Positions 1-64,000 of a stretch of 64,000 nucleotides of DNA are shown here, piece after piece. The DNA lies in IMG/VR virus record IMGVR_UViG_2565956726_000008. One strand, 5' to 3'. The stretch comes from a virus (taxonomy: Duplodnaviria > Heunggongvirae > Uroviricota > Caudoviricetes). Under the pieces are notes generated by a model that worked only from the letters and a program-made list of their open reading frames with translations, made no database searches and was not told the DNA's origin. How positions within the stretch are numbered: position 1 is the first letter of the stretch; the number at the start of each line of letters is the position of its first letter. The position numbers were made by a program, and so were the translations under genes.

Positions 1-98
1 CGCCAAGTGAACAGGCAGCGCCAGATCCGATCATCGCATACTGCCAGGAAGACGTAACCCTGGAAGCGGAAGATTTTATCCGCGTTCGCGTTGCTTAA
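1..98 (+). CDS. 3' end of an upstream phage head gene (partial; product unknown)
   Basis: Reading frame open from window start to TAA at 96-98 (...EDVTLEAEDFIRVRVA*), followed by RBS and the capsid gene; start codon lies outside the window. Confidence 0.35.
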   Translation, partial: PSEQAAPDPIIAYCQEDVTLEAEDFIRVRVA

Positions 99-115
99 TT
101 TAAAAGGGGAAAAAC

Positions 116-1180
116 ATGTACTTTACAAAAGAAAACCTTGCCACCAACGCCCGTATGCAGGGCCATTGGAAAGAACTGTGGGCGCAACGCAATATCTTCA
201 ACGAGCAGCACAACGCCATGATTGCAGCAAATCAGGCAAATATGACCGCTGAAATGTTGACCTGTAACGCCGTCGGCGGCTTCGCAAAAGAATTCTGGAA
301 AGAAATCGATAACCAGATTATCGAACTGAACACCGAAGAAATCGGTATTGAGATCGTAAACGACCTGATGGGTGTGCAAACCGTGCTGCCAGTCGGTAAA
401 ACGCTGAAAATGTACAACGTATCCGGTGACATCAATGATGAAGTTGTGATGTCTATGGATGGTCAAGCGCCACACGGCTTTGATCACACCGAATACGATA
501 GCGATGGCGACCCGATCCCGATGTTCGCGGCTGGTTACGGTGTTAACTGGCGTCTCGCTCAGGGCTTGAATACTGTAGGCATCGACCTTGCCCTGGATAG
601 TCAGCGCCTGAAACTGAAAAAATTCAACAAAGCACGCGTCCAGTTCTACCTGAATGGTAACGATCGCATCGTGGTTGATGGTCATAAAGCTATGGGTATT
701 AAAAACCACAAAAGCACCCAGCAGCTTAAACTAAAAACCGTCGCAAAAGTCGACCTGACTACTGCGGTTTTCGACAAGATCATTGACTTCTTCACCGTTG
801 GTGAGTTCGGCAAGCTGGCTCGCGCCAACTTCGTAGCTAAATACGACGTCATGTGGGTATCGCCTGAGATCATGGCTAACCTGGCCCGTCCACACATCGT
901 CAATGGTGCTGTAGTCGGTAGCGTGCTGAGCGTCATTATGCCGTTCGCTCCGGTTGGTGAGATTCGCCAGAGCTATGCATTGTCCGGCAACGAGTTCATT
1001 GCTTATCAGCGCAGCCGTAGCGTAATTACCCCGCTGGTTGGTATGACTACTGGTGTTGTACCGTTACCGCGCATGATGCCGACTGATAACTACAACTTCC
1101 GCATCATGTCCGCTGAGGGTCTGCAAATCACCCGTGACATGGAAGGTCGTTCAGGAGTGGTCTACGGCAGCAATACCTGA
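116..1180 (+). CDS. phage major capsid protein (prophage A), putative
   Basis: 354-aa ORF with RBS, first complete gene of a head-to-tail structural operon, followed by a strong terminator hairpin as expected for a highly expressed coat gene. Family not identified from memory. Confidence 0.55.
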   Translation: MYFTKENLATNARMQGHWKELWAQRNIFNEQHNAMIAANQANMTAEMLTCNAVGGFAKEFWKEIDNQIIELNTEEIGIEIVNDLMGVQTVLPVGKTLKMYNVSGDINDEVVMSMDGQAPHGFDHTEYDSDGDPIPMFAAGYGVNWRLAQGLNTVGIDLALDSQRLKLKKFNKARVQFYLNGNDRIVVDGHKAMGIKNHKSTQQLKLKTVAKVDLTTAVFDKIIDFFTVGEFGKLARANFVAKYDVMWVSPEIMANLARPHIVNGAVVGSVLSVIMPFAPVGEIRQSYALSGNEFIAYQRSRSVITPLVGMTTGVVPLPRMMPTDNYNFRIMSAEGLQITRDMEGRSGVVYGSNT

Positions 1181-1197
1181 TTGATATGTTTCTGTAG

Positions 1198-1229
1198 CTC
1201 CCCGGCGCAATGCCGGGGATTTTTTTTGT
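1198..1229 (+). terminator. rho-independent terminator after capsid gene
   Basis: GC hairpin ccccggc-gcaat-gccgggg followed by a run of 8 T. Confidence 0.6.
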
Positions 1230-1245
1230 ATGTGGAGAAAACAAA

Positions 1246-1632
1246 ATGGTTACCACACAACAGGCGCGGGAATATCTCGAAAGCCAGGGGATTGAAATAC
1301 CAGACGTGGTTTTATCTTTGCTGGTGGAGCAGGCAAATAGCGTTAATGAATGCCTTGATGCCAATTATCCGTCCTCCACTGCAACATTGATTCAGCTTTA
1401 TCTCATTGGCCTGTTAGGACTCAGCCAGGCTGATAAATACGTTTCCTCGCAGACTGGTCCGAACGGTGCAAGCCAGTCTTACCGCTATGTCGATTTTAAT
1501 AAGCGATGGAAGGCGGCCTATTCGTTGCTTTACTCACTGGACAAACACCATTGTACAGCCGAACTAATTCCACCAGATCCAGAAAACACCGTGCACGCCG
1601 GGCTGTGGATTGGTAAGAGCAGGAGGATGTGA
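1246..1632 (+). CDS. head-tail connector protein (gp6-like), putative
   Basis: 128 aa from internal ATG with RBS (the listed ORF 1210 start lies inside the terminator). N-terminus MVTTQQAREYLESQGIEIPDVVLSLLVEQANSV resembles gp6-type connector/DNA-packaging proteins; position right after capsid gene. Confidence 0.5.
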   Translation: MVTTQQAREYLESQGIEIPDVVLSLLVEQANSVNECLDANYPSSTATLIQLYLIGLLGLSQADKYVSSQTGPNGASQSYRYVDFNKRWKAAYSLLYSLDKHHCTAELIPPDPENTVHAGLWIGKSRRM

Positions 1633-1634
1633 CA

Positions 1635-1820
1635 ATGTGGAACGACCTGACATTACCAAATCCAGTATTGCCGAAACCATTTACCCGCGTGTGGGTTAAA
1701 ACGGATAGCGGACGCCAGGTGGCGGCCTACCTCAATGATGCTGGCTTATGGGTAATTCTTTGCCCGCGCGTGGCGAAAACTCATCCAAAGGTCATTAGCT
1801 GGAGTTACGGCTATGAGTAA
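1635..1820 (+). CDS. hypothetical phage neck-region protein
   Basis: 61-aa ORF whose start overlaps the stop of the previous gene and whose 3' end overlaps the next gene start (translational coupling within the structural operon). Confidence 0.35.
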   Translation: MWNDLTLPNPVLPKPFTRVWVKTDSGRQVAAYLNDAGLWVILCPRVAKTHPKVISWSYGYE

Positions 1821-2181
1821 GATTGCGCGATTCAGTTACAAGGCATTAGCCACCATCTACCCCGTAACGCATGACGACTGGACAAACGCCGACGTATACG
1901 GCGCACCATACCTGATTAACTGCGCATGGGAGCGCACCGACGGCACTGCAACAGACACAAACGGTAATGAGGTTAGCAATACAATAACCGTATTTACCGA
2001 ACTGCTTCATAATATGCAGCCAGTGCAGCGCCCGAAAAACGGCTGGATGATTGCCACTGGCGACACCACTAATATTTCCGACCCGCTGGTGGCTGGGGCC
2101 AACGTTATTACCGGGATCGTTGAATGGGATATGAGCATGTTTAACGACACGCCGGATTATAAGATCGTGACAGGGGGTTAA
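1813..2181 (+). CDS. head closure / head-tail adaptor protein, putative
   Basis: 122-aa ORF, start overlaps previous stop, canonical position in neck gene block. Confidence 0.4.
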   Translation: MSKIARFSYKALATIYPVTHDDWTNADVYGAPYLINCAWERTDGTATDTNGNEVSNTITVFTELLHNMQPVQRPKNGWMIATGDTTNISDPLVAGANVITGIVEWDMSMFNDTPDYKIVTGG

Positions 2182-2183
2182 TC

Positions 2184-2648
2184 ATGCCTATCAAGGGGGT
2201 TAAACGCGTCCGTGAGAGATTAAAGCAGGAACTAAAGGAAATCACCGATAAAAAGACGCACGAAGTTTTATGGCGCGTCGGTATGCTGGCTGGTGGCTTC
2301 GCGGCTAATATGACGCCAGTCGATACGGGCTTCTTAATTAACAGTCAGTTCCAGTACATAGGGAACACGGCGGACGGTATGCAATTACGCCTGGGATATA
2401 CGGCCCGCTACGCTGAATGGGTGCACAATATGCCGGGTACATTAAAAGGCCAGCCGCGCGAAGATTTCGGCAAAACGAATAACCTTTCAGATTTCGGACC
2501 GAAACAGGTAATTAGTTTTGGTGGTGGTACTGGAAAGGGTAATTATTGGGATCCAAATGCGGAGCCTGGATTCTTGCGTAAGGCATTCGAAGATCCTAAC
2601 CACGCCGATGATATTTATAAAGAAATTGTAGAAGGTTACAAAGTATGA
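2184..2648 (+). CDS. HK97 gp10-like neck / tail-completion protein
   Basis: 154-aa ORF; motif ANMTPVDTGFLINSQF resembles the PVDTG-L-S signature of HK97 gp10-family proteins; position. Confidence 0.5.
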   Translation: MPIKGVKRVRERLKQELKEITDKKTHEVLWRVGMLAGGFAANMTPVDTGFLINSQFQYIGNTADGMQLRLGYTARYAEWVHNMPGTLKGQPREDFGKTNNLSDFGPKQVISFGGGTGKGNYWDPNAEPGFLRKAFEDPNHADDIYKEIVEGYKV

Positions 2649-3031
2649 AACGCAGCGAAGTTTACGACGAAATAAGGGATTGGATTCAATCCCACGGATA
2701 CGATGAAGGCTATATTTTGCAGGCCCGTTTCTGGAATGAGCGAAGTAATTCGAATAATGACAGATACATCGTGATCCAGCAAAACGGCGGCGCGGCTGGT
2801 GAGGAAGCAATAACCCGTGATTATTTCCGCATCCTGGTTATTTCAGCGCGTAATGATGCAAATATCAGTGAGGTGGAAGACCTTGCCGATGCCATCCGTC
2901 AAAGTATGTTAACAGAATATAAAACTGATAAAATTACACACATGAAGCCAGTTGGCGCTATTCCTGCAATACAGACAAGAGAAGGGCGCTTTATTTTTAC
3001 CGTAGCCTTTCAAACCATCATATCAAGATAA
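2645..3031 (+). CDS. tail terminator-like protein, putative
   Basis: 128-aa ORF overlapping previous stop (ATGA), directly upstream of the tail tube gene. Confidence 0.35.
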   Translation: MKRSEVYDEIRDWIQSHGYDEGYILQARFWNERSNSNNDRYIVIQQNGGAAGEEAITRDYFRILVISARNDANISEVEDLADAIRQSMLTEYKTDKITHMKPVGAIPAIQTREGRFIFTVAFQTIISR

Positions 3032-3044
3032 GAGGTAAATTAAC

Positions 3045-3521
3045 ATGTCTCAGACTTGCGAAAAAGGCACGTTTACAGGCCGTGACGTTGCTGTATTCTT
3101 CGCTATCGCTTGTCCAAATGCGAAGCCGGAAGTTGGAGCGTACAAAGCGTTAGGCATGATGCGTGGTAAAACACTTTCCGTTGAATGGGAAACCGCTGAC
3201 GCCACCGCCGATAAATCAGCCGATTACACGAAAGAATCAATGGTTACTTACAAATCCGTTTCTTTCTCCGGCGACGGTGTGTCCCGCACTGAAGAAATCC
3301 ATAATCAGAAAGCGCTGAAACGCCACGTAATTACGCCAGGTGAAACCACCGGATCACAACCTTATGTATGGCTGAAGATCGTTTCTCCTGTAGACGTAAC
3401 TGAAGGCCCATTCCTTTGCACTTCCTTTAAAGAAGAAGATCCGCATGATGATGTTTCCACCTGGTCTATTGAGTGCGAAAGCGCTGGCAAGGTAACGGTA
3501 GGCGACGTTCCGCCAGCATAA
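3045..3521 (+). CDS. major tail (tube) protein, putative
   Basis: 158-aa ORF with RBS, followed by its own terminator hairpin; position between neck genes and chaperone/tape-measure genes. Confidence 0.5.
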   Translation: MSQTCEKGTFTGRDVAVFFAIACPNAKPEVGAYKALGMMRGKTLSVEWETADATADKSADYTKESMVTYKSVSFSGDGVSRTEEIHNQKALKRHVITPGETTGSQPYVWLKIVSPVDVTEGPFLCTSFKEEDPHDDVSTWSIECESAGKVTVGDVPPA

Positions 3522-3538
3522 CAGCCAATATTAACAAT

Positions 3539-3563
3539 CGGGGCCATTTGGCCCCTTTTCTTT
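3539..3563 (+). terminator. rho-independent terminator after tail tube gene
   Basis: Hairpin cggggccatttggcccc followed by TTTTCTTTT. Confidence 0.5.
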
Positions 3564-3567
3564 TAAG

Positions 3568-4254
3568 GTGAATACTATGATCCATGTTCGTACAGGACAA
3601 TTTGCTGCCGTGGTGAACGGTAAGCGCTATGAGTTTAATCCTTGCTTTGCTGCGATGGCTAAAATCGGCAACGATAGTGAGCTTGTCGAATATTTCGCAC
3701 TTATCCACGGCGGCAAATATCCATCACGATTGCCAGCAGATCCAGACCTCCGCAATCGCATTATGGCGCGGTGTTATGGTGAGATAGTACAAACGTCAAT
3801 GCGCATCCTGAAATGTTGCTCAGACGACGAAATAGCCCCGTTATTGGGTGAATGTAGGTCAACTTCTTCCGGCAAGTTACGACTAAAACCCGGACTGATG
3901 CCGACCAGTGACGTTATCACGCTGGCACAACATTGCATGTACCACGGTTTAATCGGTGACGGGCCAGAAGAAGACGCCGGAGAGATCCGGGAAGGGGAAT
4001 ATAAGCCGACTTTTAACGTGCTGGAATTCGTTTATTCTGCCGTAGCTCACCTGGGATTATCTGAATCAGAAGCGTGGAATATGACAATGACCGGATATAG
4101 GGCCGCTGTACGCGCTAAAACGCCGCCAGAAGCAAGAAACAAACAAAAACGCCCAAATGTATTGCTGGATAAAAAGGCTTATGACGATGGAATGAATGGT
4201 GCTATGGAGATACTAAAAAGAATGAAAAATCGCGAGCAAGAAAAAACCCGGTAG
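3568..4254 (+). CDS. tail assembly chaperone-like protein (G/GT position), putative
   Basis: 228-aa ORF (alternative start MIHV at 3577) between tail tube and tape measure genes; no frameshift signal recognised here, so assignment is positional only. Confidence 0.3.
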   Translation: MNTMIHVRTGQFAAVVNGKRYEFNPCFAAMAKIGNDSELVEYFALIHGGKYPSRLPADPDLRNRIMARCYGEIVQTSMRILKCCSDDEIAPLLGECRSTSSGKLRLKPGLMPTSDVITLAQHCMYHGLIGDGPEEDAGEIREGEYKPTFNVLEFVYSAVAHLGLSESEAWNMTMTGYRAAVRAKTPPEARNKQKRPNVLLDKKAYDDGMNGAMEILKRMKNREQEKTR

Positions 4255-4269
4255 ATCCGGGCGTTTTTG
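4241..4269. terminator. bidirectional terminator between convergent genes
   Basis: aaaaaa-cccgg-tagat-ccggg-cgttttt: short hairpin flanked by an A-run and a T-run, lying between the + strand chaperone gene and the - strand cassette. Confidence 0.45.
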
Positions 4270-4279
4270 TTAAGTTCGC

Positions 4280-4600
4280 TTATGCTATTTTTTCGTAAAG
4301 CACATTCATCTGGGTGCGAATCACTGTTAATATATTGATTGCTGCGTTCTTATTAATGCGTTTATTCGCTACTATTTTTGTTTTCCCATCAATAACAACC
4401 AGATCTGCGTGCAATACATGGTTGAAGTTGACAATGTAATAATACTGTTTATCGCCAACATGTTGAACATATGCACCATTTAGATTTCCTTTATACCCAC
4501 AATCACGCTCTGCGACACCGAAGTCAAATTCGCGGTTCATCTTGCGATTATATGCTACTTGTTTATGTTCCCATTTTCTCATCCATTCATCGCGTTTCAT
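4280..4600 (-). CDS. hypothetical protein (moron cassette 1, distal gene)
   Basis: 106-aa minus-strand ORF 9 nt downstream of the lipoprotein gene, antisense to the tail operon; no family recognised. Confidence 0.45.
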   Translation of the reverse strand: MKRDEWMRKWEHKQVAYNRKMNREFDFGVAERDCGYKGNLNGAYVQHVGDKQYYYIVNFNHVLHADLVVIDGKTKIVANKRINKNAAINILTVIRTQMNVLYEKIA

Positions 4601-4609
4601 GTTTCACCC

Positions 4610-5269
4610 TTAATTCCAGTTGCAAGCGTTTTTCACTTTGTCGATGTGGTTATAAAGACCATCAATGTTAAACACTGCTTTCTCAATGTCGCCAGCTTCC
4701 GGCACTGCTTCAATGATAAATTGTTTTTCGTTAACCAGTTTTTTAATCATTGGGATGGCTTTTTTGCCGTCCCATAATCCAAGAGCTTTATAATTAGTTG
4801 ACCGCCACCACTCAGTAGCTACAGCTTTGTGATCGCCGATCCGGTAGTTAATATAAGTAGTGTCCCCAGCGTCAGTTACATGGTTTGACCATGCTACGAA
4901 CATTTTTGTTTTATTACCCTGGCAAGCGATTGTTAATACAGGTTTGTTTTCATCCCGTGCTTTCAGTGTAGGGAAAGCATCAAGACTTCCGCTGAAATGT
5001 TCTGCTTTCACGAAAAGGAACACGTTTTTTGTGTCCTGCATATCATCTTTTCTTTCGACCACAAGCCACTGTTTACCAGCTTTTTCTTTTGCTAACTGTG
5101 CCTCATATGCGGCTTGTTTTGCTTGTTGTTCTGCAAGCCATTTAGCATTTTTCTCTGCTAATGCTTGTTGTTCTTGAGTGGTCACTATAGGCGCTTTTTC
5201 ATTATCCTCATTGCAACCAACCAGACCCAATACCGCCGCAATCATTGCCACTTTTGCTAACCGTTTCAT
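4610..5269 (-). CDS. lipoprotein (moron cassette 1), function unknown
   Basis: 219-aa ORF; N-terminus MKRLAKVAMIAAVLGLVGC has a signal peptide and lipobox (LVGC); GGTGGG Shine-Dalgarno upstream. Confidence 0.6.
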   Translation of the reverse strand: MKRLAKVAMIAAVLGLVGCNEDNEKAPIVTTQEQQALAEKNAKWLAEQQAKQAAYEAQLAKEKAGKQWLVVERKDDMQDTKNVFLFVKAEHFSGSLDAFPTLKARDENKPVLTIACQGNKTKMFVAWSNHVTDAGDTTYINYRIGDHKAVATEWWRSTNYKALGLWDGKKAIPMIKKLVNEKQFIIEAVPEAGDIEKAVFNIDGLYNHIDKVKNACNWN

Positions 5270-5315
5270 AACCCACCACGCTAACTTGATTTACTGACCA
5301 TTCCCTTTGGCTTCT

Positions 5316-5357
5316 TTATACAAAATGGAGTCGTTGAAGTAAAGCCATTTTGTATAA
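5316..5357. promoter_or_regulatory. 13-bp perfect inverted repeat in divergent intergenic region
   Basis: ttatacaaaatgg (5316-5328) and ccattttgtataa (5345-5357) are exact reverse complements, between the divergent lipoprotein gene and tape measure gene; TATAAA -10-like element at 5353-5358. Confidence 0.35.
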
Positions 5358-5396
5358 AATAGATACACAGATCACATTTTTGCATGAGGTTAAATC

Positions 5397-7739
5397 ATGG
5401 ATACCAGTGTAGGTACAATTTATTACGAAGTTGATGCGAAAACTAGTCAACTTCTCGTTGCACAACGACAGGCAGACCAGGCCTTTGGGCGTATAGAGCG
5501 CGGCGCAAAACAGGCTGACCGCCAGGTAAACACCCTGAAAACATCCATCAAGGCACTGACCAGGGTTATCCATTTGCTAATTGCTGCGGAGGCCGTGCGT
5601 CAATTCATGGATATGGCGGAGCAAGCAAAAATGCTTCGCGTAAAAATCAAAATGCTTACGGGCGATGCGGAGTCCGCCGGACGGGTTTTTGATGGCCTGA
5701 AAGCAATATCAAAAGAAACAGGCCAAAGCATGAAGGATACCGGGGATCTGTGGCAAGGCTTAGCTATCTCACTGAAGAACACGTCCGCCACTGAAGGGCA
5801 ATTGCTTAACCTGGTAGGTACGATTCAGAAAATGGGGGCATTAGGCGGCGCGTCAGCGGAACAGATGTCTAACTCAATGCGTCAATTCCGTCAGTCTATC
5901 GACGGCGGTGTTCTTCGTGCCGAAGAATTTAACAGCCTGCTTGAAAATACGCCGACCATCGTACAAACAATGGCCCGCCATATGGGATTATCAATGGGCC
6001 AGTTCCGCGCCGAAATGCTGGACGGCAAGATCACGGCTGAAAGGATGGTTAACGCAATACAGGCGGCTACGCAGGAAACAAACGATAAGTTTGCTCAGTT
6101 GCCGCGCACATCCGGCATGGCTATCAATGAGCTTAAAGTAGAAATTATGGGCCTTGTTGAGCAGTTGGATGATCTTTTTGGCGTGTCAGATGGCGTTGTT
6201 TCAGCTATCGACTTGATCACGAAAGGCGTTAAAGGGCTTGGCGATGGCGCTAAATTCGCTAAAACCTGCTTCGACACACTCAAAACGGCTGGTAGCGAAT
6301 TTATCGACATGTTTGATGATGTGGCTGTTAAGGCTGGAGAGGTGGCAGAGAAGATCATCGCAATGGTGACGCCAATCAAGGCGCTAATGGATGGCTATAA
6401 ATGGATGAAGGAGGTAGTAGGAGAGCAAACCGACGAATATAACAGCAACTACGAGAAGAAATACGGGAAGACCGTTGGCAAGGTCATGCAACTACAGGAT
6501 GATCTGACCGCAGCAATCCAGGCTACAGAAGAAGCAAGGAAAAATGAACAGAATGCTGCCAATGACGGAGCGATTACCGGATTCGACAAGCCAGTAGACA
6601 AGCCGAAAAAACAGAAAAAAGAGAAGAAATCGGAAGCTGATCGGCTTGGTGACAAAGGTATAAGCGTTTCTGATCAGTACAACAAAGACGCCGCCGCCAT
6701 GCGCAAAGCGTTGGAGAACGGCAAGGCCATTGATGCTGCATTTGCCCAGGGTAAAATCACGCTCCTTGAGTACCGCGCCGCGCAAAAAGGGATCGGCAAG
6801 GAACTGAAAGAAGAATTAGCACAAATTCCGGTAGATGAATTGCGTGATAAATGGTCACAAATAGTAAGCCCGATGGATCAGCTAAAAGGCGAAGTTGACC
6901 CCATCCAGCAGGCGCAAAATGAATGGGCCATCCGTAAGCAAATGCTTATAGACCTGGGCGCTACTGAAGCGCAACAGAAACAGGAATTGTTAGCCTATGA
7001 GCAACAGATCCGCGATCTGAAATGGGAACAATGGCAGGCGCAAAGCGACACAAACGGCCTTATCGGTGATTGTGTTAATGGCCTTAAAGGCGGAATGAGT
7101 AATGCGCTTGTTGGCCTGTTAAACGGCACTCAATCATTGAGTGATGTTTTTGCTAACTTAGGAAGCAATATACTCGGCAATATCGGTAACAGACTCTCAG
7201 ACATAGCTGCAAACTGGATAGCAGATCAGATCATGATGGAGACACAAAGCAAGGCCACGCAAACAAGTACAACAGCAAGCGCGGTAGCAGCTCAGGGAAG
7301 CATTGCTGCGGCGGCGGCCCCAGCAGCGGCGGCAACTGCGGCGTCAACTGGCGGTAGCTGGGCGGCGGCTGGTTCGGCGGCGCTCACTGCGATCATGTCG
7401 CTGGCTACGTCAATTTTCGGCGGCGGTCGCTTTAATGGTGGTAGCGTCATTGGTGGTAATATGTACCGCGTAGGGGAACACAACAGGCCGGAGCTATTCC
7501 AGACATCTAACGGCAATCAATATATGATCCCTGGCGAGAACGGCAGAGTTATTCCGGGCCGTGATATTGGCGGCGGTGGCGGTATTAGTATGCCTGTCAG
7601 TATCAGCATTCAGACCACGAACGGATTCAGCGACGAAGACAGCCGCAGACTTGAATTAACAATGGAACGTGTAGCCATGAAAATGATAACAAGGGAATCT
7701 CAAAGACCAGGCGGAATGTTGCAACCTCGCCGCAAATAA
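5397..7739 (+). CDS. tail tape measure protein (prophage A)
   Basis: 780-aa ORF, long predicted coiled-coil N-terminal part, Ala/Gly-rich C-terminal segment (AAAAPAAAATAASTGGSWAAAGSAALTA), position upstream of M-L-K-I-J. Confidence 0.8.
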   Translation: MDTSVGTIYYEVDAKTSQLLVAQRQADQAFGRIERGAKQADRQVNTLKTSIKALTRVIHLLIAAEAVRQFMDMAEQAKMLRVKIKMLTGDAESAGRVFDGLKAISKETGQSMKDTGDLWQGLAISLKNTSATEGQLLNLVGTIQKMGALGGASAEQMSNSMRQFRQSIDGGVLRAEEFNSLLENTPTIVQTMARHMGLSMGQFRAEMLDGKITAERMVNAIQAATQETNDKFAQLPRTSGMAINELKVEIMGLVEQLDDLFGVSDGVVSAIDLITKGVKGLGDGAKFAKTCFDTLKTAGSEFIDMFDDVAVKAGEVAEKIIAMVTPIKALMDGYKWMKEVVGEQTDEYNSNYEKKYGKTVGKVMQLQDDLTAAIQATEEARKNEQNAANDGAITGFDKPVDKPKKQKKEKKSEADRLGDKGISVSDQYNKDAAAMRKALENGKAIDAAFAQGKITLLEYRAAQKGIGKELKEELAQIPVDELRDKWSQIVSPMDQLKGEVDPIQQAQNEWAIRKQMLIDLGATEAQQKQELLAYEQQIRDLKWEQWQAQSDTNGLIGDCVNGLKGGMSNALVGLLNGTQSLSDVFANLGSNILGNIGNRLSDIAANWIADQIMMETQSKATQTSTTASAVAAQGSIAAAAAPAAAATAASTGGSWAAAGSAALTAIMSLATSIFGGGRFNGGSVIGGNMYRVGEHNRPELFQTSNGNQYMIPGENGRVIPGRDIGGGGGISMPVSISIQTTNGFSDEDSRRLELTMERVAMKMITRESQRPGGMLQPRRK

Positions 7740-7745
7740 ACTAAA

Positions 7746-7775
7746 TCCCGGTGCAATGCCGGGGTTATTTTTCGT
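7746..7775 (+). terminator. rho-independent terminator after tape measure gene
   Basis: cccggtgcaatgccgggg hairpin followed by TTATTTTT; near-identical hairpin sequence to the terminator at 1198-1229. Confidence 0.55.
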
Positions 7776-7825
7776 ATTTATAAACGACCATTCCGCGCGA
7801 TATATCCCCTTTCGAATATCTCGAC

Positions 7826-8080
7826 TCACTTATGAGTGCCTTTCACGCCACATAACTTGTTATAGGCATGGTGCTCAACAATTAACCAAACCTTCAAATC
7901 TTCGCTAAACAGCCTCCAATCAAGATTGATATCCATTTTGTATCCGTAACCGTCGCGTAACTTTTTGGGGTAAACTTCTTTTCTCAGAAAGGCTTTAAGT
8001 AATTCCTTACCTTTCTTGATGATCCGGTCCTGTGCGTTTTTCTGTGCTTTCAGATTTCTGTCAATCGCTACCAGTTTCAT
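7826..8080 (-). CDS. hypothetical protein, possible RelE/YoeB-like toxin (moron cassette 2, distal gene)
   Basis: 84-aa minus-strand ORF; loose resemblance to YoeB/RelE-type toxins (QDRIIKKGKELLK; DWRLFSEDLKVWLIVEHHAY). Assignment is weak. Confidence 0.35.
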   Translation of the reverse strand: MKLVAIDRNLKAQKNAQDRIIKKGKELLKAFLRKEVYPKKLRDGYGYKMDINLDWRLFSEDLKVWLIVEHHAYNKLCGVKGTHK

Positions 8081-8097
8081 AACTCACCCCATCATCC

Positions 8098-8253
8098 TTA
8101 GTTAAGTGCCTTCAGGAAGAAGTCCCGGTATTCATCTTCTTTCGCATTCATCATGAATTGACCGTATTTGAATGCGTCGTCGAAACCCTTAACGATTGCT
8201 ATTTCCACTTGTTCGAATGCGTTATTTAGCATTACTACTACATAGCGTTTCAT
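8098..8253 (-). CDS. small hypothetical protein (moron cassette 2, proximal gene; candidate antitoxin)
   Basis: 51-aa ORF not in the provided track (below 60 aa); ATG at 8251-8253 preceded by GGAGG at correct spacing; stop 17 nt upstream of the 84-aa gene start. Confidence 0.4.
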   Translation of the reverse strand: MKRYVVVMLNNAFEQVEIAIVKGFDDAFKYGQFMMNAKEDEYRDFFLKALN

Positions 8254-8420
8254 TTTGGGCCTCCTTCGTTGGTACTACTTTCTTCTTGCTTTCTATATAC
8301 ATCTTGTTGCGTGCTATGTGAAGCCATTTTGTAAACTAGCTATAATCATTGTGACAATGATCTTATTTTTCGCGTAGAAGCGCGTAAAGATATATACAAA
8401 ATGTAACTTGTGGGGGTTTT

Positions 8421-8774
8421 ATGCCGGAAGTGTTCAGATGGACGCCGCAAAGAAGCTACAGCGTGACCAGGAAGCCAGACGTATCTGTTGTTAAGCTGGG
8501 CGATGGTTATGAGCAAAGACAGGTAAAAGGTATCAATCCATTGCTTGATAGCTACACCCTGGTGTTTAAAGGCAGTAGCGCCGGATGTGGTGATGGTGGA
8601 AACGTAGCAATCCAGGCGGAAGCATTCTTGAGGGCGCGCGGCGCGGTCGAGGCTTTTTACTGGTCGCCGTCAATGGATAACGTGCAAAGGCTTTTTGTCT
8701 GTCGGCAATGGAGCATGACTAAAGACGGGCCTTTGTACACGCTAAACGCAACGTTTGAGCAAGTTGTTGGCTAA
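8421..8774 (+). CDS. minor tail protein M (lambda gpM homolog, divergent)
   Basis: 117 aa; shares lambda M hallmarks (FRWTP..., KLGDGYEQR, C-terminal FEQVVG). Confidence 0.8.
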   Translation: MPEVFRWTPQRSYSVTRKPDVSVVKLGDGYEQRQVKGINPLLDSYTLVFKGSSAGCGDGGNVAIQAEAFLRARGAVEAFYWSPSMDNVQRLFVCRQWSMTKDGPLYTLNATFEQVVG

Positions 8775-8971
8775 TGGGGGTTGTTATGTACGGGACTTGT
8801 GTAGTTGACAAAACTTACGCTTTTACATTGTTTGACGACTATGAGATCAACGACCTTACTGTAAAAGCTGACAACGGCGATATATGGTATCTTCACGACG
8901 TTGGTGATGGGTACGTTGGGTGTAGATCCCGGGAAGGGAAGGAGGTTTTATTTTTGGTTGATGGCGTATAA
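8774..8971 (+). CDS. hypothetical protein translationally coupled to M
   Basis: 65-aa ORF starting in TAATG overlap with M stop; no lambda counterpart between M and L. Confidence 0.4.
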   Translation: MGVVMYGTCVVDKTYAFTLFDDYEINDLTVKADNGDIWYLHDVGDGYVGCRSREGKEVLFLVDGV

Positions 8972-8975
8972 ACAC

Positions 8976-9003
8976 GACCCCGCGCGAAGCGGGGTTATTT
9001 TTA
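8976..9003 (+). terminator. rho-independent terminator
   Basis: ccccgcgcgaagcgggg hairpin followed by TTATTTTTATT. Confidence 0.5.
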
Positions 9004-9127
9004 TTCTATTTCCATTAATGCTATATTTTCTGCTATCGTTTTCCAGTCCAGATCTACAGCATGAACGCCAAATACTATCAACCCCATTATTATTAGCGCC
9101 AAAACTTCTATTTTTATAATCAGTCAC

Positions 9128-9376
9128 CTATAAGTTATCACGCAGATAATTAACGCCCTTATCAGTGACGAATGAATGGTTAACCTGGTTTTCATCCGTC
9201 ATGATGATGAATAACTTTTCATGTAGGTATTTCGCTTTCGGGTACAGCGTTAAACAGACCTGGTACAGTATCCCGCGCTCAATCAGCAAATCAATAAATT
9301 CGTGTTCATGATAACCGATGAGGCGGGCGGCCTGTTTCAACGTGTACACATAATCACCGTGATTGCGCCGCCCCAT
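9128..9376 (-). CDS. hypothetical protein with HTH-like segment (moron cassette 3, gene 3)
   Basis: 82-aa minus-strand ORF; YTLKQAARLIGYHEHEFIDLLIERGIL resembles MerR/excisionase-type helix-turn-helix. Confidence 0.45.
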   Translation of the reverse strand: MGRRNHGDYVYTLKQAARLIGYHEHEFIDLLIERGILYQVCLTLYPKAKYLHEKLFIIMTDENQVNHSFVTDKGVNYLRDNL

Positions 9377-9385
9377 GTTGCCGCC

Positions 9386-9733
9386 TTATTTATCGAATGC
9401 TGAAAGGTTATCGATACAGAAATCTTTCGCCGCTTTTTCGTATTCGCGTTTTGCTTCTGGATCGTCAGCCGGGAAACCTTTTGCGTGTATTTCACCAGGG
9501 CAAGACTGGTCCATAGAATCTGCATAATAAGCAGTGAAGCTACCATTAATATCTTTCGGGTTCATATCTTCCACCTCATCAACTATCTGTACCGGATTAG
9601 CAGCATATTTCACTGGATGGCCTAAACTACATTCAAGAATCCTGCCTTCTTCCAGGGCTACTTCTTCGCTATCAAATAATCCGAAACACTCCTTGCTACC
9701 ACTTAACCACACATCAAGACTGTATTTTTTCAT
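9386..9733 (-). CDS. hypothetical protein (moron cassette 3, gene 2)
   Basis: 116 aa from internal ATG (MKKYSLDVWLSG...); the 149-aa listed ORF would overlap the upstream gene extensively. N-terminus appears paralogous to gene 1. Confidence 0.45.
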   Translation of the reverse strand: MKKYSLDVWLSGSKECFGLFDSEEVALEEGRILECSLGHPVKYAANPVQIVDEVEDMNPKDINGSFTAYYADSMDQSCPGEIHAKGFPADDPEAKREYEKAAKDFCIDNLSAFDK

Positions 9734-9902
9734 TTTTGTTAGCCTCATATTTGACAGGTTCGATCTGGTATCCCAAAAGGCGGTCATCCTCAGCAAGTAA
9801 AAGCGCGTCAACCAATGCTTCACCCTCGTCGTCATACAGGGCGATAACCTTTTCCCTACCGTCTGTCATGAATACCGTCAACTTCCATAGCTTTTCAGTC
9901 AT
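9714..9902 (-). CDS. hypothetical small protein (moron cassette 3, gene 1)
   Basis: 62 aa from internal ATG (MTEKLWKLTVFMTDGREKVIALYDDEGEALVDA...); overlaps gene 2 by 20 nt. Confidence 0.4.
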   Translation of the reverse strand: MTEKLWKLTVFMTDGREKVIALYDDEGEALVDALLLAEDDRLLGYQIEPVKYEANKNEKIQS

Positions 9903-10031
9903 AACGCACCTCCGCGCCATTTTGTTAACTATGCTTCCGTTTGAGTAAAATATACATATTGTAAAAACCGCGATCAATCCATTTTGGTATGATTTAGCGT
10001 GACGCAGATCACAGAATGACAAGGTGAGAAA

Positions 10032-10736
10032 ATGCGCAATATTCCGAGAGAAATGATTATTGATTCCGTCGATGCCGGAGTCGGCGCGGTAATTGACTTG
10101 TTTGAATTAGACCTCACGCCCCTGGGTGGCGAGGTTATCCGCTTCCATTCCGGCGTGAATGGCTATTACGGCCCGGTTATCTGGAAGGGGGTGGCTTACA
10201 ACAGCTACCCTATCGAGGCCACTGGCTTCGAAATGAAAAACGAGGGTGTCTATTCACGCCCGCAAATGGTTGTAGCCAACATTGGCGGCCTAATCACCGG
10301 GATGAATAACGATTTCAACGACCTGCGAGGAATGAAAGTTACACGCCGCCAGGTGGAAGTAAAATACCTGGACGCCATCAACTTCCCCAACGGCAACCCG
10401 GATGCAGATCCGTCTATCGAGGCGGTGTCTTTTTACGTCGTTGAGGCGATGAGCGAAGAAACAGCCGACCAGGTGCAATATGAGCTGTCAACGCCAATTG
10501 ATGCTGACAAGGCGGTTATCCCAGGGCGCACAATCCTTGCTGACGTTTGCCAATGGCAATATCGCGGCGACGGTTGCGGATACAGTGGCGGCCCTGTAGC
10601 TACTGATAAAGACGAATCGACCAGCGATCCAAAGCTGGATAAATGCAGCCACCGCCTGAGCGGTTGCCGTTTACGTTTCCCGCGCCCGAATCCGTTACCA
10701 ATTTCATGTTTCCCAGGATCGAGCAAGGTGGGTTGA
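10032..10736 (+). CDS. minor tail protein L (lambda gpL homolog, divergent)
   Basis: 234 aa; alignable with lambda L (e.g. WQYRGDGCGYSGGPVA vs lambda WTYRGDECGYSGPAVA). Confidence 0.85.
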   Translation: MRNIPREMIIDSVDAGVGAVIDLFELDLTPLGGEVIRFHSGVNGYYGPVIWKGVAYNSYPIEATGFEMKNEGVYSRPQMVVANIGGLITGMNNDFNDLRGMKVTRRQVEVKYLDAINFPNGNPDADPSIEAVSFYVVEAMSEETADQVQYELSTPIDADKAVIPGRTILADVCQWQYRGDGCGYSGGPVATDKDESTSDPKLDKCSHRLSGCRLRFPRPNPLPISCFPGSSKVG

Positions 10737-10738
10737 TT

Positions 10739-11470
10739 ATGGCACTTGAAGATAAAATGATTCGCTATGCAGCAGCCCACCCGCGCGAGGAAGTGTGCGG
10801 GCTGGTGATAGATAACGATTATTTTTACCCGTGCGCTAACGTGTCTGAAACGCCGCACAACAGCTTTAAAATCTCGCCTGACGATTATATCAAAGCTGAC
10901 GAATTGGGCGTTATAACAGCCGTTTTCCACTCTCACGTTGAAGATATTCCGGTATTGTCGGCACGGGATCGACAACAGCAGGTTATTTCCGGCCTGCCGT
11001 GGTTTTTATGTTCCGGTGGCAGGGTTAGAAAATTCCGCCCGGTAGCGCACCTGTTAGGCCGAAAATTTGAGCACGGGAAAACAGACTGCTACGCGCTTTT
11101 CCGCGACGCATATCACCTTTGTGGCGTGGATCTACCGGACTTCGAGCGCCTTGATGGCTGGTGGCTGCGTGGGGAAAACCTGTACATAAAAAACCTGCCA
11201 TTGAACGGGTTTTTCATGGTTGATGCGCAAAGCATTCAGCCTGGTGACGTGATTATTCGCCAGCCGTTCAAGGGTGCTGACCCATGTCACGCGATGATTT
11301 ACCTGGGCGATAACACTGTTTTGCATCATGACAATGCCGGACTGCTAAGCCGCCGCGAGCAAATGCGGCCCGCGTATGTTCGACAAACGCATTCAATATG
11401 GAGATCTGACAAATGCTCAAATTTAGATTTACGGGCAATCTTCGAAGATATTACGGCAAAGTGTGTTTAA
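10739..11470 (+). CDS. tail assembly protein K (lambda gpK homolog; NlpC/P60 and JAB/MPN-like)
   Basis: 243 aa from MALEDKMIRYAAAHP; conserved HSH and C...H motifs as in lambda K; start 3 nt after L stop. Confidence 0.8.
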   Translation: MALEDKMIRYAAAHPREEVCGLVIDNDYFYPCANVSETPHNSFKISPDDYIKADELGVITAVFHSHVEDIPVLSARDRQQQVISGLPWFLCSGGRVRKFRPVAHLLGRKFEHGKTDCYALFRDAYHLCGVDLPDFERLDGWWLRGENLYIKNLPLNGFFMVDAQSIQPGDVIIRQPFKGADPCHAMIYLGDNTVLHHDNAGLLSRREQMRPAYVRQTHSIWRSDKCSNLDLRAIFEDITAKCV

Positions 11471-11943
11471 ACGTTGATACGCCAGCACAAGGACTTAGCC
11501 TATTGACCGCGCAGAATCAGGAGTTCAAGAAGGCTTTTTTAAATACACCTTTGCGGTTACGGATTGCCGGGAAAGATTATAACGAAAAGACGGCCCCGGC
11601 AGCGGTTAATAGTAAATACCCTGACGGAACTACCGTCATTATTGCGCCAGTAGTTGAAGGCGGTATTGCTGGGATTGGTGTTGTAGGCTGGATCCTGATT
11701 GGTGTTTCGGTGGTTAGCGTTGCGTTCTCAATCTTTATGTCCCGCAACATGAAGATAAAAACATCGGCAGAAAGCGCACAAGATAACACCATAACGAACA
11801 ACACCTACACCAGCATTGAAAACAAGGTGGGCCAGGGTAGACCAGTGCCAATACTATTAGGTGAAATGAAAATAGGTTCAAACGTCGGATCGTTAGGCAT
11901 AGACACAAGCAACAATAGAGACGCCTTAGACGTTGTAAGTTAA
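11413..11943 (+). CDS. tail assembly protein I (lambda gpI homolog, divergent)
   Basis: 176 aa overlapping the 3' end of K as in lambda; C-terminus LLGEMKIGSNVGSLGIDTS resembles lambda I LYGEMRVGSRVVSQEIST. Confidence 0.7.
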   Translation: MLKFRFTGNLRRYYGKVCLNVDTPAQGLSLLTAQNQEFKKAFLNTPLRLRIAGKDYNEKTAPAAVNSKYPDGTTVIIAPVVEGGIAGIGVVGWILIGVSVVSVAFSIFMSRNMKIKTSAESAQDNTITNNTYTSIENKVGQGRPVPILLGEMKIGSNVGSLGIDTSNNRDALDVVS

Positions 11944-11956
11944 CAGGAGAAAAACC

Positions 11957-14900
11957 ATGAGTAGCGGCGGCGGCAAAGCCAAAACACCAACATTATTGAA
12001 CGATAACCTGTATCACAAACAGTTTTATCGTGTTTTAGATATTCTCAGCGAAGGGCCGATATACGGTCCGGTAAACCAGAAAGCGCCATTGAATGACGTG
12101 ATGCTTAATGACACTCCTGTTACTGACGCAAACGGGAATACATCAATTCCGGGGATTAGTATAGCCTGGCGCAACGGCACGGCTGACCAATCGCCGATTA
12201 ATGGTTTTAACGCCATTGAGTCAACCGTTATTGTCAACGCAAAGGTAACTCACGACACACCAATAATCAGGACTGTTTCAGATCCAAACGTTACCCGCGT
12301 CAGGTTGAATCTTGGTGTTGATGCTCTCGTTCAGTCAGATGAAAAGGGCAATCAATATAATACATCCGTCATGTTGATGGTTGATGTTAAACCGTCATCA
12401 TCTTCTACGTGGTCGCTGATTAAAGACATACACATTGGCCCTGGTAAACAAAGCGGTGAATACCTGGAAGCTCACATCATTAAAGCGCCGGATGAAAAAC
12501 CGTTTGATATTCGCGTTCGTCGCATAACACCAGACAGCAACGGCGATCTATTGCGGAATGATACGCGGTGGAGTAGTTACAGCGAAATAATAGATGATAA
12601 TCTGTCTTATCCTCATACCGCTGTAGCTGGCGCCGTAATTGACCATGATCAGTATACTGATACGCCTACCCGCACCTATCACCTTCGCGGCCTGATTGTT
12701 GATGTGCCTGACAACTACAACCCTGAAACGCGCACATATTCAGGTTTATGGCTTGGTGGATTTAAAAAGGCGTATACCAATAACCCTGCATGGCTTTTCC
12801 GGTATCTGGTTAAAAACGAGCGCTTTGGACTTGCTCGACATGCTGGTTACATTGATGTTGATGATGGCGCTTTGTACGTGCTTTCTCAATACTGCGATCA
12901 GTTGGTTGATGATGGCTATGGTGGCCTTGAACCTCGCATGACGCTTAACGCTTACATTACGGAGCAAATGAGCGCCCGCGACCTACTGGATAACATCGCA
13001 GGTATGTTCCGTGGTATCGCGTTATGGGACGGACAACGTCTTACCGTGATGATTGATGCGCCACAAGATCCAATCGCCACCATCACAAATGCAAACGTCG
13101 TTGATGGCGCGTTTACTCGTTCAAGTATCGCACGCGCAGAATGCTACAACGCCGTGATCGTATCCTGGACTGACCCTGAAAACGGCTGGGAGCAATCAAA
13201 AGAATATGTCGCAGATGATAAACTAATCGCCCGTGATGGTTATAACGAAACCACGTTGGAGGCGTTCGGTTGCACTTCACGCGGGCAAGCGCACCGCGCT
13301 GGTAAATGGCTGATCGAAACAGCGAAACGCGAGCCGTCAAAATTCACATTTAAAATGGCCCGTGACGCCATTCACTTTACGCCGGGGGATATAATCGAGA
13401 TCCTCGATAATAATCGCGCAGGCGCTCGTTTAGGCGGTCGCATCGTGGCGAACAATGGCAGAGCGATCACGGTCGACAAGGTTGATTCTGAATATATCGC
13501 GGCTGGCGACACCATCAGCTTACTTGATAGCGATGGTAAATTTAAAAAACACCAGATCATCGGAGTTAACGGGAACATTATCACCCTTGCAGCCGCCCCG
13601 GCGTGGATTCGTAACGGCACTGTTTTTGCTGTATCAACCAACGCAGCAAAACCCGTTTTATGTCGAATCACCAGTGTAGCAGAAACAGAAAATAACAGCG
13701 TATACACCATCGAGGCCGCACAGCATGATCCACATAAGCAGGCCGTAGTCGATAATGGCGCAATCTTCGAGATCAATAACGACACGCTTAATCACTTCCG
13801 CGTGCCGAACATTGAAAATCTGAAGGTGTTAAACGTTGGATCTGAAACGGTTCAATGTCGCGCAACATGGGAAACACAGACGACAACGCGTCGCCTGACC
13901 TTTGAGATTCGCGTGTATAACGCCGAAGGCGCTGTAGTTAAAAGCTACGAAACCACGAATTACAGTTATGATTTTTATGGCATTGATGCTGGCAACTACT
14001 CATTAGGCATTCGTGGCAGAAATGACACGGGCATGAAGGGTGCGGAAAGCATTGTCGATCTGGTTATTGGCGCACCAGCGGCCCCAGTTGGCGTTAATTG
14101 GGTTCCCGGTGTATTCCAGGCTACAGTTTACCCGATCAGCAGAACAACGCTCACCACTGATACCAGTTACGAGTTTTATTACTCAGGTGAAACGCAGATC
14201 ACTGATCCGGCATCAATAACCACTAAAGCACAATATACCGGGCGTGGTCATCAGTGGACGTTTGGCGGCATGAATACAGGTCACACATATTACGTTTATG
14301 TGCGCGCGCGTAACGCTTTTGGTGTGTCTGACTTTGTGGAAGCGTCAGGTAAGCCAACAGAAAACTTTGATGAAATTACCGATTACGTCACCAAAGACGT
14401 AATGAATTCCAAACAATTTAAAGAAATGGTTGGTGACATTAAAGATCTAGGCGACCGCACTGATCTTATCGAAAGCGCTACGAATGACCTTAAAACTGCT
14501 ACTGACAACCTCAAAACTGCAACTGATAATCTGACCAACATAACTGACGATTTAAGGACTGAAACTGACAACCTAACCATAGAAACAGGATCAATAAAAG
14601 CTGATACTGATACGCTCAAAAAAGAAACGGAAGATCTTTATAAAAAAGTTAAGGAAAACGCCGATGATATTGGACAGCATGAGTCGAGAATCGACTCGCT
14701 GGAGGTGTCTAGCGAAAAAGTTGGCAGCGAACTGGCGCAAGCAAAAGCAAGTCTGCAAAACGCCTCACTTGCTCTTATTAATAACTCGCTTGCACAGACT
14801 AACACTCGCGTAACTCTTACCGCTCAGTACAAGAAAGGCAGGACAGAGACGAAAGCGGAAATTGACCGCATTGACAACGTTATCGCTGAAGAGAAAAAAG

Positions 14901-16819
14901 CGACAGCGGAATCACTGGAAACCATCACGGCAGAAATGAATGTGATGGACACAAACCTTAAAGGTCAGATCTCTAATGTGCAACGCGCAGTAGCTGACGA
15001 GGCCAGCGCCCGCGCTGAAGCTATTAACGGTGTAAATGCCTCAATAAGCAATCTTGACAAGAAAACTGACGCCAGCGTAAACCGTCTTGATCAGGCAATT
15101 GCAGACGAAACAAGTGCGCGTACTCAGGCTATCAGCGACGTGAACGCAAGTATCTCAACACTTGACAAGAAAACTGACGCCAGCGTTAAGCGCCTCGATA
15201 ATGCAATATCAGATGAAACGCAGGCAAGAAGCGACGCAATAACAGTGGTTAAAGCTGATTTAACAACGCTTGAAAATAACACAAATGCCAGTGTTAGCCG
15301 TCTTGATCAAGCTATCGCTGATGAATCAAGCGCACGTGCTCAGGCGATATCAGGTATCAGCGCGACGCTTGGCGGCGTTAAAAGTGAGGTTGATAAAAAC
15401 AGCGACGAGATAGATCAGGCGAAAGCAAGTCTGCAAAACGCATCTCTGGCGCTTATTAATAACTCAATGGCGCAAAGCAAGATGAGCACTGTTATTGAGG
15501 CGAAATACAGGAAAGGACAAACAAAAACAAAAGCGGAAATAGCAAGGGTAGACACAGCAATCGCAGATGAGGCGAGCGCACGCGCAGAAGCTATTAGCGG
15601 GGTTAATGCGTCAATTTCCACGCTCGATAGCAAGGTGACAAGCAACGTAACCAGGATGGATAAAGCGATCGCAGATGAGAAGAATGCACGCACTGACGCA
15701 ATCAGCAGCCTTAACTCATCGCTTACCAGTACGATTAATTCGAAAGTATCCGAAGTGTCAACTGCACTTTCTACGCATGAAACATCAAGCGCGGAAAAAT
15801 TTGGCCAGATCTCGGCATCTTTCGACGATGTAAACTCAAGCATCACGGAATGGTCACAGGCTATGGCAACGGCAGACGAGGCATTGTCAACCAGAATCGA
15901 CCAGTTGAAAGTAACTATTAACGGAAACACAACGGCGATAGAAACGACATCAAAAGCACTGACTGACTTCAAAGGTAACGTTGATGCGTCATATTCAATT
16001 AAGATTGCCACTGATAAAAACGGTATGAAATACGCTACAGGAATGTCGCTCGGCCTTACTGGTAGCGGGACTAACGTTCAATCGCAGTGTATTTTCCTCG
16101 TTGACCGTTTCGTGCTTATGACTGCGGCAGGTGGCTCCTATCAGACCCCGTTCTATGTTACTAACGGTGCTTGCTACATCCGTGATGCGTGGATCAGAGA
16201 CGCATCAATCACTACCGCGAAGATTGCGCAGCAAATTCAGTCAACCAACTATAAAGCTGGTTCGGCTGGCTGGATGCTAAATAAAAACGGCAATGCGGAG
16301 TTCAACAACGTCACTGTACGCGGTACGGTGTACGCAACATCTGGTAAATTCACTGGTGAGATTCAGGCCACAAGCGGGAAGTTTAAAGGTACAGTAGAGG
16401 CAAAGTCATTTGTCGGTGACGTTGCTAACATGGGGGTTGGTCCAGATCGAGTGCTTGGGCATAACGGAAGTTATAGCGCAACCATCACATATAAAGACAG
16501 CACGGATAATGCATTGACGAAATCAGTTATGCTTATGGCGACTATTTCATTAATGTCTGGTGAATATAGATCCACTTATAACGTAACGTTTAGTTGCGGA
16601 GATAAAAACAAAACAATTTCATATTACGTGCCTTATGGTGGATGCACATTAACAGTGCAATGCGCTTTTTCTGGTTTAAAAGCATCAGATATTATCGGGA
16701 AAATATATTGTCCTCAAACATCATCATCTGAAGGATACGCATATTGTACCGCGTTGTATTCTCCAACAATGATAGTAGCAAGAGGCACCGGATCATTTAG
16801 AACATCAACGACAGCATAA
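11957..16819 (+). CDS. host specificity / central tail fibre protein J (lambda gpJ homolog with extended repeat-rich fibre region)
   Basis: 1620 aa; N-terminal 1100 aa alignable with lambda J; followed by about 450 aa of coiled-coil-type repeats and a distinct C-terminal domain not resembling the lambda J LamB-binding end. Confidence 0.85.
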   Translation: MSSGGGKAKTPTLLNDNLYHKQFYRVLDILSEGPIYGPVNQKAPLNDVMLNDTPVTDANGNTSIPGISIAWRNGTADQSPINGFNAIESTVIVNAKVTHDTPIIRTVSDPNVTRVRLNLGVDALVQSDEKGNQYNTSVMLMVDVKPSSSSTWSLIKDIHIGPGKQSGEYLEAHIIKAPDEKPFDIRVRRITPDSNGDLLRNDTRWSSYSEIIDDNLSYPHTAVAGAVIDHDQYTDTPTRTYHLRGLIVDVPDNYNPETRTYSGLWLGGFKKAYTNNPAWLFRYLVKNERFGLARHAGYIDVDDGALYVLSQYCDQLVDDGYGGLEPRMTLNAYITEQMSARDLLDNIAGMFRGIALWDGQRLTVMIDAPQDPIATITNANVVDGAFTRSSIARAECYNAVIVSWTDPENGWEQSKEYVADDKLIARDGYNETTLEAFGCTSRGQAHRAGKWLIETAKREPSKFTFKMARDAIHFTPGDIIEILDNNRAGARLGGRIVANNGRAITVDKVDSEYIAAGDTISLLDSDGKFKKHQIIGVNGNIITLAAAPAWIRNGTVFAVSTNAAKPVLCRITSVAETENNSVYTIEAAQHDPHKQAVVDNGAIFEINNDTLNHFRVPNIENLKVLNVGSETVQCRATWETQTTTRRLTFEIRVYNAEGAVVKSYETTNYSYDFYGIDAGNYSLGIRGRNDTGMKGAESIVDLVIGAPAAPVGVNWVPGVFQATVYPISRTTLTTDTSYEFYYSGETQITDPASITTKAQYTGRGHQWTFGGMNTGHTYYVYVRARNAFGVSDFVEASGKPTENFDEITDYVTKDVMNSKQFKEMVGDIKDLGDRTDLIESATNDLKTATDNLKTATDNLTNITDDLRTETDNLTIETGSIKADTDTLKKETEDLYKKVKENADDIGQHESRIDSLEVSSEKVGSELAQAKASLQNASLALINNSLAQTNTRVTLTAQYKKGRTETKAEIDRIDNVIAEEKKATAESLETITAEMNVMDTNLKGQISNVQRAVADEASARAEAINGVNASISNLDKKTDASVNRLDQAIADETSARTQAISDVNASISTLDKKTDASVKRLDNAISDETQARSDAITVVKADLTTLENNTNASVSRLDQAIADESSARAQAISGISATLGGVKSEVDKNSDEIDQAKASLQNASLALINNSMAQSKMSTVIEAKYRKGQTKTKAEIARVDTAIADEASARAEAISGVNASISTLDSKVTSNVTRMDKAIADEKNARTDAISSLNSSLTSTINSKVSEVSTALSTHETSSAEKFGQISASFDDVNSSITEWSQAMATADEALSTRIDQLKVTINGNTTAIETTSKALTDFKGNVDASYSIKIATDKNGMKYATGMSLGLTGSGTNVQSQCIFLVDRFVLMTAAGGSYQTPFYVTNGACYIRDAWIRDASITTAKIAQQIQSTNYKAGSAGWMLNKNGNAEFNNVTVRGTVYATSGKFTGEIQATSGKFKGTVEAKSFVGDVANMGVGPDRVLGHNGSYSATITYKDSTDNALTKSVMLMATISLMSGEYRSTYNVTFSCGDKNKTISYYVPYGGCTLTVQCAFSGLKASDIIGKIYCPQTSSSEGYAYCTALYSPTMIVARGTGSFRTSTTA
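14455..14640 (+). repeat. tandem 21-bp (7-codon) repeats inside J
   Basis: Encodes ATNDLKTATDNLKTATDNLTNITDDLRTETDNLTIETGSIKADTDTLKKETEDL; repeated gctactgacaacctcaaaact-type units. Confidence 0.5.
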
Positions 16820-16822
16820 AAA

Positions 16823-16850
16823 ACGGGGCATAAGCCCCGTTTTTTTTTAT
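16823..16850. terminator. bidirectional terminator after J
   Basis: aaaaaacggggcataagccccgttttttttt: hairpin flanked by A-run and T-run between convergent genes. Confidence 0.6.
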
Positions 16851-16859
16851 GCATTGTTT

Positions 16860-17105
16860 TTATTTTTTACACCCATCATTTACACCAGAAAAATGGATAG
16901 GTAAATTACATTCACTGTCAATAATTTTACCTTGTAGTTGTTTTTCTTTCCATGAGTCAGTATTGAAATAACTCGAACGTTGGTTATCAAGGCCAGTATC
17001 ACCATATTGAGCAGTGCCAGCATCACTCTTATCTGTCGAATTTACAGAAGCAAAAGCACCAAAAGACAGAGCTGATAAGATGCAAGCAACAATTAGTTTT
17101 TTCAT
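16860..17105 (-). CDS. small secreted cysteine-containing protein (moron, lom/bor position)
   Basis: 81 aa from MKKLIVACILSALSFGAFA (signal peptide); three Cys in the last 20 residues; minus strand between J and the tail fibre gene. Confidence 0.5.
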   Translation of the reverse strand: MKKLIVACILSALSFGAFASVNSTDKSDAGTAQYGDTGLDNQRSSYFNTDSWKEKQLQGKIIDSECNLPIHFSGVNDGCKK

Positions 17106-17302
17106 TGTATTCACCTTACTGTTTGTTTTACTGTCATTTGTTGTTCGTGATGATCCACCCATCCGATGAGCAAATCACCGCAGAAGCTATCATTTCGTAT
17201 GTTGATATAGATCAAAAAATACACTATGTATAAGCCCAAAGTGTAACACAGATCACAAAATGGTAGAATTGTTTAGTTAATTAACAAAACGGAGTTATTG
17301 CG

Positions 17303-19099
17303 ATGATTTACACAACAGGCACTATAGCTGTTAGCGGAAACACAGTTACCGGGGCAGGGACTGAATTCAACGCCGCATTATCTCTGATCAGAGTGGGTTG
17401 CACTCTTATTGCCATTAGCGATCCGGTGCAGATTTTTTCAATCACAAAGGTAAAAAGCGCAACAAGTTTGTCGGTAACTCCTGCGGCAAGTCCGGCTATT
17501 CCGGCTGGAACTAAATTTAGCATCCTGCTTTCAGATTCGATCTCTGTGGATGGTCTTGCTCAGGATGTTGCCGAAACACTGCGTTACTACCAGGGCAAAG
17601 AATCAGAAATAGCTGACGCTGTGGAGTTTTTCAGCGACAACAAAGATGTGATTTCAGCATCAAAATTAGCATTAGCATCAGCTACCACTGCAACCAATGC
17701 GGCAACAACAGCGACAAGCGCCGCCGATTCAGCCAAGACATACAGAGACGAAGCCCACGAATACGCCAATCAGACCGCACAGCCTTACGCGTATGTTTTG
17801 CAACCGCTGCCGGACGTATGGATACCGTTTAACGATTCTCTCGATATGATCACGGGCTACGGCCCTGGTACTAAAAAAGTAACCATTAATGGGGAAGAAA
17901 AAACAATATCATCAGATAAAGTTGTTTCTTTCTCACGCGCAAGCACTGCTACTTACATTAACAAATCAGGTGTTTTAACTGTGGCTGGTATTAATGAGCC
18001 ACGTTTTGAACGCGAAGGATTACTGATTGAGGGGACGCGCACAAACCTGTTAATAAACAGTACAGACCCTTCGAAGTGGAATAAGTCAACTTCACTGGAC
18101 GTTACAGAAACAGGCACAGATAGTTTTGGGTTTAATTATGGCCGGTTTGTCGTACAGGATTCGATTGTTGGTACAAGTAAAGCGCATACCATTATCGGAC
18201 TGTATTCGAGTGCCGGAGGGGTTGATACTTCAGGGGACGAAAAGCATGTAACTATATCCTGTCGGGTAAAAAGTGAAGTTGATAATATCGCCGTTCGTAT
18301 TTTATTTGAACATTATGATGGGGAGGTAAGGACATCAATAGGAGCAGCAAACCTGAACCTTACCACCCGCATAATTAGCAAGACAGGTCAGACAAGCCGT
18401 GTTACAGCAAGGTCTGTTAAGGATGATGCAACTGGCTGGATATTTTTTGAGGCTACATTAAAAGCAGATACAACAGAAAATACGGTTGGTGGTTTCGTCC
18501 AGTATTCTCCGGATACAGGTCAGATGGTGGCATCAGGGGATTGTCTCGATGTAACCACTCCACAGATTGAGGCTGGTGCAGGCGCATCATCTTTTATTGT
18601 TACGGGGTCGGCACCAGCAACGCGGGCAAGCGATATGGTGACAGTCCCAATCAAGAATAACCTTTATAATCTTCCTTTTACGGTTCTTTGTGAGGTACAT
18701 AAGAACTGGTATAAAACGCCAAATGCAGCGCCGCGTGTTTTTGATACCGGCGGTCATCAAACCGGAGCGGCGATCGTAATGGGGTTTGGTTCATCAGGTG
18801 GGTACGACGGTTTTCCGTATTGTGATATAGGTGGTTCAAACCGACGAATAAATGAAAATGCCGGGCTGGAAAAAATACTTATTGGTATGCGGGTAAAGTC
18901 CGAACGGTCCACATGTGTAGTCAGTAACGGTAAGTTAAGCAGCGAAACAAAAACAACCTGGACTTATATTCAAAGCTCCGCAACTATTCGTATCGGTGGT
19001 CAGACAACGACAGGACAACGTCATTTATTTGGTCATGTTAGAAATTTTCGAGTATGGCATAAGGCATTAACTGATGCGCAATTAAGCGAAATTGTTTAA
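17303..19099 (+). CDS. tail fibre protein with LamG-like (jelly-roll) C-terminal domain, putative
   Basis: 598 aa; Ala/Thr-rich shaft segment (ASATTATNAATTATSAADSAKT); C-terminal NFRVWHKALTDAQLSEI resembles LamG-type domains in phage fibre proteins. Confidence 0.55.
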   Translation: MIYTTGTIAVSGNTVTGAGTEFNAALSLIRVGCTLIAISDPVQIFSITKVKSATSLSVTPAASPAIPAGTKFSILLSDSISVDGLAQDVAETLRYYQGKESEIADAVEFFSDNKDVISASKLALASATTATNAATTATSAADSAKTYRDEAHEYANQTAQPYAYVLQPLPDVWIPFNDSLDMITGYGPGTKKVTINGEEKTISSDKVVSFSRASTATYINKSGVLTVAGINEPRFEREGLLIEGTRTNLLINSTDPSKWNKSTSLDVTETGTDSFGFNYGRFVVQDSIVGTSKAHTIIGLYSSAGGVDTSGDEKHVTISCRVKSEVDNIAVRILFEHYDGEVRTSIGAANLNLTTRIISKTGQTSRVTARSVKDDATGWIFFEATLKADTTENTVGGFVQYSPDTGQMVASGDCLDVTTPQIEAGAGASSFIVTGSAPATRASDMVTVPIKNNLYNLPFTVLCEVHKNWYKTPNAAPRVFDTGGHQTGAAIVMGFGSSGGYDGFPYCDIGGSNRRINENAGLEKILIGMRVKSERSTCVVSNGKLSSETKTTWTYIQSSATIRIGGQTTTGQRHLFGHVRNFRVWHKALTDAQLSEIV

Positions 19100-19109
19100 G
19101 GTGGTTAAC

Positions 19110-19376
19110 ATGAAAGACGTTAGCTTGCAATTTACTGACAAACAGCAATACAACGACATTGTGATTAATAGCGGCTGGCTGGATGCCAATTGGTCAACCG
19201 TGTTTATTGATGATATCGGTTTTGTCCTTGTATTCGACGATCCAGAAAGCGAGACACCTGTACTTATTGGGAAAAAAGGTTATTACGTCAACGTGCGTAT
19301 AACTGGTGACGATGTTGATATTTCTCAGCTTGAGCCTTTCATCGTTCCAGATCCAGGCGTCCGCGCATGGGCTTAA
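19110..19376 (+). CDS. hypothetical protein downstream of tail fibre (possible fibre assembly/accessory)
   Basis: 88 aa from ATG at 19110 with AAGGTGG RBS, starting 11 nt after the fibre gene stop. Confidence 0.4.
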   Translation: MKDVSLQFTDKQQYNDIVINSGWLDANWSTVFIDDIGFVLVFDDPESETPVLIGKKGYYVNVRITGDDVDISQLEPFIVPDPGVRAWA

Positions 19377-19418
19377 TGATGCGGCAGTGATAGCATGGTG
19401 ATGTTGAAAGCATCGCCG

Positions 19419-19450
19419 AGAAACGAGGCTAACGCCTCGTTTCTTTTTGT
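19419..19450 (+). terminator. rho-independent terminator at end of prophage A late operon
   Basis: gaaacgaggctaacgcctcgtttc hairpin followed by TTTTTGT. Confidence 0.6.
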
Positions 19451-19823
19451 GTACCAAATAGTGACCAAATATCAAAAACTAAAATCAAAAACAACATAAC
19501 ATTATGTTTTATAAATGATTATTCGTTACACTAATCATTCCAGACAGGACTGGTGAGTAAGTCCAGGGTATTGAAGTTGTGCGTAATCATTGAGATCCCG
19601 TTATTTTTATCAATTTTTGTTGCTATCCGATCGCAAAAAAGCCACGTCATATGATCAGATAATTCTGATAATGATAGACGCTATTTAACACTTCACACGG
19701 TTTGTATATGGAAAAGCATTTTGCTTTTTGTATTCAATTTAGACAGAATTTTATTAATCATTTCAGGGTAATGGGGTGATGAGATGTTGCGTAACAGGGC
19801 CAGAAGGCTAGACTACAAAATAA

Positions 19824-20828
<1,005 letters not shown>

Positions 20829-20997
20829 CAAAAGCAATTTTTCCGGCTATCTGTATACAAAAACGCCGCAAAGTTTGAGCGAAGTCAATAAACTCTCTAC
20901 CCATTCAGGGCAATATCTCTCTTGCAGGTGAATGCAACGTCAAGCGATGGGCGTTGCGCTCCATATTGTCTTACTTCCTTTTTTGAATTACTGCATA

Positions 20998-21025
20998 GCA
21001 CAATTGATTCGTACGACGCCGACTT
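20998..21025 (+). terminator. rho-independent terminator downstream of zntB
   Basis: gccgactttgatgagtcggc hairpin followed by 8 T. Confidence 0.5.
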
Positions 21026-21102
21026 TGATGAGTCGGCTTTTTTTTGCCTGTTATTTATCAGCGTCTACCCTTTAAGAGTCCACCCAATGACCGGAGGGAA
21101 AT

Positions 21103-21276
21103 ATGACGACACTTATTTATTTGCAAATTCCTGTCCCTGAACCGATTCCTGGCGATCCTGTTCCAGTGCCCGATCCGATCCCTCGCCCGCAACCCATGCC
21201 TGACCCACCACCCGATGAAGAACCGATTAAATTGTCGCATCGTGAGCGTAGATCTGCGAGGATACGCGCCTGCTAA
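21103..21276 (+). CDS. proline-rich small ORF (57 aa) upstream of dbpA
   Basis: Not in the provided track (below 60 aa). ATG at 21103 preceded by GGAGGG; product MTTLIYLQIPVPEPIPGDPVPVPDPIPRPQPMPDPPPDEEPIKLSHRERRSARIRAC. Confidence 0.35.
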   Translation: MTTLIYLQIPVPEPIPGDPVPVPDPIPRPQPMPDPPPDEEPIKLSHRERRSARIRAC

Positions 21277-21305
21277 CTTTGCGTCGATGACCACGAGAAT
21301 AGATT

Positions 21306-22679
21306 GTGACCGCTTTTTCTACCCTGAATGTTTTGCCTCCCGCCCAACTCACGAACCTTAATGAGTTGGGTTATTTAACCATGACGCCGGTGCAGGCCGC
21401 CGCGCTTCCGGCGATCCTTGCCGGAAAAGATGTTCGCGTGCAGGCGAAAACCGGCAGCGGCAAAACGGCGGCTTTTGGCCTCGGCTTGTTACAGCAAATT
21501 GATGCGTCGCTATTTCAAACCCAGGCTTTAGTGCTGTGTCCTACGCGTGAACTGGCGGATCAGGTGGCAGGTGAATTGCGTCGGCTGGCGCGTTTTCTAC
21601 CAAATACCAAAATTTTGACGTTGTGCGGTGGTCAACCGTTCGGTATGCAGCGTGATTCGTTGCAACATGCGCCGCATATTATCGTGGCAACGCCGGGCCG
21701 TTTGTTGGATCATCTGCAAAAAGGCACGGTATCACTGGATGCGTTGAATACGCTGGTGATGGATGAGGCCGACCGCATGCTGGATATGGGATTTAGCGAC
21801 GCCATTGATGATGTCATCCGTTTTGCGCCAGCATCTCGACAGACGCTTCTGTTTTCGGCAACCTGGCCGGAAGCCATCGCCGCAATCAGCGGACGAGTGC
21901 AACGCGATCCTTTAGCGATTGAAATTGACTCAACAGATGCTCTGCCACCTATTGAACAACAATTTTATGAGACATCCAGCAAAGGCAAAATTCCGTTGTT
22001 GCAACGGTTATTAAGTTTACATCAGCCATCCTCTTGCGTGGTGTTTTGCAATACCAAAAAAGATTGCCAGGCTGTCTGCGACGCGCTGAATGAAGTAGGG
22101 CAAAGTGCATTGTCGTTACACGGCGATCTGGAGCAACGTGATCGCGATCAGACCCTGGTACGTTTTGCTAACGGTAGCGCCCGTGTACTGGTTGCGACTG
22201 ATGTTGCTGCGCGAGGTCTGGATATTAAATCGCTTGAGCTGGTGGTGAACTTTGAGCTGGCGTGGGATCCTGAAGTTCATGTACATCGCATCGGTCGTAC
22301 AGCGCGTGCAGGAAATAGCGGTCTGGCGATCAGTTTCTGTGCCCCGGAAGAAGCACAGCGGGCCAATATCATTTCTGACATGTTGCAGATAAAACTTAAC
22401 TGGCAAACGCCGCCAGTTAATAGTTCCATTGTGCCGCTGGAAGCCGAAATGGCAACGTTATGTATCGATGGCGGGAAAAAAGCCAAAATGCGCCCGGGTG
22501 ATGTATTAGGTGCGCTGACAGGAGATATCGGGCTTGATGGCGCAGATATTGGCAAAATCGCCGTGCATCCGGCGCATGTCTATGTCGCGGTGCGTCAGGC
22601 TGTTGCTCATAAAGCATGGAAACAGTTACAGGGCGGGAAGATTAAAGGAAAAACGTGCCGGGTGCGGTTATTAAAATAA
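21306..22679 (+). CDS. dbpA: ATP-dependent RNA helicase DbpA (DEAD-box)
   Basis: 457 aa, GTG start; Q-motif, Walker A (AKTGSGKT), DEAD, SAT and HRIGRTAR motifs; matches recollection of E. coli DbpA. Confidence 0.93.
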   Translation: MTAFSTLNVLPPAQLTNLNELGYLTMTPVQAAALPAILAGKDVRVQAKTGSGKTAAFGLGLLQQIDASLFQTQALVLCPTRELADQVAGELRRLARFLPNTKILTLCGGQPFGMQRDSLQHAPHIIVATPGRLLDHLQKGTVSLDALNTLVMDEADRMLDMGFSDAIDDVIRFAPASRQTLLFSATWPEAIAAISGRVQRDPLAIEIDSTDALPPIEQQFYETSSKGKIPLLQRLLSLHQPSSCVVFCNTKKDCQAVCDALNEVGQSALSLHGDLEQRDRDQTLVRFANGSARVLVATDVAARGLDIKSLELVVNFELAWDPEVHVHRIGRTARAGNSGLAISFCAPEEAQRANIISDMLQIKLNWQTPPVNSSIVPLEAEMATLCIDGGKKAKMRPGDVLGALTGDIGLDGADIGKIAVHPAHVYVAVRQAVAHKAWKQLQGGKIKGKTCRVRLLK

Positions 22680-22727
22680 TGAAATGTTGAATCGCAGGGT
22701 GCAAGAGTAAACATCTTATTCGGGATT

Positions 22728-22799
22728 GCCGGATGCGACGCTGGCCGCGTCTTATCCGGCCTCCATAAGAGTAGCCCGATAAGCTTGCGCATCGGGCGC
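22728..22799. repeat. REP (repetitive extragenic palindromic) element pair
   Basis: gccggatgcgacgctggccgcgtcttatccggcc and gcccgataagcttgcgcatcgggcgc in the convergent dbpA/ttcA intergenic region; classic E. coli REP consensus. Confidence 0.6.
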
Positions 22800-22807
22800 T
22801 ATCCGGG

Positions 22808-23743
22808 TTATTTCACTTCAACCACATTCAGTCGTAACTCATCCAACTGATTTTCATCTTCTTCAGGCTGCCAACCCGCCGGTTGTAGAGGGAGCTCTTC
22901 GCGATCAAACGCCAGATCACCCCCGTTAACCACTTCAGAACCGTGGGTAATGCCTTTGAAATCGAACAGGTTGGTATCGCACAGATGCGACGGCACCACA
23001 TTCTGCATCGCGCTGAACATCGTCTCGATACGCCCTGGATAACGTTTATCCCAGTCACGCAACATGTCAGCAATCACCTGACGTTGCAGGTTAGGCTGTG
23101 AACCGCACAGATTGCACGGAATAATCGGGAATGCTTTTGCATCGGCAAAGCGCTGAATATCTTTCTCGCGGCAGTAGGCCAGCGGACGAATCACAATATG
23201 TTTGCCATCATCGCTCATCAGTTTCGGAGGCATACCTTTCATCTTGCCGCCGTAGAACATATTTAAGAACAACGTTTGCAGGATATCGTCACGATGGTGA
23301 CCCAGCGCGATCTTCGTCGCTCCCAGTTCCGTTGCGGTACGGTAAAGAATTCCGCGACGAAGACGAGAACACAGTGAGCAAGTGGTTTTGCCCTCCGGAA
23401 TCTTCTCTTTCACGATACCGTAAGTGTTCTCTTCCACAATCTTGTACTCAACGCCCAGCTTTTCAAGATACTCGGGCAGAACGTGTTCCGGGAAGCCCGG
23501 TTGTTTTTGATCGAGGTTGACAGCCACCAGCGAAAAATTGATTGGCGCGCTTTGCTGCAAATTGCGCAGAATTTCCAGCATGGTATAGCTGTCTTTACCC
23601 CCGGAGAGGCAAACCATGATGCGATCGCCTTCTTCAATCATATTGAAGTCAGCAATGGCTTCGCCCACGTTACGACGCAGACGTTTTTGTAATTTGTTCA
23701 GGTTGTATTGTTCTTTCTTTGTAATTTGTTGATTTTCTTGCAT
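22808..23743 (-). CDS. ttcA: tRNA 2-thiocytidine biosynthesis protein TtcA
   Basis: 311 aa; PP-loop SGGKDS motif and CxxC pairs; matches recollection of E. coli TtcA (YdaO). Confidence 0.93.
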
Positions 23744-23794
23744 TATTTCAGTTCTCTGGTACTAAATGGGGCAAATTGGGGGCAAACTTTGCAA

Positions 23795-25030
23795 CTACGA
23801 TAACCGCGCATTCAACATGGCTATCTGTTCGTCGTTCATGTCATCAATCCACATACCGTAAATTTCATACACCATCTGCGCAGTTTCATGCCCCATTTGG
23901 CTGGCTATAAATGCCGGGTTCGCTCCTGCCGTCAACAGCCAGCAGGCAAAAGTATGCCGCGTATGGTACGGATTACGGCGGCGAATACCAGCACGTTTTA
24001 CTGCTGCATTCCACCTTGCCCCCAAACTGCTTACCGAGTAATAAGGTTTTTGTTTTCCGTTACACACCCTGGGCATGAAAACAAAATGCAGTTTTTGCTT
24101 TTCGGTTCTGCCGTACTCCCGATGATAAAAGGTGATTTCGCTTTTGCGATGATGCCCGGTCAGTTTGTATTGCTCCTTCAGTGCTTCAAGAGCAGGCTGC
24201 AGTAGTGTTACTGTTCGGATCCCGGCATTTGTTTTTGGGGGACCGAACATATCAAGTATCGTCAGGTTTCTTCTGACATTCACTATTCCCTTTTCGAGAT
24301 CCACATCCTCCCACGCCAGAGCTGCCAGTTCCCCGTGACGAAGTCCTGAGTAAACGGCAAATTTCCACAAGTTCTGGCTCTGTCCTTTTTCACTTTCCAT
24401 TAATGCATTGAATTCTGTTTTAGATAACGGATCAGGCTTTATTCTGTTTCGCTGTAATTTTTTTACTCCTTCAAATGGTTTGGTTGATATAAATCCCGAC
24501 TGATACGCAAAACGCAACAGCGAACAGAGCAGGGCGATATAGTTATCAACTGTGCGCACGGTTCTTCCTTTTTTGTTGGATCTTGGATTATCCAGGTAAA
24601 GCGTTTCTCCATGCAGCAGTTCATTCCGGTAGTTTAAGATATCGCTATAACGAATATGTGATATCGGGGTACTTTCACAAATTATTATTCTGAGTGTTTT
24701 TAATTGTGATTTCGTTTTCTTCATTGTGTTTGTTGTTAACTCTGTCTCTTTAATTTTTGTCCAGATATCACAAAGCTCTCCGAACGTTTTTATGACTCTC
24801 GTTGTCACCATTTTTGCCCCAGTGCTGGACTGGGGAAAACGTCTTAAATACTCAAATTCACCGGAGTTTATTTCATGAACTATCAGCGCTCTTAAATTTC
24901 CGGCCTTTTTAATATTACTGTTTGTAATCTCCCAGCCTTTTAATGTTTCCCGACATCGTTTTCCTCGAAACATGAACCAGATGCGAATGTATCTACCTCT
25001 AATCTCGACACCTGTTGGTAATTTAGACAT
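23795..25030 (-). CDS. intR: prophage integrase (tyrosine recombinase), Rac-type
   Basis: 411 aa; C-terminal catalytic region with R...HTRHT...Y residues; located next to ttcA as in K-12 Rac. Confidence 0.9.
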   Translation of the reverse strand: MSKLPTGVEIRGRYIRIWFMFRGKRCRETLKGWEITNSNIKKAGNLRALIVHEINSGEFEYLRRFPQSSTGAKMVTTRVIKTFGELCDIWTKIKETELTTNTMKKTKSQLKTLRIIICESTPISHIRYSDILNYRNELLHGETLYLDNPRSNKKGRTVRTVDNYIALLCSLLRFAYQSGFISTKPFEGVKKLQRNRIKPDPLSKTEFNALMESEKGQSQNLWKFAVYSGLRHGELAALAWEDVDLEKGIVNVRRNLTILDMFGPPKTNAGIRTVTLLQPALEALKEQYKLTGHHRKSEITFYHREYGRTEKQKLHFVFMPRVCNGKQKPYYSVSSLGARWNAAVKRAGIRRRNPYHTRHTFACWLLTAGANPAFIASQMGHETAQMVYEIYGMWIDDMNDEQIAMLNARLS

Positions 25031-25031
25031 A

Positions 25032-25247
25032 TCATGAGTCTTTGATAAACTGATTTATCTTTGGATAGTTGTACCAGATAATCCCTCGTTTGCTGTCTGG
25101 CTTACCTAAAGGAGATACTCGTTTGAAGTGGAAGCCCTCCACCCAACAGTTCTGGCGGTATGCTTCAATTTGTCTGGCCCCCAGACCAGTGCGAAGCATC
25201 AGGCCGTATTCAACCATCCACTCTTCATTAAAGATTACTTGTGCCAT
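25032..25247 (-). CDS. xisR: excisionase-like protein
   Basis: 71 aa from [10 protein letters not shown], directly upstream of int with 1-nt spacing; xis position. Confidence 0.65.
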
Positions 25248-25325
25248 CGCATCACCTCTGGCAGGCGCCAATGTTAGACTGAAATTGACGCCCGATGTTG
25301 ATTATTAATAATCAGCTATGAAGTT

Positions 25326-25535
25326 TTAATTTGAATACAATGCAATTCTCGAGGACTGAAGTTTCTCGCAATTAAAATTTATCAGTTTTACTTTCTGCTC
25401 TCTGGAAACGCCTGCTTCTTTTTTACCTGAGAGCATTTTTTCGCATTCTGATTTCGTTAGTTTAGATTTTGAATATCTTGTCCAGTTAGTAGGAGTGCCA
25501 CCTTCCTTTTCAATAGTGGCGGTAATTTTATACAT
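25326..25535 (-). CDS. ydaC: Rac prophage protein YdaC-like
   Basis: 69 aa from MYKITATIEKEGG; position between xis and ralR as in Rac. Confidence 0.65.
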   Translation of the reverse strand: MYKITATIEKEGGTPTNWTRYSKSKLTKSECEKMLSGKKEAGVSREQKVKLINFNCEKLQSSRIALYSN

Positions 25536-25719
25536 GAACACCTCCATTATTATTTCCAGTGGTTCGTTTATTCCATCTTTCGAGTGCTTCTTTTTCACTT
25601 CCACCATAACCGGTTCGGGATTCGCATCCGTTACACTTCGCTCGGTAATATCCTGAAATGGCTTTCACCGTTACTGATGGACAACCACAAAATGGACATG
25701 GTTTAACATTGTCATATCT
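25528..25719 (-). CDS. ralR: restriction alleviation protein Lar/RalR
   Basis: 63 aa from MRYDNVKPCPFCGCPSV; CxxC...CxxC zinc-ribbon; matches recollection of K-12 RalR. Confidence 0.8.
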   Translation of the reverse strand, partial: RYDNVKPCPFCGCPSVTVKAISGYYRAKCNGCESRTGYGGSEKEALERWNKRTTGNNNGGVHV

Positions 25720-25778
25720 CATAATTTTTCTCATAAAAAATATTTCAAGTTGGCGGTGCATTACACCGCCAGGCTGAA

Positions 25779-26588
25779 TTATTCCTCTGAATTATCGATT
25801 ACACTGTATTCCCCGGTTAATACAGAGGAATCTGCAGGATCGATTGTCAGTGGTTCCTTTTCATCCATTGATACTGCACGCTGGATCTCAATTGATACGG
25901 GCAGATATTTGAACAGGCGACGAATAGCCGTTTTCTTTGCCATTTCTTCCCAGTGAGTTACCCACGGCCCGTTATTACCAGCTTTACTCAGGCTGCGCAC
26001 CAGCTCAATCTGTTTGCGCGTCATAACTTCAAACTGAGTACCTCCGTCTTTCAGTCTTGCGACAGCATAGACGTGGGTAACCGGGGCATCTTCGTTTTCT
26101 CCCGGGCGGTGTATTAACTTTTCATCAAGGCCAAATTCGAAGCTAAACTCGTCACCTTCACGGACAACACGGGCTGACAGGCTGGCGATTTGACCAGAAC
26201 GGCGAGCCAGATCAATCATGCCGCGATAGCCAATGATTAGCTGAACGTTCTTTTTACCGCTCTTTTCGTTTTTATTACCAAAAGGCAGTAAATATGCATG
26301 ACCGAGGGCGCTACCTGGCTCAAGTCCGAGCTGTGAACACTGTACGATCGCACTGACAAAACTCATAGTGTCACAGTTTCCTAACGCCGGAACTTTACGA
26401 ATTTCTGTAGTGGCGATACGGATCATACGTTCAGCCGTCATATGGCGTGGAAGAGCTGCTGCCAGTTGCTCTTTCATTGATGGCTGGTTAATAAAACTAA
26501 TCACGTCGCTATTTTTAACTGCTGCTGGTGCACGGTTTCCCTGAGTTTTTTGCAGATCGGCTTTTGCGATTGGTGGTTGCTTAGTCAT
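25779..26588 (-). CDS. recT: recombinase RecT (single-strand annealing protein)
   Basis: 269 aa from [12 protein letters not shown]; matches recollection of E. coli RecT. Confidence 0.9.
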
Positions 26589-29181
26589 TTGCATATTCCT
26601 TAGCCCAGCGGGGCAGTGATAATGTCTTAATAGCTGGCCATTCATCGGTATTCAGGCAGTCAGACAGGGTTCGCAGATTGCGGTGATATTCCTGTTGACC
26701 TGCCAGTTTTGCTTCTTCGCCCATCATGAAAATTTCAACCGGATAACGTCCGCATTCAATAGTTGTGCTGGCAACCAGAAAAACGAAAGTTGGCTGCACT
26801 CCAAACAGTGCTTCATAACCGTCACTGTAGAATGCATCCTGAACGTGATAGCGGTAGTCGTAATAAGCGGTTTTGAATCGTTGAATATCCGCCGTAGTTT
26901 TCACGTCCATGATCCAGTGAAATTCAGGGATAATTTTGTCCGGACGGCACCGACACAAAATTCCTGTTTCAGGATCTTCCCAGTAAATTGATGATTCAGC
27001 GTGTCCGGCGCTTTCAACAAGCCATTGCCCCAGCGGCAAAGCCATAACGCTTTGATACATGAGTTCAATTTTCCGGCCTTCTTCCGCAGTGATAACCGTT
27101 TTTCCTGTGCTTGCGCATTCCATCAGAAACGCTTTCTCTTCTTCTTTTCCGGCGTTTGTACGGCGGTTAAATTCAGGTGCTACGATAAAGCGGTTACTGA
27201 ATTCTTCCGGTTCAAGTACCCGGCAGTGGAAAGCAGTTCCTAAATCGAGCGTTTTTGTCTTTGTGGTGTCCACGGGGGCATTTTTACGCCACAAATATAG
27301 TGCCGGAGTATCAGCAATGTCATCGAGCTGAGACTTACTGATACCGGGACCCGCGTGGTAATTCTCATTCGAAATTCCGTAATAAATACCTGGCTCTATG
27401 TCTTCTACGATTACGGGATCTGCGACTTCGCCAGTTTCATCACTGCAATCGTGATGCGGATCGCTGCCAGCATTCTCATTGTGCGGATGTTCAGCGCCTT
27501 CCATTTCCTCCGGATCATTTTCCTTAGCTTCAACCTGACTCTCTTCATCGAATGTTTCCTGGTATGTTGCGTCGCCCATCACCGCACCACAGTCAGGGCA
27601 GTTATCCCCGCCAGTCTGGCCGCAGGCATTGCAGGCTATTTCCGGTTCCTGTTGCACTACTGGCTCAGGTTGATTCATATCTGGGCTGGTTTTTTCCGTT
27701 TCTGGCTGGTTCTGGTACACACAATCGCGAGTCTGGATCCCCTTTACCCATTTCGGATCGTTCGGGTCGCTAATTCCGTCAACAAATTCACCACGTGATG
27801 CAGCAAGCAATTTATCGGCATCGACAGGATTTTTTGATGGAATGTTTTTCCGGGCTTCATGGAGTTCTGCCCGCAGTTCCTGATATTTCGCATCAACAGA
27901 ATTTACCTGTGACTGAGCATCCAGCGGCTGCGTGTCCTGATGATGTTCAGTTGCGTCCGGTTCCATTGTTTCAGCCTCTCCCTGTTCAACTGCCGTTGTT
28001 CCAGATGGTTGCGGTTTTTCTTCATCATCCTGTTTTCCTTCTTCTGTTACTCGCTGCGGCATCGGGGCAGAGGAGCGACTGCAGGCAATATCCACGATTT
28101 CCGGATCAGGGTTGGCATGATCGGTTTCAGTCAGTACTTTGTTCAGATATTCAGTGACGTGCGCGGGGATGACCTCGATCCCAATTGGTGCTTCTTTTAC
28201 GGACGCAACCACGATGGCGCGGGAATAATCCAGCCCGCCAGGCATGGTGATGAATTTGTCGCGGAAAACAGAAAAGGGCGGTTTATTTTCAGCGATAATT
28301 TCCTCAATGCGTTTAGCGTGTGCCGGATGAAGGTTATAGATGTCCAGATCCATTGAACGGGCCAGTACGCCAGTGGCTACGTCGCGCGCCAGTGACGTCA
28401 GATCGTGTACGAAACCTTCGCCGCGATCGGTGAGGTTTCCGCCGCCAGCATTAGCACCGGAAGCCGTGCGAGTGATGTGTGAAACACGATTACCCTTCAT
28501 CCACTCTTTTGTCAGCAGTCCTCGATCGGTGTAGTCAGCGTTCAGGTATGCTTCGAAAAAAGCAGTTATCAGTCCCAGGTTTGAATTACCAGGATTAGGG
28601 AAAACTTTGTCAGTGTCACGAACCAGTTTGTGGAGTTCGCGAATTTCCAGCGGGTCGAGCAGGCTGGTTTTGTGGGAAACAGCCAGGGCAGTAACAGCCG
28701 GTAGTTCTTCAGCCCGAGCAATGTGTAATGCCTGGAGTCCGTCGCGTGAAACGTGCGTTACCGGTTTTTCGCTGCCGTGTTGAGCAAGCCAACGAATGGG
28801 CAGTTCCTGGCCAGAAATTGGGAGTAGCATATTCTCCTCAATCTCAGTCATGTCTTCGCCGTTGACGTTGGTATTGCCTTGATAATGAGCGTTGTCTGGT
28901 GCTGCTCCCGGTTTTAGTTCCCATGTCATGGAGTCTTTGCTGAGTTGATAGCGTTCACTCCAGGTAAAATCGATCTCACCTTCAGCGGGCAGGTCATTAA
29001 CGACAGGAAAATTCGTGGCAACAGCTTTAAAATAGCTGCTCAGTTTTTTACCTGACTTAACGATCAGGTAGTCCAGAGTGGCACAGGTCGATTCAAAATC
29101 GTTGCTTGCCCACAGGACGACGTCAGGTTCACCGGATGATTTTTTCGCTTTCCGTAACAGGAAGAGTGGTTTTGTGCTCAT
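26581..29181 (-). CDS. recE: exonuclease VIII RecE
   Basis: 866 aa, same length as K-12 RecE; overlaps recT start by 8 nt as in Rac. Confidence 0.9.
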
Positions 29182-29282
29182 TGTTTTTTAACCTCAACTC
29201 AGATTAAAATTCGTTTTGTTCAGTGAATGATCTTGCCGGATACACACTGTTCATAGCCTGCGCCATACGCAGGCTATTTCTT

Positions 29283-29558
29283 TCAGATTTCACCTTTTAA
29301 TTTCATTGCAATTAGAGTTGCCAGAAATTCGGCTTTTTTTTCTGCGGGCAGATTCTTTCCGATATGCACCAGGCACATTTTTTTGACACCTTCATCAAGT
29401 GTTTTTACGTTGCCTGATGGACCATCGATATCAACCACAGTGAATGGGGTTTCTTTATTTTCTGTTTTAATTACGTAGCCAATGCGCTTTCCTTCCAGAT
29501 TCACCTCGTGAACAATGTCATCGGTAGTTACAACAGTGGCTTCATAATTGGTAATCAT
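29283..29558 (-). CDS. racC: Rac prophage protein RacC
   Basis: 91 aa from MITNYEATVV; matches recollection of K-12 RacC. Confidence 0.8.
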   Translation of the reverse strand: MITNYEATVVTTDDIVHEVNLEGKRIGYVIKTENKETPFTVVDIDGPSGNVKTLDEGVKKMCLVHIGKNLPAEKKAEFLATLIAMKLKGEI

Positions 29559-29632
29559 GTTTTTCTCCTTAATTAAGGTTGAGCGAATACCTGCCATTTC
29601 TGGCATAAATTCAGTTTCGAATAGTCAATTAA

Positions 29633-29809
29633 TTAAAGTTCATGTGCCATCTGGTCTTTTTCGGCACAAGCTTCACTGCAATATTTTCTCGGTTCGTCTT
29701 TTGATAAAATCCCGTGCATGAAGTGAAGCATTCTTTCAATAGCTTTGCTTTCTTCAACGTCTTTTTTGCAAAGGTGGTAAGCACATTTTATTTTCTTAGT
29801 CATCACCAT
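29633..29809 (-). CDS. ydaE: small zinc-ribbon-like protein YdaE
   Basis: 58-aa ORF absent from the provided track: [58 protein letters not shown]; sits between racC and kilR as in Rac. Confidence 0.6.
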
Positions 29810-30024
29810 GACTCCGCCTTTACAGGTAAACCATCACAACCGAGGAAGACTTTAATCATGCGGTCAGTAATGCATGTTTTTGTGGTCAGGTTACGAATAT
29901 ATAGTTTTCGCTTTTTAATATTGTTTGCCGAGGCAATATATGTCCGGCCTTCATGAAGAACATAATCGCCAGGAGTCACACACTGACGTGGTATTTCATC
30001 AGTTCCGAAGTGATGTGCAATCAT
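29803..30024 (-). CDS. kilR: cell-division inhibitor KilR (FtsZ inhibitor)
   Basis: 73 aa from [14 protein letters not shown]; matches recollection of K-12 KilR. Confidence 0.8.
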
Positions 30025-30465
30025 AATTATCTCCATTTTTACAAATGAATTTTGTTGATGCGGTGCCTGGTGCCTCCAGGTGACTGCAACCAGTTAACAA
30101 TTACAGTCGGCTTTCCCACCCAAACCAATAAGGACTAACATGACTTTTAACTGTGCCACGTGCGCTTAGCCGCATTCACCGCATCACAAAATTCACTTTA
30201 AAAAGGGCGGACATCAGCCGAACTTCAAGAAAAAAACTGATGCCGCCAGGACTACACACAGCAATGTCGTTATTTACAACCGGAGGCGCACTCCCACCAT
30301 TTAAATTTAACAGACAAGACCGACTCTTTATGGATATCGGAAATGCGCCTTCGTGTTGTGCCCGGTTTTATTTCACCACCTCCGGGCTTCGGTGGTCTCG
30401 GCTATACCCCTACAGCGAGAGCTTGTGTTAACATTTCAATACCCTTACAGTTGAGAGTTATTGAT

Positions 30466-30954
30466 ATGTTGGATGTATTTACTCCATTGTTGAAACTTTT
30501 TGCTAACGAGCCACTCGAAAGACTTATGTATACGATTATCATTTTTGGTCTCACTCTCTGGCTGATACCGAAAGAGTTTGCTGTCGCATTCAATGCTTAT
30601 ACTGAAATACCCTGGCTCTTTCAGATTATCGTTTTTGCCTTTTCTTTCGTGGTCGCTATTTCCTTCTCAAGATTGCGAGCACATATTCAAAAGCATTATT
30701 CATTGCTACCAGAGCAACGAGTATTGCTTCGTTTATCTGAGAAAGAAATCGCTGTATTTAAAGATTTCCTTAAAACAGGAAATCTTATTATCACTTCTCC
30801 TTGCCGTAACCCGGTTATGAAAAAATTAGAACGGAAGGGCATCATTCAACATCAGAGTGATAGCGCAAACTGTTCTTATTATCTCGTCACCGAAAAATAC
30901 TCCCACTTTATGAAGTTATTCTGGAACAGCAGGAGCAGGCGTTTTAATCGTTAG
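30466..30954 (+). CDS. sieB: superinfection exclusion protein SieB
   Basis: 162 aa from MLDVFTPLLKLFANEP with two TM helices; matches recollection of Rac SieB. Confidence 0.8.
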   Translation: MLDVFTPLLKLFANEPLERLMYTIIIFGLTLWLIPKEFAVAFNAYTEIPWLFQIIVFAFSFVVAISFSRLRAHIQKHYSLLPEQRVLLRLSEKEIAVFKDFLKTGNLIITSPCRNPVMKKLERKGIIQHQSDSANCSYYLVTEKYSHFMKLFWNSRSRRFNR

Positions 30955-31106
30955 CTTACTGTGTGCTTCTCCAACCATCGTCGTGCGCCAGCTTCGGTTT
31001 TAAACGTTTTGCTTTTGGTATACGTCATGGCAGTGAACGTTCCATCCTGGTTGGGGAACACGCCGCACACCAGGGATTCGTTATTGCCGAGGTCGATTTT
31101 TTGCAT
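30951..31106 (-). CDS. ydaG: small Rac protein YdaG
   Basis: 51-aa ORF absent from the provided track: MQKIDLGNNESLVCGVFPNQDGTFTAMTYTKSKTFKTEAGARRWLEKHTVS. Confidence 0.55.
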   Translation of the reverse strand: MQKIDLGNNESLVCGVFPNQDGTFTAMTYTKSKTFKTEAGARRWLEKHTVS

Positions 31107-31116
31107 TTTTCGCACC

Positions 31117-31251
31117 TCACATCTTGTTGTTGCGGATAGAGGCTTCTGCCTGCCAGAGATCCCAGTCGTTGCTGCGTAGAGCCTGTACAGCCTGGCTGTA
31201 AGTGATATCGCAACAATCCATCAAATACTGAACTACTTCGTAATGCACCAT
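31117..31251 (-). CDS. ydaF: small Rac protein YdaF-like
   Basis: 44 aa from MVHYEVVQYLMDCCDITYSQ with AAGGGGAGA Shine-Dalgarno; the listed 60-aa form (to 31299) is the alternative. Confidence 0.45.
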   Translation of the reverse strand: MVHYEVVQYLMDCCDITYSQAVQALRSNDWDLWQAEASIRNNKM

Positions 31252-31541
31252 CTTATCTCTCCCCTTAACGCCGGGTGGCGGAACTGAAACCTGCTGCACT
31301 GCAAAATCTGAACCCTGCCGTCATGTTCATACGCCTCGGGCTGGCTACTTAACCCCTGACCACTGCCTGGTAACTCGAAGTATTGCCCTGCGTTCTGTGG
31401 GGCGGGGTGGGTTGGTAGGTATATGATGTACTTTGTGTTCATTGATGTAAAGTACTTTAAGTACATTTTGTGTGTAAAAAAATGAGATGGGATAAAGTGA
31501 AGCACAAACCCGGAGGGGGGAGCTACCGGATTTATGCTGGT

Positions 31542-31961
31542 TTAAGAGGCTTTTTGTTTTTTCTTTCGTGCTAACTCTTCGTAAATTGCATTGTACTTCT
31601 GTTTTTTCTCCTCAAGAGTTTTTAAAAGTTCATCTGTCTCACTGTCAGGGAGCTCGTCCAGAAGGTCAATGATGATTTTTTGTCTTGGATTTAACTCCTG
31701 ATAGAAACGTACCTGTCCACTTTCTTCTGTATCCTCTCCCAAAAGATAGGTTGGTGTTGTTCCAATGAGTGTTGCTAATTCCCTTAATTTCTCTCGGCGA
31801 GGAATTGTTTCGCCATTAAACCATTTGCTAACCGCTTTTGGTGTTAATTTCATTCGACGGGCAATTTCTGCCTGCCTTCCATGTTGTTCATAACCAGCGT
31901 TTTCACAGGCTAGCGCAAGCCTACTGGCGAACTCTTTACGCGCTTTATCTTCATGAACCAT
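31542..31961 (-). CDS. racR: prophage repressor RacR (XRE-family HTH)
   Basis: 139 aa; HTH region QAEIARRMKLTPKAVSKWFNGETIP; divergent from the ydaS operon. Confidence 0.8.
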   Translation of the reverse strand: MVHEDKARKEFASRLALACENAGYEQHGRQAEIARRMKLTPKAVSKWFNGETIPRREKLRELATLIGTTPTYLLGEDTEESGQVRFYQELNPRQKIIIDLLDELPDSETDELLKTLEEKKQKYNAIYEELARKKKQKAS

Positions 31962-32040
31962 AAGTTCAATGATATTCGCTCTTGAATGTACTGTCAGTTC
32001 TGTTATAGCATGTACTCAAAGTTCACATTGTGAGGGTGAT
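31962..32040. promoter_or_regulatory. divergent racR / ydaS promoter-operator region
   Basis: 79-bp intergenic region between divergently transcribed repressor and cro-like genes, with repeated tgtact half-sites (atgtactgtcag, agcatgtactcaaag). Confidence 0.4.
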
Positions 32041-32295
32041 ATGAACCAGAAAACACTTGAAGATGTAATCAAAACTGTTCGCGTTTCTGTTGTGGCCGAC
32101 GTTTGTGGTGTCAGCCAAAGAGCAATCTACAAATGGATGGATAACGGAAAATTGCCTCGCACAGAATATACCGGCGAAACAAATTACGCTGAAAAAATCG
32201 CTCATGCATCAAACGGATTATTTTCTGCCGATGTAATTTTAACTATTGGCAGAAATAAAACTACTACGAAAAAGCTGATGGGAGTTGATTCATGA
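32041..32295 (+). CDS. ydaS: Cro-like HTH protein YdaS
   Basis: 84 aa from MNQKTLEDVIKTVRVSVVADVCGVSQRAIYKWM. Confidence 0.75.
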   Translation: MNQKTLEDVIKTVRVSVVADVCGVSQRAIYKWMDNGKLPRTEYTGETNYAEKIAHASNGLFSADVILTIGRNKTTTKKLMGVDS

Positions 32296-32714
32296 AAATC
32301 AAGCATGAGCACATCGAGTCAGTGTTGTTAGCCCTGGCAGCCGAAAAAGGGCAGGCATGGGTAGCCAATGCCATTACTGAAGAATATCTGCGCCAGGGGG
32401 GCGGCGAATTGCCCCTGGTACCAGGCAAGGACTGGAATAATCAGCAGAACATCTATCACCGTTGGTTAAAAGGTGAAACGGAAGCGCAAAGGGAAAAAAT
32501 TCAGAAACTGATCCCTGCAATTCTGGCAATCCTTCCGCGCGAGCTGCGTCACCGACTCTGCATCTTCGATACCCTGGAACGCCGTGCATTACTGGCGGCG
32601 CAGGAAGCGTTAAGTACGGCAATTGATGCGCATGATGATGCAGTCCAGGCCGTTTACCGGAAAGCGCATTTCAGCGGCGGCGGGTCTTCCGACGATTCTG
32701 TCATTGTTCATTAA
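32292..32714 (+). CDS. ydaT: Rac prophage protein YdaT
   Basis: 140 aa; ATGA overlap with ydaS stop. Confidence 0.8.
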   Translation: MKIKHEHIESVLLALAAEKGQAWVANAITEEYLRQGGGELPLVPGKDWNNQQNIYHRWLKGETEAQREKIQKLIPAILAILPRELRHRLCIFDTLERRALLAAQEALSTAIDAHDDAVQAVYRKAHFSGGGSSDDSVIVH

Positions 32715-32726
32715 GCAAAAGTTTCC

Positions 32727-33584
32727 ATGCTGTTTGTGCTTATTCTAAGCAACCGGGCAGCATCATACGGGGCAATTATGGCCGCATTACCATACATGCA
32801 ACTGTACATAGCTGATTACCTGGCTGACACCATGCATTTGTCAGCAGAGGAGCATGGTGCGTATTTGTTGCTGATGTTCAATTACTGGCAAACAGGAAAG
32901 CCAATACCTAAAAACAGGCTGGCAAAAATTGCCCGTCTGACTAACGAGCGATGGGCTGATGTTGAACCATCCTTGCAGGAGTTTTTTTGCGATAACGGCG
33001 AGGAATGGGTGCATCTTCGGATTGAGGAAGATCTGGCATCAGTCAGGGAAAAATTAACCAAAAAATCAGCCGCAGGAAAAGCATCTGTTCAGGCCAGAAG
33101 AAGCAGAAAGGAAGCAGATGTTCAAACAAAACAAGAGAGAAATTTAACAGGTGTTCAAACAGATGTTGAAGTGGTGTTTGAACATGATGTCAACACAAAG
33201 GCAACTAATAAAGATACAGATAAAGATCTAAAAACAGATCCCCCCCTAAATCCCCCCCGGGGGAATCGAGGTGTCAAAAAGTTTGACCCTCTGGATATTG
33301 CTTTGCCGAACTGGATTTCTGTCTCGCTTTGGCGTGAGTGGGTTGAATTTCGCCAGGCATTGCGAAAACCGATTCGAACGGAGCAGGGCGCTAACGGGGC
33401 GATACGGGAGCTGGAAAAATTCCGCCAGCAGGGTTTTTCACCTGAGCAGGTGATTCGACACAGCATCGCCAATGAATACCAGGGCTTGTTCGCGCCGAAA
33501 GGTGTTCGACCTGAGACGTTACTCCGACAGGTTAACACCGTCTCGTTACCGGATAGTGCGATCCCGCCAGGCTTCAGGGGGTAA
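32727..33584 (+). CDS. ydaU: replication-associated protein YdaU (DUF1376-like)
   Basis: 285 aa; position upstream of the DnaC-like gene, analogous to lambda O. Confidence 0.75.
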   Translation: MLFVLILSNRAASYGAIMAALPYMQLYIADYLADTMHLSAEEHGAYLLLMFNYWQTGKPIPKNRLAKIARLTNERWADVEPSLQEFFCDNGEEWVHLRIEEDLASVREKLTKKSAAGKASVQARRSRKEADVQTKQERNLTGVQTDVEVVFEHDVNTKATNKDTDKDLKTDPPLNPPRGNRGVKKFDPLDIALPNWISVSLWREWVEFRQALRKPIRTEQGANGAIRELEKFRQQGFSPEQVIRHSIANEYQGLFAPKGVRPETLLRQVNTVSLPDSAIPPGFRG

Positions 33585-33590
33585 CTGACC

Positions 33591-34337
33591 ATGAAAAATA
33601 TTGCGACAGGCGATGTTCTTGAACGTATCCGCAGACTGGCCCCGTCACATGTAACCGCGCCATTCAAGACGGTAGCGGAGTGGCGCGAGTGGCAACTTTC
33701 CGAAGGCCAGAAACGTTGTGAGGAGATCAACCGTCAGAATCGTCAGTTGCGGGTGGAAAAAATTCTGAATCGCTCTGGCATCCAGCCATTGCACCGCAAA
33801 TGCTCGTTTTCGAATTACCAGGTGCAGAACGAAGGGCAGCGATACGCGTTGAGTCAGGCGAAATCCATCGCTGATGAACTGATGACCGGGTGTACAAATT
33901 TTGCGTTCAGCGGAAAACCTGGTACCGGGAAGAACCACTTAGCGGCAGCTATCGGGAATCGCCTGCTGAAAGACGGTCAGACAGTGATTGTGGTTACCGT
34001 GGCTGATGTTATGAGTGCCCTGCACGCCAGCTATGACGATGGGCAGTCAGGCGAAAAATTTTTGCGGGAACTGTGCGAAGTGGATCTGCTGGTTCTTGAT
34101 GAAATTGGCATTCAGCGCGAGACGAAAAACGAGCAGGTGGTACTGCACCAGATTGTTGATCGCCGGACAGCGTCGATGCGCAGCGTGGGGATGCTGACAA
34201 ACCTGAACTATGAGGCCATGAAAACATTGCTCGGCGAGCGGATTATGGATCGCATGACCATGAACGGCGGGCGATGGGTGAATTTTAACTGGGAGAGCTG
34301 GCGTCCGAATGTCGTCCAGCCAGGAATTGCGAAGTAA
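33591..34337 (+). CDS. ydaV: DnaC-like helicase loader (IstB-type AAA+ ATPase) YdaV
   Basis: 248 aa; Walker [12 protein letters not shown] and Walker B LLVLDEIG. Confidence 0.85.
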
Positions 34338-34359
34338 TTTTTACCGGGAGAAAAATTTA

Positions 34360-35121
34360 ATGGAGACTGTTTTTGACGCACTGAAAGCAATGGGAAAAGC
34401 CACATCCATAGAACTTGCTGCGCGACTTGATATCAGTCGTGAAGAAGTGCTGAACGAACTATGGGAACTGAAAAAGGCTGGTTTTGTTGATAAAAGCGCG
34501 TACACCTGGCGTGTGGCTGATAACAACGTTCAGCAGGAACAGCCAGCGCAGGCAGAACTGCCGGAAGAAATCACCACAGCAACAGTAGCGAAAATCTCAG
34601 AGTGCGATTTAACCGCGACGATTGAACAACGAGGACCACAAACGGCTGATGAGCTGGCTACATTGTTTGGTACCACATCACGCAAAGTGGCTTCAACGCT
34701 GGCAATGGCAATCAGCAAAGGTCGTCTGATTCGCGTAAATCAGGGCGGTAAATTTCGTTACTGCATACCGGGCGATAATTTACCAGCAGAGCCGAAAGCA
34801 GCATCGGTAGCGGAAACTGATGGTAAGGCCTTTCCTCAGACCGCAGGTGTTGCGTTACCAGTACAGGAGGCTGCAACACAGGAAGATATTAAAACAGAAA
34901 CTGTGGCGGACATTGTGCAGTCGCTGCCATCGTTTACTGAAACGCGAGCGGATGACCTGGTTTTACCATCACTGCATATGGCAAACCGCGAACTGCGTCG
35001 GGCGAAAAATCATGTCCAGAAGTGGGAGCGTGTCTGCGCCGCGCTGCGTGAGTTGAACAAGCACAGGGATATTGTACGACAGATTACTGATTCTTCCCGC
35101 CATGTTGCATCGGAAAAGTGA
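34360..35121 (+). CDS. ydaW: YdaW-like prophage protein (full length)
   Basis: 253 aa from [14 protein letters not shown] (listed ORF begins at 34309, overlapping ydaV). Confidence 0.55.
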
Positions 35122-35136
35122 TTGCCGGAGGCACCT

Positions 35137-35559
35137 ATGGCAAAAGTATTTACACCAGAAGAGCGAGAAAAAATTAAAGGACAGGTTGTTGAACTTGTAC
35201 CTCTGAGCGGTCGCGAGACGTTACGGCAACTGGAAGCCAAGACAGGTGAGACAAGATATCTGATGAGTGTTCTCGCCAGTGAGCTGGTTGCCAGTGGCGA
35301 TGTATACAACTCTGGTTACGGGTTATTCCCGTCTGAACAGGCGCGTAAAGACTGGCAAAACGCCCGCAAAAAACTATCGAGGGCAAAGGTGAAGAAACCT
35401 GCTGTAGTTGATCCGGACCTTATCTGGTCATTACCAGACGGAGAAATACGCCGCTATGACAGGCGTCTGAATATAATCTGTCGCGAGTGCCGGAAGAGCG
35501 AAGTCATGCAGCGTGTACTGGCGTTCTATCAGGGTAATTTTCAGGATGTGCTGTTGTGA
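35137..35559 (+). CDS. hypothetical prophage protein
   Basis: 140 aa from MAKVFTPEEREKIKG; CxxC near C-terminus (ICRECRK). Confidence 0.45.
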   Translation: MAKVFTPEEREKIKGQVVELVPLSGRETLRQLEAKTGETRYLMSVLASELVASGDVYNSGYGLFPSEQARKDWQNARKKLSRAKVKKPAVVDPDLIWSLPDGEIRRYDRRLNIICRECRKSEVMQRVLAFYQGNFQDVLL

Positions 35560-35720
35560 GCCAAATTAACAATCAGGGAACTGCGTGAACTGAAAGAGAA
35601 ATCATAATCCAAATCTGAATAATTAAATTTAGCACTGTAAATAAAATTTAATCCTTAACCGGAGGGGGGGGCTGCACCCTCAAAATATTAGGAGGCGGCC
35701 CGAAAGGGCGGTAATGAAAA

Positions 35721-36224
35721 ATGACTGAATTAACCAAAAAGCAATTAATCGAAGAAGCTAAATTAAAAATAGCGATTGAGAAATGCCACCCCAATTCAGG
35801 GATGGCACGGGTAGAGGGCGAATTATTCAAAATTGCTCTGGCATCGCTGGAAGCAGAGCCAGTTGGTGATTTTTATGAATACAAACCGGATGACTGGTAT
35901 CAGCGTTCGGCTGGAGATAAAGCGCCAAAATGGACGCCACCCTATGCCGTTTTTCCAGCGCCCGTAGTGCCGGAAGAAATGGATTTGCTTACATGCCATC
36001 TCGATGGTGTAACTGAAACATATGCTGAGGGATGGAACGCTTGCCGCGCTGCCCTGCTTCAGGGCAAAGGGGAGCCCGGGAAACAAGTTCGCGAATTGAC
36101 AATGCTGGTTAAACAATTGGTTAGTCAACTGAAGAAACCGAAACCGGGCTGCAAATTGCCGGATAAAGTGATGGACTACCTGGAGCGAAGCGGACTTATA
36201 AGCGTGGAGGATGTTTTACGATGA
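35721..36224 (+). CDS. hypothetical prophage protein
   Basis: 167-aa ORF with AGGAGG RBS. Confidence 0.5.
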   Translation: MTELTKKQLIEEAKLKIAIEKCHPNSGMARVEGELFKIALASLEAEPVGDFYEYKPDDWYQRSAGDKAPKWTPPYAVFPAPVVPEEMDLLTCHLDGVTETYAEGWNACRAALLQGKGEPGKQVRELTMLVKQLVSQLKKPKPGCKLPDKVMDYLERSGLISVEDVLR

Positions 36225-36304
36225 CCTGGCCTGAAGCATTCACAACGGTAGGAATTGCGATGGCGGTGGCGCTGGTGGTGTATTCGATTTGCCGCTGGGG
36301 TTGA
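36221..36304 (+). CDS. small hydrophobic peptide (27 aa), translationally coupled
   Basis: ATGA overlap with preceding stop; MTWPEAFTTVGIAMAVALVVYSICRWG is a single predicted TM helix. Not in the provided track. Confidence 0.3.
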   Translation: MTWPEAFTTVGIAMAVALVVYSICRWG

Positions 36305-36317
36305 TAATACTAAATAA

Positions 36318-36336
36318 CCAGCCCTTATGGGGCTGG
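36318..36336. terminator. hairpin between convergent genes (possible terminator)
   Basis: ccagccc-ttat-ggggctgg stem-loop; only a weak U-run on either strand. Confidence 0.3.
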
Positions 36337-36344
36337 CTAATCAT

Positions 36345-37118
36345 TTAGAACTGTTCATTGCCATCGAGGTTAGGTAGCATAATTTTTTCAATCAAGGCGA
36401 GAGCCTTTTTGTCCCGGTCAGCGAAGTATTTCGGGGCATATTGCGGCAACCAAATATTGTTAAAATGTTCTTTGAAATCTGCTAAATATTCATTTGGGTA
36501 CAGCCTTGCAGGGTATACGCGACCATCGGGATATTCATGGTCATAGGTAGGGAATGTTTTGGGTTCTACGTTTCTATTATCTCTTAACCATTGTGAAAAT
36601 ACTCTTCCTTGTGAAATGTCAGGAACCATTTTTTCTGGGAGTGTGTACCCTGCTTGTTCAAGAGGTGCAACCAAGTTGAATGTCAGTTCATTAAGAATAG
36701 AAAAGTGCGTGTGAGGAATTCTACTACGATTAACCATGTACCGTTTTAAATGTACAGGCATTTCTGCTGTAGTTCTTTCCCCTGACATCCATTCACGAAC
36801 CCATCTTGAAACCTGGACTGCAAATTTGGGCGATAGCCACTGCGCTAGATTAATAGCGATGTCAGGATGCACCCATGTCCCTTGGTTTTCAGGTCTTCCA
36901 CCTTTAAATGATTGAATTAACTCCGATATGGGAATTCCCATATCGCGTGATAATTCGTCAAAAAACTCTTGAGTAGTTTTGAGTCTAGTGTAATCAGAGA
37001 GCAGTTTGCCCGCAGTTCTACACATTGATGTGGCGTTTATGTAACCATCTTTGGCACGTAAATGTATTATTTCGCCGTCAATTTCACGAGAAATCAAAGA
37101 TAATTGAAAGGATGTCAT
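36345..37118 (-). CDS. KilA-N domain protein with uncharacterised C-terminal domain
   Basis: 257 aa; N-terminal about 100 aa (EIDGEIIHLRAKDGYINATSMCRTAGKLLSDYTRL...WVHPDIAINLAQWL) matches the KilA-N DNA-binding fold pattern. Confidence 0.55.
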   Translation of the reverse strand: MTSFQLSLISREIDGEIIHLRAKDGYINATSMCRTAGKLLSDYTRLKTTQEFFDELSRDMGIPISELIQSFKGGRPENQGTWVHPDIAINLAQWLSPKFAVQVSRWVREWMSGERTTAEMPVHLKRYMVNRSRIPHTHFSILNELTFNLVAPLEQAGYTLPEKMVPDISQGRVFSQWLRDNRNVEPKTFPTYDHEYPDGRVYPARLYPNEYLADFKEHFNNIWLPQYAPKYFADRDKKALALIEKIMLPNLDGNEQF

Positions 37119-37640
37119 TGAAAATTCCTCAAGTTGGAGAGTTCTGGAACATTAAGGCGAGGTGGCAGTAATGCACCATCTGTAATCTTTTGATACTGAC
37201 GTAATCGGGCCTGATGTGCAACGCCTTGCAAGTATGTAACTCATTGAAAACGATCATTTTTATCTATTGACATCAAATGGCAAACTGTCATTGTGCGGCT
37301 ATGGCAAGTGGCAAATGCTTATAAATCATATGGATATAAATAGTACAGAAAGAGTTGTTTTCTCTAGGATATGAGTATACGCCCAATGCTGATTGGTTGA
37401 ATTTTGTTCTTGTTTTAAAGGGTAAGAGTTTAAAGTGTTGGCAGTGATGTATTGGATAGTTAGAATTGCTGTGGGTGCTTGAGGCTATCTGCCTCGGGCA
37501 TGAACACCAAAGGTAGATAGAGAAAAGCCCCAGTTAACATTACGCGTCCTGCAAGACGTTTAACATTAATCTGAGGCCATATCTATGCGACACATAGAGA
37601 TTAGCCTCTTACGGACCGAAAGGTCAAGGAGAAGCAGGCT

Positions 37641-37766
37641 ATGAAGCAGCAAAAGGCGATGTTAATCGCCCTGATCGTCATCTGTTTAACCGTCATAGTG
37701 ACGGCACTGGTAACGAGGAAAGACCTCTGCGAGGTACGAATCCGAACTGGCAGACGGAGGCTCTGA
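37641..37766 (+). CDS. Hok/Gef-family toxin homolog with divergent, truncated C-terminus (possible pseudogene)
   Basis: 41-aa ORF MKQQKAMLIALIVICLTVIVTALVTRKDLCEVRIRTGRRRL; first 37 residues match HokD/RelF-type toxins as I recall them, then the frame departs from the canonical ...TGQTEVAVFTAYE... end. Confidence 0.55.
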   Translation: MKQQKAMLIALIVICLTVIVTALVTRKDLCEVRIRTGRRRL

Positions 37767-37848
37767 TTCGTAGACTACTAATCTGAGTAAAAGACCCAGC
37801 GGGGAAAGAACCACGCCGGGACTAGTTAATAAGATATTTATAGCGTGG

Positions 37849-38190
37849 CTATTCTTTTTTTGCGGTATAGACTTTTTCGCCTGAGAAGTCTGGAGCTACC
37901 CAAAAGTTAATATTAAACTGAGCATCATCGCTTAGTTCAACACGGTGCCAGTATTGTGGTGGGCTTGTTGCAAAAGCGCCAGCATTAATGACTACTTTTA
38001 TCTCCGGTTCAGTAGCATTCTCATCAGCAAAACCATAATATGTTACAGTACCTTCCATCACGCATAACTGTCCAAAAACACCTGCTGCTGTATTATGATG
38101 TGTTAATAACGCTGAAGGTACGTTCTCTTTTGTGAAGAACGGAGTTGAGCGTTTGATTACCCAGTCTTTAGGAATTCTCTTGTGTGTCAT
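37849..38190 (-). CDS. YeaR-like cupin (DUF1971-type)
   Basis: 113 aa from MTHKRIPKDWVIKRSTPFF; alignable with my recollection of E. coli YeaR (RSTPF..., NIDFFVAP-type end). Confidence 0.5.
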   Translation of the reverse strand: MTHKRIPKDWVIKRSTPFFTKENVPSALLTHHNTAAGVFGQLCVMEGTVTYYGFADENATEPEIKVVINAGAFATSPPQYWHRVELSDDAQFNINFWVAPDFSGEKVYTAKKE

Positions 38191-38558
38191 AACCACCTCC
38201 CATAAAACATGCATTATAAATGCACCTTTTTGAGGGTTATGTCAAGCTGTTATGAAACACATAATTGATATGTTGATTAGAGGAGAAGATAGAATCAATA
38301 TGGTTGTTTTTCGTATAACTATTTGTTTTACTTTTAGTTTGTGCATTCTGTGTGTTAGGAATAACTTATTAAAGTTTAACTAAAAAATCTCGATATAGTC
38401 CGCATAGATTACTGTTACTGAATCTTATTGTGTGCATTAGTTGTGTTCTGAAATTTCAATTTAATTACTTATGATATATTTTTAACGATAAATGTTTTCC
38501 GGGTGAAAGACAGTGGGGGATGAGATAAGCAATATATCATTAATCTTGATTATTTCCA

Positions 38559-38618
38559 GGATGCCTTTACTGTGCATATAAATAAATCATATACGCATCA
38601 AATAATGTAAAGGCATCC
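38559..38618 (+). promoter_or_regulatory. 12-bp perfect inverted repeat followed by a T-run (hairpin / terminator-like)
   Basis: ggatgcctttac (38559-38570) and gtaaaggcatcc (38607-38618), 36-nt spacer, followed by TTTT. Confidence 0.35.
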
Positions 38619-39057
38619 TTTTAGATATATCTTATCAAATGTTAATGATTTGAGTGGGAAACATGATTCCAGAAACTAATCATGCGGCTACTTTATAAAA
38701 ATAATGCCCATATAAAACAGCCAGCGAAAAGGATTACGGATAAAAAAGGAGCGAGATGTGCATAGTTGTTATTTTCCATGTTTAACCACCTTAAATAATT
38801 GATGATGACGGGATGTGCATCTGTAATGCTTTTGTTGAAATGTTATGATAAAAAAGAACTTTTTCATAACATTAAAATGTAATTTATCTAATCGTTTTTA
38901 ATAATAAGTGTTGTATTTCTATCCTTGTATCAGCTATTTGATATGTAGTGTTTGTTCATGTTATGTGGAGCTTTACACCATAGCCAGTTTATTTATACTT
39001 TATTCGTCAGCCTGAACAACTGGCATCTGCTGCACTGCGCCATCGAGAGATTGAGAA

Positions 39058-39657
39058 ATGGCGCATATACAACTGGTCAAACAAACCTCTTCTGGACTAC
39101 TTCTCCCGGCGACGCCGGAGAGTTGCGATTTTTTGCATCAAATCAAAATAGGCGAGTGGATACACGCAGACTTTAAGCGTGTGCGTAACTACGCATTCCA
39201 CAAGCGTTTTTTCAAACTCCTGCAACTGGGATTCGATTACTGGACTCCGGTCGGTGGGGCGATCACGCCTCGCGAACGAAAGCTGGTTTCAGGATTCGTT
39301 GATTACCTATGTGAATCAGTAGGCCGGGAACATACGCCAGCTCTGAGCGAAGCCGCAGAGCAATATCTGAATACAGTTGCGACACGCAGAACCCGGGATA
39401 CGGCATTGCTAAAGTCGTTTGAGGCTTTCCGCGAGTGGGTAACCATTCAGGCCGGATTTTACACCGAGCATCTTTATCCTGATGGTAGCCATGGGCGTCG
39501 GGCGAAATCCATCGCTTTTGCGAATATGGACGAAACCGAGTTTCAGCAGGTTTATAAATCTGTTCTGAATGTGCTGTGGAACTGGATTCTGTTCCGTAAA
39601 TTTTCCTCTCCGGAACAAGTCGAAAATGTGACCGCGCAGCTGCTGGAGTTTGCGTAA
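39058..39657 (+). CDS. DUF1367-like prophage protein
   Basis: 199-aa ORF, first gene of the operon leading to Q; family recalled from lambdoid nin/Q regions, identity not verified. Confidence 0.5.
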   Translation: MAHIQLVKQTSSGLLLPATPESCDFLHQIKIGEWIHADFKRVRNYAFHKRFFKLLQLGFDYWTPVGGAITPRERKLVSGFVDYLCESVGREHTPALSEAAEQYLNTVATRRTRDTALLKSFEAFREWVTIQAGFYTEHLYPDGSHGRRAKSIAFANMDETEFQQVYKSVLNVLWNWILFRKFSSPEQVENVTAQLLEFA

Positions 39658-39947
39658 TGGTGGATTTACGTAAAGCGGCGCGGGGGCAGATGTGCACCGT
39701 CAGAATTCCTGGCTACTGCAATCACGATCCGGAAACGTCTGTGCTGGCGCATTACCGACTGGCGGGAACGTGCGGAACAGCGACAAAACCACACGATATG
39801 CAGGCGGCGATTGCCTGTAGCTCATGCCACGATCTAATCGACGGGCGGGTAAAAACCAGCGATTACACCAAAGAAGAATTACGCCTGATGCATGCAGAAG
39901 GTGTTTTTCGCACACAAGAAATCTGGAGAAAGGAGGGATATTTGTGA
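39657..39947 (+). CDS. YbcO-like putative nuclease (DUF1364)
   Basis: 96 aa; MVDLRKAARGQMCTVRIPGYCNHDPETSVLAHYRL...IACSSCHD closely resembles my recollection of DLP12 YbcO. Confidence 0.6.
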   Translation: MVDLRKAARGQMCTVRIPGYCNHDPETSVLAHYRLAGTCGTATKPHDMQAAIACSSCHDLIDGRVKTSDYTKEELRLMHAEGVFRTQEIWRKEGYL

Positions 39948-40486
39948 TTTACCCAACGAATACAGGAAAAAGCGGAGAACACCTTCGTCTCGCCACGCTG
40001 GAAAGTGTCTGGATTCAGGGCAAACTGCGTATGTGGGGGCGCTGGTCGTATATTGGCGGTGGCAGGTCAGGAAATATGTTCAATCAGTTGTTGGCATCCA
40101 AAAAATTGACGAAAACAGCCATCAATGAAGCCCTGCGCAGAATGAAAAAAGCGGGAATAGAGAAAGCTGAGCTGGAAGCGTTTTTGCGAGAGATGATCAA
40201 CGGCAAGCAAAAGAGCTGGCTGGCGCATTGTACTGATGCAGAGGCGTTATGTATTGATCGAGTCATAAGTGAGGTGCTGGCAGAGCATCCTGGATTGATT
40301 AGTGTCCTCCGGCAACGGTATGAAGGACGGGGGATGACTAAGCGCAAAATGGCTGAATTGCTAAATGATGCACATCCTGAGTGGTGTTTTAGCACATGCG
40401 AAAAGCGAATTGCTAATTGGTTGGCTGTTGCTGAGTATGCCCTATATATTCCCATGCGAGAATCATTTGCTCAAAAAATAGCTTGA
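39944..40486 (+). CDS. late-gene antiterminator Q-like protein, putative
   Basis: About 180 aa from GTG at 39944 (listed ORF starts earlier at 39824); last gene before the terminator and lysis cassette. Assignment is mainly positional. Confidence 0.4.
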   Translation: MIYPTNTGKSGEHLRLATLESVWIQGKLRMWGRWSYIGGGRSGNMFNQLLASKKLTKTAINEALRRMKKAGIEKAELEAFLREMINGKQKSWLAHCTDAEALCIDRVISEVLAEHPGLISVLRQRYEGRGMTKRKMAELLNDAHPEWCFSTCEKRIANWLAVAEYALYIPMRESFAQKIA

Positions 40487-40570
40487 TTTTTTACGCATAA
40501 ACTGCTTCAATTCCGGTATGCTTCGCAAAGCTGTATCGCGAGGCGAACCAAGCGCATGAACTTTACCAGA

Positions 40571-40598
40571 ACCCGCCATTGAGCGGGTTTTGTTGTTT
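40571..40598 (+). terminator. rho-independent terminator downstream of Q-like gene
   Basis: acccgc-cattga-gcgggt hairpin followed by TTTTGTTGTTT. Confidence 0.5.
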
Positions 40599-40707
40599 CT
40601 GGTACTGGTGAACCTGATGTTTCATTTCTGGAGCGCGATTCCTGGCGGAATACCTAGAATCGAGACATTCTGGTAAAATTGTTTTCAGTACAGGATGTGG
40701 AGGTGAG

Positions 40708-41277
40708 ATGAGAGAACTACCTAAAGATTATTTTTTAGGAGTAGATGATGAGCTCGTCGATTATCTTGAAAAACAAGGGGAAGAGACGATACGAGAGATT
40801 CATCTTTCTAACAAAACCAATGTTGAGAATGGATACAAACTTCTGAACATTCAGATTGTTGGAATTGGTTCATCTTTTTTATTGCTGACACAGAAAACTA
40901 ATTTCGATTTTCTCACCGCCGGAATTACCACATTTACATTACTATGGACATGGTGCGCCATTTACTTGGTATGTACTGGTTTATCTGTGAAGGTTAGGGG
41001 CCTGATCAATGCCCCTCCTGATCATATATATCATGAAAAATATAAGGATATGGAGCCCTCGAGCTTTAAAATATTCGCTGATGCAGGATATTTAGGACCT
41101 GATAAGTTATTGCCGCTTATACGAAGGTATCGCCTTGTTGACTTGAGTGATACAGCAAGAGAGTTACTGTTGGAAAATGAGAAAATCCGCACGAGTCTCG
41201 ATAAAGCAAGGATGTATACCATCCTTGCTCCGGTAGCGGCGATGTTTATCTCGGCTGTTTTTTTATATGTTCAATGA
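40708..41277 (+). CDS. predicted membrane protein (moron between Q and lysis genes), function unknown
   Basis: 189 aa; GGAGGTGAG RBS; hydrophobic helices (GIGSSFLLLTQ, FTLLWTWCAIYLVCTGL, ILAPVAAMFISAVFLYV); no family recognised. Confidence 0.5.
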   Translation: MRELPKDYFLGVDDELVDYLEKQGEETIREIHLSNKTNVENGYKLLNIQIVGIGSSFLLLTQKTNFDFLTAGITTFTLLWTWCAIYLVCTGLSVKVRGLINAPPDHIYHEKYKDMEPSSFKIFADAGYLGPDKLLPLIRRYRLVDLSDTARELLLENEKIRTSLDKARMYTILAPVAAMFISAVFLYVQ

Positions 41278-41407
41278 CTGAGTCGGCAGAATCTCCAACA
41301 AAAACACGACGTGTAGCAAAGTCTGTAGTACTTTGTGTTGGAGTTGGTTTTGGTGCCACGGGTTGCTGAGGTTTATTTTCACCTTGTGGTTTGTTTTTTT
41401 CAGACAT
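41246..41407 (-). CDS. small hypothetical protein (53 aa), convergent with the membrane-protein gene
   Basis: ATG at 41405-41407 with AAAGAGGA Shine-Dalgarno; low-complexity Pro/Gln-rich product MSEKNKPQGENKPQQPVAPKPTPTQSTTDFATRRVFVGDSADSVIEHIKKQPR; overlaps 3' end of 40708-41277 by 32 nt. Confidence 0.3.
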   Translation of the reverse strand: MSEKNKPQGENKPQQPVAPKPTPTQSTTDFATRRVFVGDSADSVIEHIKKQPR

Positions 41408-41500
41408 AAAAATCCTCTTTGTTTGAATTGTTACTTTTGGCGATTTAACGATATCAAACACGAGTATATACCGCCAGAAGCTTAATCTGGCACTCCATCT

Positions 41501-41527
41501 GGCCCCGGCATGTCCCGGGGCTTTTTC
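41501..41527 (+). terminator. rho-independent terminator upstream of holin (tR'-like)
   Basis: ggccccggcatgtcccgggg hairpin followed by CTTTTT, about 90 nt before the holin start. Confidence 0.5.
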
Positions 41528-41615
41528 GTTGTTAGGCTCTGGAAACATCCTCGACTTCTTGTTAGCAAGCCTGAGAGCCTGAATCTTACACTTAGCACCA
41601 TCCGAACTCTCGGAG

Positions 41616-41966
41616 GTGAGGCTTATGAAAATGCACAATGCCCCTCATTCCTGGCCTGACTTACTGGAACTCTTACAAAGTTGGTGGCGTGGAGATACGC
41701 CGCTGGGTGCAGTGGTTATGTCAATTATTATGGCTGGTTTGCGCATTGCCTATTTTGGCGGTGGCGGCGGCTGGAAACGAAAAACGCTTGAGATTCTGCT
41801 TTGTGGTGCTCTGACGCTGACCTTTGCATCCGCGCTTGAGTATGTCGGATGGCCTAAATCACTTTCTGTTGCCATTGGTGGTGGGGTGGGGCTGATTGGT
41901 GTTGATGCTATTCGTGGTGCGGCAATGAGGGTCATCGGTAACAAGTTCGGTGCCCATAAGGAGTAA
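41616..41966 (+). CDS. holin (lambda S-like, with dual-start motif)
   Basis: 116 aa; N-terminus MRLMKMHNAP offers alternative Met starts as in lambda S107/S105; hydrophobic helices; directly upstream of endolysin R. Confidence 0.6.
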   Translation: MRLMKMHNAPHSWPDLLELLQSWWRGDTPLGAVVMSIIMAGLRIAYFGGGGGWKRKTLEILLCGALTLTFASALEYVGWPKSLSVAIGGGVGLIGVDAIRGAAMRVIGNKFGAHKE

Positions 41967-41969
41967 TTA

Positions 41970-42446
41970 ATGCAGACACTTAATTCCCAGCGTAAAGCTT
42001 TCCTTGATATGGTGGCATGGTCAGAAGGAACAGATAACGGACGGCAGAAAACCAGAAATCACGGTTATGATGTTATTGTCGGTGGCGAACTGTTCACTGA
42101 TTACTCCGATCACCCCCGCAAACTTGTCACGCTAAATCCGAAACTCAAATCAACAGCCGCTGGACGTTACCAGCTTCTTTCACGCTGGTGGGATGCCTAC
42201 CGCAAGCAACTTGGCCTGAAAGATTTTTCTCCAGAAAGTCAGGATGCTGTAGCGCTGCAGCAGATTAAAGAGCGTGGCGCTTTGCCGATGATTGATCGCG
42301 GTGATATCCGTCAGGCTATCGACCGTTGCAGCAATATATGGGCTTCACTGCCGGGCGCTGGTTATGGTCAGTTCGAGCATAAGGCTGACAGTCTGATTGC
42401 AAAATTCAAAGAAGCTGGCGGAACGGTCAGAGAGATTGAGGTATGA
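41970..42446 (+). CDS. R: endolysin R (lytic transglycosylase)
   Basis: 158 aa; near-identical to lambda R as I recall it ([45 protein letters not shown]...). Confidence 0.93.
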
Positions 42447-42907
42447 GCAGAGTAACCGCGATTATCTCCGCTCTGGTTATCTGCATCGTCGTCTGCCTGT
42501 CATGGGGTGTTAATCATTACCGTGATAACGCCATCGCCTACAAAGAACAGCGCGACAAAAATGCCAGAGAACTGAAGCTGGCGAACGCGGCAATTACTGA
42601 CATGCAGATGCGTCAGCGTGATGTTGCTGCGCTCGATGCAAAATACACGAAGGAGTTAGCTGATGCGAAAGCTGAAAATGATGCTCTGCGTGATGATGTT
42701 GCCGCTGGTCGTCGTCGGTTGCACATCAAAGCAGTCTGTCAGTCAGTGCGTGAAGCCACCACCGCCTCCGGCGTGGATAATGCAGCCTCCCCCCGACTGG
42801 CAGACACCGCTGAACGGGATTATTTCACCCTCCGGGAACGACTGGTAATGATGCAGGCCCAACTTGAAGGTGCTCAGCAATACATAACCGAGCAGTGTTT
42901 AAAGTAA
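42443..42907 (+). CDS. Rz: i-spanin Rz
   Basis: 154 aa; N-terminal TM helix then coiled coil; near-identical to lambda Rz as I recall it. Confidence 0.9.
42663..42848 (+). CDS. Rz1: o-spanin Rz1 (embedded in Rz, +1 frame)
   Basis: 61-aa ORF inside Rz; lipoprotein signal [15 protein letters not shown] and proline-rich [15 protein letters not shown] as in lambda Rz1. Confidence 0.85.
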
Positions 42908-43044
42908 AATCTTAACTACAATATGATTCATTTTGATGATTGTTTCATAAGGAACAGTGAAGTAAGATCTAAGAGGAGTTAAATTTTATACAGTATAATC
43001 ATAATATTGCAGCAAGGTGGTTATAATTGAAAGAATATTTAGAT

Positions 43045-44502
43045 ATGAATACATCTCATGTAAGAGTTGTTACTCATATGTGTGGGTTCCTGGTTTGGCT
43101 CTATAGTCTTTCAATGTTGCCACCAATGGTTGTAGCATTGTTTTATAAAGAAAAAAGCCTGTTCGTTTTCTTTATAACTTTCGTTATATTTTTTTGCATT
43201 GGTGGCGGAGCGTGGTATACAACTAAGAAATCTGGCATTCAATTACGTACCCGTGATGGGTTTATTATAATTGTAATGTTTTGGATTTTGTTTTCTGTTA
43301 TTAGTGCATTCCCTTTATGGATTGACTCAGAACTTAATTTAACGTTCATTGATGCTCTGTTTGAAGGGGTTTCTGGAATAACAACAACAGGAGCAACTGT
43401 AATTGATGATGTTAGTTCATTACCTCGGGCATATTTGTACTATCGGTCACAGTTAAATTTTATAGGTGGTTTAGGAGTTATTGTTCTGGCGGTTGCTGTA
43501 TTGCCATTATTGGGTATTGGTGGTGCAAAGCTTTATCAGTCAGAAATGCCGGGGCCATTTAAGGATGACAAACTCACTCCCCGCCTGGCCGATACGTCAC
43601 GGACACTGTGGATAACTTATTCTTTATTAGGTATTGCTTGTATTGTCTGTTATAGACTTGCAGGAATGCCTTTGTTTGATGCTATTTGTCACGGGATTTC
43701 CACAGTTTCGCTTGGTGGTTTCTCAACTCATAGCGAGAGTATCGGATATTTTAATAACTATTTGGTTGAGCTGGTGGCTGGTTCTTTTTCCCTGCTATCG
43801 GCTTTCAACTTCACTCTTTGGTATATTGTTATTAGCAGGAAAACGATAAAACCTTTAATCAGAGATATTGAACTTCGTTTCTTTCTGTTAATAGCCTTAG
43901 GGGTGATCATTGTTACCTCTTTCCAGGTCTGGCATATAGGTATGTATGACTTGCATGGAAGTTTTATTCATTCGTTTTTTCTTGCCAGCTCCATGCTCAC
44001 TGATAATGGTTTAGCTACGCAGGATTATGCAAGTTGGCCCACGCACACGATAGTGTTTTTGCTGTTGTCAAGTTTCTTTGGGGGATGTATAGGTTCAACT
44101 TGTGGTGGAATTAAGTCACTTCGATTTCTTATACTTTTCAAACAAAGCAAACACGAGATAAATCAGCTTTCTCATCCCAGAGCGTTGTTGAGTGTAAATG
44201 TAGGAGGGAAGATAGTTACAGATCGTGTAATGAGGTCTGTATGGAGTTTCTTTTTTCTTTATACTCTCTTCACGGTGTTTTTTATACTGGTGTTAAATGG
44301 TATGGGATATGATTTTCTTACATCATTTGCAACAGTGGCTGCATGTATTAATAATATGGGATTAGGTTTTGGGGCTACTGCATCGTCATTCGGAGTGCTT
44401 AATGACATTGCAAAATGTTTAATGTGCATAGCTATGATTCTTGGTCGCCTTGAAATTTATCCTGTTATTATATTGTTTTCAGGTTTTTTTTGGCGCTCCT
44501 AA
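43045..44502 (+). CDS. trkG: Trk system potassium uptake protein TrkG
   Basis: 485 aa from MNTSHVRVVTHMCGFLVW; matches recollection of K-12 Rac trkG; AT-rich, multi-TM. Confidence 0.9.
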   Translation: MNTSHVRVVTHMCGFLVWLYSLSMLPPMVVALFYKEKSLFVFFITFVIFFCIGGGAWYTTKKSGIQLRTRDGFIIIVMFWILFSVISAFPLWIDSELNLTFIDALFEGVSGITTTGATVIDDVSSLPRAYLYYRSQLNFIGGLGVIVLAVAVLPLLGIGGAKLYQSEMPGPFKDDKLTPRLADTSRTLWITYSLLGIACIVCYRLAGMPLFDAICHGISTVSLGGFSTHSESIGYFNNYLVELVAGSFSLLSAFNFTLWYIVISRKTIKPLIRDIELRFFLLIALGVIIVTSFQVWHIGMYDLHGSFIHSFFLASSMLTDNGLATQDYASWPTHTIVFLLLSSFFGGCIGSTCGGIKSLRFLILFKQSKHEINQLSHPRALLSVNVGGKIVTDRVMRSVWSFFFLYTLFTVFFILVLNGMGYDFLTSFATVAACINNMGLGFGATASSFGVLNDIAKCLMCIAMILGRLEIYPVIILFSGFFWRS

Positions 44503-44639
44503 TATATGGCTGATTTATAATTGTGAGTTTAATATTATGTTGACTCACTCATTGATCCAATACCTAACTTTACCAGCAACACCTCCGTCCCCAGTAGCAC
44601 TGGCTGCTGGGGTGCGTTTTATTCATAAAGCAAGGCTGT

Positions 44640-45431
44640 ATGAGCGAGAAATTAAAGATAGTCTATCGCCCATTACAAGAATTGTCACCGTATGCGCACA
44701 ACGCCAGGACGCACAGTACTGAGCAGGTGGCACAACTGGTAGAAAGTATTAAGCAATTCGGCTGGACTAATCCGGTGCTGATTGACGAAAAGGGCGAAAT
44801 TATTGCGGGTCACGGTCGTGTTATGGCGGCTGAAATGCTCAAAATGGATTCTGTTCCGGTCATTGTTCTGTCTGGCCTGACGGATGAGCAGAAAAAGGCG
44901 TACCGCCTGGCAGATAATCGCCTGCCGATGAATGCTGGCTGGGATGAAGATCTGTTGCGGATGGAGCTGTCGGACCTAATCAATGCTGATTTTGATGTCT
45001 CCCTGACAGGCTTCATCCCGACAGAAATTGATGAACTGTTGACGGATGTTTTGCCCGGTACAGGAAATGAGGAGGAGCCGTATACGACGAAAATTGATAC
45101 GCCTGTTTATGAGCCGTCGGGCGGTAAACCGGATATCAGTGAACTGTACGACGATACGAAAACTCAGGAGCTGATCAGCCGGATACGTTCGGCGTCCCTT
45201 GAGCCTGATATTGAGAAATTCCTCCTGTGTGCGGCAGAACGTCACACGGTGTTTAATTTCAGCAGAATTGCGGACTATTACGCTCACGCCCCCTCTGAAA
45301 TTCAGTGTTTTTTCGAGGAGTCGGCGCTGGTGATCATTGATTATCAGCAGGCTATTGAAAATGGATTTGTCCGGATGACGCAGCGCATGGTGGAGATCAT
45401 GCATGGTGGTGAGGAGGAGGAATATGCGTGA
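44640..45431 (+). CDS. ParB-like nuclease domain protein (YnaK-like, full length)
   Basis: 263 aa; N-terminal ParB/Srx-like region (LKIVYRPLQELSPYAHNARTHS...ILIDEKGEIIAGHGRVMAA). Confidence 0.6.
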   Translation: MSEKLKIVYRPLQELSPYAHNARTHSTEQVAQLVESIKQFGWTNPVLIDEKGEIIAGHGRVMAAEMLKMDSVPVIVLSGLTDEQKKAYRLADNRLPMNAGWDEDLLRMELSDLINADFDVSLTGFIPTEIDELLTDVLPGTGNEEEPYTTKIDTPVYEPSGGKPDISELYDDTKTQELISRIRSASLEPDIEKFLLCAAERHTVFNFSRIADYYAHAPSEIQCFFEESALVIIDYQQAIENGFVRMTQRMVEIMHGGEEEEYA

Positions 45432-46356
45432 TGATTTTTGCGCCTTTATTCTGACTCACGGGCGACCGGACAAAGTTCTGACTTACCGGACGTTGCGTCG
45501 TGCTGGCTATACCGGGAAAATTTTTATCGTTGTTGATGATGAAGATAAGACACGGCATCAGTACATGGCTGAATTTGGTGAACAGGTGCTGGTGTTTTCC
45601 AAAGCCGATATCGCCAGTCGTTTTGACGAAGCCGATAATTTCTGTGACCGCCGCTCAATTTTTTACGCCCGTAATGCCTGTTTCGACCTGGCAAAACTGG
45701 TCGGGTGTAAATACTTCATTCAGCTCGATGATGATTATCACGAGTTCCAGTTTCGGGTGGATCGCAACTATGACCAGGCCTATTTTCCGATAAGGAAACT
45801 GGATGCGATCCTTTCTGAAATGCTGGCGTACTACGAATCAATACCTGCTCTTTCCATCGCTATGTCGCAGGGCGGGGATTTTCTTGGTGACAATGGCGGC
45901 CATGCTTCGTGGGTGAAACGCAAGGCAATGAACAGCTTTATCTGTTCGGTTGATCGACCGTTCTCATTCATGGGGCGCATTAACGAGGATGTGAATACGT
46001 ACACGAATCTCGGTCGCTGTGGTGAATTGTTTATGACGATCGGTGCTGTCCAGTTAGGGCAGAAACAGACGCAGAAAAACAGCGGCGGAATGACCGAGCT
46101 GTATCTGGATTCCGGAACCTACGTTAAAAGTTTTTACTCCGTCATGTATGCGCCGTCGTGCGTAAAAATCTCACTGATGGGTGCCAGCCATAAACGCATT
46201 CACCATCAGGTCACCTGGAACAACGCTGCAGTAAAAATCCTTCACGAAAAATACAGGAAGAAGACACCCTGCATATCAATGGGGGTGACAAATGATTCCG
46301 TATTCGAAAGTCGAGTCTCTGGCAGCGTGCCGGATGACTGCACAACAAATCGCTGA
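45424..46356 (+). CDS. GT-A-like (glycosyltransferase-fold) protein, putative; YdaY-position
   Basis: 310 aa from MRDDFCAFILTHGRPDKV; N-terminal region and DxD-like QLDDDY motif resemble GT-A glycosyltransferases; tentative. Confidence 0.4.
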   Translation: MRDDFCAFILTHGRPDKVLTYRTLRRAGYTGKIFIVVDDEDKTRHQYMAEFGEQVLVFSKADIASRFDEADNFCDRRSIFYARNACFDLAKLVGCKYFIQLDDDYHEFQFRVDRNYDQAYFPIRKLDAILSEMLAYYESIPALSIAMSQGGDFLGDNGGHASWVKRKAMNSFICSVDRPFSFMGRINEDVNTYTNLGRCGELFMTIGAVQLGQKQTQKNSGGMTELYLDSGTYVKSFYSVMYAPSCVKISLMGASHKRIHHQVTWNNAAVKILHEKYRKKTPCISMGVTNDSVFESRVSGSVPDDCTTNR

Positions 46357-46543
46357 CGTTCTGGATGTTGATCTGAACCGACTGAAAGAAAATCGGGAAG
46401 CAATGACAGATTTTTATGCGGCCATCCGTAAGGGCAGAGCGAAAGGTGAAGCCGAGTTACGAGCGGCATTGTTTAAGCTTGCCAGAAAAGGGGATGCCTT
46501 TGCTCTGCGCGAACTACTCAGGGTGGATAAAAATCAGGACTAA
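46334..46543 (+). CDS. small HTH-like protein upstream of terminase, putative
   Basis: 69 aa from MTAQQIADVLDVDLNRLKENREAM (listed ORF starts 46292); overlaps the end of the preceding gene. Confidence 0.35.
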   Translation: MTAQQIADVLDVDLNRLKENREAMTDFYAAIRKGRAKGEAELRAALFKLARKGDAFALRELLRVDKNQD

Positions 46544-46546
46544 CTG

Positions 46547-47641
46547 ATGAGCAGACCGGACTGGGGGGCGTTGCAGCAGGAGTATATTGCTGAATACACC
46601 CGCTCCGGTATATCTCCGGTGGCATGGTGTGAAGCAAGGGGACTGAATTACGCAACAGCCCGTCGTTACATCAAAAAAACTCCGAAAAATGCGCAGACAG
46701 AAATGTGCAAAACTGCGCAAAAAAGTGCGCAGAAAAAATCTGCGCAGACTGCACAAAAGCGGAACGAAAAATCTCAGGAAAAAAAGCCAGTATTCGATGC
46801 GGGCCTGAATGAGGGCGACGCGGAGGAATTTTCGTTCTGTCCCGATGAATTCGGCATTTCTGACCAGCAGGCTAAGTTTGCGATGCTTGTTGCTCAGGGT
46901 AAAAAGCCGACAGAGGCGTACCGACTAGCCGGTTATGAGGGGCAAGGTGCGACAGCTAATAGCAACGCCAGTCGTATGCTTAGAAATGCCAGGGTTTTTC
47001 GCGCTATCAGCTACTTCCGCAATCAGTACCAGAAACGCTATACCGCAGACCTGGATTTACTAGTGAGTCAGTTGATGGCCATTGTCCTGGCCGACCCCAA
47101 TCAGCTTGCACAATTTCGCCGTGTTAACTGCCGTTATTGCTGGGGCGAGAATCATCTCTACCAGTGGCGCGATATAGCAGAATTCGACAAGGCAGCGGCG
47201 CAGGCTTCCAGAGATGGCAAACCCGAACCGGAATATGGAGGCCTCGGCTTTGTTGATAACGCCATACCCAATCCGGACTGCCCGAAGTGCTGCGGTGAGG
47301 GAACGGGACAGCTTTATATGGCTGATACCACTCTGCTTGATGGGGATGCGCGGCAATTATATGCAGGGGCAAAATTCGGAAAATTCGGCGTTGAGATCCT
47401 GCTGGAGGATAAGGCTGCCGCCCGGCGTGAATTGTTGCGTTTGCTTTCTGCTGGCGGGGCTTTATGTGCAGATAAGCGGCTACAGGAACTGGAAATTGAA
47501 CGGCGCAGAATGGAAAACCAGAAGCTGCGCAAAGAGATCGAAACGGTGGAAGATAATGAACATCCCCAGCCTGTGGCGATCAATATTAATGTGGTTGATG
47601 CCAGAGTAAGGAGTGATGAAGATGATCTCTCCGACGCTTAA
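46547..47641 (+). CDS. terminase small subunit with Cys-rich insertion
   Basis: 364 aa; AKFAMLVAQGKKPTEAYRLAGYEGQGATANSNASRMLRN is a typical small-terminase HTH segment; additional CxxC...CxxCC cluster; contains a DNA repeat array at 46685-46765. Confidence 0.6.
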   Translation: MSRPDWGALQQEYIAEYTRSGISPVAWCEARGLNYATARRYIKKTPKNAQTEMCKTAQKSAQKKSAQTAQKRNEKSQEKKPVFDAGLNEGDAEEFSFCPDEFGISDQQAKFAMLVAQGKKPTEAYRLAGYEGQGATANSNASRMLRNARVFRAISYFRNQYQKRYTADLDLLVSQLMAIVLADPNQLAQFRRVNCRYCWGENHLYQWRDIAEFDKAAAQASRDGKPEPEYGGLGFVDNAIPNPDCPKCCGEGTGQLYMADTTLLDGDARQLYAGAKFGKFGVEILLEDKAAARRELLRLLSAGGALCADKRLQELEIERRRMENQKLRKEIETVEDNEHPQPVAININVVDARVRSDEDDLSDA

Positions 47642-48923
47642 TGTGCCTCAGGCGCGATTTCTTTCAATGCCCCATAAATTTAAAGCCTATATTGCTGGTT
47701 TTGGCTCGGGCAAAACATGGGTTGGGTGTGGCGGCATATGCAAGGGGATTTGGGAGCATCCAGGTATAAATCAGGGATATTTTGCGCCAACGTATCCCCA
47801 AATTCGCGATATTTTTTACCCTACAGTGGAAGAAGTTGCTGCTGACTGGGGATTGAACGTAAAAATTAATGAGGGAAATAAAGAGGTTCACTTTTATTAC
47901 GGACGCCAGTATCGGGGAACCACTATCTGCAGATCGATGGAGAAGCCACAAACGATCGTCGGTTTCAAAATTGGTAATGCGTTGGTGGATGAACTGGACA
48001 TTTTGCCGAAGGAAAAAGCCAGAACGGCGTGGCGCAAGATAATTGCACGTATGCGTTATAAGATTGATGGACTTCGCAACGGTATTGACGTTACAACCAC
48101 GCCGGAAGGATTCAAATTTGTCTACGAGCAGTTTGTTAAAGCCGTGCGTGAAAAAACAGAGCTGGCCTCACTGTATGGTCTGGTGCAGGCATCTACTTTC
48201 GATAATGAAAAGAACCTGCCAGCAGATTACATTCCTTCGCTTCTTGAATCATACCCTCCAGAGCTGATTAAAGCCTATCTTCGAGGACAGTTTACTAACC
48301 TGACAAGTGGTACTGTTTACCATCAGTTTGACCGGAAACTGAATAATTGCGAAGAAGTGGAGCAGCCAGGGGAGCCGATTTATATTGGGATGGATTTTAA
48401 CGTTGGAAAGATGGCGGGAATCGTCCATGTGCTGCGTTTGGGGCTTCCATGTGCGGTAACTGAAATCATCAATGCCTACGATACGCCGGATATGATCCGC
48501 ATCATTAAAGAACGCTTCTGGCTGTATGATGGGAATGATTACCGGAAAGTGAGGGAAATTTATATTTATCCAGATGCTTCCGGGGATTCCAGAAAATCAA
48601 GTAACGCAAGTACGACGGATATAGCCCAGCTTAAGCAGGCTGGTTTTAACGTTGTGGTGAACAGCTCGAACCCGCCAGTAAAAGATCGCGTTAACTCAAT
48701 GAATGCAATGTTCTGCAATGCCAATGGTGAGCGTCGCTATAAAGTTAATGTGAAGCGTTGCCCGTTATATGCCGAATCTCTGGAGCAACAGGTCTGGGAT
48801 GAGAAGGGGGAGCCTGATAAAAAATCTGGCAATGATCACCCGAATGATGCCGGAGGTTATTTCATCGTTAAGCAATTCCCTATTGTCAAACCGACCGGAA
48901 GAGTCACATCACTTCGGATTTAA
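47613..48923 (+). CDS. terminase large subunit
   Basis: 436 aa; Walker A (GFGSGKT) and C-terminal nuclease-type acidic motifs; follows small subunit. Confidence 0.8.
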   Translation: MMKMISPTLNVPQARFLSMPHKFKAYIAGFGSGKTWVGCGGICKGIWEHPGINQGYFAPTYPQIRDIFYPTVEEVAADWGLNVKINEGNKEVHFYYGRQYRGTTICRSMEKPQTIVGFKIGNALVDELDILPKEKARTAWRKIIARMRYKIDGLRNGIDVTTTPEGFKFVYEQFVKAVREKTELASLYGLVQASTFDNEKNLPADYIPSLLESYPPELIKAYLRGQFTNLTSGTVYHQFDRKLNNCEEVEQPGEPIYIGMDFNVGKMAGIVHVLRLGLPCAVTEIINAYDTPDMIRIIKERFWLYDGNDYRKVREIYIYPDASGDSRKSSNASTTDIAQLKQAGFNVVVNSSNPPVKDRVNSMNAMFCNANGERRYKVNVKRCPLYAESLEQQVWDEKGEPDKKSGNDHPNDAGGYFIVKQFPIVKPTGRVTSLRI

Positions 48924-48925
48924 TT

Positions 48926-50332
48926 ATGGCTGATATATCAACACCCAACCTCGACTATAACGATATGCTGGAGGCGTGGGATATTAACGACGCACTGATG
49001 GGCGGTACGCTTGAAATGCGCAGGCAGGGGGAAAATTATCTCCCAAAATGGCCTAACGAAGATGAAGACGCTTATAAAAAACGCCTGTCTGTGGCTACGC
49101 TACTTCCTGTGTATGAAGAAAGCATCAAGCAAAATATTGGGCGCATATTTGCAGAGCCGACAGTATTGAGTGAGGAAACGCCGGCAAAAATCAGGGAATA
49201 TGCAGAAAATATCGACATGGAGGGGAGCCGACTGGATGTGTGGGCGCAGCAATTTTTCAGCCTCGCATTTCAGTATGGTGTGGCACATGCGCTGGTGGAC
49301 TATCCACGAACGGATATGAAAGAGATTCGGACAAAAGCCGATGAAAACGCGGCCGGTGGTCGTCCGTACGTTACGATGCTGAATCCACGCCAGGTTATTG
49401 GATGGAAATCGAAAGTTGAAAAAGGGAAAGTTGTTCTCACTGATTTGCGTATAAAAGAGGTCATCATTATTGATGGTGATGATTTCGGGCAGAAGAAGGT
49501 GGAGCAGATCCGCCATATTATGCCCCGTCGAGTTGAAATTTATCGACGTAGCGAAGGCACTAATGGCGAATCTGTCTGGACGCTTCATGAGTCATGGAAT
49601 ACCAGCCGTGATGATATTCCTCTGGTAACACTGTACACGAAGAAAACAGGATTTATGCGTGGTACACCGCCATTGCTTAATCTTGGCTTGCTGAATATCA
49701 AGCACTGGCAAAGCCAGAGCGAGCAGGACAATATTCTTCATGTTGCCCGCGTTCCATTGCTGGTGGCCTACGGGCTGGACAGGAATGAAGAACTGACGGT
49801 TGGTGCATCCACCGCTACGATTTTTGAGGACAGAACAAAAAATGGCCTCGAATATGTTGAACATAGTGGCGCAGCGATAGAATCTGGCGAAACATCACTT
49901 GAGAAGCTGGAAAATCAGATGCGTCATGCCGGCGCTAAACTTCTGCGTGCTGAAAATACATCCACCAAATCTGTTGATCAGACTAATGAAGAGCGAATGC
50001 AGGAAAACTCGCCGCTTTATACAATGGCGAACTCCCTCGAAGATGCCCTCGATAATATTCTCCAGATAATGGCGGAATGGATCGGAGAGAGTTGCGGTGG
50101 CAATGTGGATGTGCGCACTGAACTGGATGTATCTGCCCAGGTGTTTGACTCATCCTCCGCGCTGGCTGTTCAGTCATTGCGTCAGGGCGGTGATATACGT
50201 CAGATTGATGCGGTTCGGGTGTTGCAGGCGTTGAAATTTATCGATCAGGATTCCCGTCCAGAGGAAGTGATCGATGAATTAAAAAATCAGAGTGTAATGC
50301 TGATGGAAATCAATGATGCAAACCGTGAATGA
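48926..50332 (+). CDS. portal protein
   Basis: 468-aa ORF immediately after terminase large subunit; size and position. Confidence 0.7.
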   Translation: MADISTPNLDYNDMLEAWDINDALMGGTLEMRRQGENYLPKWPNEDEDAYKKRLSVATLLPVYEESIKQNIGRIFAEPTVLSEETPAKIREYAENIDMEGSRLDVWAQQFFSLAFQYGVAHALVDYPRTDMKEIRTKADENAAGGRPYVTMLNPRQVIGWKSKVEKGKVVLTDLRIKEVIIIDGDDFGQKKVEQIRHIMPRRVEIYRRSEGTNGESVWTLHESWNTSRDDIPLVTLYTKKTGFMRGTPPLLNLGLLNIKHWQSQSEQDNILHVARVPLLVAYGLDRNEELTVGASTATIFEDRTKNGLEYVEHSGAAIESGETSLEKLENQMRHAGAKLLRAENTSTKSVDQTNEERMQENSPLYTMANSLEDALDNILQIMAEWIGESCGGNVDVRTELDVSAQVFDSSSALAVQSLRQGGDIRQIDAVRVLQALKFIDQDSRPEEVIDELKNQSVMLMEINDANRE

Positions 50333-51428
50333 ACGGCTGCGTGATGAATCAATTGCTCATGCAGTCTGGATATCCCGCTATAGCACTGGCGTGGCTGCCA
50401 GAATGGTGAAAATACTGAATGACAGCGATGCGGAACTTACTGCTCGCCTGCTGATAGCACTGGACAGCCTCGATCCAGGTAGTTTTACCGTTAAGCGCCT
50501 GGAGTCACTTCTGGCGAGCGTCAGAGAGGTTAACCGCACTGCTATTAACAGCATGTTTACCAGTCTCTCCGGAGAGCTGAACGAGCTGGCAATTTATGAG
50601 GCTGGTTATCAGTTAAGTCTGTTTGATTCTATGCTACCTGATTTTGTTGCTGATGTTCACCCTCTGGTTGGTATCTCTCCTGATGCACTTTATGCCGCTG
50701 CAATGGCGCGACCATTCCAGGGACGACTGCTCAGTGAGTGGGCCTCAGATCTTGAAGCGGATCGGCTCAGACGCATAACAAATACAGTGCGTCAGGGTTT
50801 TTTGCTGGGGGATACCAATGAGCAGATCGCAAGAAAAATTCGGGGACATGTCAGTAAGGGATTTCAGGATGGTGCATTGCAGATGAGCCGGGCTAATGCG
50901 GCCAGCATTGCAAAAACAGCGGTTGGACATCTTGCTGCTACTGCCCGTGAGAGTTTTGCCAGCGCGAATAATGATTTGATTAAGGGTAAGCAATGGTTAT
51001 CAACGCTTGATAATCGTACTACGCCACAATGTCGAATCAGGGATCGCCTCAAATATACGCTGAATAATAAACCTGTAGGTCACAGCGTGCCTTATTTGCA
51101 GGGGCCGGGAAAAATTCATTTCTGCTGCCGCTCAACGGAAACGTTCATTCTGAAATCAGCGAAGGAACTGGGTATTGATGTTCGCGATATTTCCCCGGCT
51201 GAGCGGGCCAGCATGGATGGCGTGGTGGCCGGAGATACAACCTACAGGGAATGGTTTTTGCGTCAGCCTTACACCAGACAAAAACAGATTGTGGGGGAAA
51301 CCCGAGCAAAGCTGATTCGGGATGGTGGTATGTCGCCAGATGAATTTTACACCGATAAAGGCGAATGGCTGACGCTGAAGCAGCTCCGTGAGCGTGATGC
51401 ACAGGTATTCAGAAAAGCAGGGATTTAA
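50313..51428 (+). CDS. head morphogenesis protein (Mu F / SPP1 gp7-like)
   Basis: 371 aa overlapping portal 3' end; position and size typical of F-like minor head protein. Confidence 0.6.
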   Translation: MMQTVNERLRDESIAHAVWISRYSTGVAARMVKILNDSDAELTARLLIALDSLDPGSFTVKRLESLLASVREVNRTAINSMFTSLSGELNELAIYEAGYQLSLFDSMLPDFVADVHPLVGISPDALYAAAMARPFQGRLLSEWASDLEADRLRRITNTVRQGFLLGDTNEQIARKIRGHVSKGFQDGALQMSRANAASIAKTAVGHLAATARESFASANNDLIKGKQWLSTLDNRTTPQCRIRDRLKYTLNNKPVGHSVPYLQGPGKIHFCCRSTETFILKSAKELGIDVRDISPAERASMDGVVAGDTTYREWFLRQPYTRQKQIVGETRAKLIRDGGMSPDEFYTDKGEWLTLKQLRERDAQVFRKAGI

Positions 51429-51444
51429 ATAAATCATTTATTAC

Positions 51445-51475
51445 AACAGGCTACCTTCGGGTGGCCTTTTTTATT
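51445..51475 (+). terminator. hairpin/terminator after head morphogenesis gene
   Basis: aggctacc-ttcg-ggtggcct hairpin followed by TTTTTATT. Confidence 0.45.
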
Positions 51476-51532
51476 GCTGCGATCCGGATGGTGAGCAGCG
51501 TAACTGTCGGAAGACTTAAACCAGGTACTAAT

Positions 51533-52297
51533 ATGAAACTGAAAACGGTCGAGATTAACGGAAAACAATACGCAGAAATTGATACTGCTGGCCTGCCAGT
51601 TTATGTGCACGACGATGGTAAAGAAATTGGCTTCGATGCACCGCTGGCGACAAAAAAAATTACAGAGCTTAATGGCGAGGCAAAAAATCATCGCCTGGCT
51701 AAAGAAGCTGCAGAGGAAAAACTGGCTAAGTTTGCCGCTATCGAAGACCCGAAGAAGGCGATCGAGGCACTGGAAATGCTGTCAAAAATCGACCAGAAAA
51801 AGCTGCTCGATGCGGGACAGGTTGACCAGGTTAAGGCAGAAATTACGAAAAATTTTCAGCAGCAATTAGATGAAGAAAAGCAACGCTCTCAGATGCTGGA
51901 GAAGCAGCTTTACGATTCTATGATTGGCGGTAGTTTTGCGGGTTCAAAATATATTGCCGATAAAATTGCGATCCCGGCAGATTTATTACAAGCCCGCTTC
52001 GGGCAGGCATTCAAAGTGGAAGAAGGGAGGATCGTTGCTTATGACGCTTCCGGCAACAAAATTTATTCCCGCGCGAAGCCTGGCGAACTGGCGCAGTTTG
52101 ATGAGGCGCTGGAGTTCCTTGTCGAAAATTACCCTCAGAAAGACTACATCCTGAAAGCCAGTGGCAACAATGGCGGCGGCTCCCGTCCGACACAGCATGA
52201 TATTGGTCAGAAAACGATGAAACGCTCTGCTTTTGATGCACTGGATGTTGCAGGTAAGCAAAACGCATTGAAAGACGGTATCACAATCGTTGATTAA
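51533..52297 (+). CDS. scaffolding protein, putative
   Basis: 254 aa from MKLKTVEINGKQY; charged, helix-rich; immediately upstream of the capsid gene. Confidence 0.5.
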   Translation: MKLKTVEINGKQYAEIDTAGLPVYVHDDGKEIGFDAPLATKKITELNGEAKNHRLAKEAAEEKLAKFAAIEDPKKAIEALEMLSKIDQKKLLDAGQVDQVKAEITKNFQQQLDEEKQRSQMLEKQLYDSMIGGSFAGSKYIADKIAIPADLLQARFGQAFKVEEGRIVAYDASGNKIYSRAKPGELAQFDEALEFLVENYPQKDYILKASGNNGGGSRPTQHDIGQKTMKRSAFDALDVAGKQNALKDGITIVD

Positions 52298-52395
52298 CAC
52301 ATTTGTCAGCTTCCGGATGGGAGCTGGTGTCAGGGCTGGATAGCTCATTACTCCATCTATTCACAATTACGCAAATTTTTAAGGAATATTTAATT

Positions 52396-53535
52396 ATGGC
52401 TGGAAATACCCTGACCGGGTTGATCCCGACTATTTATACCGCCCTGGATGTTGTATCCCGTGAGCAGGTAGGTTTTATCCCTGCGGTAGCAAAAAACGCA
52501 AAAGCTGACGCCGCAGCAAAAGATCAGACGGTAACCGCGCCAGTTGCGCCTGAGGCGAAAACCGAAGATATCGTACCGGGGCCGTCAGCTCCGAATACCG
52601 GTGATCAAAATATTGGCACTGTTGATGTAAAAATTACTAAATCCAAAATGGCACCGGTTAAATGGAATGGTGAAGAACAACTGGCTCTTGGCCCTTCAGG
52701 GACTTACAACACCATTCTGGCTGATCAGTTCAAGCAGGCTTTTCGCGCCCTTGCAAACGAGGTTGAGGCTGATCTTGGTGCGTTGTATTTCGGTGCTTCC
52801 CGCGCCGTGGGAACCGCAGGGACAACGCCGTTTGGTGTTAAAGATGATCTTTCTGATGCTGCTCTGGCTCGTCAGGTTCTGGAGGATAACGGCGCACCGA
52901 CAACCGATCTGCAGATGGTGCTTGGCTCCACTGCCATTGCTAATTTGCGCGGAAAACAGTCTGTATTGTTTAAAGTGAATGAATCCGGCACTGAACAGCT
53001 ACTGCGTGAGGGCGTGTTGGGGCGTCTGGAGGGATTCAATATTCACAGTTCGGCAGGTGTGAAACGAGCGCCAAAGGTTGCTGCAACTGGTTATCTCGTG
53101 AATGGAGAGAAAAAAGAAGGCGATGTTCTTATTTCCATTGATACTGGTTCGGGGAGTATTTCTGCAGGTCAGATTGTTACGTTCGCTGGTGATCCGAATC
53201 AGTATGTTGTGGCAGCAGCGACCAGCAATCTGATTACTCTTGCAGCGCCCGGACTGCGTCAGGATCTGGCCGATGATACTGCCATCACAGTTGTTGGGGC
53301 CTTTACTGCAAATATGGCGTTTGATCGCAACGCGTTTCTGCTGGCATCCCGTACTCCGGCAATGCCGGAAGGTGGCGATAATGCTGATGATGTAATGAAT
53401 GTTACGGACCCGATTTCAGGGATTACGTTCCAGATTGCACTGTATCGTCAGTATCGCCAGGTGCGCTATGAAGTTGGACTGGCATGGGGTGTTTCATCAG
53501 TGAAGCCGGCACATGGTTGTCTGATTCTTGGTTAA
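52396..53535 (+). CDS. major capsid protein (prophage B)
   Basis: 379 aa from MAGNTLTGLIP with AAGGAA RBS; followed by strong terminator; position after scaffold. Confidence 0.65.
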   Translation: MAGNTLTGLIPTIYTALDVVSREQVGFIPAVAKNAKADAAAKDQTVTAPVAPEAKTEDIVPGPSAPNTGDQNIGTVDVKITKSKMAPVKWNGEEQLALGPSGTYNTILADQFKQAFRALANEVEADLGALYFGASRAVGTAGTTPFGVKDDLSDAALARQVLEDNGAPTTDLQMVLGSTAIANLRGKQSVLFKVNESGTEQLLREGVLGRLEGFNIHSSAGVKRAPKVAATGYLVNGEKKEGDVLISIDTGSGSISAGQIVTFAGDPNQYVVAAATSNLITLAAPGLRQDLADDTAITVVGAFTANMAFDRNAFLLASRTPAMPEGGDNADDVMNVTDPISGITFQIALYRQYRQVRYEVGLAWGVSSVKPAHGCLILG

Positions 53536-53545
53536 ACATTCAAAC

Positions 53546-53566
53546 GGGGCTTCGGCCCCATTTTTA
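53546..53566 (+). terminator. rho-independent terminator after capsid gene
   Basis: ggggc-ttcg-gcccc hairpin followed by ATTTTT. Confidence 0.6.
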
Positions 53567-53577
53567 ATGGGGGGCAT

Positions 53578-53754
53578 ATGGCCGGATTAACTAAAGAGCA
53601 AAGAGCACAGCGTGAAGCCGCACAAAAAACGCAAATTGAGTTAGTGGTTATGGTGACCGATTATCAGATGTTTCCCGGCGCACCAACTATCGCTAATGTT
53701 CATCCTGATGAAGTTGACAACTGGAAGGCTATGGGCTGGAAAACTCAGGAGTAA
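53578..53754 (+). CDS. small hypothetical head-region protein (58 aa)
   Basis: Not in provided track; MAGLTKEQRAQREAAQKTQIELVVMVTDYQMFPGAPTIANVHPDEVDNWKAMGWKTQE; stop 3 nt before next gene. Confidence 0.4.
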   Translation: MAGLTKEQRAQREAAQKTQIELVVMVTDYQMFPGAPTIANVHPDEVDNWKAMGWKTQE

Positions 53755-53757
53755 CAC

Positions 53758-54153
53758 ATGATCACTTACGTGACCTGTGATGACGTTGATAATGCGTTTG
53801 GGAACGCCTGGACGAGTGAGAACGCTAAAAATAAAGCTGTTTTAATGGCTAATGCCTGGCTTAATGGCTTCAACCTGAAAATTAACCCATCCCGTATTCC
53901 GGAAGAGGTAAAACTTGCGGGAGCATATGCAGCCAGAATTGCCTCATTCGGTAAGTTGTTTCAGCAGAAAAATGATTCTGGCGTTGTTATCAGTAAAGCC
54001 GTGTCGGCTGACGGGGTCAGTGTATCGAAATCATTTTCTGAGTTGCCAGCAAACAGCACTGCATTGCTTGAACCCGATTTACAGCTTGCGATAGCACTGC
54101 TGAAACAGTACGGACTTAGTCGCTCACAAGTCAGGGTTGTGAGGGGGGGATAA
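53758..54153 (+). CDS. head-tail connector protein, putative
   Basis: 131-aa ORF, first of four short overlapping neck genes. Confidence 0.4.
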   Translation: MITYVTCDDVDNAFGNAWTSENAKNKAVLMANAWLNGFNLKINPSRIPEEVKLAGAYAARIASFGKLFQQKNDSGVVISKAVSADGVSVSKSFSELPANSTALLEPDLQLAIALLKQYGLSRSQVRVVRGG

Positions 54154-54536
54154 TGGGGCTTCGTGAAGAGATTCAGTCAGAGGTTGCCGCTGCTTTTGAT
54201 GAGGATTTAGCGGACGCCGTGAGTGATTTTTCTGGTTCTTACGTTACGCACCGGCACTGGGATCCTGTGACGGAAACTGGCGGCGAATCCACCGCAATCT
54301 ATACCGGGCGAGGCGTGTTGACACGTTATAAGCTGGGCAGAATTGATGGGATTAATATTTTGCATGGTGACCTTAAATTAACCGCTCTGGTATGCGAGGT
54401 TACGGATAAACCAGCTGTCGACCATATTATTGAGATTTATGATCCTGTATCAAGGCAGTTACAACGATACGAGGTAATTACAGCAAGTGTAGATCCTTCC
54501 GCATCAGTTTACTCTATCCAGTTAAGGAGAGCGTAA
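54153..54536 (+). CDS. head closure protein, putative
   Basis: 127-aa ORF, start overlaps previous stop. Confidence 0.4.
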   Translation: MGLREEIQSEVAAAFDEDLADAVSDFSGSYVTHRHWDPVTETGGESTAIYTGRGVLTRYKLGRIDGINILHGDLKLTALVCEVTDKPAVDHIIEIYDPVSRQLQRYEVITASVDPSASVYSIQLRRA

Positions 54537-54917
54537 ATGGCAAAGGCATGGGATATAGAACCGTCAATATTTGCCGGGATGATTGAGGAAGATGTAGGGC
54601 TGAAGATTCGCTACATCGCTATTCAGATTCTTACTGCTATTGATATTGCTGCTCCGGTTGATACCGGACGTTTCAGAAATAACAACCTGGTGTCGTTACA
54701 GCATCCCGATTTTGGTATATCTGATAACGTGGATCCGAACGGTACGATTGCTGTTCAGCGTGGGATCGGGGTTATTTCGAAAGCTGCAAATTACGGGGTT
54801 ATTTATATCCAGAATAACCTTCCTTATGCAGAGGCTCTTGAAAACGGTCATTCACAACAAGCGCCAACTGGCGTGTATGCCAACGCTTTTCATGGTGTTT
54901 TACAGGCTTACAAATGA
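54537..54917 (+). CDS. HK97 gp10-like neck / tail-completion protein
   Basis: 126 aa; APVDTGRFRNNNLVS matches the gp10-family PVDTG motif. Confidence 0.5.
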   Translation: MAKAWDIEPSIFAGMIEEDVGLKIRYIAIQILTAIDIAAPVDTGRFRNNNLVSLQHPDFGISDNVDPNGTIAVQRGIGVISKAANYGVIYIQNNLPYAEALENGHSQQAPTGVYANAFHGVLQAYK

Positions 54918-55306
54918 AGTTTACTGAAATCAGAAATACGGTTATTTCCAGAATGACGGCACAGACGATTATTGATGGAAAAGACGTATTGTATCCGAAC
55001 GGGCCAACGTTCGATCCTTCCGGTAAGTTAATCTGGGCGCGGTTAAGTAATATTCCCGGGCAAGCTGGAGTTAATGAAATTGGCGCGGGGCCGGTTGTTT
55101 ATCGCACGGGGATAATCATTATTCAGTTATTTGTCCCCGCAGGTTCTGGTTCAAAACTCATTACTGAGACAGCCGATAAATTGCGGGAACTGTTTGAGTT
55201 TCAGGATGACGATCGTCTCAGTTACCAGGCTGTTTCCTCAATAGCCGTCGGCGAAAAGAATGGCTGGTTCCAGCTTAATCTTCAAATTCCATATCGCGCG
55301 CTCTAG
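54914..55306 (+). CDS. tail terminator-like protein, putative
   Basis: 130-aa ORF overlapping previous stop, directly before major tail gene. Confidence 0.4.
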   Translation: MKFTEIRNTVISRMTAQTIIDGKDVLYPNGPTFDPSGKLIWARLSNIPGQAGVNEIGAGPVVYRTGIIIIQLFVPAGSGSKLITETADKLRELFEFQDDDRLSYQAVSSIAVGEKNGWFQLNLQIPYRAL

Positions 55307-55332
55307 CGCAATTAATGACATAGGAGGCTCCT

Positions 55333-56295
55333 GTGAGTTCAGGTGCAAAGGTTATCTCGGCATTTATCCGGGAGACAGTTGCAGGCACTACGCCAGCAAG
55401 TGGTGACTGGAGTTTATTAAAACGCACAAGCTGGGGAGTAAAACCCACCCAGAATAAAGGCGAAAATAATGAGATTGGTGGCTCCCGGATGGCTCAGGGG
55501 GCGACGCCTGGCACTGTGGATGTCGGCGGTGATGTTGGTACCAAATTTCGCTGGGGTCAACATGATGATTTTCTTGCATCCTGTTTCGGCGCGGAATGGT
55601 CAGGCGATTCTCTGACAATGGGGAATGAGCGAATAACATTTTCTCTGGCGACCTATGCGTCCGATGTCGGAATTGCCTCTGTCGTCAGAGGAGCGCAGGT
55701 TGGCTCATGGAAAATGCAGATCCCTAACGACGGCGATATTACAGCGACCGTAACCTTTGCCGGGCTGGGCTGGGAATCAAAGGCCGATGATACGAATTTT
55801 ATCAAAGGCGAACCTGTGGATAGTGCAGGAAAGTTACGCTATTCGTTTAAGGCGGTTTCAGCAGTAAGCCTGAATGGTGTTGCCGGAGGTAACGGTTTTT
55901 GTATCGACAGTTTTGATATTCAGTTCGATAACAAACTCCAGACACAGCGTTGTATCGGGACTGGCTCGCCTTATGCAGGAGCAAATATTCCGACTACTTT
56001 TACACCGTCCGGTACGGTGACGCTTTCATGGTCTAAAGCCGCGTGGGAAATCTGGAGTAAAACACTGACTGGAGAAACAGTTCCGTTCAGCTTCACGCTT
56101 TCGAATGGAGAGGGGGCATACACTTTCAGTTTCCCGAAGGTTCAGGTGTCAGGTGAATGGCCTGATGGGGGTAATACTGACATTATCCAGGTTCAATTGA
56201 GCATTACCGCAGCAGATGAAGCACCTACGATAACCAGAAAAAAATGCTCCCCGACTGCCGTGATCGCAAAAGCCAGTGCTGATGCGATTAGTTGA
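55333..56295 (+). CDS. major tail protein
   Basis: 320-aa ORF (GTG start), upstream of chaperone/frameshift pair and tape measure. Confidence 0.55.
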   Translation: MSSGAKVISAFIRETVAGTTPASGDWSLLKRTSWGVKPTQNKGENNEIGGSRMAQGATPGTVDVGGDVGTKFRWGQHDDFLASCFGAEWSGDSLTMGNERITFSLATYASDVGIASVVRGAQVGSWKMQIPNDGDITATVTFAGLGWESKADDTNFIKGEPVDSAGKLRYSFKAVSAVSLNGVAGGNGFCIDSFDIQFDNKLQTQRCIGTGSPYAGANIPTTFTPSGTVTLSWSKAAWEIWSKTLTGETVPFSFTLSNGEGAYTFSFPKVQVSGEWPDGGNTDIIQVQLSITAADEAPTITRKKCSPTAVIAKASADAIS

Positions 56296-56343
56296 TTTTC
56301 CGTTATTCCCCCTGTGGTACTGCACTACAGGGGGACGCATTGA

Positions 56344-56805
56344 ATGAGGTTATGGATGTTTATTCTTAATCAGAAAATTATCATCGGTGGAGAACGCTGG
56401 TTTACGCCAATGAAGGACTTAAAACCTATAGACGGGTTAAAACTGTTGGTGGCAAGCAGCGATAACGATCAGTATCGCTCCCGTAATGCATTAATCCGTC
56501 GTCACATTGAGAAAATGGATGCCAGTTTGCACGTCGGAACGAAGGAGTTTGATATTTCAAAGGTTTCCGAGGTAGATTCTGTTGATGATTTACTCATTGA
56601 TAATGCTGCTCGTTATCTGCTGAAAGACTGGAAAGGGGTTGGTGAACTGGTTAATGGTGCTGAGGTTGCACTGGAATATACGCCAGAACGAGGGATCGCG
56701 CTGCTTAAGCAGAATCCAGAGTTGTACTGGCAGATCCTTGCAGAAGCAGCCAGCATCGCCCAGGGTAAAGAGCAGCAGAAGCAGGATACGATAAAAAAGC
56801 CATAG
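56344..56805 (+). CDS. tail assembly chaperone (G-like)
   Basis: 153-aa ORF ending just after an A_AAA_AAG slippery heptamer; followed by overlapping -1 frame ORF. Confidence 0.6.
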   Translation: MRLWMFILNQKIIIGGERWFTPMKDLKPIDGLKLLVASSDNDQYRSRNALIRRHIEKMDASLHVGTKEFDISKVSEVDSVDDLLIDNAARYLLKDWKGVGELVNGAEVALEYTPERGIALLKQNPELYWQILAEAASIAQGKEQQKQDTIKKP

Positions 56806-57113
56806 CCGCCCAGCGGTGGTTATCGGAGTTCGGGGGAGAAAGGGGGGAAAAGGCAAGATGGAAGCGAGAAAAACTCAGGTTGCCACCGATACCGGAACCA
56901 GAAATAGACCCGGTGCTTAAGGAATTGTTGTACGCCTATTCGGTAATATCCCGTGCCCGACGTTATGCTGGAATGACCGGGGTGCCTTTGCCTTTATCTC
57001 TGACAGAGATAAATGAATATTTAGCCACTCATCCGGTATTGATTGAGCGCGATGAGTTTGAAGCAGTGATCTTTGCACTGGATGACCAGTATTTTCAGGA
57101 GCAGTGTGTGTAG
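56344..57113 (+). CDS. tail assembly chaperone GT-type fusion via programmed -1 frameshift (predicted)
   Basis: -1 frame is open from 56769 to stop at 57113 and overlaps the G-frame slippery site at 56793-56799. Confidence 0.5.
56793..56799 (+). other. -1 ribosomal frameshift slippery heptamer A_AAA_AAG
   Basis: aaaaaag with AAA (56794-56796) and AAG (56797-56799) in the chaperone reading frame. Confidence 0.55.
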
Positions 57114-57276
57114 TTGTTAATTACGTACACTCTGTTACAGAGATGTGATGGTGTCTTTAATTAAATCGATGATGCTCCTGGAGAAAAGCATTGCGTGGCC
57201 TCGTAATCGCTATATCTACTATTATGTCGCCTGAAACCCACTTCGGTGGGCTTTTTGTTGTCTGGAGTTTTAATAA

Positions 57277-60200
57277 ATGGCAGAGCAAACCTCGCGTCTC
57301 GCAATAATTATTGATAGCACTGGAGCAAAAAATAATGCTGACAATCTGACCTCCTCATTAGTCAAAATGACGCAGGCCGGGGAAACTGCTGCAAATAGCG
57401 CAGGGAAAGTGACTAAGGCAACAGAAGATGAGAAGAACGCGCTCGCAAAATTAAAAGCAGCTATTGATCCAGTTGGTGCCGCAATTGATACTGTCGGTCG
57501 ACGCTATTCTGAATTAAAGAAATTTTTCGATAAAGGGCTTATTGATAAAGAAGAATATGAATTTCTTGTCCGTAAACTTAATGAAACCACAGAGGAATTG
57601 AGCGGGGTTGCGCAAGCGCAGAGAGAAGCCGAGAAGGCCGGAAAACTTGCTGCCGCCCAGCAGGAAGCGCAGACTCAGGCCTTTCAAAGAATGCTGGACA
57701 AGATCGACCCTCTGGCTGCGGCGCTAAGAAATCTTGAACAACAGCAGGATGAACTTAATGCTGCGTTTGCATCCGGGAAAATAAATGGTTCTCAGTTTGA
57801 GAATTATAGCCGAAAAATACAGGAAACACGGCGAGAGCTTACCGGAGAGGCTCAGGCAGAGCGAGAAGCAGCAAAAGCGCATGATGAACAGGTTGCTGCT
57901 TTGCAACGTCTGATTGCTCAACTTGACCCTGTCGGAACTGCTTTTAATCGTCTGGTAGAACAACAGAAACAGCTCAATGAAGCAAAAGCTAAGGGGATGC
58001 TCTCTCCTGAAATGTATGAGGAACTTTCTGGAAAACTTCGTGCTATGCGGAGTGAGCTTGAGGTTACTCAATCTCAATTAAGCAAAACCGGAATGTCGGC
58101 AAAACAAACGGCTTTTGCTATGCGCATGTTGCCTGCACAAATGACGGATATTGTTGTTGGGTTGTCCACTGGTCAGTCGCCTTTTATGGTGTTAATGCAG
58201 CAGGGCGGCCAGCTAAAAGATATGTTCGGTGGGATTGGCCCGGCGATCAAAGGTGTTGGTTCTTATGTGCTGGGATTAATTAATCCTTTTACCCTGGCCG
58301 CAGCAGCCGTTGGCGTCTTAGGGCTGGCTTACTATAAAGGCTCTCAGGAGCAGGACGAATTTAATAAGTCTCTTATTCTTACCGGAAATCAGTTGGGGAC
58401 AACCAGCGGGCAATTGGCCGATATAGTTCAACGTGCCGGGAATGCGGCTGATTCGACAACTGGCGCTGCGGCGGCAGTATTAAACCAGCTTGTGCGTTCG
58501 GGAAAGGTAGCGAGCAGTTCGCTGGAGCAAGTGACGACAGCGATAGTAAAAACGAGCGAAGTAACAGGAATATCAACCGAACAACTGGTTAATGACTTCA
58601 ATGAAATTGCAAAGGATCCTGTCAGTGCCATATCAAAACTTAATGATCAGTACCATTTTCTGACAATTGCGACTTATAACCAGATTAAGGCGCTACAGGA
58701 TGAAGGGAACCAGCAGGAGGCCGCCCGCATTGCGACAGAAGCATACTCATCCTCAATGATCCAGCGCACCAACCAGATTAAAGAAAATCTTGGTTATCTT
58801 GAGACTGCATGGAAAGCTGTCGCAGACTCCGCAAAATGGGCATGGGATTCCATGCTGGATATTGGCCGTGAGGCCTCCCTTGATCAAAAAATCTCAGATG
58901 TTCTCCGTCAAATTGATGAAATAGAAAAAAATACCCGACCCGGAGTTTTCGGGTTAGGTGGCATTGGAGATGGCGGAGCTCAAAATAAAAGGCTGGCACG
59001 ATTAAAGCAGCAATTGGGCGTACTTCAAGCAGAAAAAATTGCTCAGGACGTACTAAATTCATCAATAAACGATTACAACAAGCGACAACAGGAAGGAATT
59101 GAACTCAGACAGAGAGCAGATGCCTTTTCAAAACAATATCAGACCCGGGAGCAGCAGAGAGCTAGTGAACTTGCAAAACTGGAAAAACTAAAGAGTCAGT
59201 ATTCAAAGGAAGAATATAATAATCTTATCGCTCAAATAAATGAGCGTTATAAAGATCCAAAGCAACCAAAGGCGAAAGGTTATTCGGATGATGCTGCCCA
59301 ACGAATGATTGATCATCTGAATCAACAGAATGCGTTACTAAGTTCACAAACTGAATTAACCGTTAAATTAAGTTCCTCTGAACAGGAACTGGTTAAGTGG
59401 CGTCAGCAGATTGCCGACCTGGAGTCACGACCGTCATCGAAATTAACCAAGGATCAGAAATCGCTTCTCTTACACCGGGAAGAAATAACCGCGTTGATGG
59501 AGAAAAATGTTGCGATTGAAAAAAATAACAGGCTAATCAAGGAATCCGCCGAAATAGCTGCATGGCGTGATTCATTGCAGGCTTCGATTGATAATCGTCA
59601 ACAGGGGTATGATATTCAGATTGCTGGTTATGGGGTTGGCGATAAAAATCAGCAACGCCAGCAGGAATTACTGCGGATTGAACGTGAATATAACAATCAG
59701 CGTCTGCAACTTGAACGTGACTATGCAGATAAATCCCGTGGGATGTCAAATCATGTTTTTCAGGAGAAAATGCAGGCTCTGAATGATGCTCTGGAACGAG
59801 AAAAAGAAATTGTCAGACAGAAAAACGAGCAGCTCGATATTCAGGCAGGAGACTGGGTTAGTGGTGCCTCCCAGGGATTCAATAACTGGCTGGATGACAC
59901 TAAGGATATCAGTGAGCAGATAAAATCAACCACGACTCAGATGTTTGATGGAATGACCGATGCGCTGGGTGATTTTGTCACGACAGGCAAAGCAAATTTT
60001 CGTTCTTTCGCTACTTCCGTGATTTCGGATCTTAGTCGAATAGCATTAAAGGCTTCAATTACTGGGATTTTCGACAGCATTAGTAACAGTTCTTCTGGGG
60101 GGATTTTAGGAACTATCGGGAGTGCTATTAGTAAATTTATTCCGAATGCAAAGGGCGGTGTTTATGAGTCTCCGTCATTGAACACGTATTCGAACGGTAT

Positions 60201-60510
60201 TTATGATTCCCCGCAATTTTTTGCTTTTGCAAGAGGGGCTGGTGTTTTTGGTGAGGCTGGTCCGGAAGCCATTATGCCATTAACACGAACTTCCGATGGT
60301 TCTCTTGGTGTCAGAGCTGTTAATAGTAAAAGTGGTAATGGAGGCGGAGATATTACCTATGCCCCTGTATACCAAATCACTATTCAAAATGACGGCCAGA
60401 ATGGAGAGATTGGCCCTCAGGCAATAAAAGCACTTATGGGGATGGTTGATCAGCGGGTGCAGGGCAATCTGTTAAATATGCGACGTGATGGGGGAATGTT
60501 AAGTGGCTAA
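57277..60510 (+). CDS. tail tape measure protein (prophage B)
   Basis: 1077 aa, predicted coiled-coil-rich, immediately upstream of M. Confidence 0.85.
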
Positions 60511-60841
60511 TACGGAAGAATTTCACTGGTTACCAGAGGATGGAATGAAAACAGAAAATAAACCATCGATAAAAACTGTAAGATTTGGCGATGGTTATGA
60601 GCAACGAAGTCCAAATGGACTTAATCATTCTCTGCGCGTTTTCACCTGTGATTTCAAAGTTGAGGCGAATGAACGTGATTCATTTGAAAAATTTTTAGCC
60701 CGGCATGAAGGCTATAAATCTTTTTTTTGGCGCCCGCCGGGTATTAACAGAAAAATCAGAGTGGTGTGTCGAACGTGGTCAGCGACAGAACATATCACCT
60801 ATACCGATTTTTCGTGTCAGTTTGACGAAGTGGTGATCTGA
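60503..60841 (+). CDS. M: minor tail protein M
   Basis: 112 aa; [18 protein letters not shown]...WRPPG...QFDEVV close to lambda M as I recall it. Confidence 0.9.
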
Positions 60842-61539
60842 TGCAGGACATACAACAGGAAACACTGAATGAATGCATTCGTGCGGAGCAGTCGGCCAGC
60901 GTGGTGCTCTGGGAAATCGACCTGACCGAGGTAGGCGGGGATCGCTACTTTTTCTGTAATGAGCAGAACGAAAAAGGTGAGTCTGTCACCTGGCAGAGTC
61001 GGCAGTATCAGGCCTATCCCATTCAGGGGAGTGGATTTGAGATGAACGGCAAGGGCAGTGCTGCCCGTCCGACACTGGCGGTCTCTAACCTGCACGGCAT
61101 GATCACCGGGATGGCGGAAGATCTGCAGAGTCTGGTCGGCGGAACGGTGGTCCGGCGTAAGGTTTACGCCCGCTTTCTGGATGCGGTGAACTTCGTCAAC
61201 GGAAACAGCGAAGCCGATCCGGAGCAGGAGGTGATCAGCCGCTGGCGCATCGAGCAGTGCAGCGAACTGAGCGCGGTCAGTGCCTCTTTTGTACTGTCCA
61301 CGCCGACTGAAACGGATGGCGCTGTTTTTCCGGGACGTATCATGCTGGCCAACACCTGCACCTGGACCTATCGCGGCGATGAGTGCGGTTATAGCGGTCC
61401 GGCGGTCGCGGATGAATATGACCAGCCGACGTCCGATATCACGAAGGATAAATGCAGCAAATGCCTGAGTGGCTGTAAGTTTCGCAATAATGTCGGCAAC
61501 TTTGGCAGCTTCCTTTCCATTAACAAACTTTCGCAGTAA
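60841..61539 (+). CDS. L: minor tail protein L
   Basis: 232 aa, almost identical to lambda L as I recall it ([12 protein letters not shown]...FLSINKLSQ). Confidence 0.95.
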   Translation: MQDIQQETLNECIRAEQSASVVLWEIDLTEVGGDRYFFCNEQNEKGESVTWQSRQYQAYPIQGSGFEMNGKGSAARPTLAVSNLHGMITGMAEDLQSLVGGTVVRRKVYARFLDAVNFVNGNSEADPEQEVISRWRIEQCSELSAVSASFVLSTPTETDGAVFPGRIMLANTCTWTYRGDECGYSGPAVADEYDQPTSDITKDKCSKCLSGCKFRNNVGNFGSFLSINKLSQ

Positions 61540-61544
61540 ATCCC

Positions 61545-62288
61545 ATGACAGAGACAGAATCAGCGATTCTGGCGCACGCCCGGCGATGTGCGCCAGCGGA
61601 GTCGTGCGGCTTCGTGGTGAGAACGCCGGAGGAGGAAAGATATTTTCCCTGCGTGAATATCTCCGGTGAGCCGGAGGAGTATTTCCGGATGTCGCCGGAG
61701 GACTGGCTGAGTGCAGAAATGCAGGGAGAGATTGTGGCGCTGGTCCACAGCCACCCCGGTGGTCTGCCCTGGCTGAGTGAGGCCGACCGGCGGCTGCAGG
61801 TACAGAGTGATTTGCCGTGGTGGCTGGTCTGCCGGGGGGCGATTCATAAATTCCGCTGTGTGCCGCATCTCACCGGGCGGCGCTTTGAGCACGGGGTAAC
61901 GGACTGTTACACGCTGTTCCGGGACGCTTACCATCTGGCGGGAATTGAGATGCCGGATTTTCATCGCGGGGATGACTGGTGGCGTAACGGTCAGAATCTC
62001 TATCTGGATAATCTGGAGGCCACAGGGCTGTATCAGGTGCCGTTGTCAGCGGCGCAGCCGGGCGATGTGCTGCTGTGCTGTTTTGGTTCATCGGTGCCGA
62101 ATCATGCCGCCATTTACTGTGGTGACAGCGAGCTGCTGCACCATATTCCTGAACAACTGAGCAAACGAGAGAGGTACACCGACAAATGGCAGCGACGCAC
62201 ACACTCCCTCTGGCGTCACCGGGCATGGCACGCATCTGCCTTTACGGGGATTTACAACGATTTGGCCGCCGCATCGACCTTCGAGTGA
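61545..62288 (+). CDS. K: tail assembly protein K
   Basis: 247 aa, near-identical to lambda K as I recall it (MTETESAILAHARRCAPAESCGFVV...). Confidence 0.9.
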   Translation: MTETESAILAHARRCAPAESCGFVVRTPEEERYFPCVNISGEPEEYFRMSPEDWLSAEMQGEIVALVHSHPGGLPWLSEADRRLQVQSDLPWWLVCRGAIHKFRCVPHLTGRRFEHGVTDCYTLFRDAYHLAGIEMPDFHRGDDWWRNGQNLYLDNLEATGLYQVPLSAAQPGDVLLCCFGSSVPNHAAIYCGDSELLHHIPEQLSKRERYTDKWQRRTHSLWRHRAWHASAFTGIYNDLAAASTFE

Positions 62289-62827
62289 AAACGGGGTCCG
62301 AAGCCATCCGGGCGCTGGCCATGCAGATCCCGGCATTTCGTCAGAAACTGAGCGACGGCTGGTACCAGGTACGCATTGCCGGGCGTGATGCAGGTGAAAC
62401 CGAATTGTCTGCCCGTCTTAATGAGCCGCTGGAAAATGGTGCCGTGATCCATATCGTGCCGCGTCTGGCAGGAGCCAAAAGTGGCGGTGTGTTTCAGGCT
62501 GTGCTGGGGGCGGCTGTTATGGCGGTTGCTATATGGATGCCGGGGGTAGGAATTATGGCGAGTAATCTGCTGTTTTCTCTCGGTGCCAGTATGACGCTTG
62601 GCGGTGTTGCACAGATGCTGGCCCCTAAACCCAAAACCCCCCGCACACAGACAACGGATAACGGCAAACAGAACACCTATTTTTCTTCACTGGATAACAT
62701 GGTTGCCCAGGGCAATGTTCTGCCGGTTCTGTACGGTGAAATGCGCGTGGGGTCACGCGTGGTTTCTCAGGAGATCAGCACGGCAGACGAAGGGGATGGT
62801 GGTCAGGTTGTGGTGATTGGTCGCTGA
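62186..62827 (+). CDS. I: tail assembly protein I
   Basis: 213 aa, near-identical at both ends to lambda I as I recall it (MAATHTLPLASPGMARICLYGDLQRFGRR...GGQVVVIGR); overlaps K 3' end. Confidence 0.9.
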   Translation: MAATHTLPLASPGMARICLYGDLQRFGRRIDLRVKTGSEAIRALAMQIPAFRQKLSDGWYQVRIAGRDAGETELSARLNEPLENGAVIHIVPRLAGAKSGGVFQAVLGAAVMAVAIWMPGVGIMASNLLFSLGASMTLGGVAQMLAPKPKTPRTQTTDNGKQNTYFSSLDNMVAQGNVLPVLYGEMRVGSRVVSQEISTADEGDGGQVVVIGR

Positions 62828-62887
62828 TGCAAAATGTTTTATGTGAAACCGCCTCCGGGCGGTTTTATCGTTTATGGAGCATGACGA

Positions 62888-64000
62888 ATGGGTAAAGGCA
62901 GCAGTAAGGGGCATACCCCGCGCGAAGCGAAGGACAACCTGAAGTCCACGCAGCTGCTGAGTGTGATCGATGCCATCAGCGAAGGGCCGGTTGAAGGTCC
63001 GGTGGATGGATTAAAAAGCGTGCTGCTGAACAGTACGCCGGTGCTGGACAGTGAGGGGAATACCAATATATCCGGCGTCACGGTGGTGTTCCGGGCCGGT
63101 GAGCAGGAGCAGACACCGCCGGAGGGATTTGAATCCTCCGGCTCCGAGACGGTGCTGGGTACGGAAGTGAAGTACGACACGCCGATTACCCGGACCATCA
63201 CGTCGGCAAACATCGACCGTCTGCGCTTTACCTTCGGTGTGCAGGCACTGGTGGAAACCACCTCAAAGGGGGACCGGAATCCGTCGGAAGTCCGCCTGCT
63301 GGTTCAGATACAGCGTAATGGTGGCTGGGTGACGGAAAAAGACATCACCATTAAAGGCAAAACCACCTCACAGTATCTGGCCTCGGTGGTGGTGGGTGAC
63401 CTGCCGCCGCGTCCGTTCAATATCCGGATGCGCAGGATGACGCCGGACAGCACCACAGACCAGCTGCAGAACAAAACGCTCTGGTCGTCATACACCGAAA
63501 TCATCGATGTGAAACAGTGCTACCCGAACACGGCACTGGTCGGCGTACAGGTGGATTCGGAGCAGTTCGGCAGCCAGCAGGTGAGCCGTAATTATCATCT
63601 GCGCGGGCGTATTCTGCAGGTGCCGTCGAACTATAACCCGCAGACTCGGCAATACAGCGGTATCTGGGACGGAACGTTTAAGCCAGCATACAGCAATAAC
63701 ATGGCCTGGTGTCTGTGGGATATGCTGACCCATCCACGCTACGGCATGGGGAAACGTCTTGGTGCGGCGGATGTGGACAAATGGGCGCTGTATGTCATCG
63801 GCCAGTACTGCGACCAGTCAGTGCCGGACGGCTTTGGCGGCACGGAGCCGCGCATCACCTGTAATGCGTACCTGACCACACAGCGCAAGGCGTGGGATGT
63901 GCTCAGTGATTTCTGCTCGGCGATGCGCTGTATGCCGGTATGGAACGGGCAGACGCTGACGTTCGTGCAGGACCGACCGTCGGATAAGGTGTGGACCTAT
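62888..64000 (+). CDS. J: host specificity protein J (5' part; continues beyond window)
   Basis: ATG at 62888; MGKGSSKGHTPREAKDNLKSTQLLSVIDAISEGP... is near-identical to the lambda J N-terminus as I recall it; no stop before window end, so absent from the ORF track. Confidence 0.9.
   Translation, partial: MGKGSSKGHTPREAKDNLKSTQLLSVIDAISEGPVEGPVDGLKSVLLNSTPVLDSEGNTNISGVTVVFRAGEQEQTPPEGFESSGSETVLGTEVKYDTPITRTITSANIDRLRFTFGVQALVETTSKGDRNPSEVRLLVQIQRNGGWVTEKDITIKGKTTSQYLASVVVGDLPPRPFNIRMRRMTPDSTTDQLQNKTLWSSYTEIIDVKQCYPNTALVGVQVDSEQFGSQQVSRNYHLRGRILQVPSNYNPQTRQYSGIWDGTFKPAYSNNMAWCLWDMLTHPRYGMGKRLGAADVDKWALYVIGQYCDQSVPDGFGGTEPRITCNAYLTTQRKAWDVLSDFCSAMRCMPVWNGQTLTFVQDRPSDKVWTY

What the first reader, a model, noticed from the sequence alone, without database searches (positions are those of the whole stretch)
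38215..39057. 0.84-kb AT-rich ORF-free spacer with two perfect inverted repeats upstream of the Q operon
The region between the cupin gene and the DUF1367 gene has no convincing ORF on either strand and is strongly AT-rich. It contains a 12-bp perfect inverted repeat (ggatgcctttac at 38559-38570, gtaaaggcatcc at 38607-38618) followed by TTTT, and a 10-bp perfect inverted repeat (aatgttatga at 38839-38848, tcataacatt at 38864-38873). It may hold a small RNA, a terminator/antiterminator structure controlling read-through into the Q operon, or a silenced promoter.
Basis: seen in the sequence. Interest (0 to 1): 0.45.

Follow-up and report, generated by a model that had tools for sequence, protein, structure and literature searches.

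The report
Mosaic prophage spacer hiding small gene
The "empty" AT-rich gap in this E. coli Rac-like prophage is a patchwork of separate modules, one of which is an unannotated but conserved 28-codon membrane-peptide gene; the two hairpins belong to different modules and do not form one switch for the Q operon.

Summary
Both inverted repeats and the low G+C are real, but "ORF-free" is wrong for the right half. Comparison with related prophages splits 38191-39057 into four parts.

1. 38206-38245 holds the promoter and a strong NsrR-type operator of the leftward yeaR-like DUF1971 gene.
2. 38251-38691 is the rest of that gene cassette. It has no gene. IR1 lies here: a very stable hairpin with a short T run on the + strand only, best read as an insulating terminator that replaces the hok terminator lost when the cassette arrived. 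This is inferred.
3. 38692-38912 is a self-contained module on the minus strand.
   - It encodes a 28-aa hydrophobic peptide (38779-38693) with a strong ribosome-binding site.
   - The ORF is intact in 77 of 78 haplotypes, and dN/dS is 0.06-0.37.
   - At least 1160 of 5426 complete E. coli genomes carry most of the 366-nt segment that holds it.
   - It is not annotated and matches no family library.
   - IR2 sits about 60-95 nt upstream of its start codon.
4. 38913-39057 holds a conserved sigma-70-like promoter, followed by a hairpin that buries the DUF1367 start codon.

No small RNA was found. Function of the peptide is unknown. The elements are of known kinds, so interest is moderate.

The parts
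37849..38190 (-). yeaR-like DUF1971 gene (113 aa), the accessory gene (moron) whose cassette supplies the left half of the spacer.
   Evidence: Pfam DUF1971 E=3.5e-26. NCBI's annotation places the start at 38190. SD GGAGGTGG lies at 38200-38193. 44% identical to K-12 YeaR. 79% identical to a yeaR-like gene that lies next to dsbB (L212).
38206..38228 (.). NsrR-type 11-1-11 operator AACATGCATTA-T-AAATGCACCTT. It contains a perfect TATAAT on the minus strand (38218-38213).
   Evidence: Scores 23.0 bits with a matrix built from 13 published CFT073 NsrR sites (which score 16.4-30.4). It is the best hit in the whole 64-kb window, and 0 of 2000 shuffles reach it. Kept in the variant clades at 22.1 and 24.1 bits. 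L212 has a canonical box in the same geometry.
38240..38245 (-). TTGACA, the -35-like hexamer of the DUF1971 promoter, 11 nt from the operator as in L212.
   Evidence: Read from the sequence and compared with L212. The spacing to TATAAT is 21 nt, so the true -10 is uncertain.
37805..38691 (.). Extent of the DUF1971 cassette relative to prophages that carry an intact hokD. It replaces 91 nt that hold the hok 3' UTR and terminator.
   Evidence: Local BLAST of the window against L004 and alignment A1.
38558..38619 (+). IR1: a long hairpin (13-bp outer stem plus an imperfect inner stem), then TTT. Candidate intrinsic terminator or insulator for rightward transcription.
   Evidence: (-23.2 kcal/mol on +, -28.1 on -; z -5.0 and -6.3). 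The T run is on the + strand only. The terminator scan did not list it because the loop exceeds its limit.
38693..38779 (-). Unannotated 28-aa ORF, MENNNYAHLAPFLSVILFAGCFIWALFL: a polar N-terminus followed by one hydrophobic helix.
   Evidence: ORF list. Intact at 28 aa in 77 of 78 haplotypes, with no indels inside it. dN/dS 0.06-0.37, with a synonymous excess at p = 6e-6 to 0.02. No match in Pfam, NCBIfam, PHROGs or PADLOC. Not annotated in RefSeq genomes.
38786..38792 (-). Shine-Dalgarno AAGGTGG, 6 nt upstream of the ATG of the 28-aa ORF.
   Evidence: Sequence. Kept as AAGGTGA, AAGGTAG or AAAGTGA in the other clades.
38839..38873 (-). IR2: an 8-10-bp hairpin upstream of the small ORF. Read as a stem-loop near the 5' end of its mRNA, or alternatively as the palindromic core of its promoter.
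   Evidence: The core helix pairs in 143 of 144 cells on the minus strand, through G-C to G-U and U-A to U-G changes that would be A-C mismatches on the + strand; one singleton goes the other way. Promoter candidate B lies inside the arms.
38874..38912 (-). Most conserved non-coding block of the module. It includes the invariant TATTAT (38906-38901), which is promoter candidate A for the small ORF.
   Evidence: 8 variable columns in 38870-38899 against 16-27 in neighbouring 30-nt bins. The stretch is invariant in 78 haplotypes. PWM scan. The module 38692-38910 recurs at 75% identity next to tail-fibre genes in L113.
38972..38999 (+). Sigma-70-like promoter TTTACA-16 nt-TATACT for the DUF1367-DUF1364-DUF1133(Q) operon.
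   Evidence: 10 of 12 match. Conserved in clades that are only 74-77% identical overall, and also where a different first gene follows. Absent from O157 prophages, whose homology starts at 39009.
39036..39065 (+). Hairpin UGCGCCAU / AUGGCGCA that buries the DUF1367 start codon (39058), with the SD-like GAGAGA in the 14-nt loop.
   Evidence: -13.1 kcal/mol, z -2.85. The same stem, with a loop of different sequence, precedes a different gene in L011 and L012.
39058..39657 (+). DUF1367 gene (irsA homologue), first gene of the operon that ends with the Q-like antiterminator.
   Evidence: Pfam. Annotated irsA in the Rac phage record MN652886.

Best explanation
The spacer is a recombination hot spot between hok and the irsA(DUF1367)-ybcO-Q operon of a Rac/Gifsy-type lambdoid prophage. 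It holds four unrelated modules.

1. The promoter and an NsrR-type operator of the leftward yeaR-like gene. That gene is probably repressed by NsrR and switched on by nitric oxide (inferred).
2. About 440 nt of gene-free cassette DNA ending in IR1. On the rightward strand IR1 forms a strong hairpin followed by a short U run. It probably stops transcription arriving from the hok and early-gene side, standing in for the hok terminator that the cassette displaced (inferred).
3. A 220-nt mini-gene on the leftward strand that encodes a 28-residue single-helix membrane peptide.
   - Coding is shown by its conservation pattern; translation itself is not shown.
   - IR2 lies in the upstream region of this gene. 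It is most likely a stem-loop near the 5' end of its mRNA.
   - The peptide is probably a membrane-acting accessory factor made in the lysogen, possibly toxin-like. Its function is a guess.
4. A conserved promoter that gives the Q operon its own start, followed by a hairpin that hides the first start codon.
For: - Mosaic structure. L004 has hokD, then 91 nt, then a homologue of 38692-39200. The first half occurs in 465 genomes and the second half in 1372 of 5426. The small-gene module also occurs alone beside tail-fibre genes. O157 prophages share only 39009-39057.
- NsrR box. 23.0 bits, the top hit in the window, reached by 0 of 2000 shuffles. A yeaR-like gene that lies next to dsbB carries a canonical box at the same distance from its -35. 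The yeaR operon is NsrR-regulated in E. coli (PMC5320621) and YeaR is a DUF1971 protein.
- Small gene. Strong SD. 28 codons in 77 of 78 haplotypes, and in all 80 copies retrieved by an independent pattern. Variable columns by codon position are 5, 9 and 15. dN/dS 0.06-0.37 with Fisher p down to 6e-6. It is the only consistently conserved ORF in the region.
- IR2. The helix is kept in every clade, and the substitutions pair on the minus strand.
- IR1. Beyond chance, very stable, one G-C to A-T compensatory change, T run on the + strand only.
- Promoter. The block around 38972-39033 is the best conserved stretch right of the small-gene module, and it is kept in front of two different first genes.
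- Precedent. Gifsy prophages place a terminator-like palindrome and a dedicated promoter in front of the operon that contains irsA (PMC3121763).
Against: - There is no transcript, ribosome-profiling or binding data for any part.
- The codon-position test alone is only p = 0.07. The dS estimates rest on about 17 synonymous sites.
- The promoter of the small ORF is not pinned down. There are two candidates, both weak in the window's own clade.
- IR1 carries an A-C mismatch in most relatives, and the two strands pair equally well (102 against 101 of 117 cells). Its hairpin is much longer than a typical terminator's, and only 3-4 T follow it.
- The DUF1971 -35 and TATAAT are 21 nt apart.
- No regulator site was found for the 38972 promoter, and there is no LexA box.
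- About 310 nt (38251-38557) remain without any assigned role.
Confidence: 0.55

Rival explanations
1. The hairpins mark one or two small regulatory RNAs, or a riboregulator, that control read-through into the Q operon.
For: Both hairpins are more stable than shuffles. IR1 has a short U run on the + strand. A weak promoter-like site at 38448-38475 (9 of 12) could give a transcript of about 140 nt ending at IR1. Prophage regions of E. coli are rich in sRNAs (PMC4104026, listed).
Against: - No Rfam family matches inside the spacer, even at E up to 5.
- IR2 has no U run on either strand.
- The commonest clade deletes 52-56 nt of the would-be RNA body.
- IR1 is absent from relatives that lack the DUF1971 cassette yet have the same Q operon.
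- The number of promoter-like sites is below the shuffle expectation (4 against 5.8).
Confidence: 0.1
2. The 28-codon ORF is not translated. Its conservation reflects a cis-regulatory or RNA function of that stretch, for instance a transcript that runs antisense into the hok 3' end.
For: The ORF is very short and there is no experimental support. No gene caller or database holds it. In hokD-type loci it converges on the hok 3' UTR, with its stop about 20 nt from the hok terminator. The codon-position test is marginal (p = 0.07).
Against: - The excess of synonymous changes is significant in four clade comparisons.
- Start, stop, length and SD are conserved although the flanks carry many indels.
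- Amino-acid replacements stay hydrophobic.
- The module works as a unit in a context without hok.
Confidence: 0.15
3. IR2 is a DNA palindrome rather than an RNA stem-loop. It would be the core of the small gene's promoter (-35 ATGAAA in the left arm, -10 TAACAT in the right arm), and possibly the operator of a dimeric repressor.
For: A promoter candidate sits at the same position in all four clades. The A/T-rich conserved block upstream could serve as an UP element. The arms are conserved while the loop is free to vary.
Against: Both hexamers match only 4 of 6. Arm substitutions are of the G-U-compatible kind expected for an RNA on the minus strand (10 sequences plus 1, against one singleton the other way). 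The invariant TATTAT further upstream would have no role in this reading.
Confidence: 0.3
4. IR1 has no transcriptional role. It is a neutral palindrome, a scar of cassette recombination, or a protein-binding or insertion target site inside H-NS-silenced foreign DNA.
For: - Most relatives carry one mismatch and one wobble in the outer stem.
- An IS3 element sits 5 nt from it in L009, and a deletion polymorphism abuts it.
- G+C of 25-32% is typical of H-NS targets (the link to H-NS rests on general knowledge).
- The arms resemble an NsrR half-site only weakly (6.1 bits).
Against: A perfect 13-bp repeat is rare by chance (0.1%). All nine variants still fold at -16 to -30 kcal/mol on the + strand. 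One position shows a full G-C to A-T exchange. The hairpin occupies the place of the displaced hok terminator.
Confidence: 0.35

Closest known systems
LexA-controlled dinI-antirepressor-irsA operon of the Salmonella Gifsy prophages (Lemire, Figueroa-Bossi and Bossi 2011, PMC3121763)
   Same: Same map position: right of the replication genes and upstream of irsA (DUF1367) and Q. A terminator-like palindrome is followed by a dedicated promoter, so the operon starts afresh.
   Different: No LexA box, no dinI and no antirepressor gene. There is no DNA similarity. In this prophage a minus-strand small gene lies between the terminator and the promoter.
hok-rem-irsA-ybcO-Q arrangement of the Rac phage of E. 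coli 442/2 (MN652886) and hokD-rem of Qin, where Rem is the antirepressor of DicA (PMC10448788)
   Same: Same flanking genes (hok on the left, DUF1367/DUF1364/DUF1133 on the right) and the same variable slot between them.
   Different: The window has no rem. Its spacer shows no similarity to the rem region. The 92-aa ORF found in this slot in L011 and L012 is not Rem either.
yeaR-yoaG promoter of E. coli, repressed by NsrR
   Same: A DUF1971 gene preceded by an 11-1-11 NsrR box lying over the promoter.
   Different: The gene is prophage-borne, only 44% identical to YeaR, and has no yoaG. Any NarL input is untested. The -35 to TATAAT spacing is odd.
Small hydrophobic type I toxins and other small membrane proteins of E. 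coli (Ibs, ShoB, Hok)
   Same: Under 30 residues, with a polar head and a hydrophobic tail. The ORF lies well downstream of a conserved upstream block, with a hairpin in between. It is carried on mobile DNA next to a hok/sok locus. The comparison rests on my own knowledge of these families.
   Different: No sequence similarity to any family. No antisense or divergent antitoxin RNA was found. Toxicity is untested.
Intrinsic terminators tR2-tR4 of the lambda nin region (own knowledge)
   Same: A hairpin plus T run between the replication genes and Q, on the rightward strand.
   Different: The hairpin is much longer (62 nt) and the T run is short. It belongs to an accessory cassette. No N/nut-type antitermination system was looked for or seen.

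Membership tests
NsrR operator | [quoted passage not shown] | tested here: met
   23.0 bits, within the 16.4-30.4 range of 13 published sites. Top hit of the 64-kb window; 0 of 2000 shuffles reach it.
NsrR operator | Overlaps the promoter of a gene of the NO-stress regulon. | tested here: met
   Lies 15-37 nt upstream of the start of a DUF1971 (YeaR-family) gene and contains TATAAT. Same geometry as L212.
NsrR operator | Bound by NsrR and released by NO. | not testable with these tools
   Needs EMSA or ChIP, or an nsrR mutant.
Intrinsic (Rho-independent) terminator (IR1, + strand) | G+C-rich stem directly followed by a T run. | tested here: inconclusive
   The base of the stem is GGATGCC/GGCATCC. 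The tail is TTTTAGAT after the 12-bp stem (5 T in 8), but only TTT after the 13-bp stem.
Intrinsic (Rho-independent) terminator (IR1, + strand) | Compact hairpin with a loop of 3-8 nt. | tested here: not met
   36 nt lie between the arms, folded into an imperfect inner stem. The scan did not list it.
Intrinsic (Rho-independent) terminator (IR1, + strand) | Pairing maintained on the transcribed strand in relatives. | tested here: inconclusive
   102 of 117 cells pair on + and 101 of 117 on -. One compensatory exchange. Most relatives have one mismatch.
Small regulatory RNA gene | Own promoter and terminator bracketing a conserved body of 50-300 nt, or a match to a described family. | tested here: not met
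   No Rfam hit. IR2 has no T run. The body upstream of IR1 is deleted in the commonest clade.
Protein-coding small gene (28 aa) | Ribosome-binding site at the correct distance, with start, stop and length conserved. | tested here: met
   AAGGTGG, then 6 nt, then ATG. 77 of 78 haplotypes, plus 80 of 80 copies from an independent retrieval.
Protein-coding small gene (28 aa) | Purifying selection on the amino-acid sequence. | tested here: met
   dN/dS 0.06-0.37. Fisher p from 6e-6 to 0.02. The codon-position test alone gives p = 0.07.
Protein-coding small gene (28 aa) | Evidence of translation. | not testable with these tools
   No paper contains the peptide sequence. The exact sequence is absent from the 15-billion-protein collection.
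Type I toxin-antitoxin system | Small hydrophobic toxin. | tested here: met
   A run of about 18 hydrophobic C-terminal residues. Compatible with a toxin, but not specific to one.
Type I toxin-antitoxin system | Antisense or divergently transcribed antitoxin RNA complementary to the toxin mRNA. | tested here: inconclusive
   I read the + strand of the module by eye and saw no position-conserved promoter or terminator. The candidate + strand hairpin with a U run is present only in the hokD-type clades.
Gifsy-type LexA-controlled induction operon | LexA box at the promoter. | tested here: not met
   No CTGT-N8-ACAG site, even with one mismatch, in 38900-39060.
Gifsy-type LexA-controlled induction operon | Antirepressor gene between the promoter and irsA. 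| tested here: not met
   The promoter is joined directly to DUF1367, and there is no rem or gfoA-like ORF.

The most novel reading that the evidence does not exclude
The 28-residue peptide founds an undescribed family of prophage-borne small membrane proteins. More than a fifth of complete E. coli genomes carry most of the segment that holds it, and annotation pipelines miss it. In this reading it acts as a type I-like toxin or an anti-phage or membrane-modulating factor. Its expression would be governed by the IR2 stem-loop at the 5' end of its mRNA. In hokD-type prophages, convergent transcription into the hok 3' fold-back region would couple the two killer genes.
Probability: 0.2. Interest if true: 0.6.

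Novelty: new member of a known kind. Interest (0 to 1): 0.4.

Why it matters
- It shows that a gap annotated as empty in hundreds of E. coli prophages carries a selected small gene that the pipelines miss. This gives a concrete, testable candidate for small-protein and prophage-fitness studies.
- It suggests that a prophage-borne yeaR-like gene is wired to the host nitric-oxide sensor NsrR. That would be an example of an accessory gene arriving with its host-regulated operator.
- It suggests that in Rac-type phages the operon ending in the Q antiterminator starts at its own promoter with a masked start codon. The Gifsy phages also give the irsA-containing operon a dedicated promoter. This bears on how such prophages are induced, and the inducing signal for the related Rem antirepressor is still unknown (PMC10448788).
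- None of this is surprising in kind.

Tried and rejected
- **IR1 arms as NsrR half-sites.** They score only 6.1 bits, and the ATGC core varies among clades. Rejected.
- **LexA box at the Q-operon promoter, as in Gifsy.** None found.
- **Homology to rem.** None. The 92-aa ORF in L011 and L012 is not Rem.
- **Known sRNAs.** Rfam finds only sok, outside the spacer. svsR lies at the 3' end of cI. The Pas sRNAs lie near structural or lysis genes or Q/lpxR. HnrS is in Sakai prophages that lack this region. IsrK was considered from memory and its abstract, but there is no Rfam IsrK hit.
- **The 43-aa + strand ORF 38252-38383** (annotated as a hypothetical protein in one phage record). Only near-identical relatives exist, of variable length. 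The stop moves, one copy has an internal stop, and there is no third-position excess. Rejected.
- **The 34-aa minus-strand ORF 38346-38242.** Intact in 18 of 19 haplotypes, but it has no SD, its changes are mostly non-synonymous, and variable columns by codon position are 4, 5 and 3. Rejected.
- **Strand assignment of IR1 from its variants.** No difference between the strands.
- **A species-wide search for the small ORF with a degenerate DNA pattern.** 43 hits, of which the only two enterobacterial records (Shigella flexneri, Escherichia ruysiae) were checked and are genuine. The family therefore appears confined to Escherichia/Shigella at that stringency.
- **TGTGCAT clustering** (5 copies on one strand). 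The copies are not conserved in the other clades. Left unexplained.
Full report
**Context.** The window is a Rac-type lambdoid prophage of E. coli. An identical copy lies in strain 50579417. The gene order there is: recET, kilR, sieB, repressor/cro-like genes, ydaT-ydaV, a minus-strand KilA-N gene, hok, a minus-strand DUF1971 gene, the spacer, then DUF1367, DUF1364, DUF1133 (a Q-like antiterminator), lysis genes and trkG. Rfam finds only the sok/hok leader at 37473-37643, outside the spacer, and nothing credible inside it.

**Checking the observation.**
- Both repeats are at the stated coordinates. IR1 extends to 13 perfect pairs (38558-38570 / 38607-38619). IR2 extends to 14 pairs with one mismatch.
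- G+C falls to 0.255-0.325.
- In 1000 dinucleotide shuffles of the spacer, a perfect repeat of 13 bp or more with a loop of 60 nt or less appeared in 0.1%. A 10-bp repeat appeared in 12%. IR1 is significant on its own; IR2 is not.
- The "ORF-free" claim fails for the right half (see the small-gene section below).
- NCBI's annotation of the identical genome starts the DUF1971 gene at 38190, behind the SD GGAGGTGG, not at 38214.

**The spacer is a mosaic.**
- BLAST against relatives shows that prophages with an intact hokD have only 91 nt (the hok 3' UTR and terminator) where the window has 37805-38691. Homology resumes at 38692 (alignment A1).
- The left half of the spacer therefore travels with the DUF1971 gene as one cassette. 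It is found in 465 of 5426 complete genomes, in clades of about 100%, 92% and 82% identity.
- The right half is found in 1372 genomes, in clades of 100%, 96% and 73-77% identity.
- In the window, hok is C-terminally altered and has lost its terminator.
- O157 prophages share only 39009-39057.
- In another set of prophages (L011 and L012/APEC O78), the right half is conserved up to 39033 and is then followed by a different 92-aa ORF and DUF968 instead of DUF1367.

**Left edge: an NsrR-type operator.**
- I built a matrix from 13 NsrR sites published for E. coli CFT073 (PMC5320621).
- With it, 38206-38228 (AACATGCATTATAAATGCACCTT) scores 23.0 bits. That is the best site in the 64-kb window and lies within the range of the known sites (16.4-30.4). 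None of 2000 shuffles reached it.
- The variant clades keep the box at 22.1 and 24.1 bits.
- A 79%-identical yeaR-like gene that lies just downstream of dsbB (L212) carries a canonical box. It lies at the same 11-nt distance from a TTGAC(A/G) hexamer.
- K-12 YeaR is a DUF1971 protein 44% identical to the prophage protein, and it has its own box. The yeaR operon is an NsrR target (PMC5320621).
- The box contains a perfect TATAAT on the gene's strand. That hexamer lies 21 nt from the TTGACA, so the exact promoter is uncertain.
- NsrR control is inferred, not shown.

**The rest of the cassette, and IR1.**
- No ORF between 38251 and 38691 stands up.
  - The 43-aa + strand ORF has only near-identical relatives, with moving stops.
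  - A 34-aa minus-strand ORF is intact in 18 of 19 haplotypes. It has no SD and no coding signature.
- IR1 folds stably on both strands (-23.2 kcal/mol on +, -28.1 on -; z -5.0 and -6.3). All nine sequence variants still fold at -16 to -30 kcal/mol on the + strand.
- The repeat is perfect only in the window's own clade. Most relatives carry one A-C mismatch plus one wobble. One position shows a complete G-C to A-T exchange through that intermediate.
- Counting pairs gives 102 of 117 cells on the + strand and 101 of 117 on the minus strand. The variants therefore do not say which strand matters.
- Only the + strand has T residues after the stem (TTTT after the 12-bp version). The hairpin is far longer than a typical terminator's, and the terminator scan did not list it.
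- IR1 sits 72 nt before the junction where hokD-type relatives have the hok terminator. Gifsy prophages also place a terminator-like palindrome before the operon that contains irsA (PMC3121763).
- My best reading is therefore an insulating terminator for rightward transcription, held with moderate confidence.
- The idea that its arms are NsrR half-sites was tested and dropped. They score 6.1 bits, and the core varies.

**Right half: a hidden small gene.**
- The minus strand carries the ORF 38779-38693, MENNNYAHLAPFLSVILFAGCFIWALFL. It is preceded by AAGGTGG and a 6-nt spacer.
- I retrieved 120 viral-contig loci with a 19-mer from its 3' end. Adding the E. coli loci gave 78 distinct haplotypes, and 77 of them keep the same start, stop and 28-codon length. 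The exception is a deletion.
- An independent retrieval through the SD and N-terminal sequence gave 80 copies, all intact.
- Apart from that one deletion haplotype, there are no indels inside the ORF, although the flanks have many. Variable columns by codon position are 5, 9 and 15 (chi-square p = 0.07).
- Between clades, dN/dS is 0.06-0.37. The synonymous excess gives Fisher p values from 6e-6 to 0.02.
- No other ORF in this half is consistently conserved. The antisense ORF varies in length and is cut short in the window.
- The peptide matches nothing in Pfam, NCBIfam, PHROGs or PADLOC. It is absent as an exact sequence from the 15-billion-protein collection, is not annotated in RefSeq genomes, and is not mentioned in the paper library.
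- A pattern search over one genome per species found it only in Shigella flexneri and Escherichia ruysiae.
- The segment 38692-38910 recurs at 75% identity in a quite different place, next to tail-fibre genes (L113). It therefore behaves as a self-contained mini-gene.

**IR2 belongs to this mini-gene.**
- It lies about 60-95 nt upstream of the ATG.
- Its 8-bp core is paired in 143 of 144 cells of an 18-sequence alignment. The variation is G-C to G-U (8 against 10 sequences) and one U-A to U-G. These changes pair only on the minus strand. One singleton goes the other way.
- There is no T run after it on either strand, so it is not a terminator.
- Upstream lies the best conserved non-coding block of the region, which includes an invariant TATTAT (38906-38901).
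- Two promoter models fit.
  - Model A uses TATTAT as the -10, with TTGCCG as the -35 in the hokD-type clades but a poor -35 in the window. This puts IR2 near the 5' end of the mRNA.
  - Model B has weak hexamers inside the two arms of IR2 itself.
- I favour A because of the G-U pattern, but the data are thin.

**Right edge: a promoter and a masked start codon.**
- TTTACA-16 nt-TATACT (38972-38999, 10 of 12) lies in a block that stays nearly invariant between clades that are otherwise 73-77% identical. The block is also kept in front of two different first genes.
- No LexA box is present, and I found no other regulator site. A 7-bp repeat, GCCAGTT (38983-38989) / AACTGGC (39018-39024), brackets the -10 and the likely start.
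- In the leader, UGCGCCAU (39036-39043) pairs with AUGGCGCA (39058-39065). This buries the DUF1367 start codon and leaves the SD-like GAGAGA in the loop (-13.1 kcal/mol, z -2.85).
- The same stem, with a loop of different sequence, precedes the alternative 92-aa gene in L011 and L012.

**Comparison with what is known.**
- The slot between hok and irsA is variable. The Rac phage of strain 442/2 and Qin of K-12 carry rem there. Rem is an antirepressor of DicA whose inducing signal is unknown (PMC10448788). The window has no rem and no similarity to that region.
- Gifsy prophages have a palindrome, a LexA box, dinI, an antirepressor and then irsA. The layout is analogous, but the defining LexA box and antirepressor are absent here.
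- The small peptide resembles type I toxins in size and shape only.

**Verdict.**
The small-RNA idea is unsupported. IR2 belongs to an overlooked small gene.
- Every component is of a known kind. The new item is the unannotated, selected 28-aa gene. Most of the segment that holds it is present in more than a fifth of complete E. coli genomes.
- Interest is moderate.

Noticed in passing
window 39036-39065; L011/L012 about 1834-1862: A hairpin (UGCGCCAU / AUGGCGCA, 14-nt loop holding an SD-like GAGAGA) sequesters the start codon of the first gene of the Q operon. The same stem, with a loop of different sequence, precedes a different first gene in other prophages. The homology break lies inside the loop.
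   Followed up: partly
window 8387-8409: A second NsrR-like 11-1-11 box (AAGATATATACAAAATGTAACTT, 21.1 bits) lies 12 nt upstream of a 117-aa ORF (8421-8774) that follows the 780-aa ORF, apparently in the tail region. It may be chance.
   Followed up: no
window 37641-37766 and 37805-38691: The hok gene is C-terminally altered (41 aa, ending RIRTGRRRL instead of the HokD tail). It has lost its 3' UTR and terminator to the DUF1971 cassette, while the sok/leader region still matches Rfam at 101 bits.
   Followed up: partly
window 38340-38820: TGTGCAT occurs five times on the + strand within 480 nt, against ten in the whole 64-kb window on both strands. The copies are not conserved in the other clades. 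Two of them lie in a 12-nt direct repeat, CG(A/G)GATGTGCAT, at 38752 and 38809.
   Followed up: partly
window 38250-38309: The 60 nt just upstream of the DUF1971 -35 hexamer are almost invariant in 19 haplotypes (0-3 variable columns per 30 nt, against 5-8 nearby). This could be an activator site; K-12 yeaR is NarL-activated, from my own knowledge. Not tested.
   Followed up: no
L113 641-866 (IMGVR_UViG_2547132270_000010): The small-gene module (upstream block, IR2, SD and 28-aa ORF) occurs at 75% identity beside tail-fibre genes, away from hok and the Q operon.
   Followed up: partly
L009 about 1975-2005; L100 about 940-1020; window 38497-38552: Mobile-element and indel activity around the repeats. 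An IS3-family element is inserted 5 nt left of IR1 in one genome. An IS2-like element sits at the equivalent of about 38915 in a viral contig. The commonest clade has a 52-56-nt deletion abutting IR1.
   Followed up: no
window 38181-38205 / 38237-38261: A 25-nt imperfect inverted repeat (76% complementary) pairs the SD and start region of the DUF1971 gene with the stretch covering its -35 hexamer. It matters only if transcripts start further upstream.
   Followed up: no
L011 1855-2133, L012 1854-2132: A conserved 92-aa ORF (MAHDTKLHNS...) takes the place of DUF1367 behind the same promoter block and is followed by DUF968. It is annotated as hypothetical and is unrelated to Rem.
   Followed up: partly

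Follow-up and report, generated by a model that had tools for sequence, protein, structure and literature searches.

A probable mobile two-gene cassette encoding a predicted three-helix membrane protein and a small convergent protein in the Q-to-holin slot of a Rac prophage

What do two unrecognised, convergent genes do between the late antiterminator gene and the lysis genes of a prophage? The question is raised by a window of 64,000 nucleotides (the whole stretch of DNA analysed, virus record IMGVR_UViG_2565956726_000008), in which the host element is a complete, intact Rac prophage. The original prediction placed there, between a Q-like gene and the holin, a gene for a 189-aa protein with a strong ribosome-binding site, overlapped at its 3' end by 32 nt by a convergent, Pro/Gln-rich ORF of 53 aa with a strong Shine-Dalgarno sequence, and both genes were found as described. 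The larger occupies 40708-41277 on the plus strand, with GGAGG at 40699-40703, 4 nt 5' of its ATG. The smaller occupies 41246-41407 on the minus strand, with AGAGGA 5 nt 5' of its ATG, and the two overlap over 41246-41277. Homology searches assigned them to phrog_11870 and phrog_14506, respectively, both of unknown function in PHROGs; a 42-sequence alignment and an AlphaFold2 model further define the first, and its homologues the second.

The slot is bordered on the left by the Q-like gene (39944-40486, plus strand), which matches Pfam DUF1133 (1e-106), Phage_antitermQ (5e-6) and the PHROG 'anti-termination protein Q-like'. It is followed by the late-operon leader that goes with this Q type (40487-40602, plus strand), delimited by leader DNA shared among E. 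coli genomes and presumed to be the pR'-to-tR' short transcript region. On the right lies a lambda-family holin gene (41625-41966, plus strand; Phage_holin_3_1, 2e-27; TIGR01594, 5e-41) with an M-K-M double start at 41625-41633, and 3' of it an endolysin gene and then Rz. Start codons of the Q-like gene and the holin are those of the PGAP annotation.

Several observations bear on whether the pair entered this slot as an accessory unit, or moron, as had been proposed. On its left side the cassette begins at about 40602. About 1490 E. coli genomes matched the first ~120 nt of our query, that is, the leader after Q, and in 223 of them the match extended into the cassette (223 of 5426 complete E. 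coli genomes, about 4%); in strain ATCC 8739, tRNA genes stand behind this leader in place of the cassette. G+C content over 40600-41500 is 0.38-0.43, compared with 0.45-0.53 in the upstream flank and 0.47-0.55 in the lysis genes. The accessory character of the insertion is thus supported by its absence from related prophages in which Q and the late leader are shared, by its lower G+C, by a terminator of its own and by a cassette-specific -10-like element. With a probability of about 0.85, we regard the locus as an accessory cassette of two genes that moves horizontally (a moron as Hendrix used the term) and that occupies, in a complete Rac prophage, a variable slot separating the late leader (Q, pR', tR') from the lysis genes. 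E. coli K-12 is without the entire region, its Rac prophage being deleted from ydaW (a DUF1627-family gene fragment) to Rz, which probably explains the absence of earlier work on the cassette. Nothing on either protein was found in the literature, whether by slot, accession or PHROG identifier.

The terminator-like hairpins expected on either side, at 40571-40598 and 41501-41527, were recovered within a few bases of those positions. The upstream one, within the leader (40567-40592, plus strand), has 10 pairs followed by a T-rich tail (-18 kcal/mol, z -3.7 against shuffles). The downstream one (41501-41522, plus strand) is an intrinsic terminator hairpin of 8 pairs, 7 of them G-C, followed by TTTTTCGTT (-16.4 kcal/mol, z -2.9 against shuffles); a further hairpin, GCCAGA...TCTGGC (41473-41491, plus strand), lies upstream of it in a joint region spanning 41473-41532. 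Together with its T tract, the downstream terminator would halt non-antiterminated plus-strand transcription before the holin, and equivalent terminators lie downstream in most other cassette loci and also after remote relatives of the 189-aa gene. On the minus strand no intrinsic terminator was found within 40300-41800, and the small-gene transcript may therefore run antisense into the 189-aa gene. A search of Rfam over 39800-42100 on both strands returned no match.

Promoter-like elements were found for both genes. In the forward direction, a cassette-specific element, ATTCTGGTAAAAT (40667-40679, plus strand), comprises a TG at 40671-40672 and the -10 hexamer TAAAAT at 40674-40679, 28 nt 5' of the 189-aa ATG. 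The motif TAA(A/G)AT recurs 28-37 nt 5' of this start codon in 10 of 13 distinct cassettes (it is missing in the other three), and ATTCWGGTAARAT was found only at cassette-carrying loci. No conserved -35 was found for this element across cassettes, and a promoter consensus scan of the locus did not call TG-G-TAAAAT; it may act as the cassette promoter. In the reverse direction, the small gene has an extended -10 element, TG-A-TATCGT (41448-41456, minus strand), with its TG at 41456-41455 and its hexamer at 41453-41448; transcription would then start near 41441, leaving a 5' UTR of about 34 nt. The pattern TGnTAYNGT was present 37-48 nt 5' of the small-ORF ATG in all 12 distinct cassette loci, which had been found by protein homology, and is a candidate for the promoter that drives this gene.

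This reverse element lies within a conserved imperfect inverted repeat seen in the locus alignment (41421-41459, plus strand; arms GTTTGAATTGTTA / TAACGATATCAAAC in the window, with a 12-nt loop; consensus arms TCTGATATGGTTA / TAACGATATCAGA). Inside the repeat lies a near-invariant box, TGGCGATTTAACGATATCAGA, whose window copy (41438-41458) has one mismatch. Pairing holds in 81.6% of cells, against 32-49% in slid controls, with three compensatory cells and many G-U pairs on the plus strand. The inverted repeat belongs to the phage backbone and not to the cassette. The promoter region of the small gene is common to unrelated cargo genes, and part of the apparent 'design' of the locus is thus that of the backbone slot and not of the pair. 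A repeated CATTCAGG motif was considered as an operator and rejected as inconsistent across loci, while the conserved box, judged by eye only, gave no support to a sigma-54 or boxA/nut-like reading.

Given the shortness of the small ORF, its low complexity and predicted disorder, and the different starts given to it by PGAP and the original prediction, we asked whether it might be an annotation artefact, with only a non-coding promoter and hairpin region conserved. PGAP annotates a 71-aa product from GTG 41461; the conserved start is the ATG of the 53-aa frame only, as originally proposed. The frame is open over 47-53 aa in all loci, and the start, the Shine-Dalgarno sequence and the VGDSA residues are kept despite near-saturated nucleotide divergence. 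Estimates of dN/dS are well below 1 (0.06-0.5, with synonymous sites near saturation), and differences at codon positions 1, 2 and 3 number 766, 611 and 1275, an excess at third positions. An artefact is hardly credible in the face of these patterns, and from the sequence comparisons the small ORF is judged to be a real gene under purifying selection. The occurrence of homologues of both proteins in many genera, together with the coding substitution pattern of the small ORF, places both ORFs beyond chance. The 53-aa protein is rich in Pro, Gln and Lys and has a conserved R-x-x-V-G-D-S-A-(D/E) motif and a Lys-rich tail; neither a signal peptide nor a transmembrane (TM) segment was found in it. 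AlphaFold2 gave a pTM of 0.22, with a short helix at residues 42-50 as the sole structure, and this predicted absence of a fold of its own is consistent with a partner-binding peptide.

Having established both genes, we sought to assess how closely they are linked. Both are conserved in Escherichia, Citrobacter, Klebsiella, Salmonella, Serratia, Yersinia, Pantoea, Providencia, Trabulsiella and Leclercia. About 45 intact enterobacterial loci were reached by three routes (large-protein homology, small-protein homology and a DNA pattern), and the small ORF was present in all of them, always convergent, with an overlap of 20 or 32 nt. Three look-ups starting from the small protein never found it without the 189-aa gene. 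Every locus examined was a prophage, and in Enterobacterales the pair always lay between Q and holin, beside four Q families (DUF1133, PF06530, PF03589, PF06323), at least four holin families (PF05106, PF16080/PF04971, PF16083, PF16931) and several endolysin types. Remote relatives of the 189-aa protein occur in Burkholderiales prophages as single-gene insertions in tail operons, with their own terminators and beside lipoprotein insertions, a layout that is the pattern of accessory and not core genes; these relatives are without the small partner gene. HK97 gp15 was considered as a relative, the remote relatives occupying the same tail slot, and was rejected as a 62-aa and unrelated protein.

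These distributions bear on a reading in which the two are independent cargo genes in a shared hot spot, the membrane protein serving lysogenic conversion in a role that has nothing to do with phages (as an ion or stress-related channel, for instance) and the small gene being one of many cargoes of a reverse slot. The extended -10 and hairpin element does head at least seven unrelated reverse-oriented genes in other lambdoid contigs, the remote membrane proteins do stand without a small gene, and conversion genes are known from the Q-to-holin slot, among them the reverse-oriented nmpC of DLP12. Nevertheless, the two genes occur together in all of the ~45 intact loci by three search routes, their 3' overlap is kept though synonymous sites are near saturation, and the small protein was not encountered alone in the look-ups that started from it. 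We consider independent cargo somewhat unlikely.

With the pair placed, we turned to what the membrane protein might be. The model of the 189-aa product is all-helical (pLDDT 80.8), with three predicted TM helices and no enzymatic domain, and the three or so TM helices originally predicted were borne out by both hydrophobicity and this model. Residues 69-92 (TM2) and 169-189 (TM3) are strongly hydrophobic, the segment 45-62 (TM1) is moderately so (about 1.4 on the Kyte-Doolittle scale by hand calculation), and all three fall in long helices of the model. The predicted layout runs from an acidic cytoplasmic N-terminal helix through TM1 and TM2 to a basic cytoplasmic region of about 75 residues with a long helix, and then to TM3. 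The family has 22 invariant residues (42-sequence alignment), TM1 carries the invariant motif IVGIGSSF, and family length is held at almost exactly 189 aa throughout Enterobacterales.

Searches of both proteins against Pfam (E up to 0.1 for the 189-aa protein), NCBIfam, PADLOC and PHROGs returned only PHROGs of unknown function, and neither matched an anti-phage defence profile of PADLOC-DB 2.0 at E up to 1. Neither matched a described toxin or antitoxin family in Pfam or PADLOC. Among 66 remote relatives searched against Pfam (E up to 0.01), there were only marginal, inconsistent matches to unrelated families of unknown function, all with E > 0.001. A 42-sequence profile of the family found nothing below E = 0.06 among PDB sequences, Foldseek found nothing with E < 0.2 among viral structures, and tblastn against 50,697 phage records found the protein's own family only. 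SLATT, Kiwa KwaA and CorA-like channels were also weighed as candidates, and no profile match supports any of them. The original prediction had likewise recognised neither protein, and no homology to a known holin, antiholin or lysis regulator, named beforehand as evidence against it, was found.

One of the roles first suggested for the membrane protein was lysis timing. It would then act late, adjusting holin triggering or the state of the membrane as an antiholin-like or lysis-inhibition factor, with the small protein as its cytoplasmic regulator. In every enterobacterial locus the pair lies directly 5' of the holin and 3' of pR'/tR', so Q-dependent read-through must co-express it with the lysis genes, and this role would suit a protein of the inner membrane whose conserved TM helix carries small, polar residues. 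Despite this position, a terminator lies between the cassette and the holin. Antiholins are normally holin-specific, whereas the pair accompanies unrelated holins of at least four families, along with several types of endolysin; moreover, the double start of the adjacent holin would, by analogy with lambda S, encode an antiholin form of its own. No holin or antiholin family was matched by the window protein (Pfam, NCBIfam and annotated PHROGs) or by the 66 relatives (Pfam only), the remote relatives are found in tail operons, the cassette is missing from most related prophages with the same Q, and the small gene points against late transcription. A lysis accessory is therefore decidedly unlikely, and of the three roles proposed (superinfection exclusion, abortive infection and lysis timing) lysis timing is the least likely, on account of the diversity of holins, the M-K-M start and the tail-operon relatives.

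The convergent layout also invites comparison with a prophage-stabilising toxin/antitoxin (addiction) pair of a type I-like kind, in which the mRNA of a membrane toxin is controlled by the convergent, 3'-overlapping transcript and the small-ORF protein is secondary. The two adjacent genes are inherited together in all intact enterobacterial loci, their 3' ends overlap, and the plus-strand terminator lies beyond the small gene, so that the RNAs would be complementary over about 200 nt, resembling prophage type I systems with 3' overlap (bsrG/SR4, txpA/RatA). Yet the small ORF is under clear protein-level purifying selection, a 189-aa protein with large soluble parts is unlike type I toxins (<60 aa), no toxin/antitoxin family was matched, and copies of the 189-aa gene are truncated or frameshifted in Leclercia, Symbiopectobacterium and Yersinia. 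Since the remote homologues stand without the small partner, the membrane protein is not obligatorily toxic or partner-dependent, and a strict toxin/antitoxin picture is weakened. We find such a pair very unlikely.

The analysis shows that both genes are real, how they are linked and placed, their predicted topology and conserved motifs, and the terminators; promoter activity, an interaction between the two proteins and a biological effect are inferred. Our preferred reading, held tentatively and at somewhat less than even odds, is an antisense-coupled pair in which the membrane protein would be a membrane-level phage-exclusion or abortive-infection effector and the small protein its antagonist or modulator in the lysogen. 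The 189-aa product would sit in the inner membrane by its three helices, with a long cytoplasmic two-helix stalk extending from it, and the nearly invariant, small-residue-rich TM1 suggests an oligomer or channel-like assembly. Its gene would have a low level of transcription from its own -10 element and a high level once induction brings Q-antiterminated read-through, while the disordered cytoplasmic 53-aa protein would be transcribed oppositely, from the extended -10 promoter 3' of the membrane-protein gene. The opposed transcription units would therefore collide and give complementary RNAs. In a lysogen, the membrane protein would be kept low by the small gene together with its antisense RNA, and late transcription would reverse the ratio. 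The Rac prophage already carries a sieB gene, an observation that speaks against this reading, and a fixed place beside the holin in Enterobacterales would also be expected of a lysis-related function.

A bolder and unlikely form of the antisense-coupled reading would make the pair a new kind of membrane effector and peptide antagonist, with a balance that flips when Q-dependent late transcription overruns the small-gene promoter, so that the membrane protein would be armed only by induction, or when infection triggers the loss of a labile peptide. The conserved 38-nt hairpin with its extended -10 would, in addition, be a general 'reverse cargo' slot of Enterobacterales lambdoid prophages for interchangeable lysogen-phase genes beside the lysis cassette.

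The cassette is found in prophages of many clinically relevant Enterobacterales, and neither protein falls in any described family. If the membrane protein does exclude or abort other phages, it would represent a new family of prophage-encoded immunity, of concern for phage therapy directed at Klebsiella, Serratia, Salmonella and E. coli. If the convergent layout is a lysogeny-to-lysis switch, it would illustrate in compact form how transcriptional collision can regulate genes. The shared hairpin and extended -10 could serve as a simple sequence handle for finding uncharacterised lysogen-phase cargo, and a 'reverse cargo' slot, if real, would be an unexplored hot spot for defence or conversion genes. 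K-12, without the cassette region, provides a clean test host.

Among known systems, the cassette resembles phage morons (lambda lom and bor; HK97 gp15 and gp22/gp23) as an extra unit among conserved late genes, with a promoter-like element, a terminator, differing G+C and absence from close relatives, and HK97 gp22/gp23 is also annotated as a forward and 'reverse moron' pair overlapping at the 3' ends. Unlike those morons, to which it has no sequence relationship (HK97 gp15 is of 62 aa), it is an obligately linked pair conserved across a bacterial order, and its slot is Q-to-holin and not the tail region, the remote relatives excepted. The same slot, 3' of Q/pR'/tR' and 5' of the holin, holds the stx genes and the lc/nmpC porin of PA-2/DLP12. 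Cargo such as stx is expressed by Q read-through, and the same is expected of forward cargo; the products, however, are unrelated, and the conserved box and hairpin are absent from DLP12 5' of nmpC.

The functional class to which the 189-aa protein most likely belongs is that of superinfection-exclusion and abortive-infection membrane proteins. P22 SieA, SieB of lambda, P22 and Rac, lambda RexB and T4 Imm are, like it, small prophage-encoded inner-membrane proteins without enzymatic domains. It differs from them in having no Pfam match, itself (E up to 0.1) or among the 66 relatives (E up to 0.01), and in its distinctive predicted topology of an N-terminal cytoplasmic helix, two TM helices, ~75 cytoplasmic residues and a third TM helix; from SieB it differs further in that the Rac prophage has a separate gene for that protein. 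Finally, bsrG/SR4 and txpA/RatA of B. subtilis prophages are type I toxin-antitoxin loci with convergent 3' overlap, and there too a membrane protein gene on a prophage faces a convergent transcript overlapping its 3' end. In contrast to those loci, the cassette sets a membrane protein three times larger than type I toxins against a convergent partner gene that is conserved and codes for a protein.

The 189-aa membrane-protein gene and its convergent small partner very probably form a real, linked and mobile accessory unit, a reading to which we assign a probability of roughly 0.85. As the original prediction described, the ORF list and the sequence contain a 189-aa ORF (40708-41277, + strand) with a strong ribosome-binding site (GGAGG, 4 nt before the ATG) and a convergent 53-aa ORF (ATG at 41407 to stop at 41246, - strand) with a Shine-Dalgarno sequence (AGAGGA, 5 nt before the ATG), the two overlapping by 32 nt. 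The larger protein has 104 homologues (E up to 1e-3), almost all exactly 189 aa long and none with a Pfam domain; those that are named come from Enterobacterales only, and every one is labelled hypothetical. A 42-sequence alignment of the family contains 22 invariant residues, and its best-conserved stretch reads ENGYKLL-x-I-x-IVGIGSSFLLLTQ.

Loci were reached by three routes (large-protein homology, small-protein homology and a DNA pattern in viral contigs), and wherever the 189-aa gene is intact the small ORF accompanies it in convergent orientation, with an overlap of 20 or 32 nt. Its length across loci is 47-53 aa, and the conserved features of its product are an M-S start, a middle rich in Pro, the R-x-x-VGDSA-(D/E) motif and a tail rich in Lys. 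In the part outside the overlap, to which the substitution analysis was limited, synonymous differences approach saturation (pS 0.4-0.95) with pN of 0.05-0.47, dN/dS is 0.06-0.52 where computable, and differences at codon positions 1, 2 and 3 number 766, 611 and 1275. Judged by sequence, both ORFs are real genes; that the small ORF is spurious is one of the less likely readings and highly improbable. The PGAP/RefSeq version of the small gene is 71 aa long from a GTG at 41461 (phrog_14506 likewise has 71 positions). The 18 codons that this adds at the N-terminus (41408-41461) lack conservation and overlie the promoter/hairpin element; it is the ATG at 41407 that is conserved as the start. The cassette decays in some prophages, as seen from broken 189-aa frames in Leclercia adecarboxylata, Symbiopectobacterium purcellii and Yersinia pekkanenii (one genome scanned each), where an early stop occurs and the match spans only part of the protein. 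In the single Leclercia genome the small ORF is intact despite the broken large frame.

The pair is carried by a complete Rac prophage located at ttcA, which has intR, xisR, ralR, recET, kilR, sieB, ydaSTUV, and head, tail and lysis genes. The cassette follows a DUF1367 gene, a YbcO-like gene and a DUF1133/Phage_antitermQ gene, and precedes a lambda-family holin, a GH24 endolysin, Rz/Rz1, and then trkG and a ParB-like gene, neighbours that match its predicted location between a Q-like gene and a holin. The terminator-like hairpins expected before and after the 189-aa gene were also recovered: a consensus scan of 40300-41800 found exactly two such sites, both on the + strand (40567-40592 and 41501-41522), each folding better than all 200 shuffles. 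In E. coli K-12, a deletion running from ydaW (a fragment of a DUF1627-family gene) to rzpR leaves Rac without Q, the cassette, the holin and the endolysin. Elsewhere in the late region, trkG (a K+ transporter of 491 aa, 43027-44502) lies directly after Rz/Rz1 with a G+C of 0.33-0.43, far below that of the lysis genes, and is a second accessory insertion, already known from K-12 Rac. Upstream lie a Hok/Gef-type 41-aa ORF (37641-37766, + strand), a reverse DUF1971 gene (37849-38214, - strand) and, between the latter and the DUF1367 gene, an AT-rich stretch (about 38200-39000, G+C 0.27-0.34) with no long ORF.

An antiterminator and a holin flank the pair at every enterobacterial locus, with the families of both varying (Q: DUF1133, PF06530, PF03589 and PF06323; holin: PF05106, PF16080/PF04971, PF16083 and PF16931). 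The terminator after Q, presumably tR', precedes the cassette in most aligned loci. Of 5426 complete E. coli genomes, about 1490, O157:H7 strains among them, match the approximately 120 nt after the DUF1133-type Q (40480-40602, including the terminator) at roughly 90-100% identity, and only 223 carry the cassette; in ATCC 8739 two tRNA genes and another lysis cassette come after the same leader. G+C falls to 0.38-0.43 over the cassette. A leader that occurs with or without the cassette and this drop in G+C are classic moron marks. The leader is presumably a short pR'/qut/tR' late leader tied to DUF1133-type Q, and could, by analogy, yield a short terminated RNA like StxS of Stx phages. In two Serratia prophages, tR' and the cassette are separated by a gene for a 61-aa zinc-finger protein of the Ogr/Delta family (L008 and L009, 4754-4939), placed immediately 5' of the 189-aa gene; this family comprises P2-type late activators.

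In a profile search of 1.84 billion representatives, the 189-aa protein has 102 relatives at E up to 1e-3; most measure 160-200 aa, and the named ones are from Burkholderiales (Pandoraea, Alcaligenes and Pigmentiphaga). All those examined lie in prophages on the late-gene strand and outside the Q-to-holin slot: between DNA-circulation and baseplate genes of a Mu-like tail, between tail chaperone and tape measure, 3' of the tape measure or, in one case, between the replication/regulatory region and terminase. They have their own terminators, adjoin lipoprotein insertions and lack a small partner gene beside them. This points to an accessory function of the membrane protein that is tied neither to a holin nor, strictly, to the small protein. 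In tail operons, Burkholderiales relatives (L021-L025 and L087) adjoin predicted lipoprotein or secreted-protein insertions, which suggests that these tail slots hold small accessory-gene clusters. A role for the membrane protein in lysis timing is unlikely given the relatives in tail operons, the diversity of associated holins and the double start of the adjacent holin itself. That holin begins M-K-M (41625-41633), the same pattern as lambda S (S107/S105), and by this analogy would encode its own antiholin form.

Hydropathy and charge place three transmembrane segments in the 189-aa protein (about 45-62, 69-92 and 169-189), in line with the three or so anticipated. The first 44 residues are acidic (11 D/E versus 6 K/R), residues 93-168 contain 14 K/R, and the likely topology is N-terminus in, C-terminus out. 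An AlphaFold2 model from the 42-sequence alignment is all-helical (pLDDT 80.8, pTM 0.64; helices 14-62, 68-92 and 134-188), and a cytoplasmic two-helix stalk would likely extend TM1 and TM3. The top PDB matches are BAR-type long-helix bundles and GPCR helices at 4-16% identity, and were taken as generic; the search of viral structures gave no match. The small protein is predicted to lack a fold of its own (pTM 0.22, a single short helix at 42-50), and hydropathy revealed no hydrophobic segment in it.

Regulatory anatomy was inferred from conservation. A motif found only in cassette-carrying loci, ATTC(A/T)GGTAA(A/G)AT, sets a TAAAAT-type -10 28-37 nt before the large gene's ATG in 10 of 13 distinct cassettes (an extended -10, TG-G-TAAAAT, in the window), with no conserved -35 upstream among the cassettes compared. 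TGnTA(T/C)nGT lies 37-48 nt before the small gene's ATG in all 12 distinct cassettes found by protein homology. This minus-strand extended -10 (TGnTATCGT) is embedded in a near-invariant 21-nt box, TGGCGATTTAACGATATCAGA (41438-41458), itself within an imperfect 13-bp inverted repeat (41421-41459). Exact copies of the box are present in 47 lambdoid viral contigs of IMG/VR. The cassette accompanies the box in about 20 of these; in the others the box has the same spacing (about 25-35 nt) to the start codon of another reverse-oriented gene, whose product is a 67-aa zinc-ribbon protein, a DUF2441 protein, a weakly GhoS-like 94-aa protein or one of several proteins without a known family. Next to the box on the + strand come either a hairpin, a terminator and the holin, or tRNA genes. 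Because other reverse genes share the box, the small gene's promoter region looks like a backbone expression slot for reverse cargo beside holin or tRNA genes. In one contig (L055), the 94-aa protein matches GhoS, the antitoxin of the GhoT membrane-toxin system, at E = 9e-4 and 19.6 bits, under the curated cut-off of 21, and a 61-aa forward ORF is convergent to its gene.

This shared promoter slot, together with the relatives that have no small partner, would suit two independent cargo genes, a reading that we consider doubtful in light of the complete co-occurrence of the two genes and their conserved overlap. Pairing is seen in 81.6% of cells of the inverted repeat, versus 32-49% when it is slid; three cells are compensatory and G-U pairs are numerous on the + strand, which lends modest support to an RNA hairpin on that strand. 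The + strand terminator is located past the promoter element of the small gene, and the scan of 40300-41800 detected no minus-strand terminator in the cassette, so the transcription units should collide and give complementary RNAs.

For the linked pair we propose, tentatively and from class resemblance, that the 189-aa protein is a phage-exclusion or abortive-infection effector acting at the membrane. Its own promoter would provide weak expression and Q read-through strong expression. In the lysogen, the backbone promoter would drive the gene of the small disordered protein, and this gene may antagonise or modulate the effector through an antisense transcript and, via its product, probably also by binding. 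A type I-like addiction module is a less likely interpretation, and rather improbable.

The cassette failed every sequence-membership test run, and in the literature we found no mention of either protein; one preprint merely lists predicted prophages carrying them. Its interest is moderate: it is common, conserved and absent from K-12, with a tidy, testable regulatory layout. In kind it is unsurprising, behaving like a moron in the slot of stx/nmpC cargo; the closest concept is the forward/reverse moron pair of HK97, and the 189-aa protein is conceptually close to Sie/Rex-type membrane proteins.

Follow-up and report, generated by a model that had tools for sequence, protein, structure and literature searches.

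A TAGT-family glycosyltransferase gene and a ParB-like partner gene form a conserved pair at the head of a phage packaging operon

Introduction

Nearly all known glycosylation of phage DNA comes from lytic phages in which hydroxymethyl bases are made first, and, to our knowledge, a hydroxymethyl-pyrimidine is the acceptor for every characterised relative of the glycosyltransferase (GT) considered here. Canonical DNA has no hydroxyl available to an O-glycosyltransferase, and we know of no precedent for direct glycosylation of unmodified bases. The substrate of beta-glucosyl-HMC-alpha-glucosyltransferase is alpha-glucosyl-hydroxymethylcytosine DNA, for which the phage needs a dCMP hydroxymethylase together with an alpha- or beta-GT, and JGT, the enzyme of kinetoplastid base J, needs hydroxymethyluracil supplied by JBP. 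The name TAGT (TET-associated glycosyltransferase) reportedly goes back to Iyer et al. in 2013. Characterised TAGT members and their GT-A relatives glycosylate DNA bases (PMC13216743; bioRxiv 10.1101/2023.12.21.572611). The family includes the beta-glucosyl-HMC-alpha-glucosyltransferase of T2/T6 and the GTs of 5mC/T-dioxygenase clusters, all with the GT-A fold, motifs and phage setting of the enzyme described below. Family name and PGAP label place JGT and GREB1 in the same GT-A superfamily; JGT is the best structural match reported for phage GT-A DNA glycosyltransferases (10.1101/2023.12.21.572611), and GREB1 is reported to transfer O-GlcNAc to protein (PMC7968844).

ParB-like proteins have been tied to DNA modification as well. 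In 2026, it was shown experimentally that a phage thymine dioxygenase needs its cognate protein of this type for activity on double-stranded DNA (PMC13229309); in this system, 5mYOX176/ParB176 (PNAS 2026), the ParB-like protein consists of a nucleotide-binding N-domain, a flexible linker and a C-terminal domain, and has no DNA-binding domain. That paper credits Iyer et al. 2013 with the proposal that modification enzymes are directed by ParB. ParB-fold proteins bind ATP, GTP or CTP in varied contexts (10.1101/2025.10.10.680097), glycosyltransferases are not mentioned in the ParB-fold survey, and PMC12373910 mentions ParB for GmrSD only. Among the texts searched, a set that does not include Iyer et al. 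2013, we found none pairing TAGT with ParB in this sense. Here, we compare with these systems a two-gene cassette of a Rac-type E. coli prophage.

Results

The window analysed is a stretch of 64,000 nucleotides from the virus record IMGVR_UViG_2565956726_000008. The cassette and its surroundings comprise the following features:

43027-44502: trkG moron, preceding the cassette
44589-44612, + strand: terminator-like hairpin (consensus scan and sequence)
44640-45431, + strand: ORF A, the partner (candidate adaptor) gene, 263 aa, ParB/Srx N-terminal domain protein, PGAP name 'ynaK'
44640-45044, + strand: N-domain of ORF A, ParB/Srx fold, with a Box-II-like AGHGR at aa 56-60
45072-45389, + strand: linker motif YTxKIxxPxYEP and C-terminal domain of ORF A (alignments with homologues)
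45411-45431, + strand: translational-coupling junction, read directly from the sequence
45424-46356, + strand: ORF B, TAGT-family GT-A glycosyltransferase, 310 aa, PGAP name 'GREB1-related protein'
46292/46334-46543, + strand: small HTH ORF between the GT gene and TerS, outside the cassette (context)
46547-47641, + strand: TerS, outside the cassette (context)
47613-48923, + strand: TerL, outside the cassette (context)

A preliminary description of this DNA had read from it a 263-aa protein with a ParB/Srx-type N-terminal domain and a 310-aa protein, and both ORFs are indeed found on the + strand at 44640-45431 and 45424-46356. Their position between trkG and the small terminase gene also stands, with one further small ORF ahead of TerS. 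The cassette heads the packaging operon (46292-48923, + strand), with its terminase, portal and head protein genes. The ATG at 45424 as the start of ORF B is the choice of PGAP and is consistent with the homologue alignment, while an alternative in-frame ATG upstream, at 45403, would yield 317 aa. ORF B ends in a tail of ~22 aa that is specific to E. coli and whose coding sequence overlaps the next ORF.

The hairpin between trkG and the cassette has a T-rich tail after its 10-bp stem, in which 7 pairs are G-C; in the lysogen, it probably keeps trkG transcription from running into the cassette. At the junction of the two genes, the Shine-Dalgarno sequence is GAGGAGGAG, built from the partner's Glu codons; it is followed by ATGCGTGA, which holds both the GT start (45424-45426) and the partner stop (45429-45431). 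Overlap of stop and start codons is the rule in homologous loci, and the partner and GT genes are translationally coupled.

The ORF B product passes the Pfam TAGT model PF20691 with 122.1 bits against a cut-off of 27.5 (E 3.8e-35), in a match that spans GT residues 15-229 and profile positions 4-205 of 205. PF20691 is present in 120/120 GT homologues among the matches listed, and phrog_842 is matched at 7e-104. The predicted structure (pTM 0.76) has a Rossmann-like N-terminal half. A GT-A-fold nucleotide-sugar transferase had been proposed for this protein from its letters alone, with a structure search as the suggested check. In BFVD, that search returned TAGT-domain phage proteins as the best matches (TM 0.76-0.86), so that profile, predicted model and structure searches all bear the GT-A proposal out. 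A T-even-type beta-glucosyl-HMC-alpha-GT is matched by structure as well (E 4e-7, TM 0.60-0.65, 14% identity). Solved-structure matches are generic GT-A enzymes, and AvpGT with Ara-A, a nucleoside-binding GT, is among the best of them at only TM 0.41.

Residues R14, D68, R83, D102-D104, K167, D189 and H260-H261 are invariant in the alignment of homologues, the QLDDDY stretch singled out earlier as DxD-like proving to be the family-invariant D102-D103-D104. Both the R...DDD...(E)D and the HH motifs are invariant in bacterial and archaeal-virus homologues, and this conservation of catalytic motifs predicts an active enzyme. The GT is a TAGT, a member of a family of phage DNA-base glycosyltransferases, which is a narrower assignment than 'GT-A-like'. 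Within the family, the T-even and Aeromonas T4-like enzymes are distant (14% and 22-24% identity to the cassette GT).

The partner is modelled as a ParB-type N-domain (aa 1-135), a disordered linker (aa 137-153) and a helical C-terminal domain (CTD; aa ~155-245). Its N-domain passes the Pfam ParB_N family model PF02195, and the ParB/Srx fold is present. The protein is not a canonical partition ParB by TIGR00180, which gave 38.1 bits against a cut-off of 58.45 with the match confined to residues 11-94; this score, the lack of an HTH domain in the model and the lack of a parA gene near the cassette in the prophage annotation led us to set aside a plain partition function. The label 'nuclease' comes from database names only, no finding supporting a nuclease motif or activity, and the PADLOC defence-system library gave no match for the GT or for the CTD.

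The closest relatives of the N-domain are found in DNA-modifying enzymes: it is clearly homologous to the N-terminal module of DNA methyltransferases encoded by phages (1.5e-38 to 9e-51, up to 55% identity). In phages, this module occurs fused to DNA adenine methyltransferases; the ParB-N/DNA methyltransferase fusions (phrog_498; PADLOC MTase_II PDLC03229) share the same N-terminal ~140 residues, which are homologous. The fusion of MW202867 occupies the same site as the cassette, just upstream of the terminase genes, and such fusions upstream of terminase in other phages agree with the earlier remark that ParB-like proteins accompany DNA modification near packaging genes. In the fusions, the methyltransferase effector is part of the same chain, whereas the cassette protein ends in a putative adaptor domain and the GT is a separate product whose translation is coupled to that of the partner. 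With ParB176, the modelled partner shares the order of N-domain, linker and CTD and the lack of a DNA-binding domain, a likeness of layout, and is encoded beside its enzyme. The NTP-motif residues, apparently dispensable in the ParB176 system (PMC13229309), are poorly conserved in cassette partners. The two systems differ in that 5mYOX176 is a dioxygenase and the cassette enzyme a glycosyltransferase, and in that the cassette CTD, unlike that of the ParB176 system, belongs to a distinct, highly conserved family that is also found alone.

This CTD has no Pfam match and no PDB match, and it is represented by 1180 representative clusters. Its mean identity (46%) is close to that of the GT (49%), compared with 31% for the N-domain, and it tracks GT divergence better than the N-domain does. 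Alignments give Y157, R201, A211, Y214, E226 and D234 as the invariant residues of linker motif and CTD taken together. Two tyrosines, Y157 and Y148, vary little or not at all; the model has low confidence in their segment, which is probably flexible and is retained even by CTD-only partners. Judged by these alignments, the constrained part of the partner is the unannotated CTD, not the ParB domain. The N-domain GxxR arginine is missing from several partners and the entire N-domain from others, so DNA clamping cannot be essential for the core reaction.

The ParB/Srx fold includes NTP-binding or kinase examples such as SerK, SbnI and sulfiredoxin, and it is conceivable that NTP binding or kinase activity resides in the partner's domain while the GT modifies a nucleotide, signal or metabolite, the disabling of a host immune signal being one example. 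NTP binding by ParB-fold proteins (10.1101/2025.10.10.680097) and the weak match to AvpGT with Ara-A are compatible with such a small-molecule target. We nevertheless consider it very unlikely: a sizeable share of partners do without an N-domain, the GxxR arginine of this domain is unconserved, its nearest relatives are DNA methyltransferase modules rather than kinases, the solved-structure matches of the GT are generic, and the position in packaging or replication modules would go unexplained.

The distribution of the pair was followed in 93 non-redundant GT clusters (<80% identity to one another, at least 43% identical to this GT), drawn from many bacterial phyla and from archaea. A full-length partner lies upstream of the GT, adjacent or overlapping, in 67/93 clusters, and a CTD-only partner is found in 13/93; in 6/93, an extra gene is inserted between the two, and in 5/93, the locus is cut by a contig end. 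The partner is missing in only 2/93, namely a distant T4-like TAGT (L009) and one GT at a contig end, so that the cassette clade differs from its T4-like relative in having an obligate upstream partner. GT and partner diverge together only to a moderate degree (Pearson 0.54, Spearman 0.32), in a comparison of little power, with most pairs at ~45-50% identity. This linkage across distant hosts, together with the translational coupling, supports a real functional pair of partner and GT. We do not count as evidence of a natural partner-GT fusion the 381-aa P0081, in which part of a CTD is in frame with a GT, because it comes from a single bulk-assembly contig and a frameshift is possible.

Clustering of every gene lying up to 7 kb from the 93 loci brought out no third conserved gene: no family beyond GT and partner occurs in more than 13 of them, the next being terminases, portals and small HTH proteins (each in at most 13 loci). 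A C5-methyltransferase was seen in 6/93 loci at variable distance. Elaborations among the relatives comprise tandem TAGTs, one TAGT-methyltransferase fusion, one radical-SAM neighbour and, in L153, two CTD-GT pairs in tandem; some relatives carry tandem GTs and sugar-tailoring enzymes, resembling multi-step DNA-glycan pathways (10.1101/2023.12.21.572611).

Of the 79 loci that were informative, 50 have a terminase gene downstream on the same strand, a median 796 nt away, and the terminases that the cassette precedes belong to unrelated families. The cassette is also found in replication modules, and CTD-only variants adjoin PolA, primase-helicase and similar genes. It occurs in an archaeal virus and in the virulent phage c5, where it is the first operon past cos, and some L. 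delbrueckii phages retain the ParB-like gene with the GT split or lost. These last two observations would suit a ParB-like protein that, as a DNA-binding or nuclease helper, aids terminase in cos/pac recognition or cutting, with the GT as an unrelated passenger. The same holds for ParB-like genes of this N-domain clade that stand alone directly ahead of TerS/TerL, for example in Vibrio phage X29. Such a packaging accessory is nonetheless very unlikely in our view, given that the conserved, always-kept part of the partner is the GT-linked CTD and not the ParB domain, that partner and GT are translationally coupled, that the cassette is not bound to one terminase family or to packaging modules, and that no nuclease motif or activity is supported.

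Prophage systems such as TarP and Gtr change a surface glycan and thereby block superinfection, and the receptor of L. delbrueckii phages is glucosylated lipoteichoic acid. A GT that alters host teichoic acid or lipopolysaccharide would recall both, and phage GT-A enzymes of this type resemble TarP structurally (10.1101/2023.12.21.572611). We regard such surface conversion as hardly credible: the cassette lies in a late lytic operon past a terminator-like hairpin and does not resemble a lysogeny-expressed moron, it occurs in virulent c5 and in the archaeal virus, it has no membrane segment, flippase partner or conserved third gene, and an enzyme acting on a surface polymer would have no use for a partner of ParB type.

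The module region is present in 775 of 5426 complete E. coli genomes, or ~1/7. The preliminary description took ynaK and ydaY of K-12 Rac for remnants of the two genes. This is correct for ynaK, whose 87 aa are a truncated remnant of ORF A, and incorrect for ydaY, because the GT gene is wholly absent from K-12; ydaY is a tail-region gene placed beside ynaK by a large deletion.

The acceptor is the main difficulty for a DNA target. No source of a hydroxymethyl-pyrimidine, whether a TET/JBP-type dioxygenase or a dCMP/dUMP hydroxymethylase, is annotated in the Rac-type prophage, and no hydroxymethyl-base enzyme is annotated in the complete small phages c5 and phi jlb1. The route through a C5-methyltransferase plus an oxidase is likewise not annotated in any of the three, and clustering with annotation found no conserved hydroxymethyl-base enzyme family within 7 kb of the 93 relatives. 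It follows that, if DNA is the target, a canonical or host-methylated base or some other DNA position would be required. Our literature search found no experimental report of modified DNA in cassette-bearing phages. As neither a dCMP hydroxymethylase nor an accompanying alpha- or beta-GT is annotated in the prophage, c5 or phi jlb1, and as identity to the T-even-type and Aeromonas T4-like enzymes is low, the label beta-glucosyl-HMC-alpha-glucosyltransferase, attached to phrog_842 and to re-annotated RefSeq phage records, should not name this clade.

Proteins can be acceptors too, glycogenin glycosylating itself, and the GT might glycosylate the partner (e.g. at the PxYEP tyrosine) or a packaging or virion protein of the same operon. 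The missing hydroxylated base in the three genomes fits this reading, as do the conserved Y157 and Y148 in their probably flexible segment, kept in CTD-only partners, the place of the cassette ahead of terminase, portal and head protein genes, and the reported transfer of O-GlcNAc to protein by GREB1 (PMC7968844); the building of a glycan on a protein would account for tandem GTs and methyltransferases just as well. Against it, the closest characterised relatives, by sequence and by structure, modify DNA (PMC13216743), the N-domain is shared with DNA methyltransferases, CTD-only variants sit in replication modules apart from structural genes, and no glycosylated protein is reported for cassette phages in the literature searched. 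On balance, a protein target seems unlikely to us.

Discussion

The reading to which we would give an even chance is that the cassette is an adaptor-dependent glycosylation module for phage DNA that is expressed late, whereby DNA as the target, the timing of expression and an anti-restriction role are all parts that we infer. The CTD, with the conserved motif that precedes it, would bind or complete the GT through a presumed contact, and the ParB-type N-domain would keep the enzyme on double-stranded DNA. The two genes would be transcribed late, along with the rest of the packaging operon, and their translation would be coupled, so that newly made phage DNA would receive its sugar as it is packaged or just beforehand. 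In the next host, this sugar would probably shield the injected genome from nucleases. The preliminary description had suggested a DNA modification system, for which the pairing itself, the TAGT family and the ParB-methyltransferase link speak, and against which stands the missing source of a hydroxymethyl base; modification is thus a step that we infer.

How such a module could work on the DNA available to it is a more tentative matter. The cassette might glycosylate canonical or host-methylated bases with no hydroxymethyl-pyrimidine intermediate, the CTD supplying acceptor recognition or activation, a proposal that we think somewhat unlikely to hold. If it is true, the DNA-modification chemistry would be new, and it would be common, as ~1/7 of complete E. 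coli genomes have the module region and the cassette occurs in phages of many bacterial phyla and of archaea.

What the locus presents is a TAGT, accompanied by an adaptor of its own, in temperate phages of an ordinary sort, which use the host replication machinery. E. coli K-12, which has no GT gene, offers a host for direct tests of the cassette. The label beta-glucosyl-HMC-alpha-glucosyltransferase, increasingly used for phage genes, cannot be functionally correct for this clade. If the cassette does not modify DNA, a large branch of the 'DNA glycosyltransferase' family is misnamed. If it does, many seemingly plain phage genomes would be chemically decorated via a route yet to be described, with consequences for restriction, type IV defence, phage therapy and the sequencing and cloning of such DNA. 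Either outcome would extend the recent finding that ParB-like proteins are partners of nucleic-acid-modifying enzymes.

Genomic context and gene organization

A complete Rac-type lambdoid prophage, annotated as extending from intR to the tail genes, lies within the window, which is a stretch of E. coli chromosome. Many E. coli genomes match interval 43000-48000 at 100% identity, and 775 of 5426 complete genomes contain at least 80% of it. As the preliminary description had it, the trkG moron is separated from the terminase genes by two plus-strand ORFs, listed here with the hairpin that precedes them:

44589-44612: strong terminator-like hairpin downstream of trkG
44640-45431 (+): ORF A, the partner, 263 aa
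45424-46356 (+): ORF B, the glycosyltransferase (GT), 310 aa

An alternative in-frame ATG at 45403 would yield a 317-aa ORF B, but homologues and PGAP favour 45424, supporting the latter as the start. At the junction (GAGGAGGAGGAATATGCGTGA), the terminal Glu codons of the partner make up a Shine-Dalgarno sequence and the GT ATG overlaps the partner TGA; the two genes are thus translationally coupled. We infer that the pair lies outside the transcription driven by the moron promoter and belongs, with the terminase, to an antiterminated late operon.

The trkG moron (43027-44612 region), an insertion with the lysis genes on one side and the cassette on the other, is low in GC (0.35-0.40 vs ~0.50 in its neighbours). 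Within 46292-47641, two TerS-like genes are located 5' of TerL. The product of the first, an 83-aa (PGAP: 69-aa) HTH protein, aligns with the central part of phrog_309 ('terminase small subunit'); that of the second, a 364-aa TerS (Pfam Terminase_2), bears a weak N-terminal resemblance to an HTH of IS66 TnpA type. The small HTH ORF following the GT recurs at position +1 in 10 loci. For the early-to-late region (14642-15191 of compared locus L001, about 37640-38190 of the window), PGAP annotation alone gives a Hok/Gef family toxin gene and, on the opposite strand, a 113-aa TehB-family (methyltransferase-like) fragment, with an IS5 insertion nearby.

The glycosyltransferase

ORF B passes the Pfam TAGT (TET-associated glycosyltransferase) model with 122 bits against a cut-off of 27.5, matches phrog_842 at 7e-104 and is called 'GREB1-related protein' in newer PGAP annotation. 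Its predicted model adopts a GT-A fold (pTM 0.76); solved structures provide only distant matches (TM about 0.4), all of them GT-A enzymes, while among predicted viral structures the top matches are TAGT-domain proteins (TM 0.76-0.86), and a T-even-type beta-glucosyl-HMC-alpha-glucosyltransferase is found at E 4e-7, TM 0.60-0.65 and 14% identity. Homologues ranging from those of enterobacteria to that of a haloarchaeal virus all keep R14, D68, R83, D102-D104 (the QLDDDY motif singled out earlier), K167, D189 and H260-H261. The GT looks catalytically intact, and it is very probably an active sugar transferase. Homologues from other genera, at ~288 aa, lack the ~22-aa tail (46290-46356) with which the E. 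coli protein ends; this tail is of very low model confidence and overlaps the next small ORF (46292/46334-46543).

Conservation of the pair

By tblastn, GT relatives (27-47% identity) were found in Nocardia phage NTR1, Lactobacillus phages phi jlb1 and c5 with their relatives, Haloarcula virus HHTV-2, 191-kb Vibrio phages and Porphyromonas phages. The GT is immediately preceded by a partner-like ORF, with stop and start overlapping, in jlb1, NTR1, c5, a Porphyromonas phage and HHTV-2, and terminase and portal genes follow downstream; the unannotated orf1 of NTR1 was confirmed as a partner homologue. In a Vibrio phage, the GT is preceded by an ORF comprising only the partner's C-terminal domain (CTD).

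In addition, 160 loci were taken from IMG/VR and one-genome-per-species GTDB contigs (Bacteroidota, Firmicutes, Proteobacteria, Verrucomicrobiota, Acidobacteriota, Planctomycetota, Saccharibacteria and one archaeon) and scored with profiles of both proteins. Since every fetched locus is at least 43% identical to the window GT, the statistics hold for this GT clade. The 168 GT-bearing loci formed 93 clusters at 80% identity.

Table. Partner status in the 93 clusters
Full-length partner on the same strand, next to or overlapping the 5' end of the GT: 67
Adjacent CTD-only ORF (about 132 aa): 13
Extra gene between partner and GT: 6
Partner truncated by contig end: 5
Without partner (a distant T4-like Aeromonas TAGT; a GT starting at the contig end): 2

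Gene clustering within 7 kb recovered the GT in 87 loci and the partner in 74, with no third recurrent family; the next largest, each in at most 13 loci, comprise various unrelated types of terminase, portal and small HTH protein. We are highly confident that partner and GT form one functional unit. Of 79 informative loci, 50 have a terminase large subunit gene downstream in the same orientation (median distance 796 nt). A role of the ParB-like protein as a packaging helper is a less likely explanation.

The partner and its C-terminal domain

The partner falls below the canonical partition-ParB model TIGR00180 (38 bits vs a cut-off of 58). Its predicted model, which contains no HTH domain, consists of an N-domain (1-135), a disordered linker (137-153) and a small helical CTD (about 155-245). 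In an alignment of 22 diverse partners, all invariant residues are C-terminal (Y157, R201, A211, Y214, E226 and D234), the C-terminal part contains the motifs YTxKIxxPxYEP, FLxxAAxRHxxFNY, IAEYYAHA and E-SALVIID, and the GxxR arginine of the N-domain is missing in several proteins. Mean pairwise identities across 67 loci are 49% (GT), 46% (CTD) and 31% (N-domain); GT and whole partner co-diverge moderately (Pearson 0.54), and divergence of the GT is followed more closely by the CTD (Spearman 0.36) than by the N-domain (0.19). The CTD stands alone beside the GT in 13 clusters, and one locus (L153, 5460-7906) carries two successive CTD-GT pairs. A CTD-only search of 1.84 billion representative proteins returned 1180 clusters at E <= 0.001, and among the best 150 of these the match is mostly the C-terminus of a 230-350-aa protein, a minority being proteins of only about 128-200 aa. 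From its conservation, its tracking of the GT and its stand-alone occurrence, we conclude that the CTD and the GT are the core unit, the ParB domain being a frequent N-terminal addition.

Invariant tyrosines also occur in a probably flexible conserved motif, so the partner could itself be the acceptor. This bears on the main rival explanation, in which the GT puts sugar on protein, as does the report that the relative GREB1 is a protein O-GlcNAc transferase (PMC7968844).

Truncated and split forms of the GT gene

Many E. coli GT copies retain only the first ~190-280 codons (proteins P0004-P0077; loci L053, L054, L057, L087 and L068), and many of the truncated proteins run in frame into tail-protein sequence. 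This looks like recurrent internal deletion of Rac-type prophages with one end in the GT gene, often near codon 231-240. In K-12 Rac, a similar deletion ends inside the partner gene, leaving a ynaK remnant joined to ydaY; the earlier view of ydaY as the K-12 counterpart of the GT was wrong. In L. delbrueckii phages phiLdb, Ld17 and LL-Ku, the GT gene is in two pieces, and in Ld25A it is a fragment within the ParB-like gene annotation, the ParB-like gene being kept in all four (KF188410, KJ564037, AY739900, KJ564036); the GT is therefore dispensable for growth under laboratory or dairy conditions.

Discussion

Several lines of evidence connect the cassette with DNA modification. Characterised TAGT members and their GT-A relatives put sugar on DNA bases (PMC13216743; bioRxiv 10.1101/2023.12.21.572611). 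Residues 1-140 of the partner are the same module as the N-terminus of phage DNA methyltransferases (phrog_498, 9e-51; PADLOC MTase_II, 1.5e-38); tblastn matched 495 phage records, and among the matches listed many are annotated as adenine or DNA methyltransferases, with identity up to 55%. Modules of this kind also occupy the cassette's genomic place: MW202867 has the order ParB-methyltransferase fusion, small DNA-binding protein, terminase, portal, and Vibrio phage X29 the order ParB-like gene, TerS, TerL. CTD-only cassettes (partners of about 132-139 aa; L005 5459-6888 from Vibrio phage pv27, L119, L112, L077, L099 and L136) adjoin not terminase genes but those for DNA polymerase A, primase-helicase, helicase, DUF1376 and AAA_25, pointing to a second deployment of the CTD-GT unit near replication genes. 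A precedent comes from a 2026 study of a phage thymine dioxygenase that acts on dsDNA only with its cognate ParB-like protein; the latter has the NBD-linker-CTD layout of the partner, lacks a DNA-binding domain and can do without its NTP-motif residues (PMC13229309).

Finally, some cassettes are elaborated: ParB-TAGT-TAGT with a radical-SAM gene at +1 (L166 6153-8812, also L145 and L167), ParB-[TAGT-methyltransferase fusion]-TAGT (L147 3581-5272, the TAGT being joined to a class I SAM methyltransferase) and CTD-methyltransferase-TAGT (L150 5883-6716, with the methyltransferase-like gene between CTD and GT). These resemble DNA-glycan pathways in the way they are elaborated. In L116 (2970-5117), a second TAGT lies upstream of a CTD-GT pair. 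All of these, with the two successive CTD-GT pairs of L153, suggest multi-step glycan building. Taken together, these observations make phage DNA the likeliest target, a reading to which we attach evenly balanced confidence; small-molecule glycosylation and surface conversion are less likely. Of the preliminary proposal of a DNA modification system, the fold, the pairing and the DNA-modification context are borne out, the ydaY equivalence is not, and the function in DNA modification is putative.

In Streptococcus phage Javan511 (L170 4501-5675), the gene for a 172-aa ParB-N protein (annotation: 'DNA modification methylase') overlaps a following 225-aa ORF whose annotation, ABC siderophore transporter, is probably wrong; the two may form a further split pair of ParB module and effector upstream of terminase.

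To our knowledge, no characterised relative works without a hydroxymethyl-pyrimidine or a sugar that one already bears. Annotation of the Rac-type prophage contains no dioxygenase, hydroxymethylase or C5-methyltransferase, and the complete genomes of c5 (31.8 kb) and phi jlb1 (38.3 kb) contain no polymerase, nucleotide-metabolism genes or DNA methyltransferase; the DNA of these phages must therefore be canonical apart from host methylation. Possibly, then, the GT either glycosylates DNA by an undescribed route or has an acceptor other than DNA. The label 'beta-glucosyl-HMC-alpha-glucosyltransferase' cannot be right for this clade: it needs glucosyl-hydroxymethylcytosine DNA, for which the labelled phages have no pathway, and thus appears to be a propagated misannotation. 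Re-annotated records bearing it include NC_019449, NC_024206, NC_021340 and PP754928.

Previously, 288 of 753 phage genomes were reported to have a TAGT homologue without an alpha- or beta-GT, its function being left undefined (PMC13216743), and about 65% of GT-bearing contigs to have no dioxygenase or thymidylate-synthase neighbour, with ParB-like proteins and terminases among the neighbour annotations, without analysis (bioRxiv 10.1101/2023.12.21.572611). In literature other than Iyer et al. 2013, our search found no paper treating the ParB-TAGT pair as a unit; that work, as cited in PMC13229309 for the idea of ParB directing modification enzymes, may already depict part of the pairing. What appears to be new is that pairing is near-obligate in this GT clade, that the GT-specific element is the unannotated CTD rather than the ParB fold, that the cassette and ParB-methyltransferase fusions are equivalent in position and modular make-up, and that small temperate phages pose an explicit acceptor paradox. 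The cassette is common and directly testable in E. coli K-12, and whichever the outcome, current annotation would be corrected.
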